Assembly (NCBI GenBank): GCA_963664705.1
Contig: OY761556.1
Location: 4,736,001-4,800,000, forward strand
Origin: Acidobacteriota bacterium
GTDB taxonomy: Bacteria; Acidobacteriota; UBA6911
DNA: 64,000 nt
Direction: 5' to 3'
In this document: piece after piece, positions 1 to 64,000 of the stretch
Layout: every line of letters begins with the position of its first letter
Numbering within the stretch: position 1 is the stretch's first letter
The notes under the pieces: model-generated
The model's database searches: none
What the model saw: only the letters and a program-made list of their open reading frames with translations
What the model was told of the DNA's origin: nothing
Program-made: the position numbers and the translations under genes

Positions 1-93
1 ATTCCTGATCCTTCATCGACAATAACCGACAGGACACGGGCGAAGCAACCTTTTCCTCGAATTCAGGCGCATGGGGCAGGATGTGAATAGCAA

Positions 94-130
94 GTGGAGT
101 CTTCGTCCCCCGGCGGGTCAAAGACTCCAC
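94..130. terminator. Hairpin downstream of the 201..1124 gene, possible terminator
   Basis: GTGGAGTCTT (94-103) / AAGACTCCAC (121-130) perfect 10-bp inverted repeat; U-tract weak. Confidence 0.35.
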
Positions 131-200
131 GGGAAAAAGGCATGGGCAGGAAGACAGGCACAAAGAACCGGTTCGGATGTAAAGCGTCTTTTTTACACCC

Positions 201-1124
201 TCACATCCCCATCATCGAAAATGCGCCATGATGTTGAGTGGGAATGGTAGTCATTATTCCTCCGGTCATTAATAGCCCGAGCGTAACAACTCCCTCGCCA
301 GATGCATCTATTTGTATGAAGCCGTGAAATGCCCCGGGAATTGCGCTTCCAAAGAGTGAATCTTCGTCAACAAAACGAGCGATCTGATTCCCTGGCGGCA
401 AGGTCAGTTGTCTGGTTGCAACCGTCTCACCATTCGTGTTTTTGAGGGTCAGCTGCACTGTAGCGGATTGCGCACTGGTATTCACAATTGCCAGGCCGGT
501 GTCGATCCCCTCCTGAACCTGAACAGGAGTCAGTGATGTAAGATAGCGCTGCATTTCATAAATGCTGGGAATTACGCCCGCGCGGGAAACCACCTGTCCG
601 CTATCCTGATAAGTATAATAGGCGGTTGCCATGATCCGGTTGGCGCGCATCATCTGCTGTCCGTTCATCATACCCCAGGCATTGGATCCGTCATCATTCA
701 CTGTTATCAATGCCCATCCGGAAGTAATGCCTCCGGCCGCAGTCATATCCAGGGACATGGAATCAGAGGCGGCAAGCGTGAAAGCAAACTGGGAAACCGG
801 GCTGGAACCATTGATGCTGACCGGGAGAGGCGATCCATCCTGATGATAGAAGTAAATGTTCCCCGTTAACTGCAGTGTCAGGGGCGTCATCCAGGGCATC
901 TGAACCATATTGCCCATATTGAAAAGTAGAATGGATGTGGTGTATTGCCCACCCACAGCAAACTGAGGCACAACCATGTTTTCATCCAATTCGTGCCCCT
1001 GATACCCGGACAGAGTCGGCAACGGAGTCCCCATCATCATCCCTGTATTCTGAGCTGAAGCGAGGCAGGTGGAAATGGCAAGAGCGCAGAATGCCATCAT
1101 GCATCTTGTTGAAAACTTATTCAT
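201..1124 (-). CDS. Secreted Met-rich beta-sandwich protein, paralogue of the N-terminal part of 21074..22165
   Basis: ORF 201..1208; start moved to ATG 1124 (MNKFSTR) after an AGGAGA RBS; signal peptide; motifs PQFAVGGQYTT, GWA, TGLAIVN and LPPGNQIARF shared with the 21074 protein. Confidence 0.75.
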   Translation of the reverse strand: MNKFSTRCMMAFCALAISTCLASAQNTGMMMGTPLPTLSGYQGHELDENMVVPQFAVGGQYTTSILLFNMGNMVQMPWMTPLTLQLTGNIYFYHQDGSPLPVSINGSSPVSQFAFTLAASDSMSLDMTAAGGITSGWALITVNDDGSNAWGMMNGQQMMRANRIMATAYYTYQDSGQVVSRAGVIPSIYEMQRYLTSLTPVQVQEGIDTGLAIVNTSAQSATVQLTLKNTNGETVATRQLTLPPGNQIARFVDEDSLFGSAIPGAFHGFIQIDASGEGVVTLGLLMTGGIMTTIPTQHHGAFSMMGM

Positions 1125-1658
1125 ACCAACTCTCCTGATTGAAAGGCCTGGGTGGATCTGCCAGCAGGATAAGGCGCAGAACAATCTCAGTGTTGCAGTC
1201 ACGCCCACAGTTATTGTGATTATTTCACCTCTCCTCCATTTTCATCGTGAGCATGATCACGTCTTGCGGAGGGGTTACTCCAAACGATTAGGGGGCAATG
1301 AAGCCGATCCTTCCTGGCTCATCGCCCCCATACGATTAGGGACCTCAGGGCCGCTATCAGCAACATCCTTTACTGGTGGAAGAGTTCAAATTCGCATCTC
1401 CTCCCAGCGGTTAAGCCGGTTTGCGCTGCTAAAACCGGCAACCCATGCCGGCAGCGAATCGTAAACGCTGCCCTATATGATTACAGCACTCGGCGGGTCA
1501 TGGTGGGAATCCGTGTAAATGCCCATTCACGGATAGGGAGAATTACTCAAGTTAATATGCAATAATCGCGCAAGGCCGCACATGGAGGGTTTTTGAAGGA
1601 GCCGGTAGCGAAACGAGGCGGCCGATGATATCCGTCCCTGAAAACATGCGAGGATCCC

Positions 1659-3674
1659 GTGCAAGGAAATAGTCAAACCTGGAAGGTATTTGCCGGCGTT
1701 GCCTGCATTCTGCTCGTCATTTCGATTCAGATGGTGCTGACGGCGAATCGCAATTCGATTACGTGGGACGAAGATAATCACCTGTACGCCGGTTTCATGT
1801 CGTGGAAAACGGGAGATTTTGGCATCAATCCGGAACACCCTCCGCTGGTAAAGCTGGTTTCCGCCCTGCCTCTCTTGAATATGCATTTACGGGTACCTGT
1901 CACCCAGGACCGCTTCTTCAAAACGGAAGGTTTCCTGGGCGGGAAGGATTTTCTGTTCAAAAACGATGCCGACACCATGCTGTTTCGCGCACGCATGGCT
2001 TCATCGTTGTTCACTCTGCTGCTTGCGCTGGCCGTATTCTTCAGCACCCGGAAGCTATTCGGAACCGGCGCCGCGTTCATCGCTATTGCCTTGCTGGCCT
2101 TGGATCCCAACATCATCGCGCACAGCGCCCTGGTGACAACCGATATCGCCCTGTCGCTTTTCCTGTTTCTCTCGGTTTATGCTTTTTATCGGTATTCAAA
2201 AGCCCCTTCAGCCTGGAAGCTGATTGCCGTTGGGCTTTCGGCCGGCCTGGCGCTTGGTTCGAAACACACCGGCATTCTTGTCTTCCCTATCCTTTTATTG
2301 CTGGCCATCGTCGAAATTATCCGTCCCGATGAGGATTTGAAAGTTGCACGCAAGCGGCAGATCATCCGAATGGTCGCGGCGCTGGTCGTCGCAAGTTCTC
2401 TGGCTATCGTGATGCTGTGGTCATTCTATGGATTCCGCTACGCTGCAAGACCAGCGGGGAAAATGCTCAATCCTCCCCTGAGCGCATTCGTCCAGGGACT
2501 GCCCAGACCTCATGCAACGAAGCTGATCTCATCGTTTGCACAGCATAAATTATTGCCGGAATCATATTTATACGGATTAGCCGATGTTCTGAGCATGGAT
2601 GGTTTTTATCGAAGCTACGTTCTGGGCAAGACTTACCCCCACGGGGTTTGGTTCTATTTCCCGGTTGCCTTCGCCATCAAATCCACGCTGACCTTTCTCA
2701 TTCTGCTAGGAATCTCGCTGCTCGCATTCATCACGCGCTGGCTCACTATTAAAAAAGAGCATCTTTACCTGATAATTCCGCCCCTTTTTTATCTGCTTGT
2801 GGCGATGAGTTCGGGCATGAATATTGGAGTTCGCCATATTCTTCCCTTGTATGTTTTTGGGGCGGTGCTGCTGGGAGCGACCAGCTGGAGCCTGCTGCGT
2901 CGAAACCGTCAGTGGGCTTACATTCTTGCGGCGCTGATTGCTTTTCAGGCAATCTCGTCCTTTCGGACCTATCCGGCTTTTCTTGCCTACGGGAATGAGC
3001 TTTGGGGAGGTCCCTCCAACACATATAAATATCTAAGCGACTCCAATTCAGATTGGGGTCAGCAGCTCAAGTCGGTCAGGAAATACCTCGAGCGCCGAGG
3101 GATCCGCGACTGCTATTTCGTTTACTTTGCCGGCGGCGTTGTCGACACGGACTATTACAATATTCCCTGCAAGCTCCTTCCTACCGCCGATTCACTTTGG
3201 GTGAATGCGGAATTCCCCGCACCAGAGAGGATTACCGGGACGATTCTGATAAGCGCCGGAGACCTCTCCGGATTTGAGTTCGGGCCTGGCCCTCTTAATC
3301 CCTACGAACAGTTTAGGTCCATCCGGCCGACCGCCGTGATCGATTACAGCGTTTTCGTTTACGACGGCCAATTTGAAATACCGGGCGTTGCCGCCCTCTG
3401 GCATGCGCAGAGGGCCCAAATTCTGATGGGCAAAAAGGATTTCGCGGCGGCATTGGACGAAGCACGGAAAGCACAATCTCTTGCACCAGATACGGTGAAT
3501 CCCAACGCCTTGCTCGGGGACATTCTGATGTCGCTCCAGCGCCCGGCAGAGGCGAAGCCCTTCTATGAAAAAGCGATTTCTCTGGCAAAGACTGTGGAGC
3601 CGGAGTTCCAGGCTGGTCAGATCCCCAAGCTGGAGAATTCGCTGAAGCAAGCTCAAGGCTCCTCCGGGCAGTAA
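1659..3674 (+). CDS. GT39/ArnT-PMT-like membrane glycosyltransferase with C-terminal TPR
   Basis: TWDE and NPEHPPLVK motifs, many TM helices, DSNSDWGQ, TPR-like C-terminus. Confidence 0.85.
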   Translation: MQGNSQTWKVFAGVACILLVISIQMVLTANRNSITWDEDNHLYAGFMSWKTGDFGINPEHPPLVKLVSALPLLNMHLRVPVTQDRFFKTEGFLGGKDFLFKNDADTMLFRARMASSLFTLLLALAVFFSTRKLFGTGAAFIAIALLALDPNIIAHSALVTTDIALSLFLFLSVYAFYRYSKAPSAWKLIAVGLSAGLALGSKHTGILVFPILLLLAIVEIIRPDEDLKVARKRQIIRMVAALVVASSLAIVMLWSFYGFRYAARPAGKMLNPPLSAFVQGLPRPHATKLISSFAQHKLLPESYLYGLADVLSMDGFYRSYVLGKTYPHGVWFYFPVAFAIKSTLTFLILLGISLLAFITRWLTIKKEHLYLIIPPLFYLLVAMSSGMNIGVRHILPLYVFGAVLLGATSWSLLRRNRQWAYILAALIAFQAISSFRTYPAFLAYGNELWGGPSNTYKYLSDSNSDWGQQLKSVRKYLERRGIRDCYFVYFAGGVVDTDYYNIPCKLLPTADSLWVNAEFPAPERITGTILISAGDLSGFEFGPGPLNPYEQFRSIRPTAVIDYSVFVYDGQFEIPGVAALWHAQRAQILMGKKDFAAALDEARKAQSLAPDTVNPNALLGDILMSLQRPAEAKPFYEKAISLAKTVEPEFQAGQIPKLENSLKQAQGSSGQ

Positions 3675-3844
3675 GGCCGGGTGACTCCGGTTCTCGCAGG
3701 CCAATGCAAGGCTAACCATAATCTGTTTATTTACTTATATTTATTTTGACAAGTGTTGGCTTGAGTGAACTCCTGCCCAGCTAAAATGTCCCGCCTTCCC
3801 TGTCTATAACAGTCAACAAATAGACAATAGATCCATAATTTAGA

Positions 3845-3890
3845 TTGAATGTCAACGATTGGCATGGTATAAATAGACACTTAGTCTATT
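3845..3890 (+). promoter_or_regulatory. Sigma70 promoter with overlapping TetR-type operator
   Basis: TTGAAT (3845) - 17 bp - TATAAA (3868) with extended -10 TG; palindrome AATAGAC-N5-GTCTATT at 3872-3890. Confidence 0.7.
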
Positions 3891-3929
3891 GTATAGACTG
3901 TATGTGCGATACATAGAGGGTTGATTGGC

Positions 3930-4610
3930 ATGGGAGTCACGGAACGGAGAAAACGGGAAAGAGAGTCCAGGCGCGAGTTGGCCATTGATGCAGCGATGAG
4001 CATCTACGAAGAGGAAGGCTATCACGCCATTACCATGGAAAAGATTGCCGAACGGTCCGAACTGAGTCGTTCAGTGCTCTACCTGTATTTCAAAAGCAAA
4101 GAAGAGATACTGGTTAGTGCAATCCTGACCCACGCGGATTACTTCGCACAGGTTCTCACGGAGGTTTATGTAAACCGTGAGGATTCGAAAACCCAGTTAC
4201 TGGAAAAGCTGTGGGAAAGCTTCCAGAAATTTTATGAAAAAGACCCGGTGACCTTTACAGCCTGGCAGTACTTCCACCAACGGGACGTCGTCGGCAGTCT
4301 TCCGGAGGAATTGCGCGACAGCCTTCACCAGGCAGGAGCCCGTGTCGTGGCTCTCCAGCACAAAATTATCGCTTACGCCATCGAACAAGGCGTGTTTGTC
4401 GAATGCGATCACCGAACGCTGGCGGAAGTCATTTGGTCTGCCTTTTTGGGCATCATCTATATAGAGCGCAGTAAGAAGGCCTTCTCCCGCAAGAACCACC
4501 AGAATGCCACGCAGGATATGGCAAGGAACATCCTGGCGCAGGGTGTGGTTAAGGCTATATCGTTGGAAATAAACAATTTCGATCTGGAGTTCAGGCGGAT
4601 TATTCAATAG
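3930..4610 (+). CDS. TetR/AcrR family transcriptional regulator
   Basis: N-terminal HTH (ITMEKIAERSELSRSVLYLYFKSKEE); ATG 3930 preferred over the track start at 3921. Confidence 0.92.
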   Translation: MGVTERRKRERESRRELAIDAAMSIYEEEGYHAITMEKIAERSELSRSVLYLYFKSKEEILVSAILTHADYFAQVLTEVYVNREDSKTQLLEKLWESFQKFYEKDPVTFTAWQYFHQRDVVGSLPEELRDSLHQAGARVVALQHKIIAYAIEQGVFVECDHRTLAEVIWSAFLGIIYIERSKKAFSRKNHQNATQDMARNILAQGVVKAISLEINNFDLEFRRIIQ

Positions 4611-4620
4611 GGAGCATCGT

Positions 4621-5502
4621 GTGAAGGATTTTGAGTATTTCAGACCCACAAGCGTTCATGAAGCCTTGAACCTGTATGAGAAAAGCGCATCCACCGCAAA
4701 GCTCCTTGCAGGGGGTACGGAACTCGTCAATGAGATGCGCATGGGAAAGACACAGCCGCAGCAGATCATCGACCTGAAATTCATCTTGTCAATGGATTAC
4801 ATGGATCTCGGAGAACAGGGACTGAAAATTGGCGCTCTCTATCGCGTCCGGGATGCAGAGCAGTCCGTTGCACTCAAGCAGAGCCCATATAATGCGTTGA
4901 GCTATGCCGCGAGCACATTAGGATCGCCGCAGGTAAGAAACAAGGCCACCATTGTAGGAAATCTCTGTCGCTGCTCTCCCTCCGCGGACCTGATTCCGCC
5001 GCTTATTGCCTTGAACGCCACGGCACGGATTATGGCGAACAATGCCACCGAGCGCACCACGCCGGTGGAAAATTTGCTGGTTGGCCCCGGCAAAACTTCC
5101 CTGGCTGAGGGCGAAATCGTAACAGACCTGGAAATTCCCCCCATGCCGCCACATGCGGGATGCGCGTATTACAAGCTAAGTCCGCGAAAGTCGCTCGACC
5201 TGGCGGTTGTGGGTGTTGCCGCGATGGTGCGACTCAACCCGCAGCACTCGGAATGTCTGGAAGCCCGCATTGCTCTCGGCGCTGTTGCTCCCACAACCAT
5301 TCGCGCCCGCAGGGCGGAGTTGATGCTGGCAGGTCGACGGCTGACGCCCAAACTGATTGAAGAAGCAGCCCAAAAAGCTTCAGAAGACGCAAAACCGATC
5401 GACGATGTGCGAGCCACCGCCTGGTACCGTAGAAAAATGGTTGCGGTAGCCACAAAACGCGCCATCGTCCTCGCCCTAGAACAGATTCAGACGAGGAGCT
5501 AG
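4621..5502 (+). CDS. Xanthine dehydrogenase/CoxM family FAD-binding subunit
   Basis: FEYFRP, AGGTEL, VRNKATIVGNLC, PIDDVRATAWYR. Confidence 0.92.
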   Translation: MKDFEYFRPTSVHEALNLYEKSASTAKLLAGGTELVNEMRMGKTQPQQIIDLKFILSMDYMDLGEQGLKIGALYRVRDAEQSVALKQSPYNALSYAASTLGSPQVRNKATIVGNLCRCSPSADLIPPLIALNATARIMANNATERTTPVENLLVGPGKTSLAEGEIVTDLEIPPMPPHAGCAYYKLSPRKSLDLAVVGVAAMVRLNPQHSECLEARIALGAVAPTTIRARRAELMLAGRRLTPKLIEEAAQKASEDAKPIDDVRATAWYRRKMVAVATKRAIVLALEQIQTRS

Positions 5503-5510
5503 ATCTCATC

Positions 5511-6077
5511 ATGGAACAGATTATTCATTTGAACATAAACGGCGAGGAACACGATGTGCTGGCGCACCCCGGAGAATCACTGCTCGATGTACTCCGGAAC
5601 AGATTGTTCCTCACCGGCACAAAGCAAGGGTGCAATGAAGGGGATTGCGGGGCATGCACCGTAATTATGGAAGGACGCCCCGTAAATGCCTGCCTCGTAC
5701 TTGCCGTCGAAGCCGTCGGGCAGAAGATACTCACGATAGAGGGCCTGGCCAATGGATCCAAACTGCACCCGCTGCAAGAAGCTTTTCTAAAATACGGCGG
5801 CTTCCAGTGCGGCTTTTGCACACCCGGAATGTTGTTGTCCGCAAAATCGCTGATCGAGCAGAATCCGGATCCCACGGATGAAGAGATCAAGCAAGGCATA
5901 TCCGGCAATCTCTGCCGATGTACCGGGTACGCAAAGATCGTCGAGTCGATCCGCGAAGCCGCGCGCGTCATGAGGGGCGCGGAAAAGAAATCAGGCCATA
6001 AACGCCGCCACCAACATAAAAAAGCGCATGGAGATTTACCTGCCAATCATGCCGTCGCGCAGGAAAGTCCTATCTAA
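5511..6077 (+). CDS. Xanthine dehydrogenase/CoxS family 2x[2Fe-2S] subunit
   Basis: GCNEGDCGACT, QCGFCTPG, GNLCRCTGY. Confidence 0.95.
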   Translation: MEQIIHLNINGEEHDVLAHPGESLLDVLRNRLFLTGTKQGCNEGDCGACTVIMEGRPVNACLVLAVEAVGQKILTIEGLANGSKLHPLQEAFLKYGGFQCGFCTPGMLLSAKSLIEQNPDPTDEEIKQGISGNLCRCTGYAKIVESIREAARVMRGAEKKSGHKRRHQHKKAHGDLPANHAVAQESPI

Positions 6078-6143
6078 GGTGCGGCGACCGAAAACTGAAC
6101 GGCGATAGCTCGAATCTTTCAGGTTTGATTTGGAGAAGACACA

Positions 6144-8582
6144 ATGCTCGATCATTACAACAAGGTTGTAACCAAGGTAATGGATGAACTGGAAAGCGAT
6201 GTCCGGGAATCCAGCGGACAAATTCTCATTGATACCGACGCGGAAAAGGCCGAAGAGGAAGGCGAGCTCACCGGGGCACTTGCTCATAAAACTCACACAG
6301 TGCTCGGTCAAAGAATACGTGCGGTCGATGGAACAGAGAAAGTAACCGGAGCCGCTCTCTATACCGTGGACATGCATCTCCACAATATGCTGTTCGGAAA
6401 GATCCTGCGCAGTCCGTATCCTCACGCCAAAATCGTCAAAATAGATACCAGCAGGGCTGAAAGATATCCGGGCGTCAAGGCCATCGTGACCGCGAAAGAC
6501 ACCATCGGCGCGAAAAATGGCATCTGGCGGCGCTATACCAATCTTTGTGACGAGGAGATCTTGTGCAGCGATCGCGTGCGCTATATCGGCGATTCCGTTG
6601 CGGCTGTCGCCGCGGTGACGGAGGATTGTGCCGAAGAGGCCTTAAAACTCATCGATGTGCAATATGAAGTTCTGCCGGCTGTCATCGATCCAAGAGAAGC
6701 GATCAAGAAGGGCACGGTCGCGCTACACGACCATGCCGGCAGGAATGTAAACATCACGCGTCACCTTGAATGGGGAGATGTAGATAAGGCCTTCGACAAG
6801 TGCTATCACATCCGGGAAGATCGCTTTTATTGCTCCAGCCAGTTTCATGCCTGCATGGAGACCCATGCCAGCGTCGCAAGTTGGGGACATGACGGCAGGC
6901 TGACGCTATATACGTCCTGCCAATCCCAATACTACATTCAGATCCTGCTTGCCGGCATGTTGGGGCTGAGCGAAAGTGACGTCCGGGTTATTCGGCCGCA
7001 CACCGGCGGCGGCTTCGGCGGTAAATTATCGCTGGACTCTTCGCAGTTTTGCGCCTCGCTGCTGTCCATGAAATGCAGCCGGCCGGTCAAAATTGTCCTG
7101 ACGCGCGAAGAGGATTTCATCGCGACCCGTCGACGCACTCCGATGGATTATTACATCAAACTCGGAGCCAGAAGAGACGGCACCCTGCTCGCCAAAGAAG
7201 TGAAAGTAATCACGGAAGGCGGAGCTTACACGGGCATGGGGGCTACGGCACTCTATCTGACCGGCTTTTTCTCCTCGTTCCCCTATAAATACCCCAACTA
7301 CCGTTACGACGGATTGCGTACGTATACAAATACTGAAGGCACCTCCGCCATGCGCGGCTTCGGCGCTCCGCAGGCAATGTTCTGCGGGGAATCACAAATC
7401 GATATGATCGCCGAGGACCTCGGCATCGATCCGGTTGAAATCCGAAGAAAAAATGGCATGACTGCCAACTATAGAGTCCCGGGACAGGCAATCATTCAAA
7501 GCTGCGGACTTCAGGAATGCATCAACGCCATTGACAAGTACATCCGAAAGCGCGGCAAACTCCCGGAAAATCACGGTATTGGCATCGCCGCCTACGGATT
7601 CATGTCCGGCGGCATCTTTAACTGGATTGACACGCCCTATGCTTTCTCGGCAGCCATTGTAAAAATCAACATAGACGGAAAGGTGGATCTCTTCACCGGT
7701 GCGGTGGATACCGGCCAGGGCGCCAATACAACCCTGTGTATGATTTGCGCCGAGGAACTGGGTATTCACGTCAGCGATATCCGATTGCACACGGGCGATA
7801 CCGCTGTCTGCCCCGTCGATTTGGGCAACTGGGGAAGCCGCACAACCCTTATGAACGGCAATGCAGTAAAAATGGCCGCAGCCGATGCAAAAAGGCAGCT
7901 TCTGCATTTTGCAATTGCCCGGCTTCAGCCGAATGTGATCTACGACCTTGATATCAAGGACCACTGGGTGCACCTGGTATCCCGTCCGGAGCGCGGCATC
8001 TCCTACTTCGATGTAGTCCAGGACGCCATCAAGGGCAGCGAGGGACAGAATATCATCGGCCGGGGCCACTACACTCCACATCGCAAAGGCATGATCTCTC
8101 CGGCCTACAGCTTTGGCGTACAGGCGGTTGAAGTAAAGGTGGACATCGAGACCGGAAAAGTCGAACTCGTGAATGCAGCCACCGCACATGAAAGCGGTAC
8201 CGTCGTTAACCCGATCGGGTTGGAAGGTCAGCTGGATGGTGCATTCCATATGGCCGCGGGATACGCGCTGACCGAAGAAGTTAAAATGAAGGACGGCAGG
8301 ATACTAAATCCGAATTTCCGGGATTATAAATTGCTGCTTGCCCCGGATATGCCGGAAAACGAGGTGCTCGAGATTGACACCTATGAACCGGAAGGCCCCT
8401 TCGGCGCCAAGGAAGCCGGAGAAGGACTGACCAATCCAACGGCCGGAGCCATCGGCAATGCCGTCTACAATGCGGTCGGAGTTCGCATTACGGAGCTTCC
8501 CATAACGCCGGAGAAAGTTCTCAGAGCACTTGAGGAAAAAGCTGCGGCAGCAAAAGACGACGACCATCAAATTGTTGCGTAA
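6144..8582 (+). CDS. Xanthine dehydrogenase family molybdopterin-binding subunit (4-hydroxybenzoyl-CoA reductase alpha-like)
   Basis: KVTGAALY, LRSPYPHAKI, GGGFGGK, AMRGFGAPQ, GPFGAKEAGE. Confidence 0.92.
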   Translation: MLDHYNKVVTKVMDELESDVRESSGQILIDTDAEKAEEEGELTGALAHKTHTVLGQRIRAVDGTEKVTGAALYTVDMHLHNMLFGKILRSPYPHAKIVKIDTSRAERYPGVKAIVTAKDTIGAKNGIWRRYTNLCDEEILCSDRVRYIGDSVAAVAAVTEDCAEEALKLIDVQYEVLPAVIDPREAIKKGTVALHDHAGRNVNITRHLEWGDVDKAFDKCYHIREDRFYCSSQFHACMETHASVASWGHDGRLTLYTSCQSQYYIQILLAGMLGLSESDVRVIRPHTGGGFGGKLSLDSSQFCASLLSMKCSRPVKIVLTREEDFIATRRRTPMDYYIKLGARRDGTLLAKEVKVITEGGAYTGMGATALYLTGFFSSFPYKYPNYRYDGLRTYTNTEGTSAMRGFGAPQAMFCGESQIDMIAEDLGIDPVEIRRKNGMTANYRVPGQAIIQSCGLQECINAIDKYIRKRGKLPENHGIGIAAYGFMSGGIFNWIDTPYAFSAAIVKINIDGKVDLFTGAVDTGQGANTTLCMICAEELGIHVSDIRLHTGDTAVCPVDLGNWGSRTTLMNGNAVKMAAADAKRQLLHFAIARLQPNVIYDLDIKDHWVHLVSRPERGISYFDVVQDAIKGSEGQNIIGRGHYTPHRKGMISPAYSFGVQAVEVKVDIETGKVELVNAATAHESGTVVNPIGLEGQLDGAFHMAAGYALTEEVKMKDGRILNPNFRDYKLLLAPDMPENEVLEIDTYEPEGPFGAKEAGEGLTNPTAGAIGNAVYNAVGVRITELPITPEKVLRALEEKAAAAKDDDHQIVA

Positions 8583-8638
8583 AAAAGAACCGCATTCGTA
8601 TCCAGTTACTGATTGCGCAGAATAATCGAGGCTGAGTC

Positions 8639-8866
8639 ATGAAATATAGATGTCCGGTATGCAGCAAGATATGGCCTAAAAGCATGCTTGTGGCCAAGCA
8701 TGTCTTCGGAACAAACGACAAACCGCACAGGGATTGGGTGGACTCCCAGGGAGAAGCCGAGGGATTTACCTTCGACGATCTGCTGATTCAGCAGGTCACA
8801 ATGCCCGGGAACCACAGCTATCACAAAATGGCCGAACTTGTGGAAAAGGCACAAGCACAGCAGTAG
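8639..8866 (+). CDS. Small C2H2-like zinc-finger protein
   Basis: C-x2-C-x12-H-x8-H (CPVC...KH...PH); GAGG RBS; co-oriented directly after the Mo subunit. Confidence 0.65.
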   Translation: MKYRCPVCSKIWPKSMLVAKHVFGTNDKPHRDWVDSQGEAEGFTFDDLLIQQVTMPGNHSYHKMAELVEKAQAQQ

Positions 8867-8871
8867 TCAAA

Positions 8872-8930
<59 letters not shown>

Positions 8931-8933
8931 ACT

Positions 8934-10574
8934 TCACTGATCCGCACGCGCCCGTGCCAATACCTGCATGGAAGAACCCGCGGCCGCTTCATAATACTTA
9001 GAAAACCGCTGCGGTTCTTCCGCGTTGTAGCCCTTCAGGTTGACCGCCCAACGATAGCCGATCGGCTGGTAACACAGCTCCGCCTCAACCCTGAAAGGGC
9101 CTTGGGCTGTGCCCGGATCAATCGAATACCGGACCCGGTCGCCTCCACCCACAAAATCCGCATCCTCCATCGCCTGGCCGGAAACCGCGATTTCCTTGTC
9201 TGCGGTTTTTTTATCGAATCCACGCGGAAGCAGCCGGTTGTCCTTGGCATATCGAACCGCATGGAGCAAACCGGTGGTCACACCGCCGTTGCTGTTGGTC
9301 ATGATCGCCTCGTAGATTTGCACCTGGCCGGCGCTTCGGATTTCCGTGTAATGCGGTTCATATTTCGATGCATCTGAATCGTTGTCATTATCGGCAATAG
9401 CTCCGGTTTGATTCATCGCGCCCGATTCGAATACTATCCGATCGCGACTGTCCCTCACGGCAACATGCAGCCACACTCTGCGCGAAGGATAGGCCGTAGG
9501 AAGCTTGTGTCCGCCGAGGTTATCTATGGTCACATCAGCTTCCAGCCTTCCATTGCGTATCTCCGGTTTCCCAACCGAGATTTTCGCCGCCTCGGATTGC
9601 AGATGCTCCTTGGTTCGATTGATGCTGTTGGTAAATTCATCCGGATCAGCCTGGGCATTCAACTCATTGCGGTAACCGTTGAGAATCCCGCCAATAAAAA
9701 AGTTGCCGCCCAGAAAAACATGACGGGCAACACCGGTTCGAGGAACGCCTTGAATGCTGGTGATGGGAACGCTCTCCTGCACAACCGGCATATGGCAGGA
9801 CTGGCAACTGCGCGTCTGTCGATACTGACTGTGCTGCCACTCCTGATAGGGCACCTGTTCGGGGAACTCTCCGATCGCTTTGCCGCCGGGATCGAGCGGT
9901 TTTGTAATCAACGTGTGGCAGGTGGCGCACAGTTCGCTTTCGCGAATATGGGCTGATTCCGCGGGGACGAAGCCGCCCGTGGAGGTTCGCATCACCCGGA
10001 CATGCCCGGCATCGGGAATAAATGGGCCAAATACCTGTCGGTCTCCTTGTACCGTGGGACCTCCAATAACAAAATTGCCCACGTAGCTCTCGCGCATACC
10101 CAGGTTTTCCTTCCCGATCTGGTGACATAGTGCGCATGAGACTCCATCGGCAGCCAATTCGTCGTCGCGATTTCCAGGCTGAAACCCGAGATGAGCAAAG
10201 ACGGTACCTTCGTGTCCCAGGGATTTCGACTCAAAGCGCGACATCGGCATATGGCAGATCGAGCATTCATCCTCGATTCCGGCGCGCGATTCCGGGTGGT
10301 CTATGGTCTCGCGACGCACGCCTGCATGCCAGTAAGGATCCCGTGCCGCATTCGCCATCATGGTAGGCTGCCAGGCTAGCCCGATCGAAATGTCCTCGCC
10401 GGCAGGCGTTGACAGGCGGTTGTGACAGACTACGCACCTGTCCGATGTCTGGAAATGAGGTACCGCCCTCTTGACGGCAGACTGAAAACTCCAAACGGAC
10501 ATTGTCAGTCCGGTTATGGTCAGCGCCATTAGCACGAACAAACGAAAATTCCTGAGTGTCTTTTTACCAGCCAT
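8934..10574 (-). CDS. Pentahaem c-type cytochrome (c554/c552-like family), exported
   Basis: Five CxxCH motifs (CVVCH, CSICH, CALCH, CATCH, CQSCH); N-terminal hydrophobic segment; start 10574 with GGAGG RBS overlapping the upstream stop. Confidence 0.88.
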   Translation of the reverse strand: MAGKKTLRNFRLFVLMALTITGLTMSVWSFQSAVKRAVPHFQTSDRCVVCHNRLSTPAGEDISIGLAWQPTMMANAARDPYWHAGVRRETIDHPESRAGIEDECSICHMPMSRFESKSLGHEGTVFAHLGFQPGNRDDELAADGVSCALCHQIGKENLGMRESYVGNFVIGGPTVQGDRQVFGPFIPDAGHVRVMRTSTGGFVPAESAHIRESELCATCHTLITKPLDPGGKAIGEFPEQVPYQEWQHSQYRQTRSCQSCHMPVVQESVPITSIQGVPRTGVARHVFLGGNFFIGGILNGYRNELNAQADPDEFTNSINRTKEHLQSEAAKISVGKPEIRNGRLEADVTIDNLGGHKLPTAYPSRRVWLHVAVRDSRDRIVFESGAMNQTGAIADNDNDSDASKYEPHYTEIRSAGQVQIYEAIMTNSNGGVTTGLLHAVRYAKDNRLLPRGFDKKTADKEIAVSGQAMEDADFVGGGDRVRYSIDPGTAQGPFRVEAELCYQPIGYRWAVNLKGYNAEEPQRFSKYYEAAAGSSMQVLARARADQ

Positions 10575-11673
10575 TGCGCAGACCTCCATCGAACCAGTCC
10601 CACATCAGATAGAAGATAACCTGAGTTGGCCTGGGCCCAAAATCATTAACCGGAAGCTTCACGCCAATGCTTGCCCGAATGTGTTGGCGCCGGCTCAGCG
10701 TTACCTGAAACTGCGGCACGATGTCCCAGTTGGTTCGCTCTCCTGATGCGATCTCACGATCAGCCAGCAATTCAACCATTGGAGACCACAATCGTCCAAG
10801 TCCTTTATCAGGCGCAAAGCTCCTCCCGACAACAGTCCTCCAGTACACAGCTCGATTTGCCTTTTTCGTATCGACCGGAGACTCAATCCCGGTTTGAAAT
10901 TGCAGAAATGCACTCCCGGGCAGCACCTGACCGTAGCTGGCAAAACCTTCCAACACGTTAACTCCCTTGCCCATCCCCCGTTCTGCATTTCCCGTGGCAA
11001 AAATAGCTTCTCCGGACAGGCTTAATATGGATCCTGTGCGCAGGCTGCTCAACAATACGTGCTTGTAGCCGGCAACAATGTCTCCTATGCCGCTCTGCCA
11101 GTCGTTTCCGCCTGGCTTCTGAAACTGGAAAGGTACGACAACATCCAGTTGCCCACGAGGCCCCAAACGTCTCTCATACACAACCCTGCTGCCGATGGCT
11201 GCATCCCCTTCGGTATCAAAGGTCGCATCCAACACCATTTCATCCTCGGGAAATGCCTTTTCTGTCACCAGTGCCCGGGGAAAATTCAGGTCGCCGCGCG
11301 GCCATGCCGGCTCAGTGCAGAATTTTCGGACATATTCCATGACGCGTGTGATTTCGTCATCCGTCAGCAGTTCACGGAAGGATGGCATGATTTCCGAAAA
11401 CCCCCTGTCCCTTCCGCCGTTATGCAGAATGGCGTTCCAGAAAACATCCGGCTCGCGTGCCGTGGCTCTGCATGTTGTGAAATCCGGAAAGGTTGATGGC
11501 TTCTCAAAACCACGCAACCTGTCCTTGGTGCCTCGCCCGTCGGCAGCATGGCATGCTGTGCATGCGGACCGGTAGATATCCCGACCGCTGGCCTTCGCAT
11601 CGGCCTTGCTCAGTCTCTGAATGAATCCAGTCATCAGGAAAAAGCAAAATATTAAAAATGCGCAGCGTTTCAC
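10564..11673 (-). CDS. Monohaem cytochrome c fused to a putative outer-membrane beta-barrel
   Basis: Signal peptide, CTACH with distal MPSF Met ligand; C-terminal ~230 aa of amphipathic beta-strands ending FYLMWDWF. Confidence 0.75.
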   Translation of the reverse strand: MKRCAFLIFCFFLMTGFIQRLSKADAKASGRDIYRSACTACHAADGRGTKDRLRGFEKPSTFPDFTTCRATAREPDVFWNAILHNGGRDRGFSEIMPSFRELLTDDEITRVMEYVRKFCTEPAWPRGDLNFPRALVTEKAFPEDEMVLDATFDTEGDAAIGSRVVYERRLGPRGQLDVVVPFQFQKPGGNDWQSGIGDIVAGYKHVLLSSLRTGSILSLSGEAIFATGNAERGMGKGVNVLEGFASYGQVLPGSAFLQFQTGIESPVDTKKANRAVYWRTVVGRSFAPDKGLGRLWSPMVELLADREIASGERTNWDIVPQFQVTLSRRQHIRASIGVKLPVNDFGPRPTQVIFYLMWDWFDGGLRNGW

Positions 11674-12021
11674 GATTGAATTTCCTCCGGCGTTTTTTCA
11701 GATTTCAACCATCCACTTCTGCATCCCGAACAAACAGGTTCCAACAATCCACTGCCGGTACATGCTTCGAGCCGCAATTTTGAAAATGGTGAACAACGGA
11801 TGCAACCGCCAAATTCCACAAAGGGGGGCAGGAGTAAAGATTAGTAAATACCAACAACCATACCCAAAATCAAGACAACTCATTGGTTCCACAGCAAGTT
11901 GCGCGCGAACAAAACAGAATATTGCAGGACCGGCGCGAAGCCAAGGCGGATACCTTCCATGATGAAATATCCAGGGGCTGGAATTCACACGCTTCTCATA
12001 TAAAATTTATCTAGAGGGTGT

Positions 12022-13332
12022 ATGGATTATTTTGCCCAATCTGCCGCCGTAAGAAATGAACGATCCCTCGCTGCGTCCATTCTCGAACAGGCTCGGATCC
12101 TTTCCCTGCTATATGACATCGGTAAAGAGCTGACCTCCATACTCGATCGCGACACCCTGTTGCGAAGAATCGGTCAGCGCGTAAAGTCCCTCGTGGATTA
12201 CGATCTGTTCAATGTGATGATTCTCAATCCTGATACGAACAGGCTTGAACATGCCCTTTCGCTGAAATATGACGAAAGAGTCGACGTGCAGCAGACTCTT
12301 GCTCTCGGCGAGGGGCTTTGCGGCACAGCAGTGCTTGATAGAAAATCCATCCGCGTCAACGACGTATCAGCCGATCCACGCTATGTGTTGTGCGAGATTG
12401 GCATCGGAGTGAAATCTGAACTGGTCGTCCCGCTCATCGTTCAGGATCGCGTCCTCGGTGTAATGGACTTGGAGAATCTTGAACCTGATTCCTTCTCGGA
12501 AGCACACGAACAGATGCTTACGATGCTGGCATCCATCGTTGCAATTGCTTTGGAAAATGCCGGTCTCTACGAGGAGCTGCGTAGAGTTGAACAGCATAGG
12601 AAAGATGATTTAAGACGGGCTCGGGAGGTCCAGGAACTACTGCTGCCGAAGGATACGCCTCAGATTCAGGGACTGGACCTTGATGTAGTTTATCTTCCGG
12701 CCCAGGAATTGGGCGGCGATTTCTATGATTTTCTGCCCTATGGCGATGGCTGCCTGGCCATCGCGGTTGGCGATGTCTCCGGGAAAGGGCCGGCAGCTGC
12801 ACTGCTGGCTTCCCTTGGCATCGGCATATTGCGCGAACACGCCATGCACCAGCCCACAAGCCCGGCTGAATTGCTCCTGGATCTTAACGGCCACCTCCTT
12901 GTCCCCGGCGGAAGCGGGCAATTCATTGCAATGACCTTCGGCGTTTACAACCCGCGGACTCGGGAATTATCTCTCGCAAATGCCGGGTTCCCTCCGCCTC
13001 TGCTTATCAGCAACGGTCAGGTTCGAGTGCTGGAGCTGTTCGGAACACCGTTGGGTTTGCTTCCGGATTCCTCCTACGATCACATCCGCCTTCGCCTCGA
13101 GCCCGGAGACGCCGTGGTCTTTTGCTCGGACGGCTTGATAGAGCAGACAAATGCGGAGGAGGAGCAATATGGAACCGAGCGTCTGGTTTCAAAGCTCGTG
13201 GAATCGACTCATTGCATGACGGCCGGGCAACTCGCCGCCAGCATTGTAAACTCGGTCAACCGGCATGCCGGCGACAATCCAAACGCCGGCTACCGGGACG
13301 ACTGCACGATCGTCGTGCTGCGGGTTGTATAG
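12022..13332 (+). CDS. GAF-domain SpoIIE/RsbU-type PP2C phosphatase
   Basis: GAF domain; GGDFYD, GDVSGKG, NAG, SDGL, DDCT motifs. Confidence 0.92.
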   Translation: MDYFAQSAAVRNERSLAASILEQARILSLLYDIGKELTSILDRDTLLRRIGQRVKSLVDYDLFNVMILNPDTNRLEHALSLKYDERVDVQQTLALGEGLCGTAVLDRKSIRVNDVSADPRYVLCEIGIGVKSELVVPLIVQDRVLGVMDLENLEPDSFSEAHEQMLTMLASIVAIALENAGLYEELRRVEQHRKDDLRRAREVQELLLPKDTPQIQGLDLDVVYLPAQELGGDFYDFLPYGDGCLAIAVGDVSGKGPAAALLASLGIGILREHAMHQPTSPAELLLDLNGHLLVPGGSGQFIAMTFGVYNPRTRELSLANAGFPPPLLISNGQVRVLELFGTPLGLLPDSSYDHIRLRLEPGDAVVFCSDGLIEQTNAEEEQYGTERLVSKLVESTHCMTAGQLAASIVNSVNRHAGDNPNAGYRDDCTIVVLRVV

Positions 13333-13666
13333 AAAAACCGCCCCGGCTGTTTTCGGAAGAAGATATCGACGCCTCTCTGTTTGGAAGCCATTCCGCAAAG
13401 ATAAAATAGACGCAGTCTTTGACATCAACTAATTCGAATCCTATCACAATGAAACAGGAAGCAAGGATTCGCTGAGCCGCAATCAGCAATCCAATTGACG
13501 GCGATTAGGATAGGATGTCTGACAATTTGTGCCGGGAATAGCAATTCCGGCGAAATTCCCCCTTGGTTGTCAGGCAAAGCAATCCCTTCTACGGCCAGCA
13601 CCGGCAATGGGATGCCTTGGTATTTGTGATCTGTCTTCGTATTGATTATTGCCAAGGAGGTACGGG

Positions 13667-14059
13667 ATGAAAATAAAGCTACTGATGCTTGTTTGTGCGT
13701 TTACCCTGTTTGGAACAAGTCTCACATGGCCGCAGGATAAGTTTCTGCGCGTGGAAGTGCCGTTCCCATTTACCGTCGGAGAAAAAGAGCTTCCGGCCGG
13801 GCGATATGATTTTGCGCGTCAGGCCTTGAACAGTGCAATCCTGGTTACGAGCGTAACGGGCGGACCTTCCGCAAACTGCGTAATTAAAGCCAGGGTTTGG
13901 CAGGGAATCCACACAACCCCAAAAGACTCGCATCTGGTTTTCGATCAGGAAGGAGAAAAATATATTTTCTCCGAGCTGTGGATACCCGGATCCGACGGTT
14001 ATCTGTTCAACATTGCCGCCAAAGGAGAACGCAAGTACAAGATCATTTCCGTTCCCTAG
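13667..14059 (+). CDS. Small secreted Acidobacteria-type hypothetical protein
   Basis: AAGGAGG RBS, signal peptide, VEVPFPFTVGEKELPAGRY and LVF...YIFSELW. Confidence 0.75.
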   Translation: MKIKLLMLVCAFTLFGTSLTWPQDKFLRVEVPFPFTVGEKELPAGRYDFARQALNSAILVTSVTGGPSANCVIKARVWQGIHTTPKDSHLVFDQEGEKYIFSELWIPGSDGYLFNIAAKGERKYKIISVP

Positions 14060-14202
14060 CCTTGCATCATCGTTTCGAGCATTCCCTTCTTCCCGGGTCC
14101 CGCCGCTTATGGTGCTTCAACCATTAGCAGCCCCGGGACGCCATGGAAGCGGCCAGGATCTTGCCGGCGAGACGACCAATGCCATTTATTTGCAATTCCC
14201 GT

Positions 14203-14337
14203 TCTTTCGCCCTTCCGGCGCTTAGTAAAGATAGAACAAAGTTCCAGCGCCGGAGGCGCGAAAGATGGTAGTCAGGGGTGAGCGGAGCGAACCCCTGGTA
14301 GAATAGTGAAAAATGTGAGCCCTGAAGGGGCGAGAGA
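14203..14337. repeat. REP/BIME-like palindromic intergenic element
   Basis: TCTTTCGCCCTTCCGGCGCT / AGCGCCGGAGGCGCGAAAGA inverted pair; CAGGGGTGAGCG..CGAACCCCTG hairpin; AGCCCTGAAGGGGCG; same motifs recur at 20669-20869. Confidence 0.7.
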
Positions 14338-14450
14338 ACGGCAATTGCAAAAGAGTGAATGGCATTAGGCGAAACACAGGCGGTCCGGTGGGCACCTCCT
14401 ATCGCGACGGCCCGAGCCATGGCGTATGATTAGTCCTGGAGCAATCAGGA

Positions 14451-15875
14451 ATGCCTCAAACAGTTCTCATCGTCGATGACAATCTGGAGTTCAGTCTCGT
14501 TACCCAAACCCTTGTAGAGGTGGAGGGATTTACCGCCTGCCTGGCCGCAACCGGGGTTGAAGCCTTGAGTTGTTGCCGTGAACGCTCCGTTGATGTTGTG
14601 CTTCTTGACTGGATGCTGGGAAACGCCTCCGGTCTCCACGTGCTGCGCGAGATCGTCAGAACCTATCCTGACCTGCCGGTTATGGTGATCACCGGGCATG
14701 GATCGCTCGAATCGGCGGCAGAGGCTTTGCGCGAAGGGGCCTTTGACTATATTGGTAAACCATTCCCGGCATCAGATCTGATCAGCAGTATCCGCAGGGC
14801 GCTTGAATGGCGCTCGCAGCTGAAGGAGCACGTGGACGAGCCTCTGCCGAAATCCAGAGGCCTGACTGCAATCATTGGCAAGAGCCCTGCCATGATTGCG
14901 GTCTACAGGACGATTGCCAAAGTCGCCCCCACGGATTCAACGGTGCTGATTGCCGGGGAAAGCGGCACCGGAAAGGAACTGGTGGCACGCGCTCTTCACG
15001 ACAATTCCCGGCGAGCAAAACACCCTTTCATTGCAGTCAATTGCGGCGCCCTGTCCGAAACGCTTCTGGAATCCGAGCTGTTTGGCCATGCACGGGGCTC
15101 CTTTACAGGAGCCCAGGCGAGCCATCGCGGCATGTTTGAAAATGCAAATGGCGGCACTCTGTTCCTGGATGAGATTTCCGAAACCTCTTCTGCCTTTCAG
15201 GTAAAACTGCTTCGCGTGCTGCAGGAACGCGAAATCCGTCCGGTTGGATCAAGCGAAACACGCCGCATTGACGTTCGAGTTGTTGCGGCCACCAATCGGC
15301 GCATCCCCGATTTGCTCAGCTCCGGGATTATTCGAAGCGATCTGCTCTACCGTTTGAGCGTCATCAATATGGAGTTGCCTCCACTTCGTGAACGTCGCGA
15401 AGACATCCCGCTGCTGATCGATGCCTTCCTGCATCGAGCCAATACCCGCCTCGGCCGCAAGGTGGCGGCGACCGATGAAACAATTGCATGGCTGAGCTTA
15501 CTTGACTGGCCCGGCAATGTCAGAGAGCTGGAAAACGCGATAGAACGCGCGGTCACGCTCAATGCCGTGGGGCGCCTGTCCCCCGAAGATTTCGGTCCGC
15601 TGGGCCAGGCAACCGCTCGGCTCTCCGTTCAACAGGAACCAGCTATGGCCTTTGTCTCCGGGGACAGCTGGCTCTGCAAGCTGCCGCTGACTTTGGACGA
15701 AGTTGAACGGGAGCACATTCTGGCAACGCTCCGATATACCAAAGGCAACAAATTGAGAGCTGCAGACCTGCTTGGAATCGGGCGCTACTCGCTGTATCGC
15801 AAGGCCAGGCGCCTGGGGATTGATTTGGATGGACCGCATCTGCTGCCTTCAAGCTCAAAAGCCAACACCGGGTGA
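14451..15875 (+). CDS. NtrC-family sigma-54-dependent response regulator
   Basis: REC domain, GESGTGKE, GSFTGA loop, LFLDEI, WPGNVRELEN, Fis-type HTH. Confidence 0.95.
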   Translation: MPQTVLIVDDNLEFSLVTQTLVEVEGFTACLAATGVEALSCCRERSVDVVLLDWMLGNASGLHVLREIVRTYPDLPVMVITGHGSLESAAEALREGAFDYIGKPFPASDLISSIRRALEWRSQLKEHVDEPLPKSRGLTAIIGKSPAMIAVYRTIAKVAPTDSTVLIAGESGTGKELVARALHDNSRRAKHPFIAVNCGALSETLLESELFGHARGSFTGAQASHRGMFENANGGTLFLDEISETSSAFQVKLLRVLQEREIRPVGSSETRRIDVRVVAATNRRIPDLLSSGIIRSDLLYRLSVINMELPPLRERREDIPLLIDAFLHRANTRLGRKVAATDETIAWLSLLDWPGNVRELENAIERAVTLNAVGRLSPEDFGPLGQATARLSVQQEPAMAFVSGDSWLCKLPLTLDEVEREHILATLRYTKGNKLRAADLLGIGRYSLYRKARRLGIDLDGPHLLPSSSKANTG

Positions 15876-15881
15876 GAATGG

Positions 15882-16646
15882 ATGAGTTTCTCAATTCGTA
15901 AATGCGCCGGCATCCTCCTGGCAATCTGCGCGCTGGTCTTTTCGACGGATGTTCCAAGTGCTGTTGCGCCCTTGACTCAGAACAGTATCCATTGCCTGGT
16001 GCACGGACAAATTGCGATCATCAATCCGAAAATCAAACTTCGTAACGGAAAAGCTGACTGCAGCGGAATAGCGGTCTGGCTGGACCCACTGAAGGAAACG
16101 CCGAAGACGGAGCCTCCCCGTCTATCCAAAAGAACGCTGGAGCAACGGGGTAAACGCTTCATCCCGCATATCATGGTGATTCAGGTTGGAACAGAGGTCG
16201 ATTTCCCGAACCGGGATCCCTTTTTCCACAATGTCTTCTCGGTTTATGACGGCAAACCATTCGACCTGGGGCTTTATGCAAACGGGGAGTCCCGGCCGGT
16301 GCGTTTTAACCGCCCCGGCATTTCGCACATCTTCTGCAACATTCATCCGCAGATGAGCGCCGTTATTGTAGCCGTTCAGACCCCATACTTTGCTGTGAGT
16401 GCTCCTGATGGAAGCTATTCCATTGAGGACGTTCCCGCAGGAACCTATCGATTGCGCCTTTGGCACGAACGCAGCGATGAGCAACAGCTGGCGGCCGAAA
16501 GCCGCTTTGTAACAATCGAATCCGCGGTTGCCAACCTGGGCTTAAGTCGGCTGGATGAAGCCGGATACATACCTGCGGCGCATAAGGATAAGAATGGCCA
16601 GGATTATGCTGACGAGAGTCACCTGCCTGCCTATCGAAAGCCATGA
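15882..16646 (+). CDS. Exported cupredoxin-like protein with carboxypeptidase-regulatory-like domain
   Basis: Signal peptide; HNVFS ... CNIHPQM type-1 copper ligand set. Confidence 0.8.
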   Translation: MSFSIRKCAGILLAICALVFSTDVPSAVAPLTQNSIHCLVHGQIAIINPKIKLRNGKADCSGIAVWLDPLKETPKTEPPRLSKRTLEQRGKRFIPHIMVIQVGTEVDFPNRDPFFHNVFSVYDGKPFDLGLYANGESRPVRFNRPGISHIFCNIHPQMSAVIVAVQTPYFAVSAPDGSYSIEDVPAGTYRLRLWHERSDEQQLAAESRFVTIESAVANLGLSRLDEAGYIPAAHKDKNGQDYADESHLPAYRKP

Positions 16647-16692
16647 TTGCGTGCCTATGCAATAGCTGAGGCTCATCGCAAACCAGGATGAT

Positions 16693-18497
16693 ATGGCAGA
16701 TACCCTCTATGGCAGTAAATGGTCCCCTTCGCTCAGAGATAAGCTTTTCATGAGCTTCTCTATACTCTCCGTTCTTATCCTGATCGCTGCGGCATGGGTG
16801 ATCGCCACCCAGGTCGTAACCCAGGGGCGTCAGGAAGTGCGGGATGAGATGAAAGCATCGGTTCCCATATATAATGCCGTCTGGGAAGAGCAGGCGGGCC
16901 GACTCTCCGCACTGGGGATGGCTATGGCCGGCTCTCCGATCATCAAAACCATTCTGGGAAATCCGCGCGCCTCACGCGACAAAGGAACCGTGCGCCAGAT
17001 GCTGTCCGAGTTCGGGCAGCAATTATCAGAAAACGCCGACCTGATCATGATAAGCGATGGCGGCGGCAGTGTCACATTTGTGGAAAGCAACGATCCCGGC
17101 CTGCTGCAACTAAAAGAACTGCCCGATGCCCGAGCTGTTGCCGAGACGCAAAGGCCGGGCCAGTCCTTTTCAATCCTTGGAAACAAGCTGTTCCATCTGG
17201 TGTTAACACCCGTCCTTTCACATTCGCAGAATAGGGATTTCGACAATACGCTGGCGGTCCTGATTGCAGGCTCTGAGCTGAATCATGTCATGGCATCGGA
17301 ACTGCAAAAGAGAGCACACAGCGATGTTCTCTTTTTTTCCGGAGAACGTCTTTATGCCTCTTCTCTTCACCCGGCGATTGAAACAATCCTGGCCGGGACT
17401 CCTTCGCTTCGCGCCGTTGGCAGTCTTCCCCTGGATCAGCCGACAGACATAGAGATTGCCGGAGACAACCGACTCGCTTTTGTGCGGGCTCTGACCGGTT
17501 TTGACGGACATCCGGTCGGATATGTTGTTATCCTGCATGCTCTCGGCGGCGCCGGCAAGCTCCTGCACGCCGTTTCCACAAAGCTTGTGATCATTGGCAC
17601 CCTCAGTCTCATTCTTGTTTTAGCTATCAGCTATTTCATCGCCAGGCATATTACCCGACCCATCGAATCGCTTGCCGCCGGTGCTCGAGAGCTGGGGCGC
17701 GGCAATTATGATCATAAACTGGATCTCTCGACGGACGGAGAGGTGGGACAGCTTGCCTCAGCTTTGATCAGATGCGGCAGTCTATCAAAGAAGGCCAGAC
17801 GGTGCTGCTGAAGAGCGAACGCCTGGCGACCGTTGGACAAATGGCCAGCGGCATCATTCACGATCTTCGCAGCCCTCTCGCGGCCATTTCAAATGCGGCT
17901 GAACTGATTGCCAGGGAGGAATTATCCTCATCTCAGCGGCAGATCCTGGCCGAGAGCCAGTTGGGTGCTTCGAAGCGCATGGAGACAATGCTGGGAGAGA
18001 TCCTCGAATACTCGCGCGGCGATTATCGACTGACTCGTTCACGGCATCAGCTCATTTCTCTGATCGATTCAGCGCTCCAGGAATGTGTCAATCCCAGCCG
18101 CGCTCCACTGGTGACGGTAATATCGGAGATTTCGCCGGAGCTGTTTGTTCAGGTCGACTATGAGCGGGCGCGAAGGATTTTTGAAAATCTGCTGGGGAAT
18201 TCAGTTCAGGCCATGCCCCAGGGCGGAACGATCACCATCAAAGCCCAAAAAGCCGGAAACAGAGTGCAGATCCTCATTGCCGACACAGGATCAGGCATAC
18301 CGGCGCAGCTACGGAATAGGTTGTTTGAACCGTATGTAAGCCAGGGCAAACAGGGGGGTACAGGACTTGGACTGGCAATTGCTAGGAGTATTGCGGTAGC
18401 GCATGGCGGTTCACTCACGCTGGTTTCCTCCGATGACCAGCCGGCTGAGTTTTGCCTCGAGTTGCCACTCGAATCCGGTGAAGGCAATGGCAAGTAG
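16693..18497 (+). pseudogene. Membrane sensor histidine kinase (periplasmic domain-HAMP-HisKA-HATPase) split by a 1-nt frameshift
   Basis: ORFs 16693..17811 and 17772..18497; one extra T at 17763-17765 restores ...GQLASAFDQMRQSI...; HDLRSPL, DTGSGI and GTGLGL motifs intact. Confidence 0.85.
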
Positions 18498-18879
18498 CGT
18501 TCTTCTTGTTGAGGACGATCCCAATTTCAGCGCCGTACTCGCCCTGGCGCTGGAACTTCAGGGTTACCTTGTACACAAGGTTTCAGGCGGGAGCCAGGCG
18601 ATGGAGTTCCTGAGCCGGGCGCGGCCGGATATCATCGTCTCCGATCTGGAAATGCGCGGAATCGACGGACGCGCATTGTGCAAATATATCCGCCGAATTT
18701 CTGCGAATATTCCATTTGTAATCCTCTCGGCCTTTATAGATCCCAACAGTCCGGGCGATTTGGATGACCTGCCTGCGGACCGATGCCTGAGCAAGCAGGT
18801 CCCCGTGTCCGAGTTGGTTCAAATCGTCAGGGAATTGCTGAACGGTTCTAACGGAGAGCTTCCGCCAGAAGATAACTGA
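18487..18879 (+). CDS. Single-domain response regulator
   Basis: VLLVEDD, SDLEM, LSA, SKQV; start overlaps the kinase stop. Confidence 0.88.
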   Translation: MASSVLLVEDDPNFSAVLALALELQGYLVHKVSGGSQAMEFLSRARPDIIVSDLEMRGIDGRALCKYIRRISANIPFVILSAFIDPNSPGDLDDLPADRCLSKQVPVSELVQIVRELLNGSNGELPPEDN

Positions 18880-18900
18880 CGGCATGGAAGGAGTGGAGCT

Positions 18901-20466
18901 ATGAAACTGTGCCATGGTCTTGTGGTGGCCTTGTTCTGTCTTCTGGTCAATGGTGCAAAAAGCAGTCTGATCTACGGCCAGGAGGTCCCTCCAAACTCTG
19001 AAATACTGGACCTCATAAGAAAGACCCAGGATTTGGCCGCACAATCGCAAGCTGAACTAAAACGCTCCCGCGAACAAAATGAACGGCTTCAGCAACTGCT
19101 GGAGCAGACAAACCAGGAATTGGTCCGCCTCCGTGAAGAGGTGAATCTATTGCGCTCCAATGCGACAACCCATCTGCCTTCACCCTATCAACTCTCCGCG
19201 AGGGCCACTGCTGCAGAACAGGCTCAGGAAAAATCAGACAATGCTGAACACGCTGATCCGGAGAAAAACCTGCGCACCCGTCTGATGCGGCTTGAGGACC
19301 AGGTCGGGCTCAATACCGCACAACTAACAGAACAGGCTCAGACAAAGGTTGAGAGCGAGTCGCGTTTCAAAGTGCGTTTGTTTGGCACGGTTCTAGACAA
19401 TACCTACTTCAACACAGCAGACACCTCCGATAGCGCTGTGCCCGCATCTGCGCCATCGCCATACGAAGCAGCCGGCCACAACCTGGGCGCCACTTTGCGT
19501 CAGACACAATTTGGCTTTTCCATGACAGGTCCGAAACTCGGCGCTGCCCGCCTGAGCGCAGATATCGACTTTGATTTCTTCGGAGGTACTTCCACAAGCT
19601 ATTCAGCAAATGTATTGGGAGCACTTCGGATGCGCACCGCTTCCGTTCGACTTGACGGACAGCGAACCTCACTGGCTCTTGGGCTCATGGCGCCATTGAT
19701 TTCCAGCCTGAACCCCACTTCCTTTGCGGCGGTCTACTACCCATCGATGGGCGAGTCCGGCAACCTCTGGCAATGGATACCCCAAATGACTGTGGAGCAC
19801 CGCATTCCTGCCGGAGAAGATCGCGATCTCATTCTTCAGGGCGGCTTGATAATGCCGTTTGGTGAGAATATCCACGGCACGACACTCAGAGGCGGCCCGG
19901 GCTATGAAACACGCCTGGCATTTTCCCGGGAAGCGGATCCGGACATGCCCTTGGAAATTGGCGTGGGAGGCTATTTTCAACCCCGCCGGCTTGGGCCGCT
20001 TCATACCGCCAATTCCTACGCCGTTACGAGCGATTGGCAGATCCCGCTGACTCGGCATATGGAGTGGAGCGGAGAGGCTTTTTATGGTCAGGGCATCAGC
20101 TTGAGCGAACAGAGCGGGACAGATATTGCCAATGCGTTTTCGTATTACGGGTCATTGAGTGATGCTTTGACCAGGGTGCGCGGCGTTCGCTCTACAGGTG
20201 GCTGGACCCAATTGAGTATTCGACCCAATGCCAAACTTGAGTTCAACACAGCCTTTGGCCTGGAAGATCCCTGGAATAGAGATATCTTTGGCGGACTCTA
20301 TCAATATGATGTGCGGCTGAAAAACGAGACTTTTTCCATAAATTCCATCTATCGATTCCGTTCCAATTTTCTAGTCTCTGCAGAGTATCGACGGTTGTGG
20401 ACCCTGTACGCCACTGCTCAAACCACAAATAATCATTTTAATCTTGCGGTCGGATATCTCTTCTAA
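18901..20466 (+). CDS. Outer-membrane porin-like protein with N-terminal coiled coil
   Basis: Signal peptide, coiled coil, beta-strand pattern, C-terminal NLAVGYLF. Confidence 0.75.
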   Translation: MKLCHGLVVALFCLLVNGAKSSLIYGQEVPPNSEILDLIRKTQDLAAQSQAELKRSREQNERLQQLLEQTNQELVRLREEVNLLRSNATTHLPSPYQLSARATAAEQAQEKSDNAEHADPEKNLRTRLMRLEDQVGLNTAQLTEQAQTKVESESRFKVRLFGTVLDNTYFNTADTSDSAVPASAPSPYEAAGHNLGATLRQTQFGFSMTGPKLGAARLSADIDFDFFGGTSTSYSANVLGALRMRTASVRLDGQRTSLALGLMAPLISSLNPTSFAAVYYPSMGESGNLWQWIPQMTVEHRIPAGEDRDLILQGGLIMPFGENIHGTTLRGGPGYETRLAFSREADPDMPLEIGVGGYFQPRRLGPLHTANSYAVTSDWQIPLTRHMEWSGEAFYGQGISLSEQSGTDIANAFSYYGSLSDALTRVRGVRSTGGWTQLSIRPNAKLEFNTAFGLEDPWNRDIFGGLYQYDVRLKNETFSINSIYRFRSNFLVSAEYRRLWTLYATAQTTNNHFNLAVGYLF

Positions 20467-20668
20467 AGGCTGGCTCGTGAAGCCCTCCTTTCCAACGCAG
20501 GGATTGCCACTATTTGAGACAGCGTTCGCCGGAGTGAATCAAAAAGAGACACCCTGGAAGCACCTCCGTCCCGCCTAATGCCCCATGCTATTTACCCAAG
20601 AAACCTGGTTGAGCGATGCCTATCGGCCCCAGCATTTGCCCAAGGAAGCCGGAGGCACCATGCTTCCC

Positions 20669-20869
20669 AGCCCTAGGGGGGGCGGCCAGAACGTAGCCGG
20701 GGGTGAGCGCTTTTTGCGAACCCCCGGATTGGATTAGTCATGTAACAAGCCCTGACGGGGCGGCAGAATGCTGACTTTCGCCCCTAGCCGGGGCTCTCTC
20801 TCCCGCTTATCGCTACCGGGGGTTCGCTGCGCTTCACCCCCGGCTGCGATCTTTCGGCCCTCCGGGCCT
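20669..20869. repeat. REP/BIME-like palindromic intergenic element (inverted doublet)
   Basis: CCGGGGGTGAGCG..CGAACCCCCGG (20697) and its inverse CCGGGGGTTCGC..CACCCCCGG (20816); AGCCC-N-GGGGCGGCAGA units. Confidence 0.75.
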
Positions 20870-21073
20870 GGTGTTTCACTCGCGTCGCAGAGCATAGAAA
20901 AATTGGCATGTGGCATCAGGCATCTCGCCGGCAAGGGGCGTGGCTACTTGCATAGCGCTGATGCCGCCGGGACGGCGGTGTTCCCAGTGGAATGGGAATT
21001 GCAGAAACAGTCGTTGCAATGGTGAGGAACCAAGGCAGTTGTAAATCTGAGCCTTTTGAAATTGGAGGTAGAT

Positions 21074-22165
21074 ATGGGAAAGACCGCGTTTTTTTCGTTG
21101 CTTCTGATAATCGCGCTTGCGGGTCCGCTTGCAGCGCAAACCGGATTCAACGGCCTCGCTATCGATGGCAATCTGATTTTTCCCCAAATAGCCGTCGGCG
21201 GAGGGTACACGACCGATGTTTTCCTGATGAATCCCGGAAGCGTAACCGATGCTTCCGGAGTCCTGTATTTTTTTGACAGCCAGGGCGCTGCATTAGCGCT
21301 TCAATCGAATGGATCCCCCGTAACGCAAATTTCTGTAACCATTCCCAGGGGTTCCATCCAAAAAATCACCCTGACCATCTCCCCGGATGTGTTGACAGTC
21401 GGTTGGGCTATGTTTGTAACCAATCCCGGAACGCCGGACCCTCTCCCTGAGGTTTTTGGATCTGTGGTCTACACGGCTGTCTCCGGTACAACTCTGTTGA
21501 CCCAGACGGGCGTCCTGGGGATGCGGTATTCTACCGGGAATTTTAGAGAGGTATCGATACCGATACAGGTGGTGAATGATCTGAGCACGGGAATTGCCGT
21601 AGTCAATGCCGGTTCATCTCCGCTGAATATTACCTTTCAACTGAAGGACGCCGGCGGAAACGTTGTGAGCAACGATACGCCGCTGCCTATTTCGCCACTG
21701 CCGCCCGGGGCACATATAGCCAAATACATTACGGAGATCTTCCCGAACGTCACCTTGAGCAACTTCCTGGGAACGCTCAACCTGATAACGGACGGAGAGG
21801 GTATGGTACCCCTGGCACTGATCCTGAACGGCCCTGTTGTCTCAACGATTCCGATCATCAACGTACCCGTCAGTACTGTTACGGTTCCGCCTCAGACTGT
21901 CACCGTTTCTTCTCCCGGATTTTCCTTTTCACCGGCATCGGTCACCATCCGCGCCGGCGATACGGTCAATTTTGTCCTGGCAGGTATCCATGATGCGGTT
22001 GAAGTCAGCAAGGCTACCTGGGATGCAAACGGAAACGCTTCCAACGGCGGCTTCAGAATTCCATTCGGGGGCGGCTCCCATACGTTCACCCAGCCGGGAA
22101 CCTATTACTATGTGTGTGAGCCCCACGCATCCATGGGGATGAAAGGTACCATCATCGTGAATTAG
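21074..22165 (+). CDS. Secreted protein with C-terminal plastocyanin/azurin-type copper domain
   Basis: GGAGG RBS, signal peptide; HDAV ... YYYVCEPHASMGMKGTI. Confidence 0.85.
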   Translation: MGKTAFFSLLLIIALAGPLAAQTGFNGLAIDGNLIFPQIAVGGGYTTDVFLMNPGSVTDASGVLYFFDSQGAALALQSNGSPVTQISVTIPRGSIQKITLTISPDVLTVGWAMFVTNPGTPDPLPEVFGSVVYTAVSGTTLLTQTGVLGMRYSTGNFREVSIPIQVVNDLSTGIAVVNAGSSPLNITFQLKDAGGNVVSNDTPLPISPLPPGAHIAKYITEIFPNVTLSNFLGTLNLITDGEGMVPLALILNGPVVSTIPIINVPVSTVTVPPQTVTVSSPGFSFSPASVTIRAGDTVNFVLAGIHDAVEVSKATWDANGNASNGGFRIPFGGGSHTFTQPGTYYYVCEPHASMGMKGTIIVN

Positions 22166-22475
22166 CCTCGGATCAGGAGCATCGCGATCTATAAGGGCCA
22201 TGGAGTTGCGACCTGTGAAATACCAAAACATGAGAACCAAGAGGTCCATTCAACCAATGATGTCTATCAGCCTGTCCCTCCGGATGATGAACAACCTCGC
22301 CCACGATGAAGCAAATCAGGGTAGAACACTGATTTTCGCGGAGATAAGATTTATCTACGTTGAGCCCGGAGGTGCGACGGCTTCCGGGCTTCTGCTTCAT
22401 CGCCTGTTTCTGGAATTCTCGAGTTACCTAGCTGTCAATTGTTTTAGACCATCAGGTTCACTGGGAGACCTTCTC

Positions 22476-23444
22476 ATGAAGCTTCGAATAAAGACAAATC
22501 TGGCCCTTTGTTTTGTAGCTGCTTCTTTTTGTCTGGCTTTTGGCGCAGATGAACAAAAACCTTCTGTGGCTATGACCACCACCGCAAATCAGGCTCCTTC
22601 ACCTCAAACAAAATCAGCCCCGCAGGCCGAGCGGCAGGATAGTCCGGTGGAAAAGGTGGAAAAAATTGAGGCCGTAGGCAAAGAGCTGCAATGGGACTCC
22701 CCTGATTTCCCGCGCATCGATCGCGTGGTAAATATTCAAACCGCCAGCACCACGCGACGACATGCCTTCCTCTTTACCATAGATCACAGAGCCTGGCAGA
22801 CCTTTACCGATCATCCAATGGGAGATCTCATGGGATTCGACGTCGGGGCCATGAAAATCGGCCTTGGCTTACGCTTTGGCCTCTTCGACCGTTTCGATGT
22901 TGGTCTCCTGCGACTCAATGGAACTCTTGCCGATTACAATATCGATACCTACGATTTCGACGGAAAGTACCACCTGCTGCGCCAGGCAACGCATCATGTG
23001 GACGTGGCCGTCCGCGGCGGAGTGACGTGGTTCAACGTGGCCGGTTTGCCTGATCGAAGCGCCTTTTTCACTCAATTGCTGGTAAACAGGGAATTGAGTG
23101 GAAGAGTCCGCATCGGTTCCGGCGTGCTCTATCACTCGGACTCTTATAACGACACTAAATTATCATCTGACCCAAAACACTCGGCGGCAATTCCGGCAAC
23201 GGTTGAGGTCCGAGTATTGCCCTGGCTGGCTCTCAATGGTGAAGTAGCCGCCACTGTGAGCGGATATGGATCTGATTTCCCGGCGTTTTCAGCGTCGGCA
23301 AAAATGCTGACTCGCCGGCATACATTTTCTTTGGTTTTCTCAAACACTCAATATCTCGGGCCGGGTGGTATTGCGACCGGATCCGCACGGGGTGCCGGAG
23401 GCCTTATCTTTGGATTTACCATCGTCCGCGAATTGCCCTTGTAG
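22476..23444 (+). CDS. Putative outer-membrane beta-barrel protein (DUF5777-like)
   Basis: Start moved to MKLRIK (GGGAG RBS); signal peptide; IDHR..GFD..IGLGLRFG and HTFSLVFSNTQ patterns. Confidence 0.7.
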   Translation: MKLRIKTNLALCFVAASFCLAFGADEQKPSVAMTTTANQAPSPQTKSAPQAERQDSPVEKVEKIEAVGKELQWDSPDFPRIDRVVNIQTASTTRRHAFLFTIDHRAWQTFTDHPMGDLMGFDVGAMKIGLGLRFGLFDRFDVGLLRLNGTLADYNIDTYDFDGKYHLLRQATHHVDVAVRGGVTWFNVAGLPDRSAFFTQLLVNRELSGRVRIGSGVLYHSDSYNDTKLSSDPKHSAAIPATVEVRVLPWLALNGEVAATVSGYGSDFPAFSASAKMLTRRHTFSLVFSNTQYLGPGGIATGSARGAGGLIFGFTIVRELPL

Positions 23445-23509
23445 ATGCAAGCCGGACCCGAAGTGCGCCGAGTCTTCCCAAAGACCGGGTAATGATGCCG
23501 AGGTGAAAC

Positions 23510-23905
23510 ATGCTCAATCGTCGCAAATGGTTAAGAATCTGTGGACAGGGAATTGCCGTGTTCTTAATGCCGGCTTCCCTTCTTTTTGGCAAAAGGATGT
23601 CGATTGATCTGGATCAGGTTCCGAAGCTGAAGGAAATCGGCGGCCAGATCACAATCAAGCTGATGAACGAAGACCTGCTCTTCATTCGTGATTCCGAAAG
23701 AACAGTTCGAATCCTTAGTGCGCGCTGCACACACAAAGGATGCATCGTGAAATACAGTGAAAGAAACAACCGAATTGAATGCCCCTGCCATGGGTCACAG
23801 TACGATTTGAATGGAAATGTTCTAAAGGGTCCTGCTATGAGGTCGCTTGCCACCCATGCGGGAGCAATCGAGGGAAATCAGATTCTCGTGGAATTCCCCG
23901 GCTAG
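23510..23905 (+). CDS. Tat-exported Rieske [2Fe-2S] protein
   Basis: NRRKWL twin-arginine; CTHKGC and CPCHGSQYD. Confidence 0.92.
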   Translation: MLNRRKWLRICGQGIAVFLMPASLLFGKRMSIDLDQVPKLKEIGGQITIKLMNEDLLFIRDSERTVRILSARCTHKGCIVKYSERNNRIECPCHGSQYDLNGNVLKGPAMRSLATHAGAIEGNQILVEFPG

Positions 23906-24207
23906 AGATCCAGGCTTTCACAGTGCCGGCAACAAAAATGGGCAATCAAGACAAAGCGCTCTGCATGCTTTTACCAAAGGACTAGTAGGCAGTTTCGATC
24001 CTATGTAAGGAGATAGGCCCCGCAAATTCACTTTCCCCCTTGCCCAGGATTGCCGTTGGCAACCATAATTAGAGGGTTCATATGATTTGCGAGTAGTGAC
24101 TAGGGTAATGTCCTCATCCGGTTTGGTTCTGCAAGACTTCGTTGCGGCTGCCCGGCAATAGACAATCCCGACATCATGGTTTTGCCTCCAGGAAACAGGG
24201 CGCACCT

Positions 24208-27147
24208 ATGCCTTCGAAGACCGCATCACAACGGGATCTGCTGCAAACCGTCCGGGAACTAAAACTCCGCCTGGAAAAGACGGAGAGTTTGCTCACACAA
24301 ACAGATTCTCCAATGGCAAATTTGGGTTCCGCCTCCGATCCGGGAGAGCTTTCGGCTCTCGTCGATGTCCTTCAGGATGAGGTCTGCAGTGTTGAAGAAA
24401 ACGCCGCTTTGAAAAGCAGCGCGATCAGAAATCCGGCGGAGGCTGCTAGAAGACAGGCCGAAGAGGCGCTGCGGCTCTCCGAGGAAAAATTTGCCAAGGC
24501 TTTCTCGTCGAATCCGGCAGCTATTGCCATCAGTCGTCTCAGCGATGGGGTCATTCTCGACATAAACGAGACCTGCCAGTCAATGTTCGGATACCGTCGA
24601 GAGGAAGTTGTCGGTCGATCAACCAGGGAATTGAAGTTCTGGCTTTCCCCCGATCGACCTCAACTTCTCAATGAGCTGTCGACGAAGGGCTTTGTTCGCA
24701 ATCGTGAACAGAAGCTTCTCCGGAAATCAGGGGAAATTTTCACGGCGCTCGTGTCGGCGGACGTTCTGGTCGTTTCAGGCGAAAAGCTGATTCTGTCAAC
24801 CTGGCTGGACATCACCGAACTCAAGCTTACGGAAGATGCACTCCGTGAAAGTGAAGCCCGCCTGCGTCTCTTCATTGAACATGCCCCGGCGGCTTTGGCC
24901 ATGTTTGATCGAGAGATGCGCTATCTGAGTGCCAGCCACCGCTGGCTGAGTGACTATGGACTGGAAGGCCGTGATCTGACCGGCCTGTTTCACTATGAAG
25001 TATTTCCGAAGATACCGGCAGGCTGGAAACAGGCCCATGCGCGCGGGCTGTCGGGCGAGGTAGTCCGCACCGAAGAAGATCCATTTGAAAGGGCCGATGG
25101 ATCCCTGCAATGGCTTCGCTGGGAAATTCACCCCTGGCACGACGCATCGGGCGACGTCGCAGGCATCGTGATCTTCACGGAGGATATTACCGAACGCAAG
25201 CTTGCCGCCGAGGCATTGCGGAAAAGTGAAGAGAGATTCCGGGTCATGTTTGAAGGCCATGGAGCCGTGATGATGCTGATTGAGCCGGAGACGGGCGCTA
25301 TCATTGATGCAAACGCTGCGGCGGCGAATTTCTATGGCTATACGAGCCAACAATTGCGCTCCATGCACATCGAACAGATCAATCAACTCTCGCCCGGGCA
25401 GGTAGCGGCAGAGCGCCGAAATGCGGTCGATCTCGATAGGAATCAATTTGTTTTTCCTCATCGGCTGGCCGATTCGCAGATTCGGTGGGTCGAAGTGCAT
25501 TCTTCGCCGGTGATAATTCAAGACCGGCCCATGCTCTTTTCGGTAATCCATGATATTACCGCACGGCGTCAGGCCGAAGCGGCGCTGTATCTGCTAAATG
25601 CCGAGCTGGAACAGCGGGTCATTGAACGAACCACGGAACTGGCCAAGGCTGCCGACAAGGTGCGTGCGGAGCGAAAACGCTTTCTTGACGTGCTGGAAAC
25701 TTTACCCGTCGTCATCTGCCTTATCCGGCCGGATTATCGCCTGGAATTTGTAAACCGCGCATACCGCGATGCGCTCGGACATAATCAGGGGCTGCTCTGT
25801 CACAAAAGCCAGTTCGATCGGGACACGCCATGCGCGGAATGCCAGGCATTTATGCCGCTGGAAACAGGCCAGCCGCATAAATGGGAATGGGCGCTTCCAA
25901 ACGGCAGGATATTCGAAATCCACAATTTCCCCTTCGCCGACATTGATGGCGCGCCGATGATCCTCGAGATGGATGTGGATATCACAGAGCGCAGAACGGC
26001 CGAAAAAAAACTGCTTCATGCCCACGAAGAACTGGAAGCGCGAGCGGCTCAGTTGAGACAGCTCGCCGCCGAATTGACGCTGGCCGAGCAGCGAGAGCGG
26101 AAACGGCTCGCGCTGGTATTGCACGACGGCCTTCAGCAAATGCTGGTCGCCGCCAAGATACAGGTTGCCTTAATAGGTCGCAGCAAGGATATCCCTAGAA
26201 CTGCCGCTGATATTACCAACCTGATTGATGATTGCATCCAGACTTCCAGGTCATTGACGGCCGAGCTCAGCCCGCCGATTCTTCATCAAGGAGGGCTGGT
26301 TCCCGGATTGGAATGGCTGGTCCAATGGATGTTTGACAAGCATGGGCTTTCCGTCGAACTGACCACGCAGGGACAAACCAGGACGTTGCCTGAGGAAATC
26401 ACGATTCTCCTTTTTCAATCCGTCCGGGAATTACTCTTCAACATCGTAAAGCATGCCGGAATCCGCACGGCCCGAGTCGGGGTGGCTTATCACCAGGGAC
26501 GAATCCAGGTTGAAGTGGCCGACGAGGGTTCGGGATTCGATTCCATGCGGCTTGGCAATCGCACATCGCATGAAGGATCGGGAATGGGACTGTTCAGCAT
26601 CAGGGAACGGTTGGGATACCTCGGCGGAACCATGGAAATTGACGCTGCTCCGGGAAAAGGGACCAGGCTTCAACTGGTAATTCCGGCCATCGGCACCGCC
26701 GGCGCCATCCCTGAGCCCGGCACCGGACCCAGAACCTCGGTGGCCACTACCTGGGCGGAGGTGGATAAAGGCGATTCAACGAAGATTCGCGTCGTTCTGG
26801 TGGACGATCACCTCGTTATGCGCCAGGGATTGGCCAGCCTCCTCAGCATTGAATCGGATATTTTGGTCGTGGGCGAAGCCTCCGACGGGAAATCCGCCAT
26901 CGATCTTGTTTTGAATACAAGACCGGCTGTCGTTCTGATGGATATCAGCATGTCCGGAATAGATGGCGTGGAGGCCACGAAGAGGATTCGCGAAAAAATG
27001 CCGGAAGTCAAAATTATCGGACTCTCTATGTTTCAGGAAGGAGAGCAGGCCTCGGCCATTCTTGAAGCCGGCGCCATTGCCTATCTCGCAAAATCAGGAC
27101 CTTCCACCGCGGTCATAGAAGCGATACGCAATTGCATGCGTCCATAG
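24208..27147 (+). CDS. Cytoplasmic multi-PAS hybrid histidine kinase (HisKA_3-HATPase-REC)
   Basis: About 4 PAS domains ending DITE/DITA; LHDGLQQ; NIVKHA; DEGSGF; NarL-type REC; start ATG 24208 or earlier. Confidence 0.92.
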   Translation: MPSKTASQRDLLQTVRELKLRLEKTESLLTQTDSPMANLGSASDPGELSALVDVLQDEVCSVEENAALKSSAIRNPAEAARRQAEEALRLSEEKFAKAFSSNPAAIAISRLSDGVILDINETCQSMFGYRREEVVGRSTRELKFWLSPDRPQLLNELSTKGFVRNREQKLLRKSGEIFTALVSADVLVVSGEKLILSTWLDITELKLTEDALRESEARLRLFIEHAPAALAMFDREMRYLSASHRWLSDYGLEGRDLTGLFHYEVFPKIPAGWKQAHARGLSGEVVRTEEDPFERADGSLQWLRWEIHPWHDASGDVAGIVIFTEDITERKLAAEALRKSEERFRVMFEGHGAVMMLIEPETGAIIDANAAAANFYGYTSQQLRSMHIEQINQLSPGQVAAERRNAVDLDRNQFVFPHRLADSQIRWVEVHSSPVIIQDRPMLFSVIHDITARRQAEAALYLLNAELEQRVIERTTELAKAADKVRAERKRFLDVLETLPVVICLIRPDYRLEFVNRAYRDALGHNQGLLCHKSQFDRDTPCAECQAFMPLETGQPHKWEWALPNGRIFEIHNFPFADIDGAPMILEMDVDITERRTAEKKLLHAHEELEARAAQLRQLAAELTLAEQRERKRLALVLHDGLQQMLVAAKIQVALIGRSKDIPRTAADITNLIDDCIQTSRSLTAELSPPILHQGGLVPGLEWLVQWMFDKHGLSVELTTQGQTRTLPEEITILLFQSVRELLFNIVKHAGIRTARVGVAYHQGRIQVEVADEGSGFDSMRLGNRTSHEGSGMGLFSIRERLGYLGGTMEIDAAPGKGTRLQLVIPAIGTAGAIPEPGTGPRTSVATTWAEVDKGDSTKIRVVLVDDHLVMRQGLASLLSIESDILVVGEASDGKSAIDLVLNTRPAVVLMDISMSGIDGVEATKRIREKMPEVKIIGLSMFQEGEQASAILEAGAIAYLAKSGPSTAVIEAIRNCMRP

Positions 27148-27529
27148 GTTGGAATACATTCTCCCGCCCTCTCTTCCCTTTTTTGTTGACCCGGTGCCAA
27201 CTGTCGATTTAAATTGTCTATACTGAGATATGTGGTTTCGTATAGGATATCTCGTTAGGAGATGATCCAAACGGGTAAGTTGTCTCAAGGATGAGCAATC
27301 AATTCCCCGGTGTCCCAATGACGTAATTTGGTGACTAATTTTGCAAAGCCAAAATACTGTTATTTCTGATTCAGGAATGTCAGTGGGAGAGCGGCTCCAA
27401 CCGGGGTGGGGTTAGAAGCAAGATATAGGTTGCCGTACGGTTTGGAACATTTTTGTAGAAACAGGTGATCTGCCTCTACGGCAAAAAGATCAAGGCCGCA
27501 AATTCAGTTCTTTTGAGGAGGCGAATTTC

Positions 27530-29347
27530 ATGAGAGCCAGGAAGGTTTGCTTTTTGGTCATTGTTCTGATCGCGGCACTCGCCGCATCGAGTGTGCAGGC
27601 GCAGCAGAAAGCAAAAGCTGCCGTAAAGCCTGCGGTAGAAAAAATTGTCGTGATGAATCCCCGCGGCATACAGCCTGAAATCCGCAAGATTCCCATGGCA
27701 AAGCGTCCGGATACGCTCAATGGCAAGACGGTCTATGTCGTGGATATCAAATATGCGAATACCCGGCCGTTCGTCAATGAACTGATGGCCGCACTGAAGG
27801 CGAAATATCCAAGCACCACCTGGGTGCTGAAGGAAAAACTTGGAATGTACATGGATGATGATCCGAATCTCTGGAAGGAGATAAAGGAAAAGGCATCCGG
27901 AGCCATCGTCCTGGTGGGGCATTGAAGCAGCTGCTCGCCGGCAGTTGTCGGCCATGCAGTGACGCTGGAAAGAATGGGCATCCCCGCAGTACCGATGATC
28001 ACAGCCAGATTCCAGGAGCTTGTGACCACCATCTCCTATAAAAAAGGGATCCCGAACATGCGGATCACCTATACGCCTCATCCCATCACGGACAGACCGG
28101 CCGAGCTTTGCCGGCAGTACGTGCAGGGGAAAGATCCGAACAGCGGCCAGCCGATGCTGGAACAAATCTATGGAGCGCTGACCAAGCCTCTGTCGGTGGA
28201 AGACGCCAAGGCCGGCTTCCTCAAGAGAGATGCGCGCCCGAGGCTGTTGCCCCCGGACACGCCGGAAAACCTGCTGGAATACTTCCACGAACACATCTTC
28301 ACCGATGGCAACCCGATCATTCTCCCGACCGAACAGAAGGTGGCGGAAATGCTGAAAGCCACCAGCCGCAAGCCGGATGAATGGGTCGGACAGATGCGTC
28401 CCTCTCCTCCCCATGAAGCCTGGTACTACACGGTGGAAATGGTCGCCGTGAATGCCGTCATGGCGGGAGCCAAACCGGAATACTTCCCCACGATCCTGGC
28501 GATTGCCTCCAAGGGTTTGACCTCGATGTTCAGTTCGACTTCGTCGTTTGCCCGCATGGTCGTCGTCAACGGCCCGGTGGTGAAGGAAATCGGCATGAAC
28601 ACCAGCATCGGAGCGCTGGGTCCGAACAACCGTGCCAACTCCTCCATCGGCCGCTGCTGGACGCTGATCTCCAAGAACCTCGGCGGATCCGGGAAACCGG
28701 GAGAAACCTACCTGGGCAGCCAGGGGAACCAGTTGAACTACAACAACCTCTGCTTCCCGGAAACGGAAGAAGGGTTGCCGGCAGGATGGAATCCGTTGTC
28801 GGTACAGAAGGGTTTCAAGAAGTCCGACAGCGTGGTCAGCCTGTTCAGCGGCTGGAGCTTCAACGATATCGCCTGGTACTCGCCGCTGCCGCAGCATGAA
28901 GTCATCCGCGGCTGGCTGGAGCATTTCTTTTCGTACGGTACCAGCCAGGCGACTCTCGTTCTCGACCCCATCGTCGCGGCTGACGTGGCGAACATCGGCG
29001 GTTTCTCAACGAAGGAAGCCTTCTCCAAGTGGCTGGCGGAAAAAACAGGAACACCCGGCTGGCTGTACTGGTCAACACACCAGAGAGAGCTGAAGCAGGC
29101 ACAGGATGGAGTAGAACCCTACGCGGGCTGGCTGAAGCAGGGACAGGGTGCGGTAATCCCGGTTTCCCGCTATAACAGGGCTCAGGGCGTTGCCAGGTAT
29201 TCCTCCCGCTCTTCTTTCATTACGCAAAGCGGCAGTGATGCCACCAGTTCGGTTGAAATTGTGGTTACCGGCGGCGGAACGAACACCTTCTGGTCGGGCG
29301 GCGACTTTGGCTATGCGGGCAGCGCGTCCGTGGATCAATGGAGATAG
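27530..29347 (+). CDS. Exported UGSC-like selenoprotein (605 aa, Sec132 in U-S-S-C), fused to its usual partner domain
   Basis: ORFs 27530..27925 and 27959..29347 are in the same frame, separated only by TGA 27923-27925: ...IVLVGH-U-SSCSPAVVGHAVTLERMGIP...; hairpin downstream; TDGNPIILPT and AVNAVMAGA motifs. Confidence 0.85.
27931..27959 (+). promoter_or_regulatory. Putative bacterial SECIS element
   Basis: CTGC-tc-GCCGGC-AGTT-GTCGGC-cat-GCAG; G-containing apical loop begins 18 nt after the UGA. Confidence 0.65.
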
Positions 29348-29360
29348 GAGGAACGATCAC

Positions 29361-29933
29361 ATGAAAAACAGATTAATGATAGCTGCAATTGCGCTGTTGG
29401 GATTGATGGTCGCGGTAGGCCTCCAGCCTGTCATGGCGCAGGAAAACACGCCCACGAATCCGGTTGCCGTAAAGGTGCCGCTGAAATCGATGGTCGAACT
29501 CGGGTCGGTGTATACCAACATCTATGACATCACGATCACGGTACTTGAAACTGTTCGAGGCAATGCAGCGCTTGAACAGCTCAAGGCGGCGGATCCGAAT
29601 GTCAAAGCGCCGGCAGCGGGCTTTGATTACGTGCTGGCACGCGTCAAGTTCGAACTCAAGGGGCGCTATGTCAGCGACAACCTGTCGTTTGATCTCGGAA
29701 CCGAACCGCTGCAGTGGGTTTTGCTGTCGGGCGCGGATCTGACGGAATATGACCGGGTATCACTGACGGTTCCCAAGCCTGCGCTGGCAGGCATTGTGAA
29801 ACCCGCCGGTTCGATGGAAGGCTGGGTGGGCTTTGCCGTTTCTCAGAAAGACGCCAAGCCGGTGATGGTATTTGATCCGGATACCGGCGGCGCCACCGGG
29901 CGCGGCAAAACTCTCTTCTTCAAAATGTATTAG
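29361..29933 (+). CDS. Secreted Ig-like/DUF4352-like protein, operonic with the selenoprotein
   Basis: AGGAGG RBS at the upstream stop; signal peptide; TVLETVRG..A and EGWVGFAV. Confidence 0.75.
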   Translation: MKNRLMIAAIALLGLMVAVGLQPVMAQENTPTNPVAVKVPLKSMVELGSVYTNIYDITITVLETVRGNAALEQLKAADPNVKAPAAGFDYVLARVKFELKGRYVSDNLSFDLGTEPLQWVLLSGADLTEYDRVSLTVPKPALAGIVKPAGSMEGWVGFAVSQKDAKPVMVFDPDTGGATGRGKTLFFKMY

Positions 29934-29947
29934 TTGCTGAAACAAAG

Positions 29948-29982
29948 AGGTTCGTGGCCAATAAAACATTGGCCACGAACCT
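29948..29982. terminator. Perfect hairpin between convergent genes
   Basis: AGGTTCGTGGCCAAT-aaaac-ATTGGCCACGAACCT (15-bp stem). Confidence 0.7.
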
Positions 29983-30078
29983 TACCCGCATTGCATCACC
30001 TCGTATATTTTTTGGCCGCCGCGTTGCAGGTCGGAATAATACCTGCCCTTCAATGCATGTCGAAACCGCCCAAAGGAA

Positions 30079-31029
30079 TCAGATAACCACTCCGGCAAGG
30101 ACTCTTGCGGATTCCAGCGATGTTCGATCAAGCTGCGGGTCGATCTGCAAAACCCGCGGATTCTGCCGCTGCTCTCGAGGCACCTCCCCCCGCACGCCCG
30201 GACCGATGAGGTAGTAATCATACTCGGAGCTGCCGAACAGCTTATTCAGGTTCGGTATCTTTTTGATTGAGCTTGAATGAATGCTGACATCTGAAGATGT
30301 CACGAGGTTTCGTATCTGCTCCACCATGTAGTGAACCCTGTGTACAGGCTGTGGCTGGTGGAGAAGCAATACGGATGAGTTGGAACGTATCTCCGCCAGC
30401 AAATGGATTGTTTGAGCAGAAGCGCGGACTTCAACAGGAATAATCTCAGCCTTTTTGCCGGACACCATCGAACGGGCATATTCGTACAAAATGTGATTGA
30501 CGATTATTTTGGGAGTTGCATGACCCCTGGCGACGCTCTCCTTTAATGCCCGGAAGGTCAGCCCTTTAACCGGCACTTTCCATAGCTGCGATATTTCCGC
30601 GGCAGCCTGGGTTGCGATTTCCTCATGAATATCCACAAAAGAAATGAGCGGAGCTTTGCGTTCGCTCTCCTGGGCATGCCGGCTGAGGTACCGGGCAAAA
30701 GCTGTCGGCGATATGCCCATCTGACGGGCTCGGGCCGTGATCTTCTCACTCAGCTTAAAACAGCTTTCATTGATGGATCGCGGAGATTCTGTTGCGGTCT
30801 TGATCACGCTTCCTTTGCCGCGCATCAGAGCAATCAGACCGGATCTTCTCAAGGCCAGGTAAGCCTTGTGTATCTGGCTGTGGTGAATGCCCGTCTGTTT
30901 CTCAATATCACGAATTGAAGGCAAGGTATCGCCGTTCCGAAGGATTCCCATCATTACGGCAAACTTGATCTGTTCCTCGATCTGGTTGACTACGGGAGTA
31001 GGACTATTTTTCTCGATGTAAAATTCCAT
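30079..31029 (-). CDS. GntR family transcriptional regulator
   Basis: QIEEQIKFAVMMGILRNGDTLPSIRDI...GKGS winged HTH; start MEFYIE with GGAGG RBS. Confidence 0.9.
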   Translation of the reverse strand: MEFYIEKNSPTPVVNQIEEQIKFAVMMGILRNGDTLPSIRDIEKQTGIHHSQIHKAYLALRRSGLIALMRGKGSVIKTATESPRSINESCFKLSEKITARARQMGISPTAFARYLSRHAQESERKAPLISFVDIHEEIATQAAAEISQLWKVPVKGLTFRALKESVARGHATPKIIVNHILYEYARSMVSGKKAEIIPVEVRASAQTIHLLAEIRSNSSVLLLHQPQPVHRVHYMVEQIRNLVTSSDVSIHSSSIKKIPNLNKLFGSSEYDYYLIGPGVRGEVPREQRQNPRVLQIDPQLDRTSLESARVLAGVVI

Positions 31030-31082
31030 CCTTCGCCTCCTGAGATAACTGCCCCCAATTATGAACTTACTCCCTCTAAATT

Positions 31083-31596
31083 CCAGATTGCAGATTTCAG
31101 ATTCCAGACTAAGGCCGGGTAAATAGTAACCCAGGCCTATTTCCATGGATGCGTCTTTGCGTGCGCACTTGCCCGCACGATGGTTTCCATCCGCATGGAA
31201 TCATACTTGGAATTTGCTATCCGGGAGCAATTTTCCCAGGCCCTCCCAGATTGCAGATTTCAGATTCCAGACTAAGGCCGGGTAAATAGTAACCCAGGCC
31301 TATTTCCATGGATGCGTCTTTGCGTGCGCACTTGCCCGCACGATGGTTTCCATCCGCATGGAATCATACTTGGAATTTGCAATCCGGGAGCAATTTTCCC
31401 AAGCCCTCCCAGATTGCAGATTTCAAGATTCCAGATTGCAGATTCCAGATTTCAGACTAAGACTGGGGACATAGTAGCCCCGGCCTATTTCCATGGATGC
31501 TTCTTTGCGTGCGCACTTGCCCGCACGATGGTTTCCATCCGCATGGAATCATACTTGGAATTTGCTATCCGGGAGCAATTTTCCCAAGCCCTCCCA
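31083..31596. repeat. Three tandem 163-185 bp multi-hairpin repeats separated by heptamer runs
   Basis: ACTAAG anchors at 31108, 31271 and 31456; copies 1 and 2 nearly identical; (TT[C/G/T]CAGA)n linkers. Confidence 0.95.
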
Positions 31597-31652
31597 TATT
31601 CGGGAGAGCCTGGGATGTTGCGGGTTGACTGAAAAACAACGCAGGCACCGAT

Positions 31653-34600
31653 TTAGAAATTGAAACGTATCTTTGCCTGGAAAGTGCGGCTACCTACCTT
31701 TGTGCCCAGGTATCCGAATGGGGTTGTATTCCCATTGATGCTCAGCGCCGGCAAATTAGCGAAGTAAATGCGTGTACTTGCTGAGTTCACCGTCTGCGAA
31801 GGCTGCGCGTGGTTAAAAATGTTCGTTGCATCCACACGTATCTGCACGCCCTTGGTTTCGCTGATCCGAAGCGATTTGCTCATCGCCATATCGACGTTCC
31901 AGGTTGGCGGACCATAGAACCGGTTCTGTCCAAAATTGCCTCGTTGCCCCGGCAGCGGGTTTTGAAAGACAATGTTGCCCTGCGGGTCTTTAAGGGCAAA
32001 AAGACCGGTGCAGGCCGCCTGCAGGTTATCCTTGGTTGTAACATTTGCCTTCTGAGGATCATCGACGGAAGTGAAATAGTTGCCGAAATAGTTGCCCTCC
32101 TTTGCACCGGGTTCCCAATAAACCCCGATCTTGTCCCGTGGGAACGCACCGACCAGATCAGGTACGCCGGTCCCATAGAGCATGTTAAAGGCCGTGACAT
32201 TCGCCGGGCTTCCGCTGCTCACATTGACAATCCAGCTCGCCTGCCAGTTCTCCAGGAATCGAGCCAACGCTCCGGTGCTGTTTTTAAACAAAAATTTGCT
32301 TGGGCCGATCGGCAGATCAAAGTTCCCATAGGAGGTAAACACATGCGGGCGGTCGCTCCCCAAAACCGTGTAATCCCCTGCGCGATTCAGCGGATCCGTG
32401 TATGCGGTGCCCGGATTGCCCAGATTCTTGCTCCACGTATAAGACATCTGGAAGCTGAAGCCGGCAACCGGCCGCATGGTGACCTGCGCCTGCATGGAGT
32501 GATAATTCGCCGTTCCCCAGTTTGTATAAAGGTTCACGGTTCCAAACTGCGGGTTGGTAACAATGAAATTTTCAGGCAGCCCGGCCGTCCGAAGCAGCCA
32601 TCCGTTGTCCGTGACGCCTCTGGGCGCATTGGGATTGGCCCAGCTGCTGATCGTGCTGGCAAGAACCGAGTAGTTCCCGTTGGCAAGCGCAGTTCGCACG
32701 GCAGGTCTTCCGGTGGGGTTGCGCAGATAAGCCGCTCCTGATTTTTCGCCCCTGACCGGAGCAAAAATCTGGTCCAGCAGCTTCGCGGACGGATTTGAAT
32801 CATCCCCGTAGCGCGCTGCGTTAAAGGCATCGAGCAGCCCGTTGGTCATGAAATTGGGAGTGTTGAGGTTGAAGAAATTCGAGTTCTTCCGCGTTAGGGT
32901 GCCGACATAGCGGACGTCAACGGTCAGGTGAGATCCGATATTCCGAGTCAGCGCAAGCGTCAGATTCTGAATGTACGGAGTCACAAAATTGGGATCATAG
33001 ACAGAGATGGTCTGAGTCCGGTCCGTGAGCGGGATAGTCGCCATCGGTTTCGCCGTTGTCGGTACGGGGACAACGCTCGATACGCTGGCCAGATCCAGAT
33101 AGACATTGCTTGGAGTATAGGTAGCCGACGCCGTGCTTCCAGGCGGGTTTGCGATGATTCCCTCAGAGGTCGTGTTGGTCTGACCGCCTCCGACGAAACT
33201 GATCTGATATCCGCCGCGCAGGGTGGTTCTGCCTTTCCCAAACCACGGTAAAGCCCAGGAAAATCCAATGGCGGGACCAAAGTTGTTCAGGTCCTTTGAA
33301 TAGACGCCCTGATCGGGGTGATCGGAGTCGGGTCCGACAAAAATCAGTTCCGACATATCGGATCGTACTCCCGGTTTCCAGAAGGCTTCCTCCCAGTTGC
33401 GCCCCGAGATTCCGTAGGCAGCATTACCCCCGCCTTTCAGGCCGGCGGTAAGACCGTTCTTAAGAAACGGCACGCCATAATACTCATAGCGCAAGCCGAG
33501 GTTGAGCGTGAGGTTTTCGTGCACTTTCCAATCGTCTTTGACGAAGAATGAAATTTCCTTCTGACGAATATCCCGGATTTTTTGTTCCTGACCCAGGGGA
33601 TCATTCCACGCGCTGACGCTATTGGCTGTATTGATAAAATAGAGCTGGCTTACCGATGCCAGCGAACCGGAAAAGAAGTTCAGGAGGTTCTGCATCAATT
33701 GTTGGCTTCCGGTGGTCTGGGTCCCGGCCAGTCCGGGCATATTGGTGCTGTTGATTCCCTGCACCGCGAGCCCCACGGGATCTCCGCCGGTAGCATACGG
33801 ATTGATGTTCATGCCCCAGTTGGTGCCATAAACGGTGGATTGGGTTCTGTTCAATCGCAGCTCGAAACCACCCTTTAGCAGATGCTGCCCTTTGATCCAG
33901 GTAAGATTGTCGGCATAGGTCCACCGTGGACTGAGATCTTTATTTGTCCATCCCAACAGCGCGCCTCTGCCGCCAAAGAAATTGCTCGAAGCTACGGCAA
34001 ATTGTGCCCCTCCCGCTCCCGGGCTGATGACCAGGGGAAGTCCGTTTACTTTTGGAAGCTTGGCCAGGAGTTCTTTGCCGGTCTCTGGATTTTCCAGAGG
34101 GAAATACCCGTTGTTTCCCGTCCTCATCAAACCAAACCTGGCTTCATTAAGCAGCGCAGCGCTGAGCGTAGAGTTCAGGTTTACCGTTATGACCTGGGGC
34201 TGCCGCTCCGTCCGGCCGCCATAGCCGTTGGGCCAGACTTTGAAATTATTGTCAGCCCACGTCTTCTCAAGGCTCCAGGCCACATTGACCCTGTGCTTAT
34301 TGTTGAATATGTGGTCCACCTTGAGGTTGATCTGCTTCCGCTGGTTATCTTCGCCGATTCCATACATATTGTCCGCGCCGCGCGTTCCGCGCGTCCATCG
34401 GGCGCCAGCTGTATTCAGGCCGTCTGTGCCGGATAAAACATAATTGTTAGCGGCGGGCATCTGATTCAAAAAGCCCTCTATGAACCCGGTCGTGTCCACC
34501 TTCGTCCGATAAGGATCCCACGGCGACCCGCTTTTGATATCTGTGGCAGCGGTGAAATCGGAACAATCATTGGTCTTCGGTATTTTCAAAAGAGGACCAA

Positions 34601-35777
34601 AGATGCTCGCATAGCGGACGATGCCGTTATGCGGCTGCCAATTGGACAGGTGATTGCCTTTGGAATCGAGCATTGAAGGCTGCAGGGCCGGCGGTGTAAT
34701 GGGATTTCCGGCCGAATCCACGGTGGCAAAGGTGGCCGTCCCGGTAACGGTCAGCGTCTGATCCGCATAGCCATTATTCCAGTTGTCAAAGTAGCGGAAG
34801 ATCCCTTTGCGCGCACAAGGCGTCAATGCCAGCGCGTTATAGGAATCCCGAAGCCGCGCGATCTGTCCGTCAAACAGACCGAAAAAGAATGTTTTGTTCT
34901 TGATGATTGGTCCACCCAGGCTAAGCGTGTACTGGTTCAGATTGCGCCAGGGAGGAACAACGGATTTGCGATTATTGTCCCACTGGTTGGAGTCCAGCGC
35001 CGAATTCTGGATATTCCATACTCCGGCGCCATGGTATGCGTTTGTCCCGGACTTCGTTAAAACCTGGACCTGCGCATTTCCTCGTCCCATTTCAGCATCA
35101 ACAGGCGAGAGCACCATGCGGAACTCACCGACCATATCAGGATTGATCTGAGTGGGCGAATGAATGCCGGCCGGGTATCTCACATCGCTGATATCGACGC
35201 CGTCACGCTGCAGGTTCAGATTGCCTACGCTGACTCCGCCCACGGTCGTGTCGTTTGCATTGAATACGGCATTCCCCGCAACCGGCACATAGCCGGACAT
35301 GGTCCGGACGAGATCGAGCGCGTTATTGTTTACCAGCGGCAACTCTTTCACGGCTTTTTCAGCCAGCACATCGCCGGTAGAGGAACTTGATTCCAGGATC
35401 AGCCGTTCGGCGGCCACGTTAACCTCGACATCCTGGTTGAGCCCGGCGACCTGCAGCTTGCAATTCAAACGGACCTGAGCGGCATTACCAAGCTGAACAT
35501 CCGTGTAGGTCTGAAGTTGAAACCCGGGCTTTTCCACGGTCACTTTGTAACCCCCGGGAAGCAGGCTGGGAAGGTTGTATATTCCGGCAGTGTTGCTGAC
35601 AGCCGTATTGACAACTCCCGTGGCCGCATTCGTTGCTTTTATCGTTGCACCCGGCACAATGGCGCCTGTCGCGTCCAAAACTGTGCCGCTCAAACTGGCA
35701 GCGCTGGACTGGCTGAATGCCGATGCGCAGAAAAGAAGAGAAATCATCAATACTATCGCGACGCAATACCGCATCAT
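31653..35777 (-). CDS. Oar-like TonB-dependent receptor with N-terminal carboxypeptidase-regulatory-like domain
   Basis: Signal peptide MMRYC; LSGTVLDATGA; TKSGTNAYHG; LGLRYEY; C-terminal RTFQAKIRFNF. Confidence 0.93.
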   Translation of the reverse strand: MMRYCVAIVLMISLLFCASAFSQSSAASLSGTVLDATGAIVPGATIKATNAATGVVNTAVSNTAGIYNLPSLLPGGYKVTVEKPGFQLQTYTDVQLGNAAQVRLNCKLQVAGLNQDVEVNVAAERLILESSSSTGDVLAEKAVKELPLVNNNALDLVRTMSGYVPVAGNAVFNANDTTVGGVSVGNLNLQRDGVDISDVRYPAGIHSPTQINPDMVGEFRMVLSPVDAEMGRGNAQVQVLTKSGTNAYHGAGVWNIQNSALDSNQWDNNRKSVVPPWRNLNQYTLSLGGPIIKNKTFFFGLFDGQIARLRDSYNALALTPCARKGIFRYFDNWNNGYADQTLTVTGTATFATVDSAGNPITPPALQPSMLDSKGNHLSNWQPHNGIVRYASIFGPLLKIPKTNDCSDFTAATDIKSGSPWDPYRTKVDTTGFIEGFLNQMPAANNYVLSGTDGLNTAGARWTRGTRGADNMYGIGEDNQRKQINLKVDHIFNNKHRVNVAWSLEKTWADNNFKVWPNGYGGRTERQPQVITVNLNSTLSAALLNEARFGLMRTGNNGYFPLENPETGKELLAKLPKVNGLPLVISPGAGGAQFAVASSNFFGGRGALLGWTNKDLSPRWTYADNLTWIKGQHLLKGGFELRLNRTQSTVYGTNWGMNINPYATGGDPVGLAVQGINSTNMPGLAGTQTTGSQQLMQNLLNFFSGSLASVSQLYFINTANSVSAWNDPLGQEQKIRDIRQKEISFFVKDDWKVHENLTLNLGLRYEYYGVPFLKNGLTAGLKGGGNAAYGISGRNWEEAFWKPGVRSDMSELIFVGPDSDHPDQGVYSKDLNNFGPAIGFSWALPWFGKGRTTLRGGYQISFVGGGQTNTTSEGIIANPPGSTASATYTPSNVYLDLASVSSVVPVPTTAKPMATIPLTDRTQTISVYDPNFVTPYIQNLTLALTRNIGSHLTVDVRYVGTLTRKNSNFFNLNTPNFMTNGLLDAFNAARYGDDSNPSAKLLDQIFAPVRGEKSGAAYLRNPTGRPAVRTALANGNYSVLASTISSWANPNAPRGVTDNGWLLRTAGLPENFIVTNPQFGTVNLYTNWGTANYHSMQAQVTMRPVAGFSFQMSYTWSKNLGNPGTAYTDPLNRAGDYTVLGSDRPHVFTSYGNFDLPIGPSKFLFKNSTGALARFLENWQASWIVNVSSGSPANVTAFNMLYGTGVPDLVGAFPRDKIGVYWEPGAKEGNYFGNYFTSVDDPQKANVTTKDNLQAACTGLFALKDPQGNIVFQNPLPGQRGNFGQNRFYGPPTWNVDMAMSKSLRISETKGVQIRVDATNIFNHAQPSQTVNSASTRIYFANLPALSINGNTTPFGYLGTKVGSRTFQAKIRFNF

Positions 35778-35995
35778 GGTTTTTTCCTTCGATCCACAAG
35801 CCGGGTCGCCCATTCCACTGCCTGGCGGTTCCCGGGAAAATCTGAGTTTGTTTCGCGTACCTCTCTGACGAATGCGGCGGGACATCCGAATACCTATGGC
35901 CATTCGCCGGTTTCGCTTAATGACAAGCCGAAGAACTGTGTCCCCCGGGTTCATTTGGCTCATCCAGTTACGCTTTCTGGAAATGCTTTGAAGGA

Positions 35996-36049
35996 AGTAT
36001 CATTTTTCACTGTGGAAATTGTCAAGACGATTGTTTCTATTTAGAAACA
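35996..36049 (-). promoter_or_regulatory. Promoter of the TonB receptor-gntR unit with adjacent palindromic operator
   Basis: Minus-strand TTGACA (36025-36020), 18 bp, GATACT; perfect TGTTTCTA-TT-TAGAAACA at 36032-36049. Confidence 0.55.
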
Positions 36050-36248
36050 GTTGTTTTGTTTTCTATACTATTCTTATCCATGCGGCTTCCACGGCTTCGC
36101 CGGGAATGCAGCTCCCCGACGCCCGCCTCTCGAAGACAAGCTCCCCTCGGGGCCATAAGGTATCTCTTGCCGTTTCCGCAGAATGGCTAAAGAATGTCAT
36201 TGGGCTTTGAAGGGAAATCGCGCTGATTTATCCGATAGGAGAGGATTC

Positions 36249-37082
36249 ATGCCGGCACCGCAAACTGCGACGCTTTACAACACCGCTATTTTGAAGTTCC
36301 AGAGTTTTCAGATTCAACTGCCTGCCACGCCGGTGGTGCAAGTACCGCTGACCAGGCTTTCAGCTCAGCCGATTTCAAAAGTATCTGCGCCGGCTCCCTC
36401 GGGGCCGGAACTGTTCCGGCCGGCTTCAAGCCGTTCCCAGGATATTGACCGGCAGCGTCAATTGAACAGCCAATATGCAAAGCTGTTCCAGGGCATGAGC
36501 ACGGGCATCGTTGCGGCCTGGCAGCTCTTTCACGCCTTCGCAATCCTGAAGGATGTTCTCATCAACGGCCCCACCGCTGTCGCAGGGCAGATCCTTTGCC
36601 CAAATCTGGAAATGATCGTGGTCGCCCAATCGATCGATGCAGGAACAGGTTTGCAGGAAATGGAAATCCGTAAACAGGTCGCCAAGACTTTCTGGACCAA
36701 TTGGCAGCAGACGATGAATACAGTGATTGTGCCGGGTTTGCCGTGGTATCCCTCGTTCGTTGCCGTGCCCTCGCCAGTCGCACCGCCCACGCCCAATACG
36801 CCCATGCCCTTCGCGGCTCTAACCAGAAATAGCCTGTTTATGACAAAGTCCTGGCTGACGATGGGCCTTACCAATGCCCTCCAAGGCAAGCTGGACTATT
36901 CCGGGCAATTCAGTGAAGCGCTGGCAACGAGTATCGAGTCCGTTTTCAACCAATGGGTCCTGCAGACAATGGTGACGCAGGTCCTGGGCACGGGTCCCGT
37001 TCCAACCTTCGCCCCACCCTACGTGCCGGTGGGACCGGTTGTGGGCGGTACCGGAACCATGGTTCCGGGCGGTTTTGTCTAA
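36249..37082 (+). CDS. Pro-rich hypothetical protein
   Basis: AGGAG RBS; VPGLPWYPSF and LGTGPVPTFAPPYVPVGPVVGG low-polarity motifs. Confidence 0.7.
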   Translation: MPAPQTATLYNTAILKFQSFQIQLPATPVVQVPLTRLSAQPISKVSAPAPSGPELFRPASSRSQDIDRQRQLNSQYAKLFQGMSTGIVAAWQLFHAFAILKDVLINGPTAVAGQILCPNLEMIVVAQSIDAGTGLQEMEIRKQVAKTFWTNWQQTMNTVIVPGLPWYPSFVAVPSPVAPPTPNTPMPFAALTRNSLFMTKSWLTMGLTNALQGKLDYSGQFSEALATSIESVFNQWVLQTMVTQVLGTGPVPTFAPPYVPVGPVVGGTGTMVPGGFV

Positions 37083-37102
37083 AATACGCAGCAGGCGCTC
37101 CC

Positions 37103-38527
37103 TCAGGCTTTTCGAATAAACTCGATTCGATAATTAGCCTCGGGGTGCCGCTGGGAAGGACCTGCGACCAGGACTGCCAGTGACCCGGCAAGGCTTCCCT
37201 GCGCCAGCCATTGGGCTGTTTCCTTCCCCCAATCCTCCGGCTCCTGGCTGAATTCCACCGGAACCACGCCGTAGGAAAACAGCAGTCCCTGGCATACCGT
37301 TGCCTGGCGGCTGAACGCATAGATCGGGACATTCGGCTTGTAGCGCGAAATCATGCGCGCCGTATCGCCGCTATGAGTTGGGACAACCAGGCAATCGCAG
37401 GCGGCGGTTTCCAGAATGTGTTCCACAAAGCTCGAAATGGTTTCCGAGAAGTGAAGCGGATGCCGGGCGCGGCTGATGCGCTGCAGGTCTTCAATGCTGG
37501 CCCCGGAGCGGTGATTCTCGGTGGCGGCAGCAATCCGTGACAAAGTGGCAACCGCCTCTTCGGGAAATCTGCCCATGGCGGATTCGCCGGAGAGCATCAC
37601 ACAATCCGTCCCATCCAAAATGGCGTTCGCGACATCCGTGGCTTCAGCCCGCGTGGGAATCCTGGAGGCCATCATCGATTCCAGCATTTGTGTTGCGGTA
37701 ATAACAGGCTTGCCGGCAAGATTGGCTTTGGCAATCAGTTCCTTTTGCAAAACAGCCATCTGTTCGATCGGAACTTCCACGCCAAGATCGCCCCGGGCGA
37801 CCATGATTCCATCCGCGGCTTTGAGGATGTCGTCATAATTCTTCAGCGCACTGTAGCGCTCAATTTTGGCAATGATGAATGGATTCTTTCCCAGTGCCCG
37901 CGCGGCCGAGCGGACAGACTCAATATCGGAGGCGCTTTCCACAAAGGACTGGCTGACCGCATCCACATTATTGGCCAGCGCGAATTCCAGGCAAGCCCGA
38001 TCATGATCGGTAAAAGCGCTGATGCCAAGCGCGACTCCCGGCAGGTTCAGTCCTTTCTTCGAGCGTATCTCTCCGCCGACGGTAACGAGGCAATGCACAT
38101 CGGGTCCGACAACACCGGTCACTTCCAACTGTACCAGGCCATCGTTGAGATACAGCCGGTCCCCCGCTTTGACAACCTGGGAGAGCTTCTCAAAACTGAC
38201 GGAAGCCCGCGCCAGATTTCCAACGACGGGTTCAGTCGTCAACGTGAAGGAACTCCCCGCTTCAAGTTCAACCGGTTCGGGATCGATGTTCCCCAGGCGC
38301 ATTTTGGGACCGGGCAAATCCGCCATAATGGCAATCCGCATGCCCGTCCCCTGCATCGCATCCCGGATCTTCTTGATGCGCTCGGCATGTTGTTGAAAAT
38401 CGCCATGCGAAAAATTTAATCGTGCAATGTTCATGCCCGCCCGGATCAGTTTCTCCAGCATAGCCGAAGAATCGGACGCCGGCCCGATGGTGGCTACTAT
38501 CTTGGTGTTATGATTCAACCTCAGCAT
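37103..38527 (-). CDS. pyk: Pyruvate kinase
   Basis: TKIVATIGPAS, ARLNFSHG, IIAKIE, MVARGDLGVE, ATQMLESM, MLSGESA. Confidence 0.97.
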   Translation of the reverse strand: MLRLNHNTKIVATIGPASDSSAMLEKLIRAGMNIARLNFSHGDFQQHAERIKKIRDAMQGTGMRIAIMADLPGPKMRLGNIDPEPVELEAGSSFTLTTEPVVGNLARASVSFEKLSQVVKAGDRLYLNDGLVQLEVTGVVGPDVHCLVTVGGEIRSKKGLNLPGVALGISAFTDHDRACLEFALANNVDAVSQSFVESASDIESVRSAARALGKNPFIIAKIERYSALKNYDDILKAADGIMVARGDLGVEVPIEQMAVLQKELIAKANLAGKPVITATQMLESMMASRIPTRAEATDVANAILDGTDCVMLSGESAMGRFPEEAVATLSRIAAATENHRSGASIEDLQRISRARHPLHFSETISSFVEHILETAACDCLVVPTHSGDTARMISRYKPNVPIYAFSRQATVCQGLLFSYGVVPVEFSQEPEDWGKETAQWLAQGSLAGSLAVLVAGPSQRHPEANYRIEFIRKA

Positions 38528-38942
38528 AAATCTCCTCGGAGAAGCATCTGTCATTGCGTCAGAACCCATCTCGATGCAAAGGCCGGCCGGAAGGATATTT
38601 CACGAGCTTGCGGCGAAGCGATCTGTCTCCCGGCTGCTGTCCTTTATTGCCCTATCAATTTCGGCATCGCGGGAATTATGGGCATATTTGAAATCTTGTT
38701 CGGTTGATTTTGAATCGCCTGTCATGCTTGAGGGATTTGTCCTGCTGCAAAACTCCCCCGAATCTCTGCGCGCATAGCCCTAATCATACAATAACGGGGT
38801 TGGACCGAAGGAAGGTATTTGTTGCCAAATAGATATCCCATCCATACTCACCGGAAATCCGCCTCGAACGCGTTTTTCACAAAAGGCCGGCACCCATTCT
38901 GCAAGTCCGATAGGCAACAATGCTGGCACCTCGCGCATAGCT

Positions 38943-38995
38943 GTCACAGATTTGTGACCTATCGCTTGACAATGCAATGGCAACTTTTATAGCCT
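38943..38995 (+). promoter_or_regulatory. Sigma70 promoter with upstream palindrome for the flavoprotein gene
   Basis: GTCACA-gatt-TGTGAC (38943-38958); TTGACA at 38966; TATAGC/TAGCCT -10 candidate at 38988-38995. Confidence 0.5.
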
Positions 38996-39090
38996 GCCCC
39001 CGCGACCTTTTACACCTTGTGACACAGGCATAGCTTTGTAGCGGACCTCATCCATCATTAGCAATACCCGTCAGGGAAAAGGAAGAAAAT

Positions 39091-40638
39091 ATGAAAGCAT
39101 CCAGAAGGAACTTCCTCAAGGCCACAGCAACAGGTATGGGTTCAGCCGCGCTCGCCGGGTTTGGTGCGACGGAAGCCGGCGCAACGCCATCCGATTCAAT
39201 CAAAAAATGGGATTACCAGGCAGAAATCGTCGTGCTCGGCCTCGGGGCTGCCGGGCTCATGACTGCCATTACGGCTTACGACCAGGGTGCCGATGTGCTG
39301 ATACTGGAAAAAGCCCCTGAAGCCCACGCCGGCGGGAATACGCGGGTTAGCGGGCAAGGGTACTGGTGCCCCTCTGATTCGAACAAGGCCTTCGATTATC
39401 AGAAGGCCATGAGCGGCGGCTACCCCATTCCAGATGAAATGGCAAAGGTCTTCCACGAAGGCTCGATCCATGTAACCGAGTGGCTCACCAAGATGGGCGC
39501 CGACATGCGGACGATGCCCTCAGCCGGTGAATATCCGGAGTTCCCGGGCGGCGCCGGAAATGTCTGTTGGTCCACCAAGGGCAACGGCTACCAGCGTCTA
39601 TGGCTTCTGCTGATGGAGAACGCCTTTCAGAAAAGAAAAGTCAGAGTTCAGTATGAAACGCCCGCAGTGGAACTGATTCGTGATGCGAAGACCGGCGAGG
39701 TCCGCGGAGTTGTAGCGGAAAACAAAGGCAGGAAGTTGTATGTCAAGGCGAAGAAAGCCGTCGTCATGTGCACCGGCGGGTTTGAAAACAATCAGGAAAT
39801 GATTCGCGACTATCTCGGCATGCCTTATGCGTATCCCAAGGGAAGCCCCTATAATACCGGCGATGGCATCCGGATGGCGATGGCGATCGGAGCGGATCTC
39901 TGGCACATGGACAACCAGGCCGGACCCGACTTCAATTTCCACATCCCCGGAAAAGACTGGGCTTTCGGCTATTCATTCTCTCCTCCGGGGAACGGCTGGA
40001 TTTGGGTTGCCAAGGACGCAACGCGTTTTACCAATGAAGGCTACGGCACAAAACATGGCAAAATACCGTTCCATGGTATCTACATCCATGTCCCCACCCC
40101 GCTTCCCGTTCATCTTGTCTTCGATGAGACCATGAGAAAAGCCGGCCCGTTGTATCCTCAGGAATATTTCTTCTGCTGGTGGTCGCAGATAGAAAAATAC
40201 AAATGGAGCCAGGACAGCAGTGCCGAAATCGAAAAGGGATGGATTGTCAAAGCCGATACGCTGAAAGAGCTGGCGGCAAAGATAGGCAAGAATCCGGAAT
40301 CGCTCGAGAAAACAGTCGCCACCTGGAACAAATCGTGCGCTGCGGGCAACGACTCGGAATTCGGACGGGATCCCAAAAAGATGGCCCCTATTCAAACGCC
40401 GCCTTTCTATGCGACCGAGTTTGTTCCCGCGTTCACCAATACTCAAGGCGGGCCGCGCCGCAATGCCAATTGCCAGGTCCTGGACACTAACAAAAAACCT
40501 ATTCCAAGGCTATATTCGGCCGGCGAATTGGGAGCCATCTACAGCTGGCATTACCAGGGCGGCGGCAATATTCTTGAATGCATCGTCTTTGGACGCGTTG
40601 CCGGGCAGCGTTCTGTTGCGGAAAAACCCTGGACCTAA
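39091..40638 (+). CDS. Tat-exported FAD-dependent oxidoreductase (fumarate reductase/3-ketosteroid dehydrogenase flavoprotein superfamily)
   Basis: SRRNFLK; GLGAAG; GGNT; NTGDG; TQGG; RLYSAGE; YQGGGN. Confidence 0.9.
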   Translation: MKASRRNFLKATATGMGSAALAGFGATEAGATPSDSIKKWDYQAEIVVLGLGAAGLMTAITAYDQGADVLILEKAPEAHAGGNTRVSGQGYWCPSDSNKAFDYQKAMSGGYPIPDEMAKVFHEGSIHVTEWLTKMGADMRTMPSAGEYPEFPGGAGNVCWSTKGNGYQRLWLLLMENAFQKRKVRVQYETPAVELIRDAKTGEVRGVVAENKGRKLYVKAKKAVVMCTGGFENNQEMIRDYLGMPYAYPKGSPYNTGDGIRMAMAIGADLWHMDNQAGPDFNFHIPGKDWAFGYSFSPPGNGWIWVAKDATRFTNEGYGTKHGKIPFHGIYIHVPTPLPVHLVFDETMRKAGPLYPQEYFFCWWSQIEKYKWSQDSSAEIEKGWIVKADTLKELAAKIGKNPESLEKTVATWNKSCAAGNDSEFGRDPKKMAPIQTPPFYATEFVPAFTNTQGGPRRNANCQVLDTNKKPIPRLYSAGELGAIYSWHYQGGGNILECIVFGRVAGQRSVAEKPWT

Positions 40639-40781
40639 GGATTGTGGTCTGTTGAAATCGGCCCAAGATTTGTGGAGTTCGTGACAGAGGCATGGGCAAT
40701 AAATCTGTCGCGCACTCCACAAATCACCCTCAATAACTGGAGACCGCAGCTCTCGGATGAACTCACGATTTGCCCTGACCT

Positions 40782-40940
40782 CGGCCTATCGACCGCACTC
40801 AAACCCTTGAACCGTTCGACAATGACCGCGCCGGTCTGCTGCTCATATCCGGACTGCGCCTCTTCCTGCGTGAAAAACCGTGTACCCGGCACAGCTAAAA
40901 ATCCAAAAAGCAAAGCATGGGATTGATCCTGCTGCGCCAA
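40782..40940 (-). pseudogene. araD: Degenerate fragment of L-ribulose-5-phosphate 4-epimerase
   Basis: LAQQDQS..VPGTRFFTQEEAQSGYEQQTGAVIVERFKGLSAVDRP resembles the AraD segment (I)PCTR..T..EI...YE..TG.VIVE.F. Confidence 0.5.
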
Positions 40941-41097
40941 ACGACTACGATTTTTGTATACCCCCCCAGAGAATAAAAACAAAAAAGGAAAAGTCCTCAT
41001 TTGAGCCGGCCGTAATGAAATTGCAAATTTAAGGAATCCAATTGAAGAACCAAATCGCCGGTGGTCTCAGGCGAAATCCGGAATAAGGAGAACCATC

Positions 41098-42513
41098 ATG
41101 ATGTTGCCTGGAAGCCAGGGCTGCTTTATCCGCAAAATCATGTTTTGGGCAATGATCGCCGGGACGGCGGCACATCTTCCTGCTCAGCAGGAGAGTTCCC
41201 AGGCCGGGAGCTTGACGCTTTCGCTGGCGGTAAAGGCCGCACTGAACAACTATCCTTCCATTCAGGTTTCCCGGGAACAGATAGCGTCCGCGGCGGCCGG
41301 AATCGACCTCGCCCGCACAGCCTACCTTCCAAGAATTGATGTATTGGCCCAGATCGATCGAGCGACCAGAAACAATGTCTTTGGTCTGCTTATGCCTCAA
41401 AGTGTGATCCCGTCCATATCTGGACCGGTACTCGGAACTAACAATTCCGGCACCGTGTGGGGAAGCGCGGTTGGGACCCTGGTCTCCTGGGAACCATTCG
41501 ATTTCGGGCTTCGGCGCGCTAATGTCAACGCTGCCAGGGCAGGGCGTGAACAGTCTAAAGCCGGGCTTGAGAAATCGCGCTATGATGTGGCTGTCGCCGC
41601 CGCCGATGCCTATCTCACGCTCGTAGCGGCTCGGGAGACCATTCGTGGAGCGCAGGCCGGAGTGGACCGATCCCAGTCCATTCTTGAAACGATCCTTGCG
41701 CTCGTAAAAGCGGAGTTGCGTCCAGGCGCAGATGGTTCAAGAGCCGAGGCAGAATTGGCAGCGGCCAGGACACAACTTATCCAGGCGCAACAGGCTTATG
41801 AAATTGCGCGCGCCAATCTGTCCCGTTTCGTGGGCCTCGATCCAAACCGCATAGAAACCTCCGCGTCAAAACTGCTGCAGCTTCCTCCTTCCTCGAATCC
41901 CATTCCTGTGGATATCGCTTCAAATCCGGTAGCTCACGAACAGAATGCCGTCATTGAGCAGTTGCGCTCGCAGCAAAAAGCCCTGCAACGATCCTATTAC
42001 CCACGCTTTTTCCTCCAGGGATCCGCCTATGCGCGAGGGACCGGTGCAGAGACAAATGGCGACAGGCTGGGAGGACTCAACGGCACGGCTCCTAATATTC
42101 CCAATTATGCCTTGGGCCTTACCGTGACCTTTCCCTTGATGGATTTCGCGGCTATCCACGCCCGGGAGTCTGATCAAGCGGCTCGGATCCGGCGCGAAAC
42201 AGCCCGCTATCAGCAGATCGCCACAGATTTGAAAGCTCAATGGAATGCCGCCGAAGCAGCGCTCCAGGGAGCCAGAAGGATTGCGGCCCACATGCCGGTC
42301 CAGGTATCCGCCGCACGCACCAGTCTCTCACAGGCAACTGCACGTTATCAGTCGGGGCTTGGAAACATTGACGAGGTCGCCGAATCCCAGCGCCTGCTCA
42401 CGCAAGCGGAAATCAACGACTCACTGGCGCGGCTCGGCATCTGGCGAGCGCTGCTTTCGGTAGCCCAGGTCACAGGCGACCTCCAACCCTTCCTTGTGGA
42501 GGCAAGCCAATGA
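41098..42513 (+). CDS. TolC family outer-membrane efflux protein
   Basis: Signal peptide; ARTAYLP, WEPFDFG, ARYQSGL OEP repeats. Confidence 0.9.
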   Translation: MMLPGSQGCFIRKIMFWAMIAGTAAHLPAQQESSQAGSLTLSLAVKAALNNYPSIQVSREQIASAAAGIDLARTAYLPRIDVLAQIDRATRNNVFGLLMPQSVIPSISGPVLGTNNSGTVWGSAVGTLVSWEPFDFGLRRANVNAARAGREQSKAGLEKSRYDVAVAAADAYLTLVAARETIRGAQAGVDRSQSILETILALVKAELRPGADGSRAEAELAAARTQLIQAQQAYEIARANLSRFVGLDPNRIETSASKLLQLPPSSNPIPVDIASNPVAHEQNAVIEQLRSQQKALQRSYYPRFFLQGSAYARGTGAETNGDRLGGLNGTAPNIPNYALGLTVTFPLMDFAAIHARESDQAARIRRETARYQQIATDLKAQWNAAEAALQGARRIAAHMPVQVSAARTSLSQATARYQSGLGNIDEVAESQRLLTQAEINDSLARLGIWRALLSVAQVTGDLQPFLVEASQ

Positions 42514-42535
42514 ATCTTTTCCGGAGAGGTGAAGA

Positions 42536-45500
42536 ATGCGATTCGTGCTAGCCGCTCTCAGTCGTCCGGTCACGGTCCTCGTAACCCTGATTGCAATCGC
42601 GCTGGTTGCATATTTCGCCGTGCAGCGCATGCCGGTCGACATTTTCCCCAAGGTCGGCGAACCGGCGATTTACGTTGCTCAACCCTATGGGGGCATGGAC
42701 CCGGCACAAATGGAGGGGTACCTCACCTATTACTATGAATACCACTTCCTCTACATCACCGGGATCAGCCGGGTCGAGAGCAAAAGCATTCAGGGCGCGG
42801 CCCTCATGAGGCTTGTTTTTCGCGAAGGCACGGATATGTCCCAGGCAATGGCTGAAACGGTCGGGTATGTCAACCGCGCACGCGCCTTCATGCCAACGGG
42901 AACAGTGCCGCCCTTTATCACCCGATTTGACGCAGGCAGCGTCGCGGTTGGTCAGCTTGTCTTCAGCAGCCCCACCCGAACCCAGGGCGAATTGCAGGAT
43001 TTCGCCCTGAACAGCGTGCGTCCGTTGTTTGCCACTTTGCCCGGAGTATCCGCCCCGCCCCCCTTTGGCGGCAATCAGAAATCGATTGTGATCACTCTTA
43101 ATCCAGACCGGCTCCAGCAGTATCGCATCTCTCCGGAGCAGGCGATTTCGGCTGTCAGCAACTCCAGCCTGGTAATGCCCTCCGGGAATGTCTTCACGGG
43201 TAAACTCAACCGGATCGCAAGAACCAATTCAGCGCTGGGAGCGGACCTGTCAGAACTGTTGAATACGCCAATCCATCCGGTTACCGGAACCACCATATAC
43301 CTGAGGGACATCGGCACAATCGACAATGGCACGGACATCATCACGGCCTATGCCCACGTGAATGGAAAACGCACCGTATATATTCCCGTCACCAAGCGCG
43401 CCGATGCTTCCACTCTCGCGGTGATCAATGCGGTAAAAGCCTCCATGCCCGATTTCAAAAAGGTTCTGCCGGACGACGTGGATGTGAGCCTTCAATTCGA
43501 TCAATCGCCGTTTGTGACGGATTCAATCCGCGGACTGATTTTCGAGGGATTGCTGGGCGCAGCTCTGACCGGACTGATGGTGATGATATTTCTCAGGGAT
43601 TGGCGGAGCGCCTTGATTGTCATCATGAACATCCCATTCGCGCTGCTGAGCGCGACCATTCTGCTTTGGGCAAGCGGGCAGACAATAAACATCATGACCC
43701 TGGGCGGATTGGCGCTGGCGGTTGGGGTTCTCGTCGATGAAGCAACTGTATCGATTGAAAACACCCACACTCACATGGTGCAGGGAACCACACGAGCGCG
43801 CGCCGTGCTCCAGGCGGCAAGCGAAACATCTATCCCCCGCCTGCTTTCCATGTTTTGCATTCTCGCAGTCTTTCTTCCTTCATTTTTCATGATTGGCGTG
43901 GGCCGGCAGCTGTTCATCCCGCTTTCGCTGGCGGTCGCATTCTCCATGATCGCCTCCTATCTGCTCTCCAGCAGTCTTGTGCCCGTCTTTTCCACATGGC
44001 TGATGCAGGAGACGCATCGGGGCGAGGCGCAGGAAGGATTCTTTGGTCGCCCTCGGCATGTATACGAACGCTATCTGAGGTTCATCCTGCGATTTCGCTG
44101 GCCGCTGGTGGCTGCGTATCTGATCGCTTCAGTGACGATTCTCTATATTCTGCTCCCGCGCATGGGCACCGAATTGTTTCCGGATGTCAACGCGGCCTTG
44201 CTGCGAGTGCGGTTGAAAGCTCCCGCCGGAACCAGGATCGAAGAAACCGAGCGTATTGTTCTCCATGCACTAAACACGATCAATAATGAAGCAGGGAAAC
44301 AGAACGTGGTCATCACCAGCGATTTCATGGGGGTTGTTCCGTCCAGCTATCCGGTAGATCTGATTCATCTGTTCACAAGCGGGCCTCACGAGGCTGTTAT
44401 CCAGGTTGCCCTGAAGCCTGATGCACCGAAGGGGGAAGCCTTGCGGGAGCGGATCCGCGACAAACTGAAGCATGATCTCCCGGACTGCCAGGTCTCATTC
44501 GAACCCGCGGATATTATTTCCCAGGTGATGAGTTTTGGATCGCCCACGCCCATCGAGGTAGCGGTGCAGGGGCCAAGTTTGGATGATGACTATGGCTACG
44601 CCCAGAAGCTAAAAGCGCAAATGACAAAGCTCAGCTTTTTGCGCGATCTTCAATTTGCGCAGGAATATCGTTATCCAACCCTGGACATTGCGGTCAACCG
44701 TCAGCGTGCAGGGCAGTTCGAACTGACGATGGCGGAAGTGGCTCGTTCTGTGGTGCCCGCCACATCTTCCTCGCGGTTTACGCAGCCAAACTACTGGCGC
44801 GATCCCAAATCCGGCAATGCCTTTCAAATCCAGGTGCAATTACCTCAGAATCGAATGCAGAGTGTGGAGGATATCTCCGCAATCCCAATCATGCGAACCG
44901 GTGCCCGCAATACACAGCTCAAAGATGTGGCGCAGATAAACACCGGCACTATGCCGGGAATGATTGAGCGCTTCAACGGACAACACATTGTCAGTATTAC
45001 GGCAAACATTCACGGAATCACTTTGGGAGAAGCAGCCGCAAAGCTGAGTCAGGCGCTGGGAAGCGCGGGCGCACCTCCGCGCGGCACCAAGATAGTGGTC
45101 AAAGGGGAAATTCCGGCCCTGGAACAAACATTATCCGGACTTCGAATCGGACTGCTCCTGGCCATCGTTGTGATCTTCCTTCTTCTTTCAGCCAACTTTC
45201 AGTCAATGCGATTGGCATTCACCATTGTCCTGACCATTCCTGCGGTGCTTTGCGGAGTGCTTCTGACATTGCGGTTGACGGGCACTACGCTCAACGTCCA
45301 GTCGTTTATGGGCGCAATCATGGCAATCGGCATTGCGGTTGCCAATTCGATTCTCCTGGTAACTTTTGCCGAACGTTTTCGACACAGGAACATGCCATTG
45401 CTAGATGCGGCCTGCGAGGGATCGGCCAGCCGGCTGAGAGCCATCCTGATGACCGCCGCAGCCATGATTTTCGGCATGCTGCCGATGGCGATCGGGGTGG

Positions 45501-45682
45501 GCGAGGGCGGCTCTCAATCCGTTCCCCTGGGTCGCGCTGTTGTCGGAGGACTGCTTTTTTCCACCTTTGCCACTCTAACCATTCTTCCTTCCATCTATGC
45601 GATTCTTCAAGGAAAGGCATCTCTGCAATCCCCTTCCTTGAATCCCATGGATCCAGAGAGTCGATACTATGATGCCAAGTAG
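42536..45682 (+). CDS. RND efflux permease subunit
   Basis: 1048 aa; MPVDIFP; GVLVDEATV; SRLRAILMT. Confidence 0.95.
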
Positions 45683-46760
45683 AATTCTATTGCCGGCATT
45701 TGCCTTGCTCACTTTGCTTGCAACATCCGGCCAAACGCAAAGCAGCGACCTCGTCCAGGTCGTTGCCAGACCGGCCTCACAAACAATAGAGTTGCCGGGC
45801 GAACTACTTCCTTTCCTGACGGTATCGTTGCATGCAAAAGTGCAGAGTTATGTGGAACGAGTCCTGGTTGATCGGGGCAGCGTTGTCAAGGAAGGTGAGT
45901 TGATGGTTCAGTTGAGCGCACCCGAGATCGAGGCACAAATTGCCGAAGCCGAATCAAAGGTTCAGGCACATGAAGCCGACCGGCTGCAGGCGGAATCGCA
46001 ACTGGCCGCAGCCCAGAGCACCTATGACCGCCTCAAAGCAGCCTCTCAGACGACGGGAGCCATTGCCGGCAATGAGCTGATACAGGCGGAAAAGCTGCGG
46101 GACGCAGCCCGCGCGCTTGTAAGCTCTCGCCAGCAGGCAATCCAGTCAGCCTCCGCTGCGGTTAAGGCCATCAGGGATTTGCAGGCGTATCTAAAAATCA
46201 CCGCTCCCTTCAGCGGCATTATTACCGATCGGCTTGTGCACCCGGGCGCGCTCGTCGGTCCGGGGAACGATGTCGTATTGCTTGTGCTTCAGCAGATTTC
46301 GAGACTCCGATTGGTTATCCCTGTTCCGGAGGAGAACATCAGCGGGATTGTGAACGGCGCAGTTGTATCCTTTCATGTGCCCGCATGGCCGGGCCGGGTT
46401 TTCTCTGGAAAAGCCGCACGGATCGCTCATGCTCTCGATCAAAGGACCCGCACCATGCCGATCGAACTGGATGTCGTCAATGCCGACGGTCTGCTCTCGC
46501 CCGGCATGTATCCGTCGGTGAAATGGCCGGTACATCGGGCCACAGCCTCGCTGTTCGTTCCCAGAACAAGCGTTGTCACAACCACGGAACGCACATTTAT
46601 TATTCGGGATAGAAATGGACAGGCTGAATGGGTGGATGTGAGAAAGGGGGCAACGGAAGGTGATATGGTTGAAGTGCTGGGCAATCTTAAGCCCGGAGAT
46701 GCTGTGCTGCGTCGAGCCACGGATGAAATACGCGAGGGCACATCCATAATTAAAAGATGA
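45669..46760 (+). CDS. RND periplasmic adaptor (MFP) subunit
   Basis: VDRGSVVKEG, ITAPFSGII, TRTM, LSPGMY. Confidence 0.93.
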   Translation: MMPSRILLPAFALLTLLATSGQTQSSDLVQVVARPASQTIELPGELLPFLTVSLHAKVQSYVERVLVDRGSVVKEGELMVQLSAPEIEAQIAEAESKVQAHEADRLQAESQLAAAQSTYDRLKAASQTTGAIAGNELIQAEKLRDAARALVSSRQQAIQSASAAVKAIRDLQAYLKITAPFSGIITDRLVHPGALVGPGNDVVLLVLQQISRLRLVIPVPEENISGIVNGAVVSFHVPAWPGRVFSGKAARIAHALDQRTRTMPIELDVVNADGLLSPGMYPSVKWPVHRATASLFVPRTSVVTTTERTFIIRDRNGQAEWVDVRKGATEGDMVEVLGNLKPGDAVLRRATDEIREGTSIIKR

Positions 46761-46919
46761 GGAACATCAACACGCGCGGGATCGAATAGCACTGGATATT
46801 GGCATCCAGACCCTGATTTTTTGTCCATTTGGGCCGCTTAAGCGTTAATCGCTTGCATTCCTTTGCTATAGAGGTTACCTTCTCCGCGAAATCGAGACTA
46901 TAAAACTAGGAGAGATATA

Positions 46920-47111
46920 ATGGTGAAAGCAGTTGCTAAGACCAAGGCCAAAGCAAAACCAAAGACTCAAGCAAAAGCCAAAGCAAAAGCGGCCGTAAGC
47001 GAAAAACGCGAATACAAGACCCCCGAAGCTGCGGCAAAACAGAAAGCTCAGTGGGAAGCAAAGGGATACAAAGTCACGCGCAAAGCGAATACTTTGTATA
47101 TCAAGAAGTAG
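46920..47111 (+). CDS. Small Lys/Ala-rich basic protein
   Basis: AGGAGA RBS; KAKAK repeats; followed by a terminator hairpin. Confidence 0.7.
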   Translation: MVKAVAKTKAKAKPKTQAKAKAKAAVSEKREYKTPEAAAKQKAQWEAKGYKVTRKANTLYIKK

Positions 47112-47131
47112 AAGAGCTCCATCTGCCAATG

Positions 47132-47165
47132 ACAAGGGCTTCAATAGCGTTAAGAAGCCCTTTGT
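47132..47165 (+). terminator. Rho-independent terminator
   Basis: AAGGGCTTC ... GAAGCCCTT followed by TGTT. Confidence 0.6.
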
Positions 47166-47238
47166 TCATGGCAAGCAATCTCTGCAGACCAGAAGTGATC
47201 TGATCCCCAGAGTTATTCATGAAAGGTAGCCCAGTAAG

Positions 47239-47613
47239 ATGAAAGACGAGACAATCGACAATCCCTTTGAGGAATCGGAAGAACCCGATACCGACGACAT
47301 CGCCTCTTTGCTGCGAGCCATGCAGCAACAGTTGCATCATTTGGAAAAAAAGGTGGACCTGTTAATCGGCCGGTCGCAGGAGAGATCAGGGGATAGACCT
47401 CCACACGCCAGGTCCTTTGGGAGAAGACCTCCGGCAAGACCATTCCGATCGCCAGACCATTCCCACCACCATGGCAAAAGAGAACGAGAGCCCGGCCAGA
47501 GAGACAGGGATTCCTCCCCTGGACATTTTTATGAACGGCGGCCGCAGGAAAAAGGACGACGTCCGAGTTCCGGCAAAAAGCCCTCGGCATTCAAGCGTAA
47601 AGACTGGGATTAG
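47239..47613 (+). CDS. Hypothetical protein (short coiled coil with Arg/Ser-rich disordered tail)
   Basis: 124-aa ORF; DIASLLRAMQQQLHHLEKKVDLLI coil. Confidence 0.6.
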   Translation: MKDETIDNPFEESEEPDTDDIASLLRAMQQQLHHLEKKVDLLIGRSQERSGDRPPHARSFGRRPPARPFRSPDHSHHHGKREREPGQRDRDSSPGHFYERRPQEKGRRPSSGKKPSAFKRKDWD

Positions 47614-47814
47614 AAAGCGCGGATTCAATTCGCTTTAAAGCACCATCCAAGGGCGGGCCATACAGGAATGGATCCGGGGGACAGCGCAGGAAACAGTTCC
47701 CGGCACCTGAGCGAACACGATGATTGAAGAGGATCTGTGATCTATTCCTGTGAACCCTCTCTAACTTCCGAAAGCCTGGCATATCTGCGCTAATCTCACA
47801 CTGAAGTATTAAGC

Positions 47815-49722
47815 ATGGCACTCATTACTCTGGACAATGTCTCCATCGCATACGGCTACCTGCCGTTGCTGGACCAGGTTGATTTGCAGGTCGAATCCGG
47901 AGAACGGGTCTGCATCATTGGCCGCAATGGAACCGGCAAGTCTACGCTGTTGCGCCTCATTAACGGCGACCAGGTCCCGGACTCAGGCTCCCTCTATCGG
48001 CAATCCGGTTTGCGATCCGCGATCCTGGTGCAGGAGGCTATGCTCCCGGCCGAACGCCCTGTGTTCGACGTGGTAGCTGAAGGATTGAGCAGCCTCGGCG
48101 ATCTGGTGACCGCATATCACCATGCCGCGGTAAAGGTCGCGGAAACGGGTGCCCCGGCCGATTTGGAAAAATTGGGCCGGCTTCAGCACGATCTGGAGGA
48201 AAAAGACGGCTGGCGTCTCGAACAGCGAGTCGAGATGGTGTTGAGCCGGCTGAAGCTGCCGTCCGAAGCCAGTGTAAACACTCTGTCGGGCGGCTGGTGC
48301 CGTCGGGTACTGCTTGCCCGCGCTCTCGTTGCCCAACCGGATCTTTTGCTCTTGGATGAGCCCACCAACCACCTTGATATCGAGGCCACAACCTGGCTGG
48401 AAGACTTCCTTTCTGAATATGCCGGCACGGTCATTTTCGTCACTCACGATCGGGCGTTTCTGAGAAGGCTCGCCACACGCATTGTCGAACTCGACCGCGG
48501 GCACCTGACTTCCTGGCCCGGCGATTACGCAACTTTCCTGAGCAAAAAGGAAGAGTGGCTGACCAACGAGTCCCTCCGGCTTGATAAGTTCGACAAGAAG
48601 CTCGCCGAGGAGGAGGCCTGGCTGCGGCAGGGAGTTAAAGCCAGGCGTACGCGCAACGAGGGACGTGTCCGCGCTTTGATGGCAATGCGCCAGGAGCGGG
48701 CCGACCAGCGCGCCAGGATCGGAATGGTGCGGATGCAGCTTGAAATCGCGGACCAGTCCGGCCGGATGGTTTATGAATGCGAAGGCATCAGCAAATCTTT
48801 CGACGGCACGCAGATTATCAAAGATTTTTCGACCCGCATCATGCGCGGTGACCGGATCGGGCTCCTTGGCGCAAACGGCGCCGGCAAGACAACTCTGCTG
48901 CGCCTCCTGTTGGGAGAATTGCAGCCGGACGCAGGAACGATTCGATGTGGCACCAATGTTCAGGTCGCCTATTATGATCAACAGCGGGAGCAGCTTGACC
49001 CGGAGCGCACAGTCTTTGATACCATCGGGGATGGCAATGACACGGTGACGGTGAACGGCCGGTCCCGGCACGTAAACGGCTACCTGCAGGACTTTCTCTT
49101 CACTCCCGAACGCGCCCGCTCGCCAGTCAAAGCTCTGTCAGGAGGCGAACGCAATCGGCTTATGATGGCGCGCCTCTTCACGCGACCGGCCAATGTCCTG
49201 GTGCTGGATGAACCAACCAACGACCTGGACCTCGAAACCCTTGAATTGCTGGAAGAACAACTGTTGAATTTTCCGGGCACGATTCTGCTTGTCAGCCATG
49301 ACCGGGAATTCCTTGATAACGTTGTCACCAGCACATTCGTCTTCGAGGAGAATGCGCACGTACAGGAATATATCGGAGGCTACGAAGACTGGCATCGCCA
49401 GAAGGCAATTCCTGCCGCAAAGGAGAGCTCTCCCAAACCCCGTCGACAGGCCGCCGGCACCACCGAGCGCGCGGATAACACTGCACGCGCTAAAAAGAAA
49501 CTGTCCTATGTTGAACAGCGGGAATTCGATCGTCTCCCGGAGCGCATCGAGGCTTTGGAATCCGAACAACAGCGGCTCAGCGCTGCGATCGTTCACCCGG
49601 ATTTTTACAGGGAGACCGCCGAAACCATCCGGCAGCATTTAACAAGGCTGGAGGCATTGGAAAAAGAGCTCCTCGAGGCCTATGCCCTCTGGGATGAGCT
49701 GGATTCGCGTACGAAGCAGTGA
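47815..49722 (+). CDS. uup: ABC-F family ATPase Uup
   Basis: Two ABC cassettes; WLRQGVKARRTRNEGRVRAL linker; C-terminal KLSY..QRE coiled coil. Confidence 0.93.
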   Translation: MALITLDNVSIAYGYLPLLDQVDLQVESGERVCIIGRNGTGKSTLLRLINGDQVPDSGSLYRQSGLRSAILVQEAMLPAERPVFDVVAEGLSSLGDLVTAYHHAAVKVAETGAPADLEKLGRLQHDLEEKDGWRLEQRVEMVLSRLKLPSEASVNTLSGGWCRRVLLARALVAQPDLLLLDEPTNHLDIEATTWLEDFLSEYAGTVIFVTHDRAFLRRLATRIVELDRGHLTSWPGDYATFLSKKEEWLTNESLRLDKFDKKLAEEEAWLRQGVKARRTRNEGRVRALMAMRQERADQRARIGMVRMQLEIADQSGRMVYECEGISKSFDGTQIIKDFSTRIMRGDRIGLLGANGAGKTTLLRLLLGELQPDAGTIRCGTNVQVAYYDQQREQLDPERTVFDTIGDGNDTVTVNGRSRHVNGYLQDFLFTPERARSPVKALSGGERNRLMMARLFTRPANVLVLDEPTNDLDLETLELLEEQLLNFPGTILLVSHDREFLDNVVTSTFVFEENAHVQEYIGGYEDWHRQKAIPAAKESSPKPRRQAAGTTERADNTARAKKKLSYVEQREFDRLPERIEALESEQQRLSAAIVHPDFYRETAETIRQHLTRLEALEKELLEAYALWDELDSRTKQ

Positions 49723-49736
49723 AACTCTCAACGAGC

Positions 49737-49786
49737 CTTCAAGGCTTAATCCGACCTGGTTGTGGAAGGCGGATTAAGCCTCGAAG
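49737..49786. terminator. Hairpin between convergent uup and MBL genes
   Basis: AGGCTTAATCCG ... CGGATTAAGCCT 12-bp stem. Confidence 0.55.
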
Positions 49787-49831
49787 ATCTGAAAACAAAC
49801 ACAGATTCAGACATTGTTTCCTGCATCAAAA

Positions 49832-50704
49832 TCACTCGCCGGCTGGGATGACCATGTCATGTATGGAAGTCTGTTCCGCCGTTACTCCATACCTGCCGTC
49901 GGCAGTGCGTATGGGGCGCGCCAGAGCGCAGGCAGGGTCATGTGTGAAAAAGAGGAGCCCGCCGCCCGCGATTTTGCTGTCCAGGTATTGCCTTTTTTCA
50001 TCAATGAGCAATTCCGGATATCGATCGTAGCCCATTGTTACCGGCAGATGCATCCAGGGTTTACCGGGGATCAGATCGCTGCAGAATGATATCCCGCCAA
50101 CGCACCCAATCTCAGCAAGCAATTGTCCGGGAGTATGCCCATCACTGTAGTCGAAGCGCACAGACTTGCCGAGGCTTGGCGTGTATTCTCCATCGACAAG
50201 CTCGAGTCGTCCGCTTCGTGACATGCAATCAATGAGCTCAGGTATAAAAGATGCGCGATCGCGTGGATGCGGATGAAGAGCACGATCCCATGCGCGGCCG
50301 CCAACGACCAATCTCGCGTTTGGAAACAGCAGCTCCGGCGCTGCGCCTTCGTGGTAGGCCGCAAACAAGCCCCCAATATGATCAAAATGCAAATGGCTGA
50401 TCACGACGGCATCGATGTCCTCATGCCGGAGTCCAAGTGTCGCGAGCGAATCAAGCAGCACGTGGCGGTCTTCCGCGACTCCATAACGCTTCTTCAGTTT
50501 CGGTTCAAAGAACGCACCGATCCCGGCCTCAAAAAGCACAGTCTTTCCGTCCACCTCGCGCGCCAGCAGGGCCCGGCAGGCTATTTCAATGCGGTTTTCC
50601 TCATCAGCGGTGAGCCACCTGGACCAGAGCGCGCGCGGCGCATTGCCGAACATGGCGCCCCCATCCAGGCGTTGCCGGTTCCCTTCTATCGACCACAGTC
50701 GCAT
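49832..50704 (-). CDS. MBL-fold metallo-hydrolase
   Basis: [28 protein letters not shown]; start MRLWS with GGAGG RBS. Confidence 0.92.
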
Positions 50705-50902
50705 GCAATGACTCCTCCATAGCTTCAAGCCGGGAAAGTATAGCGAGGCGTTCAGGAAAGATCCATTCCCGGCTTGGAGCGTATCCGGGAATTAGGATAT
50801 GAGGCACGCCCGAATGGGAACTGCGGAGTGCAGCAACTTGCAGCCGTCTTTGAAAACCATAAAGCAGAAGGGCTTCGCCCTCGAGGACATTTGACGGCGA
50901 CT

Positions 50903-53881
50903 TCACTTCCTCAAACAAGAGCGTATCGCCTCAATGACCGCTTCGGAAGGTCCGCTTTTGATCAGATATGCGACGGCGCCGGCTTTACGTATGGCTGCGG
51001 ATTCCTCGCCTTCGTTAAACATGGACAGGCCAATGATTTGTATTTCAGGCATTTCCTGATGAATGATTCTGGTGGCTTGAATCCCGTCCATTCCTGGCAT
51101 GCCAATATCCATCAGAATCACATCAGGCCGAATCTTCCGGACCAATTTCACCGCAGATTCACCATCCGACGCCTCTCCCACGATCTTGATATCCGGCTCC
51201 GCTCCCAGCAAACCAGCCAAACCCTGTCGCATGACCATATGATCGTCTACCAGGGCCACGCGTATTCTTGCAGTTGAATCGGGTTCCTCGGCAGATGCCA
51301 CCGCAACAGAGATCTCTGATTTCGGGCTTTTCCCAACTTCGGAAGATTGCTCCGGCATAATGGCATACGGAGAAATGAGACGAAATCGGCTGCCTTTTCC
51401 TACGGCACTTTCCATCTCAATTCTCCCGCCCAGGTAACTGAGGCGCTCACTGATACTGAAGAGCCCCATACCCGTGCTCTTGTCCTCCCTCGTGCGGAGC
51501 TCATCGGGATCGAATCCCGCACCCTCATCGGCTACTTCCACCTGAATCTGTCCATCAAGCTGGATAACTTCAACGTCCGCCGTCCTGACACCGGCATGCT
51601 TTACAATGTTGAACAGAAGCTCACGAACAGACTGGAATAGCAGGACACTTATTTCCTCGGAAGCACGCTGCATAGGTTCCTGGCAAGCCAGCCTCACAGT
51701 GAGGCCATGTTTGGTCTGCATCCATTTGGCCAACCACTCCAGCGCAGGAAGGAATCCGCCTTTGTGCAGAATAGGGGGACTTAATTCGGCGGTAAGCGAC
51801 CTGGATGTTTCGATCGAGTCATCAATAAGGCTTGCTACGGCTGCGGCCCTTTCCTGTACATCGCCGCCGCGCTCCAGGAGAGCAAGGCTGAATTTGGCTG
51901 CGGCCAGTGTCTGTTGCAGCCCGTCGTGAAGCAGCATCGCCAGCCGCTGTCGTTCGCGCTGCTCAGCCAGCGTCAAATCCGCCGCGAGTTGGCGCAGCTG
52001 CCGCGACCGTTGTTCCAATTCGAGCGTGCGCTCCTCCACCCGTTTCTCCAGTGAGTTGGTAAGCTCCTGCAAACGCTGATCGGCCAACTTCCGTGCAGTA
52101 ATATCCATCTGTACACCGTCCCAGACGGTACTGCCGTCGTCCATCCGGCGCGGTCGAGATCGCAGTCGCATCCAGCGCACCTCGCCATCCGGTCGGCGCA
52201 TGGGCACATCCATGTCGAAGTCGGATTGCTCGTGGATGCATCGTGCTTCCTCTGTCATTAATCGCTGGTAATACTCAGGCGGAATCTGCCCGTGCAACGT
52301 ACCGGCATCGCGCAGGGCATCTTCAATGCGGATGCCATTGAGTTTTTCGATTCCGGCACTGAAATAGGTGAATCTTCCCGCAGCACCATCCGAGCGGACA
52401 TATTGATAAACGGCGCTGTCCGGAAGATTGTCGCCAAGCAGACGTAACCGCTCCTCGCTGTCGCGCAGCGCCTCCTCTGCCCGTTTGCGTGCGATCGTAG
52501 CGCTCAGGAACTCGGCTGTCATCAACAGGATGTCTCCCACCGATTCCGAGAATCCCCCGGTACAGGAGGACATCAGCTTCAGCACGCCATAGGATTGGTT
52601 TCCATACCGAAGCGGAACCAGGATCATCGACCGCAAGCCGATTTTTCTGCAAGCCTCGCGGTCAACCCTCGGATCGGTTTCGGTATCGTCGGAACGCATC
52701 AATTCGCCGCTGGTCATGCAACGACCGGACAAACTGCCCGCTACTTTCAGCCGCAGTCCGACAAACCCGGCGGCAATCCCGCTGGCGGCTTCATATACCA
52801 TTTCCTCGCCGTCAGCGATTTCGAGACTGGCGCCTTCCGCGTTGGTAAGCCGGGACATGCGTTCCAGGACCAGTTGCAGCAATCCCTTGTAGTTCGTATC
52901 GGTCCGGGCAATCTCACGCTGTGTGTCCAAAACAGAAGCCAGCCGCTCGGTCTGAGCCTTCAATATCGATTCAGTCCGCTTGCGGTCGGTGATAGTCTGC
53001 TTTTGGTCCGTAATATCGCTGAAAAAGGTTGCCAGCCCCTCTTCCGTGGGATAACAGCGGCAGTCGAACCACCGGTTCAAAGGCTCCGGATAAAAGCATT
53101 CAAATTGCAGCGGCTTCCGTTCCTCCATGGAACGGCGGAAGTTCACTCCAAGGGGCAGATCGTAGGCAGCCGGCCATAGCTCCCACAGAGATTTGCCCAT
53201 AAGTTGACTGCGCGTCATGCGAAAGGCACTGGTTGCGGCTGGATTTACATGGGTATAGCGCCACTCCCGATCAAAAGCGGCAAAGCAGTCGCTCATCTGC
53301 TCCAGAACCGCGGTGGTTCTTGCGTTCGCCAACTGCAAACCTTCTCGCTGCATACGAAGCTGTTGAATCAGTTCCGTTGAGTTTTCAAGTTCGGTAAGAT
53401 CACTCGCCACGACGCATATGCTGGCTCCGTCCGGTTGGTTGAGCACATTGGCGGAGATATGCGCCGGCAGAGAGGCTCCATCCCCGCCGCAGAAAACCAT
53501 CCGTCTTTTAATGGACTCCTTCTGAACATCGAGTAGTAAGGAAGATGCGGCCTCTTTATCGGTTTCGGCCACGAATTCGCCGAGATTGTGGCCTACAATC
53601 TCCGAATTCGAACATCGGATGAATTGGCTGAACTGGGCATTGCAGAAGAGAATCCTTCCATCAAAAGTAAGGGTGAATGCCGCCTCCTTCATGGTTTCCA
53701 CGATCAGGCGATAGATGGATTCCGTGCCAAACAGCGAAAATACCTGATCCCCGCTGGGGCCCGAAACGATAATGGCGTCCACTTCGCCTTGGCGAATTGC
53801 CCGTAGTGTTTCTTCCGCCTCATGAAGGCGCGTCTGCAAATCCTCAATCAATTCCTGTTTGGATTGCCTCTTGTCCAGCAT
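50903..53881 (-). CDS. Kai-linked PAS-PAS-GAF-PAS hybrid histidine kinase (HisKA_3-HATPase-REC)
   Basis: AEETLRAIRQGEVDA N-terminus; LHDGLQQ; NIVKHA; REC; starts 10 nt after kaiB. Confidence 0.92.
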   Translation of the reverse strand: MLDKRQSKQELIEDLQTRLHEAEETLRAIRQGEVDAIIVSGPSGDQVFSLFGTESIYRLIVETMKEAAFTLTFDGRILFCNAQFSQFIRCSNSEIVGHNLGEFVAETDKEAASSLLLDVQKESIKRRMVFCGGDGASLPAHISANVLNQPDGASICVVASDLTELENSTELIQQLRMQREGLQLANARTTAVLEQMSDCFAAFDREWRYTHVNPAATSAFRMTRSQLMGKSLWELWPAAYDLPLGVNFRRSMEERKPLQFECFYPEPLNRWFDCRCYPTEEGLATFFSDITDQKQTITDRKRTESILKAQTERLASVLDTQREIARTDTNYKGLLQLVLERMSRLTNAEGASLEIADGEEMVYEAASGIAAGFVGLRLKVAGSLSGRCMTSGELMRSDDTETDPRVDREACRKIGLRSMILVPLRYGNQSYGVLKLMSSCTGGFSESVGDILLMTAEFLSATIARKRAEEALRDSEERLRLLGDNLPDSAVYQYVRSDGAAGRFTYFSAGIEKLNGIRIEDALRDAGTLHGQIPPEYYQRLMTEEARCIHEQSDFDMDVPMRRPDGEVRWMRLRSRPRRMDDGSTVWDGVQMDITARKLADQRLQELTNSLEKRVEERTLELEQRSRQLRQLAADLTLAEQRERQRLAMLLHDGLQQTLAAAKFSLALLERGGDVQERAAAVASLIDDSIETSRSLTAELSPPILHKGGFLPALEWLAKWMQTKHGLTVRLACQEPMQRASEEISVLLFQSVRELLFNIVKHAGVRTADVEVIQLDGQIQVEVADEGAGFDPDELRTREDKSTGMGLFSISERLSYLGGRIEMESAVGKGSRFRLISPYAIMPEQSSEVGKSPKSEISVAVASAEEPDSTARIRVALVDDHMVMRQGLAGLLGAEPDIKIVGEASDGESAVKLVRKIRPDVILMDIGMPGMDGIQATRIIHQEMPEIQIIGLSMFNEGEESAAIRKAGAVAYLIKSGPSEAVIEAIRSCLRK

Positions 53882-53891
53882 AGCCGCAGGC

Positions 53892-54239
53892 CTATTTCTT
53901 GGGACGAAGATCAAGTCCGACCAGAATCCGTTCCTGATCCGTCAGGTCGCCAATGAATCTTCGTAAGGGTTGAGGTAATTTTCTAATCAGCGTCGGGGCT
54001 GCAATGATTTGTTCACCTGCGGCCAACGTCGGTTGCTTGTAGATGTCGATGATCTGCAGGTCATAGCGACCTTTGAGATGCTGCTCGCAAATCTCGCTTA
54101 TGGATGTTATCGCAGCCGACGACCGCCGGTTGATGCCTGCCACATACAATCTGAGGATGTACGTTTGTTTGGATGTGGTTTTTTTCAGATCTTTCTCGAA
54201 TTCGGCTGCGCTCTTAATAGGTTTCGCTTTTTTGGGCAT
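53892..54239 (-). CDS. kaiB: KaiB family protein
   Basis: LRLYVAG, IIAAPTLIRKLPQPLRRFIGDL. Confidence 0.95.
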   Translation of the reverse strand: MPKKAKPIKSAAEFEKDLKKTTSKQTYILRLYVAGINRRSSAAITSISEICEQHLKGRYDLQIIDIYKQPTLAAGEQIIAAPTLIRKLPQPLRRFIGDLTDQERILVGLDLRPKK

Positions 54240-54330
54240 GGTTAAGGGAGTTTTATCAGGCCGACAAATGCAAATCCAGCCCCGAAACCAATCTTGCTTC
54301 GACCGGCGACTGGTACCATTGGCCTCATTG

Positions 54331-56028
54331 TCAGATTCTCGCCTTCGTCATAGTTTTCCGATCCGTTGAAATCATCTGCTGCCGATCGGATTCCTCCTGC
54401 TTTGTGATCTTCAGTTCGTTGTCGAGGCTCTGGAGTTTCTGTGTAATGACCGCCGCCTGAGCCTGCAGATTCGCGCGTTCCTGTTCGAGTTCGCGTTGTC
54501 GTTGCTCGGAAGCCTGCTGGTCCGCAAGCACCCGGGCCCGATCGTGTGCCTCCTGAACAAGGCGCGCAGAACCGGTCAGCACCTGGCCGGGACCGACATA
54601 CACCTTGGTCAACCGAATACCATGATCGGTAAGCTGGAACTCCCGCATCTGATTGGAATGAGACATCCCGCGGCTTTTGAGAAGATACAACAACCGGTTT
54701 CGTTCGCCATTGGTTTCCAGCATCCGGACAAGAAGCCAGGTGTCCATCAACGAAGAAATCGCGACATCGCTTTTCTCGAGAGATTCACCGCCTTCCGTGA
54801 GGCTGGTCAGAACCGAGGTGATCTGTCGTGTCTTCAGAAAATCCACGATTCTCGTCATCATTGCGCGAATCTCGATCTCCTCACCAATGGAAGAGAGATT
54901 GGTGACAGGATCCATCACGACGCCGGCGGGATTGAATTCAGTGATCAATTGATGGATTCGGGCCAGATGCATCTCCAATCCACACATTGTTGGTCGCACG
55001 GAATGAAAGAGGAGCAGGTTCCTTTTTCTCCACTTGTCCAAATCGATGCCGATTGATTTCATATTCCGGATAATTTGGTCCGGAGCTTCTTCAAAAGACA
55101 AATAAGCGCACTTTTCGCCTCGGCCACACATCCCGTCGACGAATGCGGCGGCGATACTCGATTTCCCCGTGCCTGCGGTTCCGGATATCAGGACGCTCGT
55201 GCCCCGAAAGTAACCTTTGCCTCCCATCATGGCATCCAACTCTGGAATGCCCGTTGAAACCCGTTCGGTGGTTACAGGATAATCCAGGCCCAGCGAACTG
55301 ATTGGGAGAACGGACAACCCATGTTCATTGATTAAGGTAGGATATTCATTGGTGCCATGCCGGGAGCCGCGGTATTTCACAATACGCAAACGCCGCGTGG
55401 CTACCTGATTGCTAACCCGATGATCCAGGAAGATAACGCAGTCACTGACGTATTCTTCAATGCCGTGGCGGGTCAGCGTATTTTGGCCCTGCTCGCCCGT
55501 TATGATGACTGTCACGCCCTTATTCTTGAGCCAGCGAAAGAGGCGACGCAATTCAGCCCTGAGAATGCTTTCATTCGGCAATCCCGCAAAGAGAGCTTCG
55601 ATAGTATCCAGAACCACGCGCCTGGCGCCCAACTCCTCAATCATGAGATTCAGGCGAACAAAGAGGCCTTCGAGATCATATTCCCCAGTCTCCTCGATTT
55701 CGCTGCGCTCTATATGCACATGATCAATCGCCATCTTTTTCCGGGCGATCAGCCGACGCACATCAAAACCCAGGGAAGCCACATTCTGGATTAATTCCGC
55801 GGCAGTCTCCTCAAAGGACATGAAGACGCCGGGTTCGTCAAACTCCTGAGCGCCTCGAACAATGAACTCCATTGCCAGAAGTGTCTTACCGCTGCCGGCG
55901 CTGCCGCAGATCAATGTTGGTCTGCCACAGGGCAGTCCGCCATCGGTGATTTCGTCGAGACCGGCAATGCCTGTCGGGCATTTTTCAATACCCGGAGAAA
56001 CACTGCGATGCGCGCTTTTTTTGGCCAT
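54331..56028 (-). CDS. kaiC: Double-domain KaiC with C-terminal coiled coil
   Basis: GSAGSGKT and GTAGTGKS Walker A; SFEE x2; KYRGS; ISSLMDTW phosphosite region. Confidence 0.96.
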   Translation of the reverse strand: MAKKSAHRSVSPGIEKCPTGIAGLDEITDGGLPCGRPTLICGSAGSGKTLLAMEFIVRGAQEFDEPGVFMSFEETAAELIQNVASLGFDVRRLIARKKMAIDHVHIERSEIEETGEYDLEGLFVRLNLMIEELGARRVVLDTIEALFAGLPNESILRAELRRLFRWLKNKGVTVIITGEQGQNTLTRHGIEEYVSDCVIFLDHRVSNQVATRRLRIVKYRGSRHGTNEYPTLINEHGLSVLPISSLGLDYPVTTERVSTGIPELDAMMGGKGYFRGTSVLISGTAGTGKSSIAAAFVDGMCGRGEKCAYLSFEEAPDQIIRNMKSIGIDLDKWRKRNLLLFHSVRPTMCGLEMHLARIHQLITEFNPAGVVMDPVTNLSSIGEEIEIRAMMTRIVDFLKTRQITSVLTSLTEGGESLEKSDVAISSLMDTWLLVRMLETNGERNRLLYLLKSRGMSHSNQMREFQLTDHGIRLTKVYVGPGQVLTGSARLVQEAHDRARVLADQQASEQRQRELEQERANLQAQAAVITQKLQSLDNELKITKQEESDRQQMISTDRKTMTKARI

Positions 56029-56119
56029 CCTCGAATCCTCGGTTTAGGCGTTGGGGCGCAAGTTGCAGAAAGGGAGCTTGCGCCCGGCTGGAATCATTTT
56101 CAAACACAATAAAGCTCAT

Positions 56120-56139
56120 ATTGTTGTAGTGCCAACAAT
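56120..56139. promoter_or_regulatory. Crp-type palindromic box upstream of kaiC
   Basis: ATTGTTG-TAGTGC-CAACAAT. Confidence 0.65.
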
Positions 56140-56231
56140 TTAGCAATCAAAAAGGCTCGCTTCGCCTTCATCCCAGGCAGCGCGAGAAGGATGAACCGGT
56201 ATAAGTTGAAGGCAATCATATATTTAATGAC

Positions 56232-56821
56232 TTTGAACCGCGAAGACCTCGAAGACCGCAAAGATCTTTTGGCTAATTTTGCTGTAATGTATAAAGCATC
56301 AAGGATGGAATCCAGCATATGATCTGGCAAGAACGATAACCGCAAAACCTGCAAAAATATTTTCTTTGCGGTCTTCGCGGTTAGTGGGGCTACTAATTCG
56401 GTCAAGTCAGGTTTAATGACTTTTGTCTAAAACCGTGGTTCAGCACCTTCATTTAGTGGGCAAACTCTGGTGTGCAAAGGATAAGATTAGGATCCGACGA
56501 TCAAATCAGGTTCCATAAATAAATGGCGCTGATTAGTTTTTGTATTTGAACCGCGAAGACCTCGAAGACCGCAAAGATTTTTTGGCTAATTTTGCTGTAA
56601 TGTATGAAGCATCCAGGATGGAATCCATCATATGATCTGGCAAGAACGATAACCGCAAAACCTGCAAAAATATTTTCTTTGCGGTCTTCGAGGTCTTCGC
56701 GGTTAGTGGGGCTACTAATTCGGTCAAGTCAGGTTTAATGACTTTTGTCTAAAACCGTGGTTCAGCACCTTCATTTAGTGGGCAAACTTTGGTGTGCAAA
56801 GGATAAGATTAGGATCCGACG
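56232..56821. repeat. Direct duplication (~270 bp x2) containing a MITE-like inverted-repeat element
   Basis: Copies 56232-56499 and 56545-56821; copy 2 has a perfect 29-bp IR (56549-56577 / 56676-56704). Confidence 0.92.
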
Positions 56822-56824
56822 CCA

Positions 56825-57637
56825 TTACTCAAAAACTTCACCAGGGGTTGGCCGGTAGGAACGGGCTGGTCGAGATCGGCCGATGCGGGTACCACCCATA
56901 CCAGCGACACCGGAAATCCGGAGAGTCCTGGTGTAAGCATCCATGTCCCTTTTGTGCGTCCAATAACACTCACACGACATGGAGGCAATCCGGCGCTTAT
57001 CAGTGATCTTTATCAAACGCTGACGATATGAAATCAGCCCGCTTGATTTCAGAGCCCCCAGCTCCAAGCTGACGGTTGAGCGATTCACTCCAAGCATGAG
57101 GGACAGGAATTCGTGCGTGACAGGGTAACTGTCATCCTCGGCCCAATCCGACGTCATCAGAAGCCAACGACAAAGCCTCTGTTGCACCGTGTGGAATCTA
57201 TTGCAGAGCACGAGTTGCGTGGATTGATTGTGTAGCTGCTGAAGGAACACCAGCGAGCTTTTGCAGTAAGCTGTGTCGTTCCCCAAATGACGTTTGAGGG
57301 TAGCGGCACTGATCTTAAGGGCCTCGCCAGGAATCTGTACGATATATCGGTGAGCCGAATACTGGTGACCGGTAAGGACTTCGACAGGAAGCCCACCTTC
57401 TCTGCCGACCGCGCCCACTTCAATACTATGTCCGGTTGAGCTCGCAGCAATAATGGATATGAGGCCTGAGTTCAAAAACAGAACCGAGTCGACCGTATCG
57501 CCTGCCTTGAAAAGTACGTGGCCCGGGGGAAGCAAAATGACCTCAAGATCCGGCAGTATTTTCTCCAAAACTGCCTTGGGTAGCGACAGCAGCATCCTGT
57601 TACGAATCGCGGGGCTACTCATTTTATAGCCAGACAT
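56825..57637 (-). CDS. Crp/Fnr family transcriptional regulator
   Basis: NRMLLSLP, VGREG, CNRFHTVQQRLCRWLL, THEFLSLMLGVNRSTVS HTH, SCECY. Confidence 0.93.
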   Translation of the reverse strand: MSGYKMSSPAIRNRMLLSLPKAVLEKILPDLEVILLPPGHVLFKAGDTVDSVLFLNSGLISIIAASSTGHSIEVGAVGREGGLPVEVLTGHQYSAHRYIVQIPGEALKISAATLKRHLGNDTAYCKSSLVFLQQLHNQSTQLVLCNRFHTVQQRLCRWLLMTSDWAEDDSYPVTHEFLSLMLGVNRSTVSLELGALKSSGLISYRQRLIKITDKRRIASMSCECYWTHKRDMDAYTRTLRISGVAGMGGTRIGRSRPARSYRPTPGEVFE

Positions 57638-57769
57638 CGAACCCTCATATCCAAAGAGTTATAAATGCCGAGGGGGTGAGAGGGGGAACCGGCTGCTGCT
57701 TCGAGACCAAAACCGACCTACCCCATGCAATAAATCGGGGCTAACTTTATCACCTTTTTGACAACGACG

Positions 57770-57787
57770 CTGTTGGCCGGCCAACAG
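57770..57787. promoter_or_regulatory. Crp-type palindromic box upstream of crp
   Basis: Perfect 18-bp palindrome CTGTTG-GCCGGC-CAACAG. Confidence 0.65.
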
Positions 57788-57978
57788 GTCCAATTATTTC
57801 TTTTTGAAAATTTGATCTGGGAATGGAACCTTTGCACCGATTGATCTTACCGGACTGAGGCTAGCAAAATGGAGAGGTAAACCGGCGTTTCGTTCCTGAA
57901 GTGCAAATGCAAGGCACGAGGCAGGGGGGAGTTCTTTGTCTCAGGCAGAACAAAGCCCGCACCCACTTCCCTGCAAAC

Positions 57979-58296
57979 CTATTTCCTGGGCCGCAGGTCC
58001 AATCCAACCAAAACCCGCTCGACGTTTGACAAATCGCCTATGATCTTTCGAACCGGCACCGGCAGCTTTCGGACAAGAGTCGGGACTGCGAGAATCTGGT
58101 CGCCTCTGGCAAGTTGAGGATTTTCCAGAAGATCTATCACCTCTATTCGATAGTGGCCATCCAGATGCTCCTCGCAAATCCTCTTTAAATTCGCGAAAGC
58201 AGTCAAAGCCCTGGCAGTGCGGCCTGCTATGTAGAGCCGGAGATCCCAGGTCTCCATCTGCTTTTTGATTTTATTGCCTGATTTTTTTTGGGGCAT
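57979..58296 (-). CDS. kaiB: Second KaiB family protein
   Basis: [32 protein letters not shown]; start 58296 or 58314. Confidence 0.95.
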
Positions 58297-58374
58297 GGTA
58301 GTTCCCAAATCCATCTGAAGCCGTTGATCGTAGATGCACGATTATGGGTACTAGTTTTCTGCGCGAATCCACAT

Positions 58375-58390
58375 TGTAGTTGTCCCGACA
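58375..58390. promoter_or_regulatory. Degenerate Crp-type box upstream of the second kaiB
   Basis: TGTAG-TTGTCC-CGACA. Confidence 0.45.
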
Positions 58391-58497
58391 ACAAGTAGGC
58401 AACGAAATAATGTGCACCACATAATTATGGTGTTGTCTGTCCTGGGCTGCAGGAATGAAGCCCTCTGGGACGGCGGCGGCCACGGGCAGCCTTAAAA

Positions 58498-59373
58498 TCA
58501 GTTCTCGGTGGGCAATTTAAGGACTTCCTCGATGACAAGCATTTCCAAAGGCGTTTTGCGCGCATCGAACTTGAGCCCCAGTTTTTCCGCCGCACCGAAA
58601 AGAGAAACCGGAGACCCCGTATCGAGCATTTGCAATGCGCTCGGTGGAAGAACCACGCCACGATTAACCGCCGCGCGCACTAACATGTTTCGGTAATCCT
58701 CTTCGGTAATATCAAACGCAAAATCGTAGCGCCCCGTGAGATTGGTCATGTCGATGATTGGGCGATCCAGGAATGAATCCAGGCTGGTGGCCAGCAGCGT
58801 CATGGTCAGCTTTTTGCCTTCGAAACGATTGTTCGCGAATGTATACGAGGCACCCTGTCCAATATTGACCGAGATCCCCTGGCTGGATCCGGTTCCGCTC
58901 GCCTCAAAGGCTGCCGGACGTTCATGATTTTCCTGGTTGGAATCGGGTAGGCTTTCATTGATCTTGAGTCCGCCCTTGCTAACTTCAAGGACATATACCG
59001 GGAATTCCTTTTTTTCCCGATGCGTCTTCAGATGAAATCTTTCAATCAGCAATGCCTGCAGCATTTCAGGTATTTGACTTGGTGGAACGCCTTCCGGGAT
59101 TTTCGCAGCAATATCAAATCGCTCGGAATTCAGCCAATCCGGTCCCGAGATCTGATAACTTTTCAACCGGTAGGCGATCCCAACATAATCCTTCAAGGCC
59201 ATTCTGCCGTGGATTTGCGCACCATCGATGCGAATGCCCAGCGTTACAGACTGCGGATCCGATTGCCCCTTTGCCGGCCGGATCGACGCCACCTCAAAAG
59301 CAGGACCGGTCTGGGCAATAGCAACGCCCGCAAGAAGGAGTAACAGGCCGAAGACAATAACCATTCGCAACAT
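58498..59373 (-). CDS. TIGR03435-like Acidobacterial secreted protein
   Basis: AFEVASIRP, GPDWLNSERFDIAAK, MLQALLIERF, DRPIIDMTNLTGRYDF, C-terminal PTEN. Confidence 0.9.
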   Translation of the reverse strand: MLRMVIVFGLLLLLAGVAIAQTGPAFEVASIRPAKGQSDPQSVTLGIRIDGAQIHGRMALKDYVGIAYRLKSYQISGPDWLNSERFDIAAKIPEGVPPSQIPEMLQALLIERFHLKTHREKKEFPVYVLEVSKGGLKINESLPDSNQENHERPAAFEASGTGSSQGISVNIGQGASYTFANNRFEGKKLTMTLLATSLDSFLDRPIIDMTNLTGRYDFAFDITEEDYRNMLVRAAVNRGVVLPPSALQMLDTGSPVSLFGAAEKLGLKFDARKTPLEMLVIEEVLKLPTEN

Positions 59374-59634
59374 AGTTCTCTTTCCTTTGGAAAGAACATC
59401 CAGGCCCGGATAACTAAAGCTCCCCTAAGTGGCCGGCGGATCGCGTCTCTCCCGACATTTCATTCCTATAGTACGTTGTCCCTCGCAGGAAGGTCTCAGG
59501 TGTGTGGCGTATTTTTATCCGCGAACAATTTCATCAGCGGCTTCCGTGCGTATGATGCCCCTGCGGTGAATTTGCCACAACAGCGGGAAATAACGCTCTT
59601 CCCCGTTGTTCTCGCAGGACAACCATTATATTGT

Positions 59635-60624
59635 ATGAACTACAAACCGGATCTGGAAGTGGCGGCACCCCATTCTTTGCCATGTTGTTCCCGTTGGAGG
59701 AAGTTTTTGGTCAGGCAGGCAGGGTACTCCCTGGAGCATATTGCTTTTGAAGGCAAAACTGTAAACCGTTCGAGTCGTTTGCGGCATGCGCCGGCACACG
59801 CCGTCGTCGCCGGCATGGACTCGGACGATCTCACGCAACAGGATCGCTGCGAAGAACCCATCCCCTCGATTTTGCAGGCGGCTGGTTTATCAGAGAAGGC
59901 TTACCGCGCCGCTTCCATGAACCGGCGGCTGAATGCATGCCTGCGGTCCTTGAAAGCAACAACAGTCCCGGAAGCCGCCCATCTCCTCATCAAGCACCCG
60001 GAGCTGAAGGAACCTGCGCTGGACGCTCTCCTGATCGGGGTTACCGAATTTTTCCGTGACCGGCCGGTTTTCGATGCACTCAGCCGGCTTATCGAGACAG
60101 ATCTTCCCCAAAGGACCGGGACTTTGCGTGTCTGGAGTGCAGGGTGCTCCAGCGGAGCGGAATTGTACAGCATGGCCTTTCTCCTTGCAGAAGCCGGGCT
60201 TCTTCACCGGAGCATTCTGTTGGGAACCGACTGCAGGAAATCGGCCATTCGCGAAGCCAGGGCTGGACTCTACAGCGCATCCTGTCTGCAAACCCTGGAT
60301 CCATTGCTTCGAGAGAAATATTTCCGGAAGGTCGGGACGCAATGGCAGGTCCTGGATTCCGTCCGTTCCCATGTTCGGTGCCGGACCCAGGACTTGCTTT
60401 CGGTCTGCGAAAAAGGGCCCTGGGACATCATCCTCTGGAGAAACATGGCCATTTATTTCGAGACAAACGCCAGCCACCAGATTTGGAGCCGCATTACCAA
60501 AGAAATGCGTCCCGGCGGCCTGATCGTCACAGGAAAGGCAGAGCGCCCGCCCCATTCCATCGGTCTTAGTACTCTAAGCAGAAGTATCTATCGCCGGGAA
60601 AAGGGCAGCGGGCGATTGAGATAA
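59635..60624 (+). CDS. cheR: CheR-family methyltransferase (start uncertain, 59635-59815)
   Basis: IGVTEFFRD, VWSAGCSSGAELYS, DIILWRNMAIYF, G..E. Confidence 0.85.
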   Translation: MNYKPDLEVAAPHSLPCCSRWRKFLVRQAGYSLEHIAFEGKTVNRSSRLRHAPAHAVVAGMDSDDLTQQDRCEEPIPSILQAAGLSEKAYRAASMNRRLNACLRSLKATTVPEAAHLLIKHPELKEPALDALLIGVTEFFRDRPVFDALSRLIETDLPQRTGTLRVWSAGCSSGAELYSMAFLLAEAGLLHRSILLGTDCRKSAIREARAGLYSASCLQTLDPLLREKYFRKVGTQWQVLDSVRSHVRCRTQDLLSVCEKGPWDIILWRNMAIYFETNASHQIWSRITKEMRPGGLIVTGKAERPPHSIGLSTLSRSIYRREKGSGRLR

Positions 60625-60639
60625 GTTGGAGATTTCAGA

Positions 60640-63600
60640 ATGATCCGAAACACAAGGATAGTGACCAGTTTTGTTGCGGTCCTGATTGTAGTCAGCCTTT
60701 TTGGGCTGGCCTCCTACATCAACACCCAACGCCTGATCAGCGGCAACAAGTGGTTACTGCACACACACCAGGTAGTCGAAAACCTCCAGGAAATCCTGTC
60801 TGTACTCAAGGATGCTGAAACCGGACAACGCGGCTATATCCTTTCAGGCCAGGATCACTACCTGGAACCCTATAACATCGCGACCAGCCGCATTGAAAGC
60901 CGATTTGCAATATTGGCTGAACTGATCCAGGACGATGCCGTCCAGCAATCGAACCTTGATCGCCTCCAACGGATGACTGCCTTGAAGCTGGATGAACTGA
61001 AACAGACGATTGAGCTGCGGCGCCGCTCCGGTCTGGACGCGGCCATGCCCATCATCCTCAGCGACCGCGGCAAAAATACAATGGACGACATCCGGGGTCT
61101 CGTCTCGCGGATGGACGAACGCGAACGGGCAGATCTTCAGCTGCAGCAAAAAGATTCCGAGAGCAGAGCGCGGATGACCATGTGGACAATCGCAGCGGGA
61201 CTGCCATTGTCCTTATTGGTTCTGGCGGTAGCGGCCCTCACGCTGACAGGCAGCGGCCTATATACCGATGCAATTGCCGGGCTGGTCACCAAACGATCCC
61301 TGTGGGAAAAGAGATTTCTACGCTATTTCCTTGCCATCGTCGCTGCCGTCCTGGCAGGAATTCTCCGGCAGTGGCTTCTGCATTTTGGCCCCTTGCCGCT
61401 ATACATTACGTTCTACCCCGCCGTTCTGCTGGTGGCCACGATCAGCGGCGGAGGCCCCGGCATCATCACTACTGTCTTGTCGGGATTCATTACCCTCTAC
61501 TATTTCATTACACCCCATGGACAGTTTTCAATCGAATCTCCGTCGGATCTGCTGGCTTTGGCCATCTTTATCGGAACCAACCTGACCCTGTGTGTGATTG
61601 CCGAACGCCTTAGACGGGCCCGTTGGGCCGAGGCCATGAGCATTGCAAAACAGCAGGAATCCGAGGAACTGGCGAAAAAGAATGAAGAGTTGGTCCAGCA
61701 GTCGGAAGAGCTCCTGCAACAATCGGAAGAGCTGGCTCAGCAAAACGAGGAACTCCAGTCCCAGTCCGAGGAAATACAAACGCTCAACACCGAGCTGACC
61801 GGTCGGGAAAACATGCTTCGGAAACTTCTCGAAGCCGCCCGGTTGCATCACTCCGAGGAGTCCGTCCTGAAGGAGGTATGCTCCGCAGCCAAAGATATCC
61901 TGGGCTCGGCAGCTTCAGCGGTTGTTATATGCGAAAAGAAAGGAGAGGCGTTGTTCATCCGCGCGCAAGCCGGATCACGGGAAACACCCAAGCCATGGGC
62001 TATCGAGGGATCCTTTCCGGGGCTGGTGATGCAGGAAGGACGCACGGCCTGCCTGAACGATTCCTCGCTGCGCCCGGACCTGAAGCTTCTCCAGGTTCCC
62101 GAGGCAACGCCATTCCAGTCCGCCCTGTCAACGCCGCTGCGTGTCGGCAGCGAGAATTTCGGAGCCGTCACCGTCTATGGCCTGCATAAACAGCAGTGGA
62201 CCGAAGAACAGTTTCGTCTGGTTGAATGGCTTGCCACACAATGCGGCCATATTTTAGAAACTCTCAAATTGCAGGATCAGCTGCGCGCAACAGCCGATCA
62301 GAACCGGCTGCTTTCCGATTTGCTTGAACACTCGGAACAGCCCTTCGGCATCGGTTATCCCGATGGGAGATTGGGTTATGTCAATGCGGCATTTGAGCGT
62401 CTCACCGGATATACAAGGCCAGAGCTTGAAACCATGGACTGGGCCAATGTATTGACGCCTCCACAGTGGCGATCCATCGAGCAGGAAAAGCTCAAAGAAC
62501 TCCAATCCACCGGACAGTCCGCACGCTATGCCAAGGAATATGCTCGAAAGGATGGCACCTGTATTCCCATAGAGCTCCTGGTTCATTTGATCAAAGACGG
62601 CAAGGACCAACCGCTCTACTACTACTCCTTTATCACCGATATTTCGGAACGCAAAAAGACCGAAGCCGAGGTGCAGAAACTCGCGCAGCAGCGTCAGTTG
62701 GCCTTGGATGCGTCCCACCTGGGCTGGTGGCATTTTGATCCGTTGACGCAGGTATCCTCCTGGGATGTGCGTTACCGCGAAATTTTTGGCGTATCCGGAC
62801 ACAGCCGCCCCAACGAGGAAATACTCAAGCGTCTCCATCCCGAAGACCTTCCCGGCGTCTGGGCCAAAGTTGAAGCCGCTCTGAATCCGGCGGATCCCAA
62901 GCCCTATTCGGCCGAATACCGCATTAACCTGCCGGATGGATCCATGAAATGGATCGAAGCCCATGGCGTGGCAACTTTCGACGGTAAAGATTCGCAGCGG
63001 CGCGCAGTGGCCCTTGTCGGCACGGTGGCGGATATTTCCGAACGAAAGCGGGCAGAGGAGTTGCTGCGGGACACCAATACTCTGCTGGAACAGAGAGTGG
63101 AGGAGAGAACAAAAGACCTGGCGCAGCGAGCCGCACAGCTTCGAGCCCTTGCCGGCGAACTGACTATGACCGAGCAGCGCGAAAGAAGTCGCCTGGCCAG
63201 GGTATTGCACGATCATCTGCAGCAACTGCTGGTCGCCGCCAAGTTTCGGCTGGCAATTCTTGGCAAAGGTGCCGAAGATCTGATCAAAAAGGCGATCACC
63301 GAAGTCGAAAGCCTGGTCGACGAATCGATTGCGGCCTCGCGATCCCTGACTGCGGAACTCAGTCCGCCGATCCTTCACGAGGCCGGACTGAAGGAGGGAT
63401 TGGAATGGCTGGCCCGAAGAATGGCGGATAAACAGGGGCTGATCGTGGATCTGGAAATGGAAGATATCGCGCCCTTGCCCGACGATCTGAAGATCATGCT
63501 GTTTGAATCGGTCCGGGAGTTGCTGTTCAACATTGTCAAGCACGCGCATACACATTCCGCATCCCTGAATCTGCGACGGGTAGACGGGCTTCTGCAATTA

Positions 63601-64000
63601 ACCATCTCGGATGAAGGGGATGGCTTCGATCCGAATGCACTGCCGAAACCCGGGGAATCCGGCCATGGATTCGGACTATTCAGTGTTCGGGAGAGACTGG
63701 AGCTTTTTGAGGGAAGCATGGAAATTCAAAGTGCTCCCGCTCAAGGCAGCCGAATCTTTCTGTCTGTCCCGATACCGGAACACTCCATTGCACCCAAGCA
63801 CGTCGATCAGCCCCCAGTGTCGCCGGAAATACCGGTCTTTCAGCAGCGCTCCGGCCCGGCGCCGGATAAAAAGATCCGCGTGCTGCTGGCGGACGATCAC
63901 TCTGTCGTCAGACAGGGGATTGCCGCCATGCTCGGCATGGAGTTGGACATGGAAGTTGTTGGAGGCGCATCCACGGGACATGAGGCGATTGCGCTCGCAG
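60640..64000 (+). CDS. Membrane hybrid histidine kinase CHASE3-DUF4118-like-coiled coil-GAF-PAS-PAS-HisKA_3-HATPase-REC, truncated by the window end
   Basis: Absent from the ORF track (no stop in window); translates MIRNTRIV...DAETGQRGY (CHASE3), YITFYPAVL, LHDHLQQ, NIVKHA, VLLADDH. Confidence 0.92.
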   Translation, partial: MIRNTRIVTSFVAVLIVVSLFGLASYINTQRLISGNKWLLHTHQVVENLQEILSVLKDAETGQRGYILSGQDHYLEPYNIATSRIESRFAILAELIQDDAVQQSNLDRLQRMTALKLDELKQTIELRRRSGLDAAMPIILSDRGKNTMDDIRGLVSRMDERERADLQLQQKDSESRARMTMWTIAAGLPLSLLVLAVAALTLTGSGLYTDAIAGLVTKRSLWEKRFLRYFLAIVAAVLAGILRQWLLHFGPLPLYITFYPAVLLVATISGGGPGIITTVLSGFITLYYFITPHGQFSIESPSDLLALAIFIGTNLTLCVIAERLRRARWAEAMSIAKQQESEELAKKNEELVQQSEELLQQSEELAQQNEELQSQSEEIQTLNTELTGRENMLRKLLEAARLHHSEESVLKEVCSAAKDILGSAASAVVICEKKGEALFIRAQAGSRETPKPWAIEGSFPGLVMQEGRTACLNDSSLRPDLKLLQVPEATPFQSALSTPLRVGSENFGAVTVYGLHKQQWTEEQFRLVEWLATQCGHILETLKLQDQLRATADQNRLLSDLLEHSEQPFGIGYPDGRLGYVNAAFERLTGYTRPELETMDWANVLTPPQWRSIEQEKLKELQSTGQSARYAKEYARKDGTCIPIELLVHLIKDGKDQPLYYYSFITDISERKKTEAEVQKLAQQRQLALDASHLGWWHFDPLTQVSSWDVRYREIFGVSGHSRPNEEILKRLHPEDLPGVWAKVEAALNPADPKPYSAEYRINLPDGSMKWIEAHGVATFDGKDSQRRAVALVGTVADISERKRAEELLRDTNTLLEQRVEERTKDLAQRAAQLRALAGELTMTEQRERSRLARVLHDHLQQLLVAAKFRLAILGKGAEDLIKKAITEVESLVDESIAASRSLTAELSPPILHEAGLKEGLEWLARRMADKQGLIVDLEMEDIAPLPDDLKIMLFESVRELLFNIVKHAHTHSASLNLRRVDGLLQLTISDEGDGFDPNALPKPGESGHGFGLFSVRERLELFEGSMEIQSAPAQGSRIFLSVPIPEHSIAPKHVDQPPVSPEIPVFQQRSGPAPDKKIRVLLADDHSVVRQGIAAMLGMELDMEVVGGASTGHEAIALA

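Follow-up and report, generated by a model that had tools for sequence, protein, structure and literature searches.

A KaiA-free kai locus with two KaiB subfamilies and a hybrid histidine kinase in an Acidobacteriota bacterium

Among the described systems nearest to the locus examined here is the KaiBC hourglass of Rhodobacter sphaeroides (structures 8DBA, 8DB3, 8FWI and 8FWJ), whose KaiC cycle runs without KaiA and is driven by ATP/ADP; the available text of that work presents no demonstrated output for the system (Pitsawong et al., 10.1101/2022.11.28.518275). A PAS kinase adjoins kaiBC in R. sphaeroides and R. rubrum (PMC10931921), and PAS genes beside KaiA-less kaiBC were noted in work on KidA (PMC9478674). 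Outside the cyanobacteria, the first, "orange" group of loci reported with the Ramlibacter genome has kaiC-kaiB with ST or SS sites, followed immediately by a kinase or GGDEF/EAL gene, a KaiB-like N-terminal kinase domain belonging instead to a kaiB-less group (PMC3164672). From the accessible portions of these three papers, a PAS or kinase gene adjoining KaiA-less kaiBC is already published. A second KaiB subfamily and a conserved N-terminal motif, both features of the present locus, do not appear in the accessible text on the orange group, although Fig. S6 of that paper may show such loci. No paper describing a two-KaiB cassette, the kinase module or a Crp link was found in a search of main texts, mostly of openly accessible papers.

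We analyzed a window of 64,000 nucleotides from the genome of an Acidobacteriota bacterium (contig OY761556.1, positions 4,736,001 to 4,800,000). Gene calls confirmed the order given in a preliminary description, kaiB-crp-(repeat)-kaiC-kaiB-kinase, with all five genes on the minus strand. The locus shares with the Rhodobacter hourglass a double-domain KaiC, a Ser-Ser site, a long KaiC tail and the absence of KaiA. It differs in having two KaiB subfamilies, a kaiB1 outside the operon and a HisKA_3 hybrid kinase. No reaction-centre genes were found in the genome, again unlike Rhodobacter; a day-night energy cycle is not evident for this host. The KaiA-less KaiC2 system of Legionella pneumophila, likewise from a non-phototroph, has one KaiB, crystallized in the switched fold (4KUN) and distant in sequence (53-57 bits). 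Rfam returned zero family matches across 50000-60000, and promoter and terminator scans stayed at shuffle level (5 against 5.4 expected and 11 against 8.2, respectively).

KaiC (54331-56028, 565 aa) carries both ATPase domains, as originally proposed, with two PF06745 stretches, Walker A motifs at residues 42 and 283, SFEE at 71 and 311, and arginine fingers at 212 and 445. The suggested Ser-Ser phosphosite also held up: within ISSLMD at residue 424, S425 and S426 align with the Rhodobacter KaiC serine pair replaced by EE in 8FWI. Of 85 related KaiC frames, 74 have Ser-Ser and one has SA, the other 10 being unread. The tail, an apparent C-terminal extension of about 50 residues, aligns with that of 8DBA up to residue 564; the coiled coil once claimed for it is predicted through this alignment to the coiled-coil Rhodobacter tail. 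KaiC scored 638.9 bits against 8DBA versus about 314 bits against S. elongatus KaiC, and 715.8 bits with NF006799 (cut-off 408) compared to 321 bits with TIGR02655, below its cut-off of 546. By sequence, it belongs to the KaiC2/Rhodobacter type, the affiliation first put forward. The genome, 98% complete, yielded no PF07688 (KaiA) match above cut-off (best 11.3 bits, E 1.55), while the Synechococcus control passed, in line with the KaiA-less label. The Ser-Thr site of the KaiABC and KaiA3B3C3 oscillators is missing, as is, within this PF07688 search, a KaiA gene, and two PF07689 kaiB genes, the only ones in the genome, are both present at the locus.

The divergence previously noted between the two KaiBs proved to be one of subfamily. 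In a quick tree of 94 columns, calculated without bootstrap and leaving out a stray row that was not KaiB and another that was truncated, a single branch with support 99 split first- from second-position KaiBs. kaiB1 (57979-58296, first ATG 58314) grouped with all 58 first-position KaiBs, those directly after kaiC (SH-aLRT 99), and kaiB2 (53892-54239) with all 56 second-position KaiBs, those directly before the PAS module. The second subfamily has conserved residues of its own, Y67 being kept in 52 of 57 members. KaiB1 is intact, at most 82% identical to its relatives, and its best solved-structure match is KaiB-RS. AlphaFold and Foldseek predicted a ground-like fold for KaiB1 and a fold-switched, thioredoxin-like fold for KaiB2 at moderate confidence (pLDDT 71-73). 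The KaiB2 model gave Legionella KaiB 4KUN as its top TM match (rmsd 1.1 Å) and also matched the SasA N-terminal domain (1T4Y, 6X61). This contrast is confounded, because the KaiB2 alignment is the more diverse (mean column identity 54% versus 69% for KaiB1) and broad alignments, according to the available text of PMC10808063, drive even ground-state KaiB to a switched-fold prediction. The switched-state markers R68 and D83 named in that text are missing from both proteins, in which the Rhodobacter 68/83/84 positions read, by our own count, V/V/G (KaiB1) and L/V/G (KaiB2). Both keep a glycine that the available part of PMC5520375 associates with a possible lack of preference for the switched state. 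A thioredoxin-like fold of the free protein characterizes fold-switch-locked KaiBs such as Legionella KaiB and KaiB-TV-4; the AlphaFold model would place KaiB2 among them, whereas the marker residues would not.

The kinase (50903-53881, 992 aa) starts 10 nt past the kaiB2 stop and has the layout N-terminal helix-PAS-PAS-GAF-PAS-HisKA_3-HATPase-receiver, with a NarL-like C-terminal receiver and no DNA-binding domain. Its phosphorelay residues (H652; D879/D880/D925/K975) are present, consistent with the hybrid kinase originally proposed. The core plus receiver is common to 16 proteins of the genome, the kinase itself included (E<1e-40); the N-terminal module (53366-53881), comprising the helix, an IRxGEVDA-like motif and the first PAS domain as defined by alignment A1, has a single match there. 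Across 251 genomes of the phylum, all 13 matches to module and motif, which include this genome and one unpublished genome (G062), had kaiB directly upstream and 12 had kaiC; PAS-only matches had kaiB or kaiC within 1.5 kb in 0 of 11 cases. Domains behind the module in 66 proteins were HisKA (24), HisKA_3 (14), GGDEF (6), EAL (5), HisKA_2 (3) and sigma-54 (3), a constant front with swapped outputs that fits a docking piece. The module is in frame with KaiB in three of the 66, at least two of which may be frameshifts. These observations support a genetic tie between the kinase and the Kai genes via a Kai-specific N-terminal module. Beyond this tie, the timer function and the kinase output proposed earlier, and binding between KaiB and the kinase, are inferences.

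Cyanobacterial SasA fuses a thioredoxin-like KaiC-binding domain to its kinase; in the present locus KaiB2 is encoded apart from the kinase. No KaiB domain was found in the kinase, its core is HisKA_3 and not the HisKA of SasA-type proteins, and the SasA model NF006800 was absent among its best 25 families. An ESM Atlas search with residues 1-175 gave generic PAS clusters only, and a protein search with A1 gave 1,870 matches among 7,992 scored, of which the named ones among the best 120 carried mostly generic PAS names and none a Kai-related one.

The locus belongs to a widespread type of KaiA-free cassette, kaiC-kaiB1-kaiB2 followed by a gene joining the N-terminal helix and PAS module to a variable output. 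Of the related loci, 71 extend at least 1.5 kb downstream; the module is present in 69 of these, in 54 of them alongside exactly two kaiB matches. Twelve combine the module with one kaiB, and several single KaiBs ahead of the module belong to the first type; linkage of the module therefore does not depend on KaiB2. Two loci (L176 and L182) have kaiB and the module with no kaiC within the stretch fetched.

In this copy kaiB1 lies 2 kb upstream instead of directly after kaiC, a position seen in 0 of 70 related loci. A KaiB-like C-terminal stub with a stop codon (54256-54300, also on the minus strand) sits in the 91-nt gap between kaiC and kaiB2, and is also present in public contigs. Its score was equalled by 3 of 20,000 random 91-mers of the genome, and the stub pattern, drawn up after the stub had been seen, recurred in 1 of 10,500 non-coding windows, that one being the end of kaiB1 itself. 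The stub is probably the scar of a lost in-operon kaiB1 of which the upstream copy was kept.

The crp gene (56825-57637, 270 aa) encodes a Crp/Fnr-family regulator by its HTH_Crp_2 match (50.8 bits); cNMP_binding, at 26.6 bits, falls below the cut-off of 27.5, and 1O5L is a lone weak PDB match. The arginine of the cyclic-nucleotide pocket of E. coli CRP seems replaced. A close homologue occurs in 2 of 50 other genomes of the family, neither found beside kai genes. The Crp regulator placed inside the cluster in the preliminary description was rejected as a conserved internal gene, with crp between kaiB and kaiC in 0 of 85 related loci; its position looks like the outcome of a local rearrangement. 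The neighbouring repeat (about 56221-56821) consists of two tandem units, each about 315 nt long, of a palindromic element with 29-nt inverted arms; over 277 nt the two units agree at 95%. The element has 102 matches in 28 clusters genome-wide, and a Kai-specific or CRISPR-like nature was rejected owing to this dispersal. Neither this spread nor the stub had been noticed at first.

Gene content, motifs, subfamilies, linkage and the stub lead us to propose a rearranged KaiA-free cassette acting as an ATP/ADP-driven switch or timer read out via KaiB2 and the kinase, a reading that we consider evenly balanced between right and wrong. KaiC would likely autophosphorylate according to the ATP/ADP ratio, as supported by its being closest over its whole length to the solved Rhodobacter hourglass KaiC. 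The upstream KaiB1 would likely be a slow fold-switching regulator. KaiB2, predicted to be prone to the switched fold, would pass the KaiC state to the kinase N-terminal module, the two forming in effect a SasA in two pieces; from the kinase, a phosphorelay would carry the signal to an unlinked regulator. Historically, the in-operon kaiB1 was probably lost with the upstream copy retained, and the gap probably has crp and the repeat as guests.

The kinase could instead be an input or tuner. By analogy to KidA, which according to the available text of PMC9478674 tunes the clock through N-terminal PAS domains that bind fold-switched KaiB, the kinase might bind and stabilize switched KaiB, or bind either KaiB. 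Both KaiBs would then switch, differing in rate or affinity, within a stress or growth-phase switch rather than a timer, as in Legionella, where the accessible text links KaiBC to stress and not to rhythms (10.1101/2022.01.26.477890, PMC5520375). The extra PAS and GAF sensors of the kinase, the first-type KaiBs that alone precede the module in several loci, and the lack of switched-state markers in KaiB2 all suit this scheme. We nonetheless regard it as somewhat unlikely: the effector domains fused to the module are many and varied, as would be expected for an output, and the second KaiB subfamily keeps its own residues and its module-adjacent place across phyla.

In another reading, Crp would be a true member, controlling kai transcription or serving as a transcriptional output, and Crps would have been recruited to Kai cassettes repeatedly. 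Seven Crp frames occur in 6 of the 85 related loci (805 kb) versus 4-7 per genome in five genomes checked and 5 above cut-off in the present one, but four of these five background genomes were chosen for a Crp near kai, and the enrichment is inflated because regulators cluster in islands. Within the same family there is a sister cassette in which 5 of the 6 loci that have upstream sequence show crp immediately ahead of kaiC, while L176 has it ahead of the kaiB pair; these Crps are, however, only 23-29% identical to that of the window and, being kin to each other, probably reflect one event. One locus reads kaiC-kaiB-crp without the module (L039) and another carries, after the module, a Crp from the same subfamily as that of the window (L092), but the window's own cassette lineage (L029, L030, L177 and L178; KaiC 68-69% identical) has a Crp in none of four. 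Four intergenic stretches held no CRP box of at least 8/10 and one FNR-like 8/10 site. Membership of Crp thus appears improbable. We rate lower still an assembly join at the dispersed repeat, or a degenerating cassette, as the source of the odd order. Public contigs match 53000-56260 and 56692-59500 with 0-1 differences each, but none of those listed spans 56260-56692, so it is the window's own assembly that places the crp-kaiB block next to kaiC. A further run gave 151-210-nt pieces only, at low depth. The contamination estimate is 6.2%, the element is multicopy, and kai cassettes are patchy in the genus, 2 of 24 other genomes matching KaiC over its full length. Against a join, the genome is one 6.9-Mb contig, the repeat spans only about 600 nt, read depths of the two blocks are alike (24 and 22; 11 and 9), and the genome has no kaiB genes besides these two. 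A single uninterrupted public contig contains the stub and lacks kaiB1 at its in-operon place; the split therefore stands regardless of how the blocks were joined. Decay is countered by catalytic motifs that are all intact.

More broadly, the docking of a second KaiB subfamily, fixed in its KaiC-binding fold, onto a conserved helix and PAS module bearing swappable effectors may be a standard, undescribed output of KaiA-less systems in bacteria and some archaea, with this locus as a natural experiment, a generalization that we offer tentatively as a possibility. In that broader reading, the first KaiB would have been retained outside the operon under a control of its own, implying that neither KaiB can stand in for the other and that a Crp-type regulator may dose the timer KaiB. 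A kaiB1 relocated with a scar left behind suggests different jobs for the two KaiBs. In other respects the locus is a typical representative of a common cassette, with little added by Crp or the repeat. The cassette offers, in KaiB2 and the 170-residue module, a small candidate output interface for KaiA-less KaiBC systems.

The locus carries all five genes on the minus strand in the order first read from the sequence (kaiB-crp-(repeat)-kaiC-kaiB-kinase): kaiB1 (57979-58296), crp (56825-57637), kaiC (54331-56028), kaiB2 (53892-54239) and a hybrid kinase (50903-53881), with the repeat at about 56221-56821 between crp and kaiC. A TIGR03435/DUF3738 protein (58498-59373, minus strand) neighbours the locus, followed on the plus strand by a CheR methyltransferase and a CHASE3 hybrid kinase (59476-64000). 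The KaiC2/Rhodobacter affiliation proposed in the preliminary description was borne out. KaiC passed NCBIfam NF006799 and failed the cut-off of cyanobacterial TIGR02655, and its best solved match was Rhodobacter KaiC (8DBA; 639 bits, residues 12-564, tail included); S. elongatus KaiC scored about 314 bits. Acidobacterial records were among its closest matches and, with the neighbouring TIGR03435 gene of a family linked to Acidobacteria, point to a probable acidobacterial host. Both expected ATPase domains are complete in their motifs (Walker A, EE and arginine-finger, two of each), and the predicted Ser-Ser phosphosite was located at S425/S426. KaiC2 traits are described in the accessible text of PMC5520375 and PMC11372060. 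The genome search for kaiA suggested earlier gave no match over cut-off in the 98%-complete, single-contig host genome (G000), with a positive control. This genome holds one double-domain KaiC, that of the window, and two kaiB genes; it gave no match to a type I or type II reaction centre, in agreement with the supposed non-phototrophic host.

The cassette was compared across 85 loci: 5 came from related genomes, and the other 80 were the best of 275 KaiC relatives. A module like that at 53366-53881 of the window kinase, made up of a conserved helix at the N-terminus, an IRxGEVDA-like motif and a PAS domain, was found in a protein of 69 of the 71 loci with at least 1.5 kb downstream; one of the two missed by this search was positive in another. 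Among these 71, two kaiB matches preceded the module protein in 54 loci, one in 12 and more in 3. First- and second-position KaiBs split on one branch (support 99) in a quick tree of 94 columns. There kaiB1 grouped with the first type and kaiB2 with the second, upholding the description of two divergent KaiBs. Two cassettes occur in a same-genus genome; one of them has three kaiB genes, of which the middle one sits on a long branch (L029:6155-7197). At L176:5868-8554 and L182:3156-5218, kaiB and a module kinase occur with no kaiC within the stretch fetched.

AlphaFold models from subfamily alignments gave a ground-like order for KaiB1 (pLDDT 71) and a thioredoxin-like switched order for KaiB2 (pLDDT 73). 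In Foldseek searches, wild-type-fold crystal structures filled the top 17 rows for KaiB1, and switched or KaiC-bound KaiB the top 11 for KaiB2, with the SasA domain next. A KaiB2 locked in the switched fold is a modelling lead only, because its alignment is more diverse than that of KaiB1, which according to the accessible part of PMC10808063 biases prediction towards the switched fold, and because the R68/D83 markers, by our own mapping from alignments, are present in neither KaiB.

The module motif had a single match in G000, on the Kai-linked kinase. Across 251 phylum genomes, motif-bearing matches had kaiB directly upstream in 13/13 cases and kaiC in 12/13, counts that take in G000 and the unpublished G062 and include non-independent kin; PAS-only matches had kaiB or kaiC within 1.5 kb in 0/11. 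Outputs behind the module in 66 complete proteins were HisKA (24), HisKA_3 (14), HisKA_2 (3), GGDEF (6), EAL (5) and sigma-54 (3). The output here is of the HisKA_3-receiver type, common to 16 proteins of G000; a close paralogue of the Kai-linked kinase with this architecture lies at 24142-27147 (plus strand; core 57% identical). The Kai-linked kinase lacks a DNA-binding domain, and no regulator adjoins it; elsewhere G000 encodes 12 LuxR-type regulators and 9 Hpt domains. One short Hpt frame (121 aa) adjoins a LuxR/NarL-type regulator (G000:C1:6892927-6893895), a candidate shared relay for all 16 hybrid kinases, the Kai-linked one included. KaiB lies in frame with the module at three loci and with KaiC at one (L034:7720-10176, L060:2597-5332, L046:8214-9530, L086:5911-8007); the L034 fusion appears clean, and the other three may be frameshifts. 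In Bacteroidota/Balneolota loci L057, L067, L075, L078, L091, L094 and L095 the module protein is just about 235-250 aa, with a short output domain.

The position of kaiB1 is unusual: of the 70 related loci that extend 2.5 kb or more upstream, not one has kaiB ahead of kaiC. The 91-nt kaiC-kaiB2 gap contains a short frame (54256-54300, minus strand) resembling the C-terminal 14 residues of a KaiB, its stop codon 16 nt ahead of kaiB2. Its profile score was attained by 3 of 20,000 random 91-mers of the genome, and a pattern composed only after the stub had been seen matched 1 of 10,500 non-coding windows, namely the true end of kaiB1. The distance to the stop is the commonest value among first-type KaiBs (29/57), and kaiB1 is up to 82% identical to its relatives. 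The sequence suggests that an in-operon kaiB1 was deleted and the upstream copy retained. That the odd order reflects an assembly misjoin or cassette decay is improbable. Public contigs of one sample, possibly the source, reproduce 53000-56260 and 56692-59500 with 0-1 differences, leaving the repeat between them unbridged. This dispersed palindromic element of about 300 nt, REP- or MITE-like and with no match in Rfam, forms 28 clusters in G000 (27 besides the present one), often in tandem runs (e.g. G000:C1:5193399-5195097).

Crp, with a clear helix-turn-helix and a weak nucleotide-binding domain, does lie inside the cluster as described, but is a recurring neighbour of Kai cassettes, not a conserved part. 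This follows because crp falls between kaiB and kaiC in 0/85 loci and in the flanks of 6 (7 frames over 805 kb, a density above that expected from 4-7 per genome elsewhere), the window's own cassette lineage lacks it in 4/4 loci, the Crp of a host-family sister cassette (directly before kaiC in 5/6 loci with upstream sequence) is only 23-29% identical, and the intergenic stretches of the locus hold no good CRP box. Close homologues occur in 2/50 other family genomes, not adjoining kai genes as far as contigs reach. True cassette membership is improbable, although Crp may have a regulatory role. Another Crp subfamily is found repeatedly next to Kai cassettes, upstream of kaiC at L032, L171, L174, L175 and L179 and also at L039:8083-8814, where it occupies the place of the module kinase, and L033:11773-12441; at L176 the kaiB pair comes right after crp.

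Judged from its homology to the Rhodobacter system, as set out in the accessible text of 10.1101/2022.11.28.518275, KaiC likely autophosphorylates without KaiA and at low ATP/ADP likely sheds phosphates, aided by KaiB. KaiB1 would be that aiding KaiB, and KaiB2 would couple KaiC state to the module and thereby to the kinase; KaiB2 and kinase would amount to SasA in two pieces. We regard this division of labour between the two KaiBs as the most likely reading, at about even odds, and a kinase acting as input or tuner within a stress switch as rather unlikely. Kinase, GGDEF or PAS genes adjoining KaiA-less kaiBC are already in print (accessible text of PMC3164672, PMC9478674 and PMC10931921), and the consulted portions of PMC11832031 and 10.1101/2022.01.26.477890 treat systems mostly or wholly without kaiB. 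A search of openly accessible article text turned up no account of the two KaiB subfamilies as a pair, of the N-terminal module or of a Crp link. The locus is a real, ordinary-type KaiC2 cassette plus one local rearrangement, and the output interface of this cassette is under-described.

Follow-up and report, generated by a model that had tools for sequence, protein, structure and literature searches.

A Crp-type box ahead of kaiC, crp and a displaced kaiB in an Acidobacteriota bacterium: a predicted autoregulated Crp regulon on a KaiA-less Kai cluster

The Kai cluster described here lies in a 64,000-nucleotide stretch of an Acidobacteriota genome (the window) and has three boxes of one Crp subfamily, located ahead of kaiC, crp and a displaced kaiB. 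These boxes are probably the operators of a dimer of the adjacent Crp-type regulator, which would control crp itself, the kaiC-kaiB-kinase operon and the separate kaiB. The features of the locus are listed below in the order of transcription, with positions counted from the first letter of the window.

58375..58390, Crp-subfamily box before the displaced kaiB, TGTAGTTGTCCCGACA, which is TGTCGGGACAACTACA on the transcribed strand; 79 bp ahead of the second candidate ATG (58296) or 61 bp ahead of the first (58314)
57979..58314, minus strand, displaced kaiB (PF07689), upstream of crp; predicted orthologue of the kaiB that comes first in the usual operon
57771..57786, Crp-subfamily box before crp, TGTTGGCCGGCCAACA, predicted autoregulatory site; 134 bp ahead of the crp ATG (57637)
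57744..57749, minus strand, predicted extended -10 element of the crp promoter, TG-a-TAAAGT, conserved in the orthologous locus L093 and beginning 22 nt past the box
56825..57637, minus strand, crp, Crp/Fnr-family regulator of 270 aa (PF13545) with helix NRSTVSLE
56232..56821, in the crp-kaiC gap, two tandem copies (56232-56499 and 56545-56821, 95% alike) of a hairpin-forming repeat dispersed through the genome
56122..56137, Crp-subfamily box before kaiC, TGTTGTAGTGCCAACA, which is TGTTGGCACTACAACA on the transcribed strand; 94 bp ahead of the kaiC ATG (56028)
54331..56028, minus strand, kaiC of KaiC2 type (NF006799), 565 aa, extended at its C-terminus and carrying SS at the phosphosite position
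53892..54239, minus strand, second kaiB (PF07689), 91 bp past kaiC and likely on the kaiC transcript
50903..53914, minus strand, hybrid kinase with Pfam domains PAS-PAS-GAF-PAS-HisKA_3-HATPase-REC, directly after kaiB

In the direction of transcription, the gene order is a TIGR03435-family gene, kaiB, crp, the two hairpin-repeat copies, kaiC, kaiB and the PAS-GAF hybrid kinase, with kaiC, crp, both kaiB genes and the kinase all on the minus strand. The intergenic gaps of 341 bp (kaiB-crp) and 796 bp (crp-kaiC) fit three separate transcription units. KaiC scores 715.8 bits against NF006799 (cut-off 408), TIGR02655 being under its cut-off, and has as its best PDB match 8dba (E 5.6e-191, versus 1e-92 for cyanobacterial KaiC), which we take to be the R. 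sphaeroides protein. KaiA (PF07688) was not found in the 98%-complete genome, with a positive S. elongatus control. By sequence comparison, the cluster is a KaiA-less system of the KaiC2/KaiB2 type, its double-domain KaiC being nearer to KaiC2 than to cyanobacterial KaiC1. In 32 of 33 related operons, the kaiB most similar to the displaced kaiB is the first one behind kaiC, and in 22 of the 23 operons with at least two kaiB genes the one most similar to the second kaiB is the last. Judged by this similarity, the upstream gene is the usual first kaiB of a kaiC-kaiB-kaiB-kinase operon, moved to its present place. The kinase occupies a position common to related kaiC2 operons and is presumed to be the Kai output. 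The hairpin repeats, with 29-bp perfect inverted arms (hairpin z -10.8) and 235 blastn lines genome-wide, are outside the regulon; contigs from the first sequencing study break at this dispersed repeat, the count of two tandem copies being that of the present assembly, and an Rfam scan of 55900-58600 gave no match.

The first-pass annotation had placed the three boxes at these positions and distances, and a pattern search of the window confirmed all of them. The pattern TGTHG-N6-CDACA, itself derived from these three sites, has exactly 3 matches in the 64-kb window (0.37 expected), a number reached in 1 of 100 shuffled windows. Genome-wide, it is not enriched, with 35 matches versus about 40 expected from half-site counts; other spacers give 14-82 matches, N6 not being above them, and the intergenic fraction of the matches is 0.31 at N6 and 0.35 at N9. 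The local count by itself is thus weak proof, and the support for the regulon is comparative.

To this end, 189 loci of the Crp subfamily were collected (one unpublished locus omitted), 166 of them with 300 bp of upstream sequence. In a pattern count, TGT-N10-ACA is present in the 300 bp ahead of 71/166 subfamily genes, versus 6/166 coding and 10/140 far-upstream controls, and the remaining spacers from N4 to N16 give 3-26 in the same upstream set. Motif discovery upstream of crp homologues, which the first-pass annotation had envisaged as a check, was run as unseeded palindromic EM over 149 non-redundant upstream regions and yields TMTGTgcG-N4-CgcACAKA, present in approximately 53% of them. 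These counts support TGT-N10-ACA as the self-site, i.e., the predicted autoregulatory operator, of this Crp subfamily. Three loci with 44-50% identity to the Crp (L094-L096) have no box in the available sequence, which is short for L094 and L096.

The crp promoter can also be compared directly with the closest orthologue that has DNA, L093 (67%), which keeps the crp box and a -10-like block amid diverged sequence; the conserved blocks are GACCTGTTGGC.GGCC.ACA and AAAAA.GTGATAAAGTTA. Around 63 subfamily sites, TAnnnT starts at offset 22 or 23 11 times downstream and 14 times on the other side, versus mostly 0-3 per offset in the range 15-45, and a second downstream peak (7) is observed at offset 14. 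With TAAAGT starting 22 nt after the box, the box centre falls at -41.5 from the predicted start, which is the spacing of a class II activator, and positive autoregulation is therefore the likeliest sign. A generic sigma-70 promoter/terminator scan stays at chance level (3 versus 2.4 and 5 versus 3.5), and the run of the second sequencing study, consisting of short pieces only, provides no footprint; none of the sequencing runs listed as containing the sequence is of RNA.

As for the regulator itself, it scores 50.8 bits with PF13545 (cut-off 27) and 26.6 bits with PF00027, slightly below the cut-off of 27.5; no NCBIfam model is above its cut-off, and the best PDB sequence match has an E-value of 1.2e-13, with no close solved structure. 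Its AlphaFold model (pLDDT 87.7) aligns to M. tuberculosis CRP (4a2u) over 216 residues with Z 20.2 and rmsd 2.9, so that the predicted fold is that of the Crp/Fnr superfamily. The subfamily, recognized by the signature QxxxCNxxH ... LGxxR ... CxCY, is widespread and unnamed, with at least 3060 homologues; 311 plasmid records carry its members, mostly from rhizobia and Burkholderiales, and this genome has a single copy.

The recognition helix reads N185-R-S-T-V-S-L-E. R186 is invariant (188/188 members), and the following residue is Glu in 78 members and another in 110, so that this protein shares a helix without Glu, here RSTVS, with many other members. G at box position 4 is found in 54/74 half-sites of Glu-helix members and 5/56 of non-Glu members (139 non-redundant regions), and with one vote per 70%-identity cluster in 8/9 Glu versus 4/16 non-Glu clusters; clustering at 55% leaves too few Glu clusters for this comparison. 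In E. coli CRP, E181 is described as contacting the base-pair mate of G4 (PMC10187061). The first-pass annotation had taken RSTVS in place of RETVGR as a sign of altered specificity, an argument that holds as a property of the whole subfamily rather than of this protein alone, since loss of Glu accompanies loss of G4, in line with the CRP code.

Four other residues, C145, H149, C222, and C224, are invariant in 37/37 aligned homologues and in 187-188 of the 188 loci, although C145 and H149 belonged to the search pattern for most of the latter; they could form a metal or redox sensor. Based on sequence only, the cAMP pocket (Gly-Glu and Arg-Ser/Thr of the phosphate-binding cassette) is not kept. 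FGEL and PRTS of GlxR align with non-matching columns, where this Crp has P84-V85 and Q92-Y93, and the column of the pocket Arg contains Arg in 28/188 subfamily members. This Crp probably does not respond to cAMP.

Whether the regulator also acts on the kai genes was addressed with a 16-bp non-Glu matrix made of 27 sites from other genomes, L093 being left out. Among 1,015,938 intergenic positions, it ranks the crp, kaiC, and kaiB boxes 8, 29, and 37, respectively, and 1, 5, and 9 when only the half-sites are counted. The Glu-class matrix ranks the same boxes far lower (71, 287, and 706). Once flanks are included, the 24-bp non-Glu matrix gives ranks 37, 57, and 433, and the 24-bp family-wide matrix scores the window boxes poorly (the best site before kaiC has -2.9 bits) because they have no flanking T at -2. 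At the half-site level of the kaiB box, 10 intergenic sites are found at the true spacer versus 1-8 at nine other spacers. The score of the weakest box, 11.5 bits, is reached by 20/3109 predicted promoter regions, those of kaiC and kaiB included; this threshold was chosen afterwards, and the regions come from rough gene calls, the caller having overlooked crp and a multiheme cytochrome gene.

These ranks bear on an unlikely alternative, namely that only the crp box is a true operator, those before kaiC and kaiB having arisen by chance or being left over from the kaiB relocation. It would agree with the 35 occurrences of the pattern in the genome and with the kaiC and kaiB boxes being weaker and falling in rank once flanks count. 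Moreover, no orthologous kaiC or kaiB promoter adjoining this Crp was recovered, so a direct footprint exists for the crp box only. Close relatives point the same way: among 60 of them, one (G028) carries a subfamily member, with 34% identity, and no strict box is present in 8 full kaiC2 loci of the same genus, family, and class. In these 8 loci, kaiC is directly followed by 1-3 kaiB genes and the kinase, and the Crp subfamily was not found in their genomes, i.e., their operons run without this Crp or box. A single-protein scan of genome contigs found nothing. On the other hand, the chance of two more matches in both neighbouring promoters is about (20/3109)^2 = 4e-5, the three box-bearing intergenic regions show no other mutual similarity pointing to duplication, and boxes recur ahead of kaiC in other lineages. 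The first kaiB has left its operon and yet has a box of its own, which argues for selection on co-regulation. On comparative grounds, the proposal that the local Crp autoregulates and co-controls the kai units is well supported: the boxes match the self-site, and those of kaiC and kaiB rank 29 and 37.

The sign of control at the kai genes may be read in two ways. The possible -10-like elements GAAAAT, at offset 21 from the kaiC box, and TAGTAC, at offset 22 from the kaiB box, would fit activation, and sigma-70-like promoters overlapping both boxes in the chance-level scan would fit repression. Regarding the extent of the regulon, which the first-pass annotation had called self-contained, sites of at least 10 bits number 88 at the true spacer versus 74-105 at other spacers. 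The lack of a general excess speaks for few targets, and a self-contained regulon is plausible, although the score of the weakest box is reached at 34 further intergenic positions and more targets are possible. The other top-scoring sites in the genome have no common function, two of them being inside a multiheme cytochrome gene.

Across lineages, the Crp-Kai link is, from the genomes compared, recurrent but optional and patchy. In the phylum sample, kaiC2 and the subfamily do not co-occur (3/20 versus 42/379, p 0.48). The family-wide matrix finds sites in kaiC2 upstream regions, at shuffle p<=0.05, in 4/10 carriers of the subfamily and 0/25 non-carriers, with coding controls alike; this count excludes distant KaiCs, and GC content differs between the two groups. 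The non-Glu matrix at 9 bits gives 1/10 and 2/27 kaiC promoters, respectively. In 250 genomes of Burkholderiales, the order of G484, raw counts show the subfamily in 16/17 kaiC carriers versus 76/233 others. There, a site of at least 10 bits lies within 450 bp of 6/19 kaiC starts (4/17 without G484), versus 2/182 control windows that sample 400 kb of these genomes, and 13/19 kaiC loci have no 10-bit site within this distance. The order box-crp-kaiC is present in L157 and G733, and subfamily genes lie within ~4 kb of kaiC in G662, G492, and G484. As related genomes are not independent, the p-values overstate.

Two genomes without this subfamily, G174 and G044, have a 12-bit box before kaiC, and in G174 the box is shared with a different non-Glu Crp, divergent to kaiC. 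Such cases would suit a second explanation, in which the boxes are real but read by another protein, be it a Crp/Fnr paralogue or a sigma-54 activator whose site, like that of NifA, is TGT-N10-ACA. Besides this Crp, the genome encodes four Crp/Fnr proteins, of which one has a Clr-like non-Glu helix (TRPRVGV), and many sigma-54 activators (32 NifA-like matches, ~25 of them strong). We nevertheless regard this explanation as very unlikely. The motif follows the subfamily genes and their helix residue, the other paralogues have no TGT-N10-ACA ahead of their own genes, and Clr, as described, requires C at position 6, where the six window half-sites carry G or T. A sigma-54/NifA-type upstream site was rejected, as no -24/-12 element is present in the three intergenic regions and no protein is above the cut-off of the nifA model.

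With the adjacent Crp as the reader of the boxes, the following mechanism can be proposed. Its dimer would bind all three boxes, with Arg186 reading the TGT/ACA ends as R180 of CRP does and Ser187, where CRP has Glu, allowing T, C, or A instead of G at box position 4. The Crp would activate its own promoter from -41.5 and govern how the kaiC-kaiB-kinase operon and the displaced kaiB are transcribed, co-activation being a guess. In this way, it would act as a switch for transcriptional input into a KaiA-less KaiBC module for timing or stress.

The first-pass annotation went further and spoke of a transcriptional loop, which amounts to Crp autoregulation, as no feedback route from Kai to Crp was found. 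A true transcription-translation feedback loop, in which the Kai state acts back on the Crp directly or via the kinase and kaiB/kaiC transcription oscillates, seems highly improbable. With a box each, kaiC and the first kaiB could be tuned in their ratio, crp is inside the cluster, and several lineages have crp genes next to kai operons; however, Pfam detects no receiver domain in the Crp, KaiA is missing among the genes found, and most kaiC2 operons examined work without this Crp. With no evidence of Kai output acting on the Crp, the locus is better described as an input regulon with autoregulation than as a demonstrated clock loop. A broader version, that KaiA-less timers in several phyla have in the Cys/His Crp subfamily their missing transcriptional arm, which here would set the KaiB:KaiC ratio through separate promoters and be gated by Kai output, in a feedback loop that could make such a timer self-sustaining, is a long shot.

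For the switching on of KaiA-less kaiBC operons outside cyanobacteria, about which little has been described, the present analysis puts forward a candidate regulator together with an operator sequence and three promoters, with the Burkholderiales kaiC boxes as cases in a culturable lineage. For a large Crp subfamily of at least 3060 proteins, it further predicts the operator and proposes a rule linking a helix residue to a base of the box. Autoregulated Crp regulons are of an ordinary kind; new are the KaiA-less KaiBC target and the subfamily motif. Searches of open-access literature found nothing on Crp control of kaiC or kaiB or on the subfamily motif, which may be recorded in RegPrecise, subscription journals or supplements, and the main texts of four papers on such kai operons (PMC4794148, PMC5520375, and PMC3164672 among them) do not mention Crp.

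Among known regulators, E. coli CRP/CAP (TGTGA-N6-TCACA, helix RETVGR) shares with this Crp the fold (Foldseek/VIA), the 16-bp TGT-N10-ACA geometry, the first helix Arg, and the class II spacing at the crp promoter, described as 22 bp to the second -10 base (PMC10187061). In contrast, the two proteins are ~15-17% identical, equivalents of E181 and R185 are missing, and box positions 4-5 in the window are T/C/A-G instead of G-A. CRP/CAP proper is ruled out by the helix RSTVSL (no RExxR), the lost cAMP pocket residues, and the absence of TGTGA-N6-TCACA upstream of subfamily genes (0/166). Sinorhizobium meliloti Clr (helix RPKVNR; TGTT-N8-AACA, later HGTYHC-N4-GRWACA) also has a non-Glu helix, a relaxed position 4, and the same outer geometry, and 2/3 window boxes fit TGTT-N8-AACA. 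According to its published description, Clr needs C6/G11, read by Lys197, and binds cAMP and cGMP; identity with Clr was rejected given the helix RSTVSL and position 6 being G, T, G, G, G, and T in the six half-sites. Myxococcus xanthus MrpC, described as a negative autoregulator with no known ligand, is likewise a Crp-family autoregulator (PMC4320627, PMC8844925). Compared by published consensus only (TGTYN8RAC), the crp and kaiC boxes fit and the kaiB box is off by one base; unlike the role proposed here, MrpC is reported as a global developmental regulator. On the Kai side, KaiA-less kaiBC operons have been tied to hourglass timing or stress resistance (PMC5520375 among the sources), SS at the phosphosite has been described for KaiC2 (PMC5520375), kaiC-kaiB-PAS kinase operons are known (PMC4794148, PMC3164672), and Legionella kai transcripts are described as growth-phase regulated. 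The KaiC2/KaiB2 operons of Rhodopseudomonas palustris, Rhodobacter sphaeroides, and Legionella pneumophila share with the present cluster the kaiC-kaiB-PAS kinase order, the lack of KaiA, and the SS phosphosites (PMC4794148, PMC5520375, PMC3164672). One promoter is predicted for the three genes in R. palustris (PMC4794148), whereas in the window the first kaiB stands apart from the operon, and a Crp-type box precedes each unit.

Recruitment of Crp-family genes to kai operons seems to have happened more than once. A second, distinct Crp subfamily (LFNSSEKRLAR ... TRSRV ... VVLHD) adjoins kaiC clusters in four genomes, at loci L393, L395, and L397 (G174:C41), L340 (G034), L061 (G047), and L062 (G045). 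Its gene in G174 is divergent to kaiC, and a TGT-N10-ACA box is common to both. As for the subfamily of the window's crp, one of its Crp domains lies inside a 629-aa open frame directly after kaiC-kaiB in L348 (G484:C32:9986-10657), and therefore the kinase of this operon may have been replaced by a Crp fusion protein. The G044 genome lacks this subfamily and carries a strict TGTAG-N6-CGACA box (L012:2998-3013) ~65-80 bp upstream of a distant kaiC (41%); two Crp proteins of G044 without Glu after the recognition-helix Arg (non-Glu; helices NRPHVS and NRPYLS) are candidate readers of that box.

Within crp (56825-57637, minus strand), C145, H149, C222, and C224, located close to the domain hinge and the C-terminus, are invariant throughout the subfamily, from which, by sequence, the cAMP pocket is absent. 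The four residues could form a Cys3His sensor of metal or redox state. Residues 241-270 (window 57530-56825) form a low-confidence, Gly/Arg/Ser-rich C-terminal tail of ~30 aa; the tail is common to the closest clade (orthologues P0002-P0008), while most of the subfamily is without it.

Further features of the window are as follows.

40706-40721: further candidate site (12.1 bits, non-Glu box matrix), 376 bp upstream of an operon with outer-membrane efflux and RND genes
56232-56499 and 56545-56821: two tandem copies, between crp and kaiC, of a dispersed element of ~277 bp
57806-57811, plus strand: tttGAAAAT, offset 20-25 nt from the crp box, on its opposite side
59476-64000, plus strand: cheR-like gene and large hybrid kinase

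The first of these sites may be background. The tttGAAAAT motif resembles the element after the kaiC box; it could mark a divergent promoter that reads antisense through the displaced kaiB, or have arisen by chance.

In relatives G029, G024, G034, and G047 the cheR-like and hybrid kinase genes share the strand of the kai operon and lie downstream of it, whereas in the window they are upstream and inverted, which shows that the island was rearranged. Two further PAS kinases follow past the window end.

The dispersed element, with no Rfam match, gives 235 blastn lines across the genome, some copies forming tandem arrays (e.g., near genome positions 5193400-5195100). It has 29-bp perfect inverted arms that form a strong hairpin, and is MITE- or REP-like.
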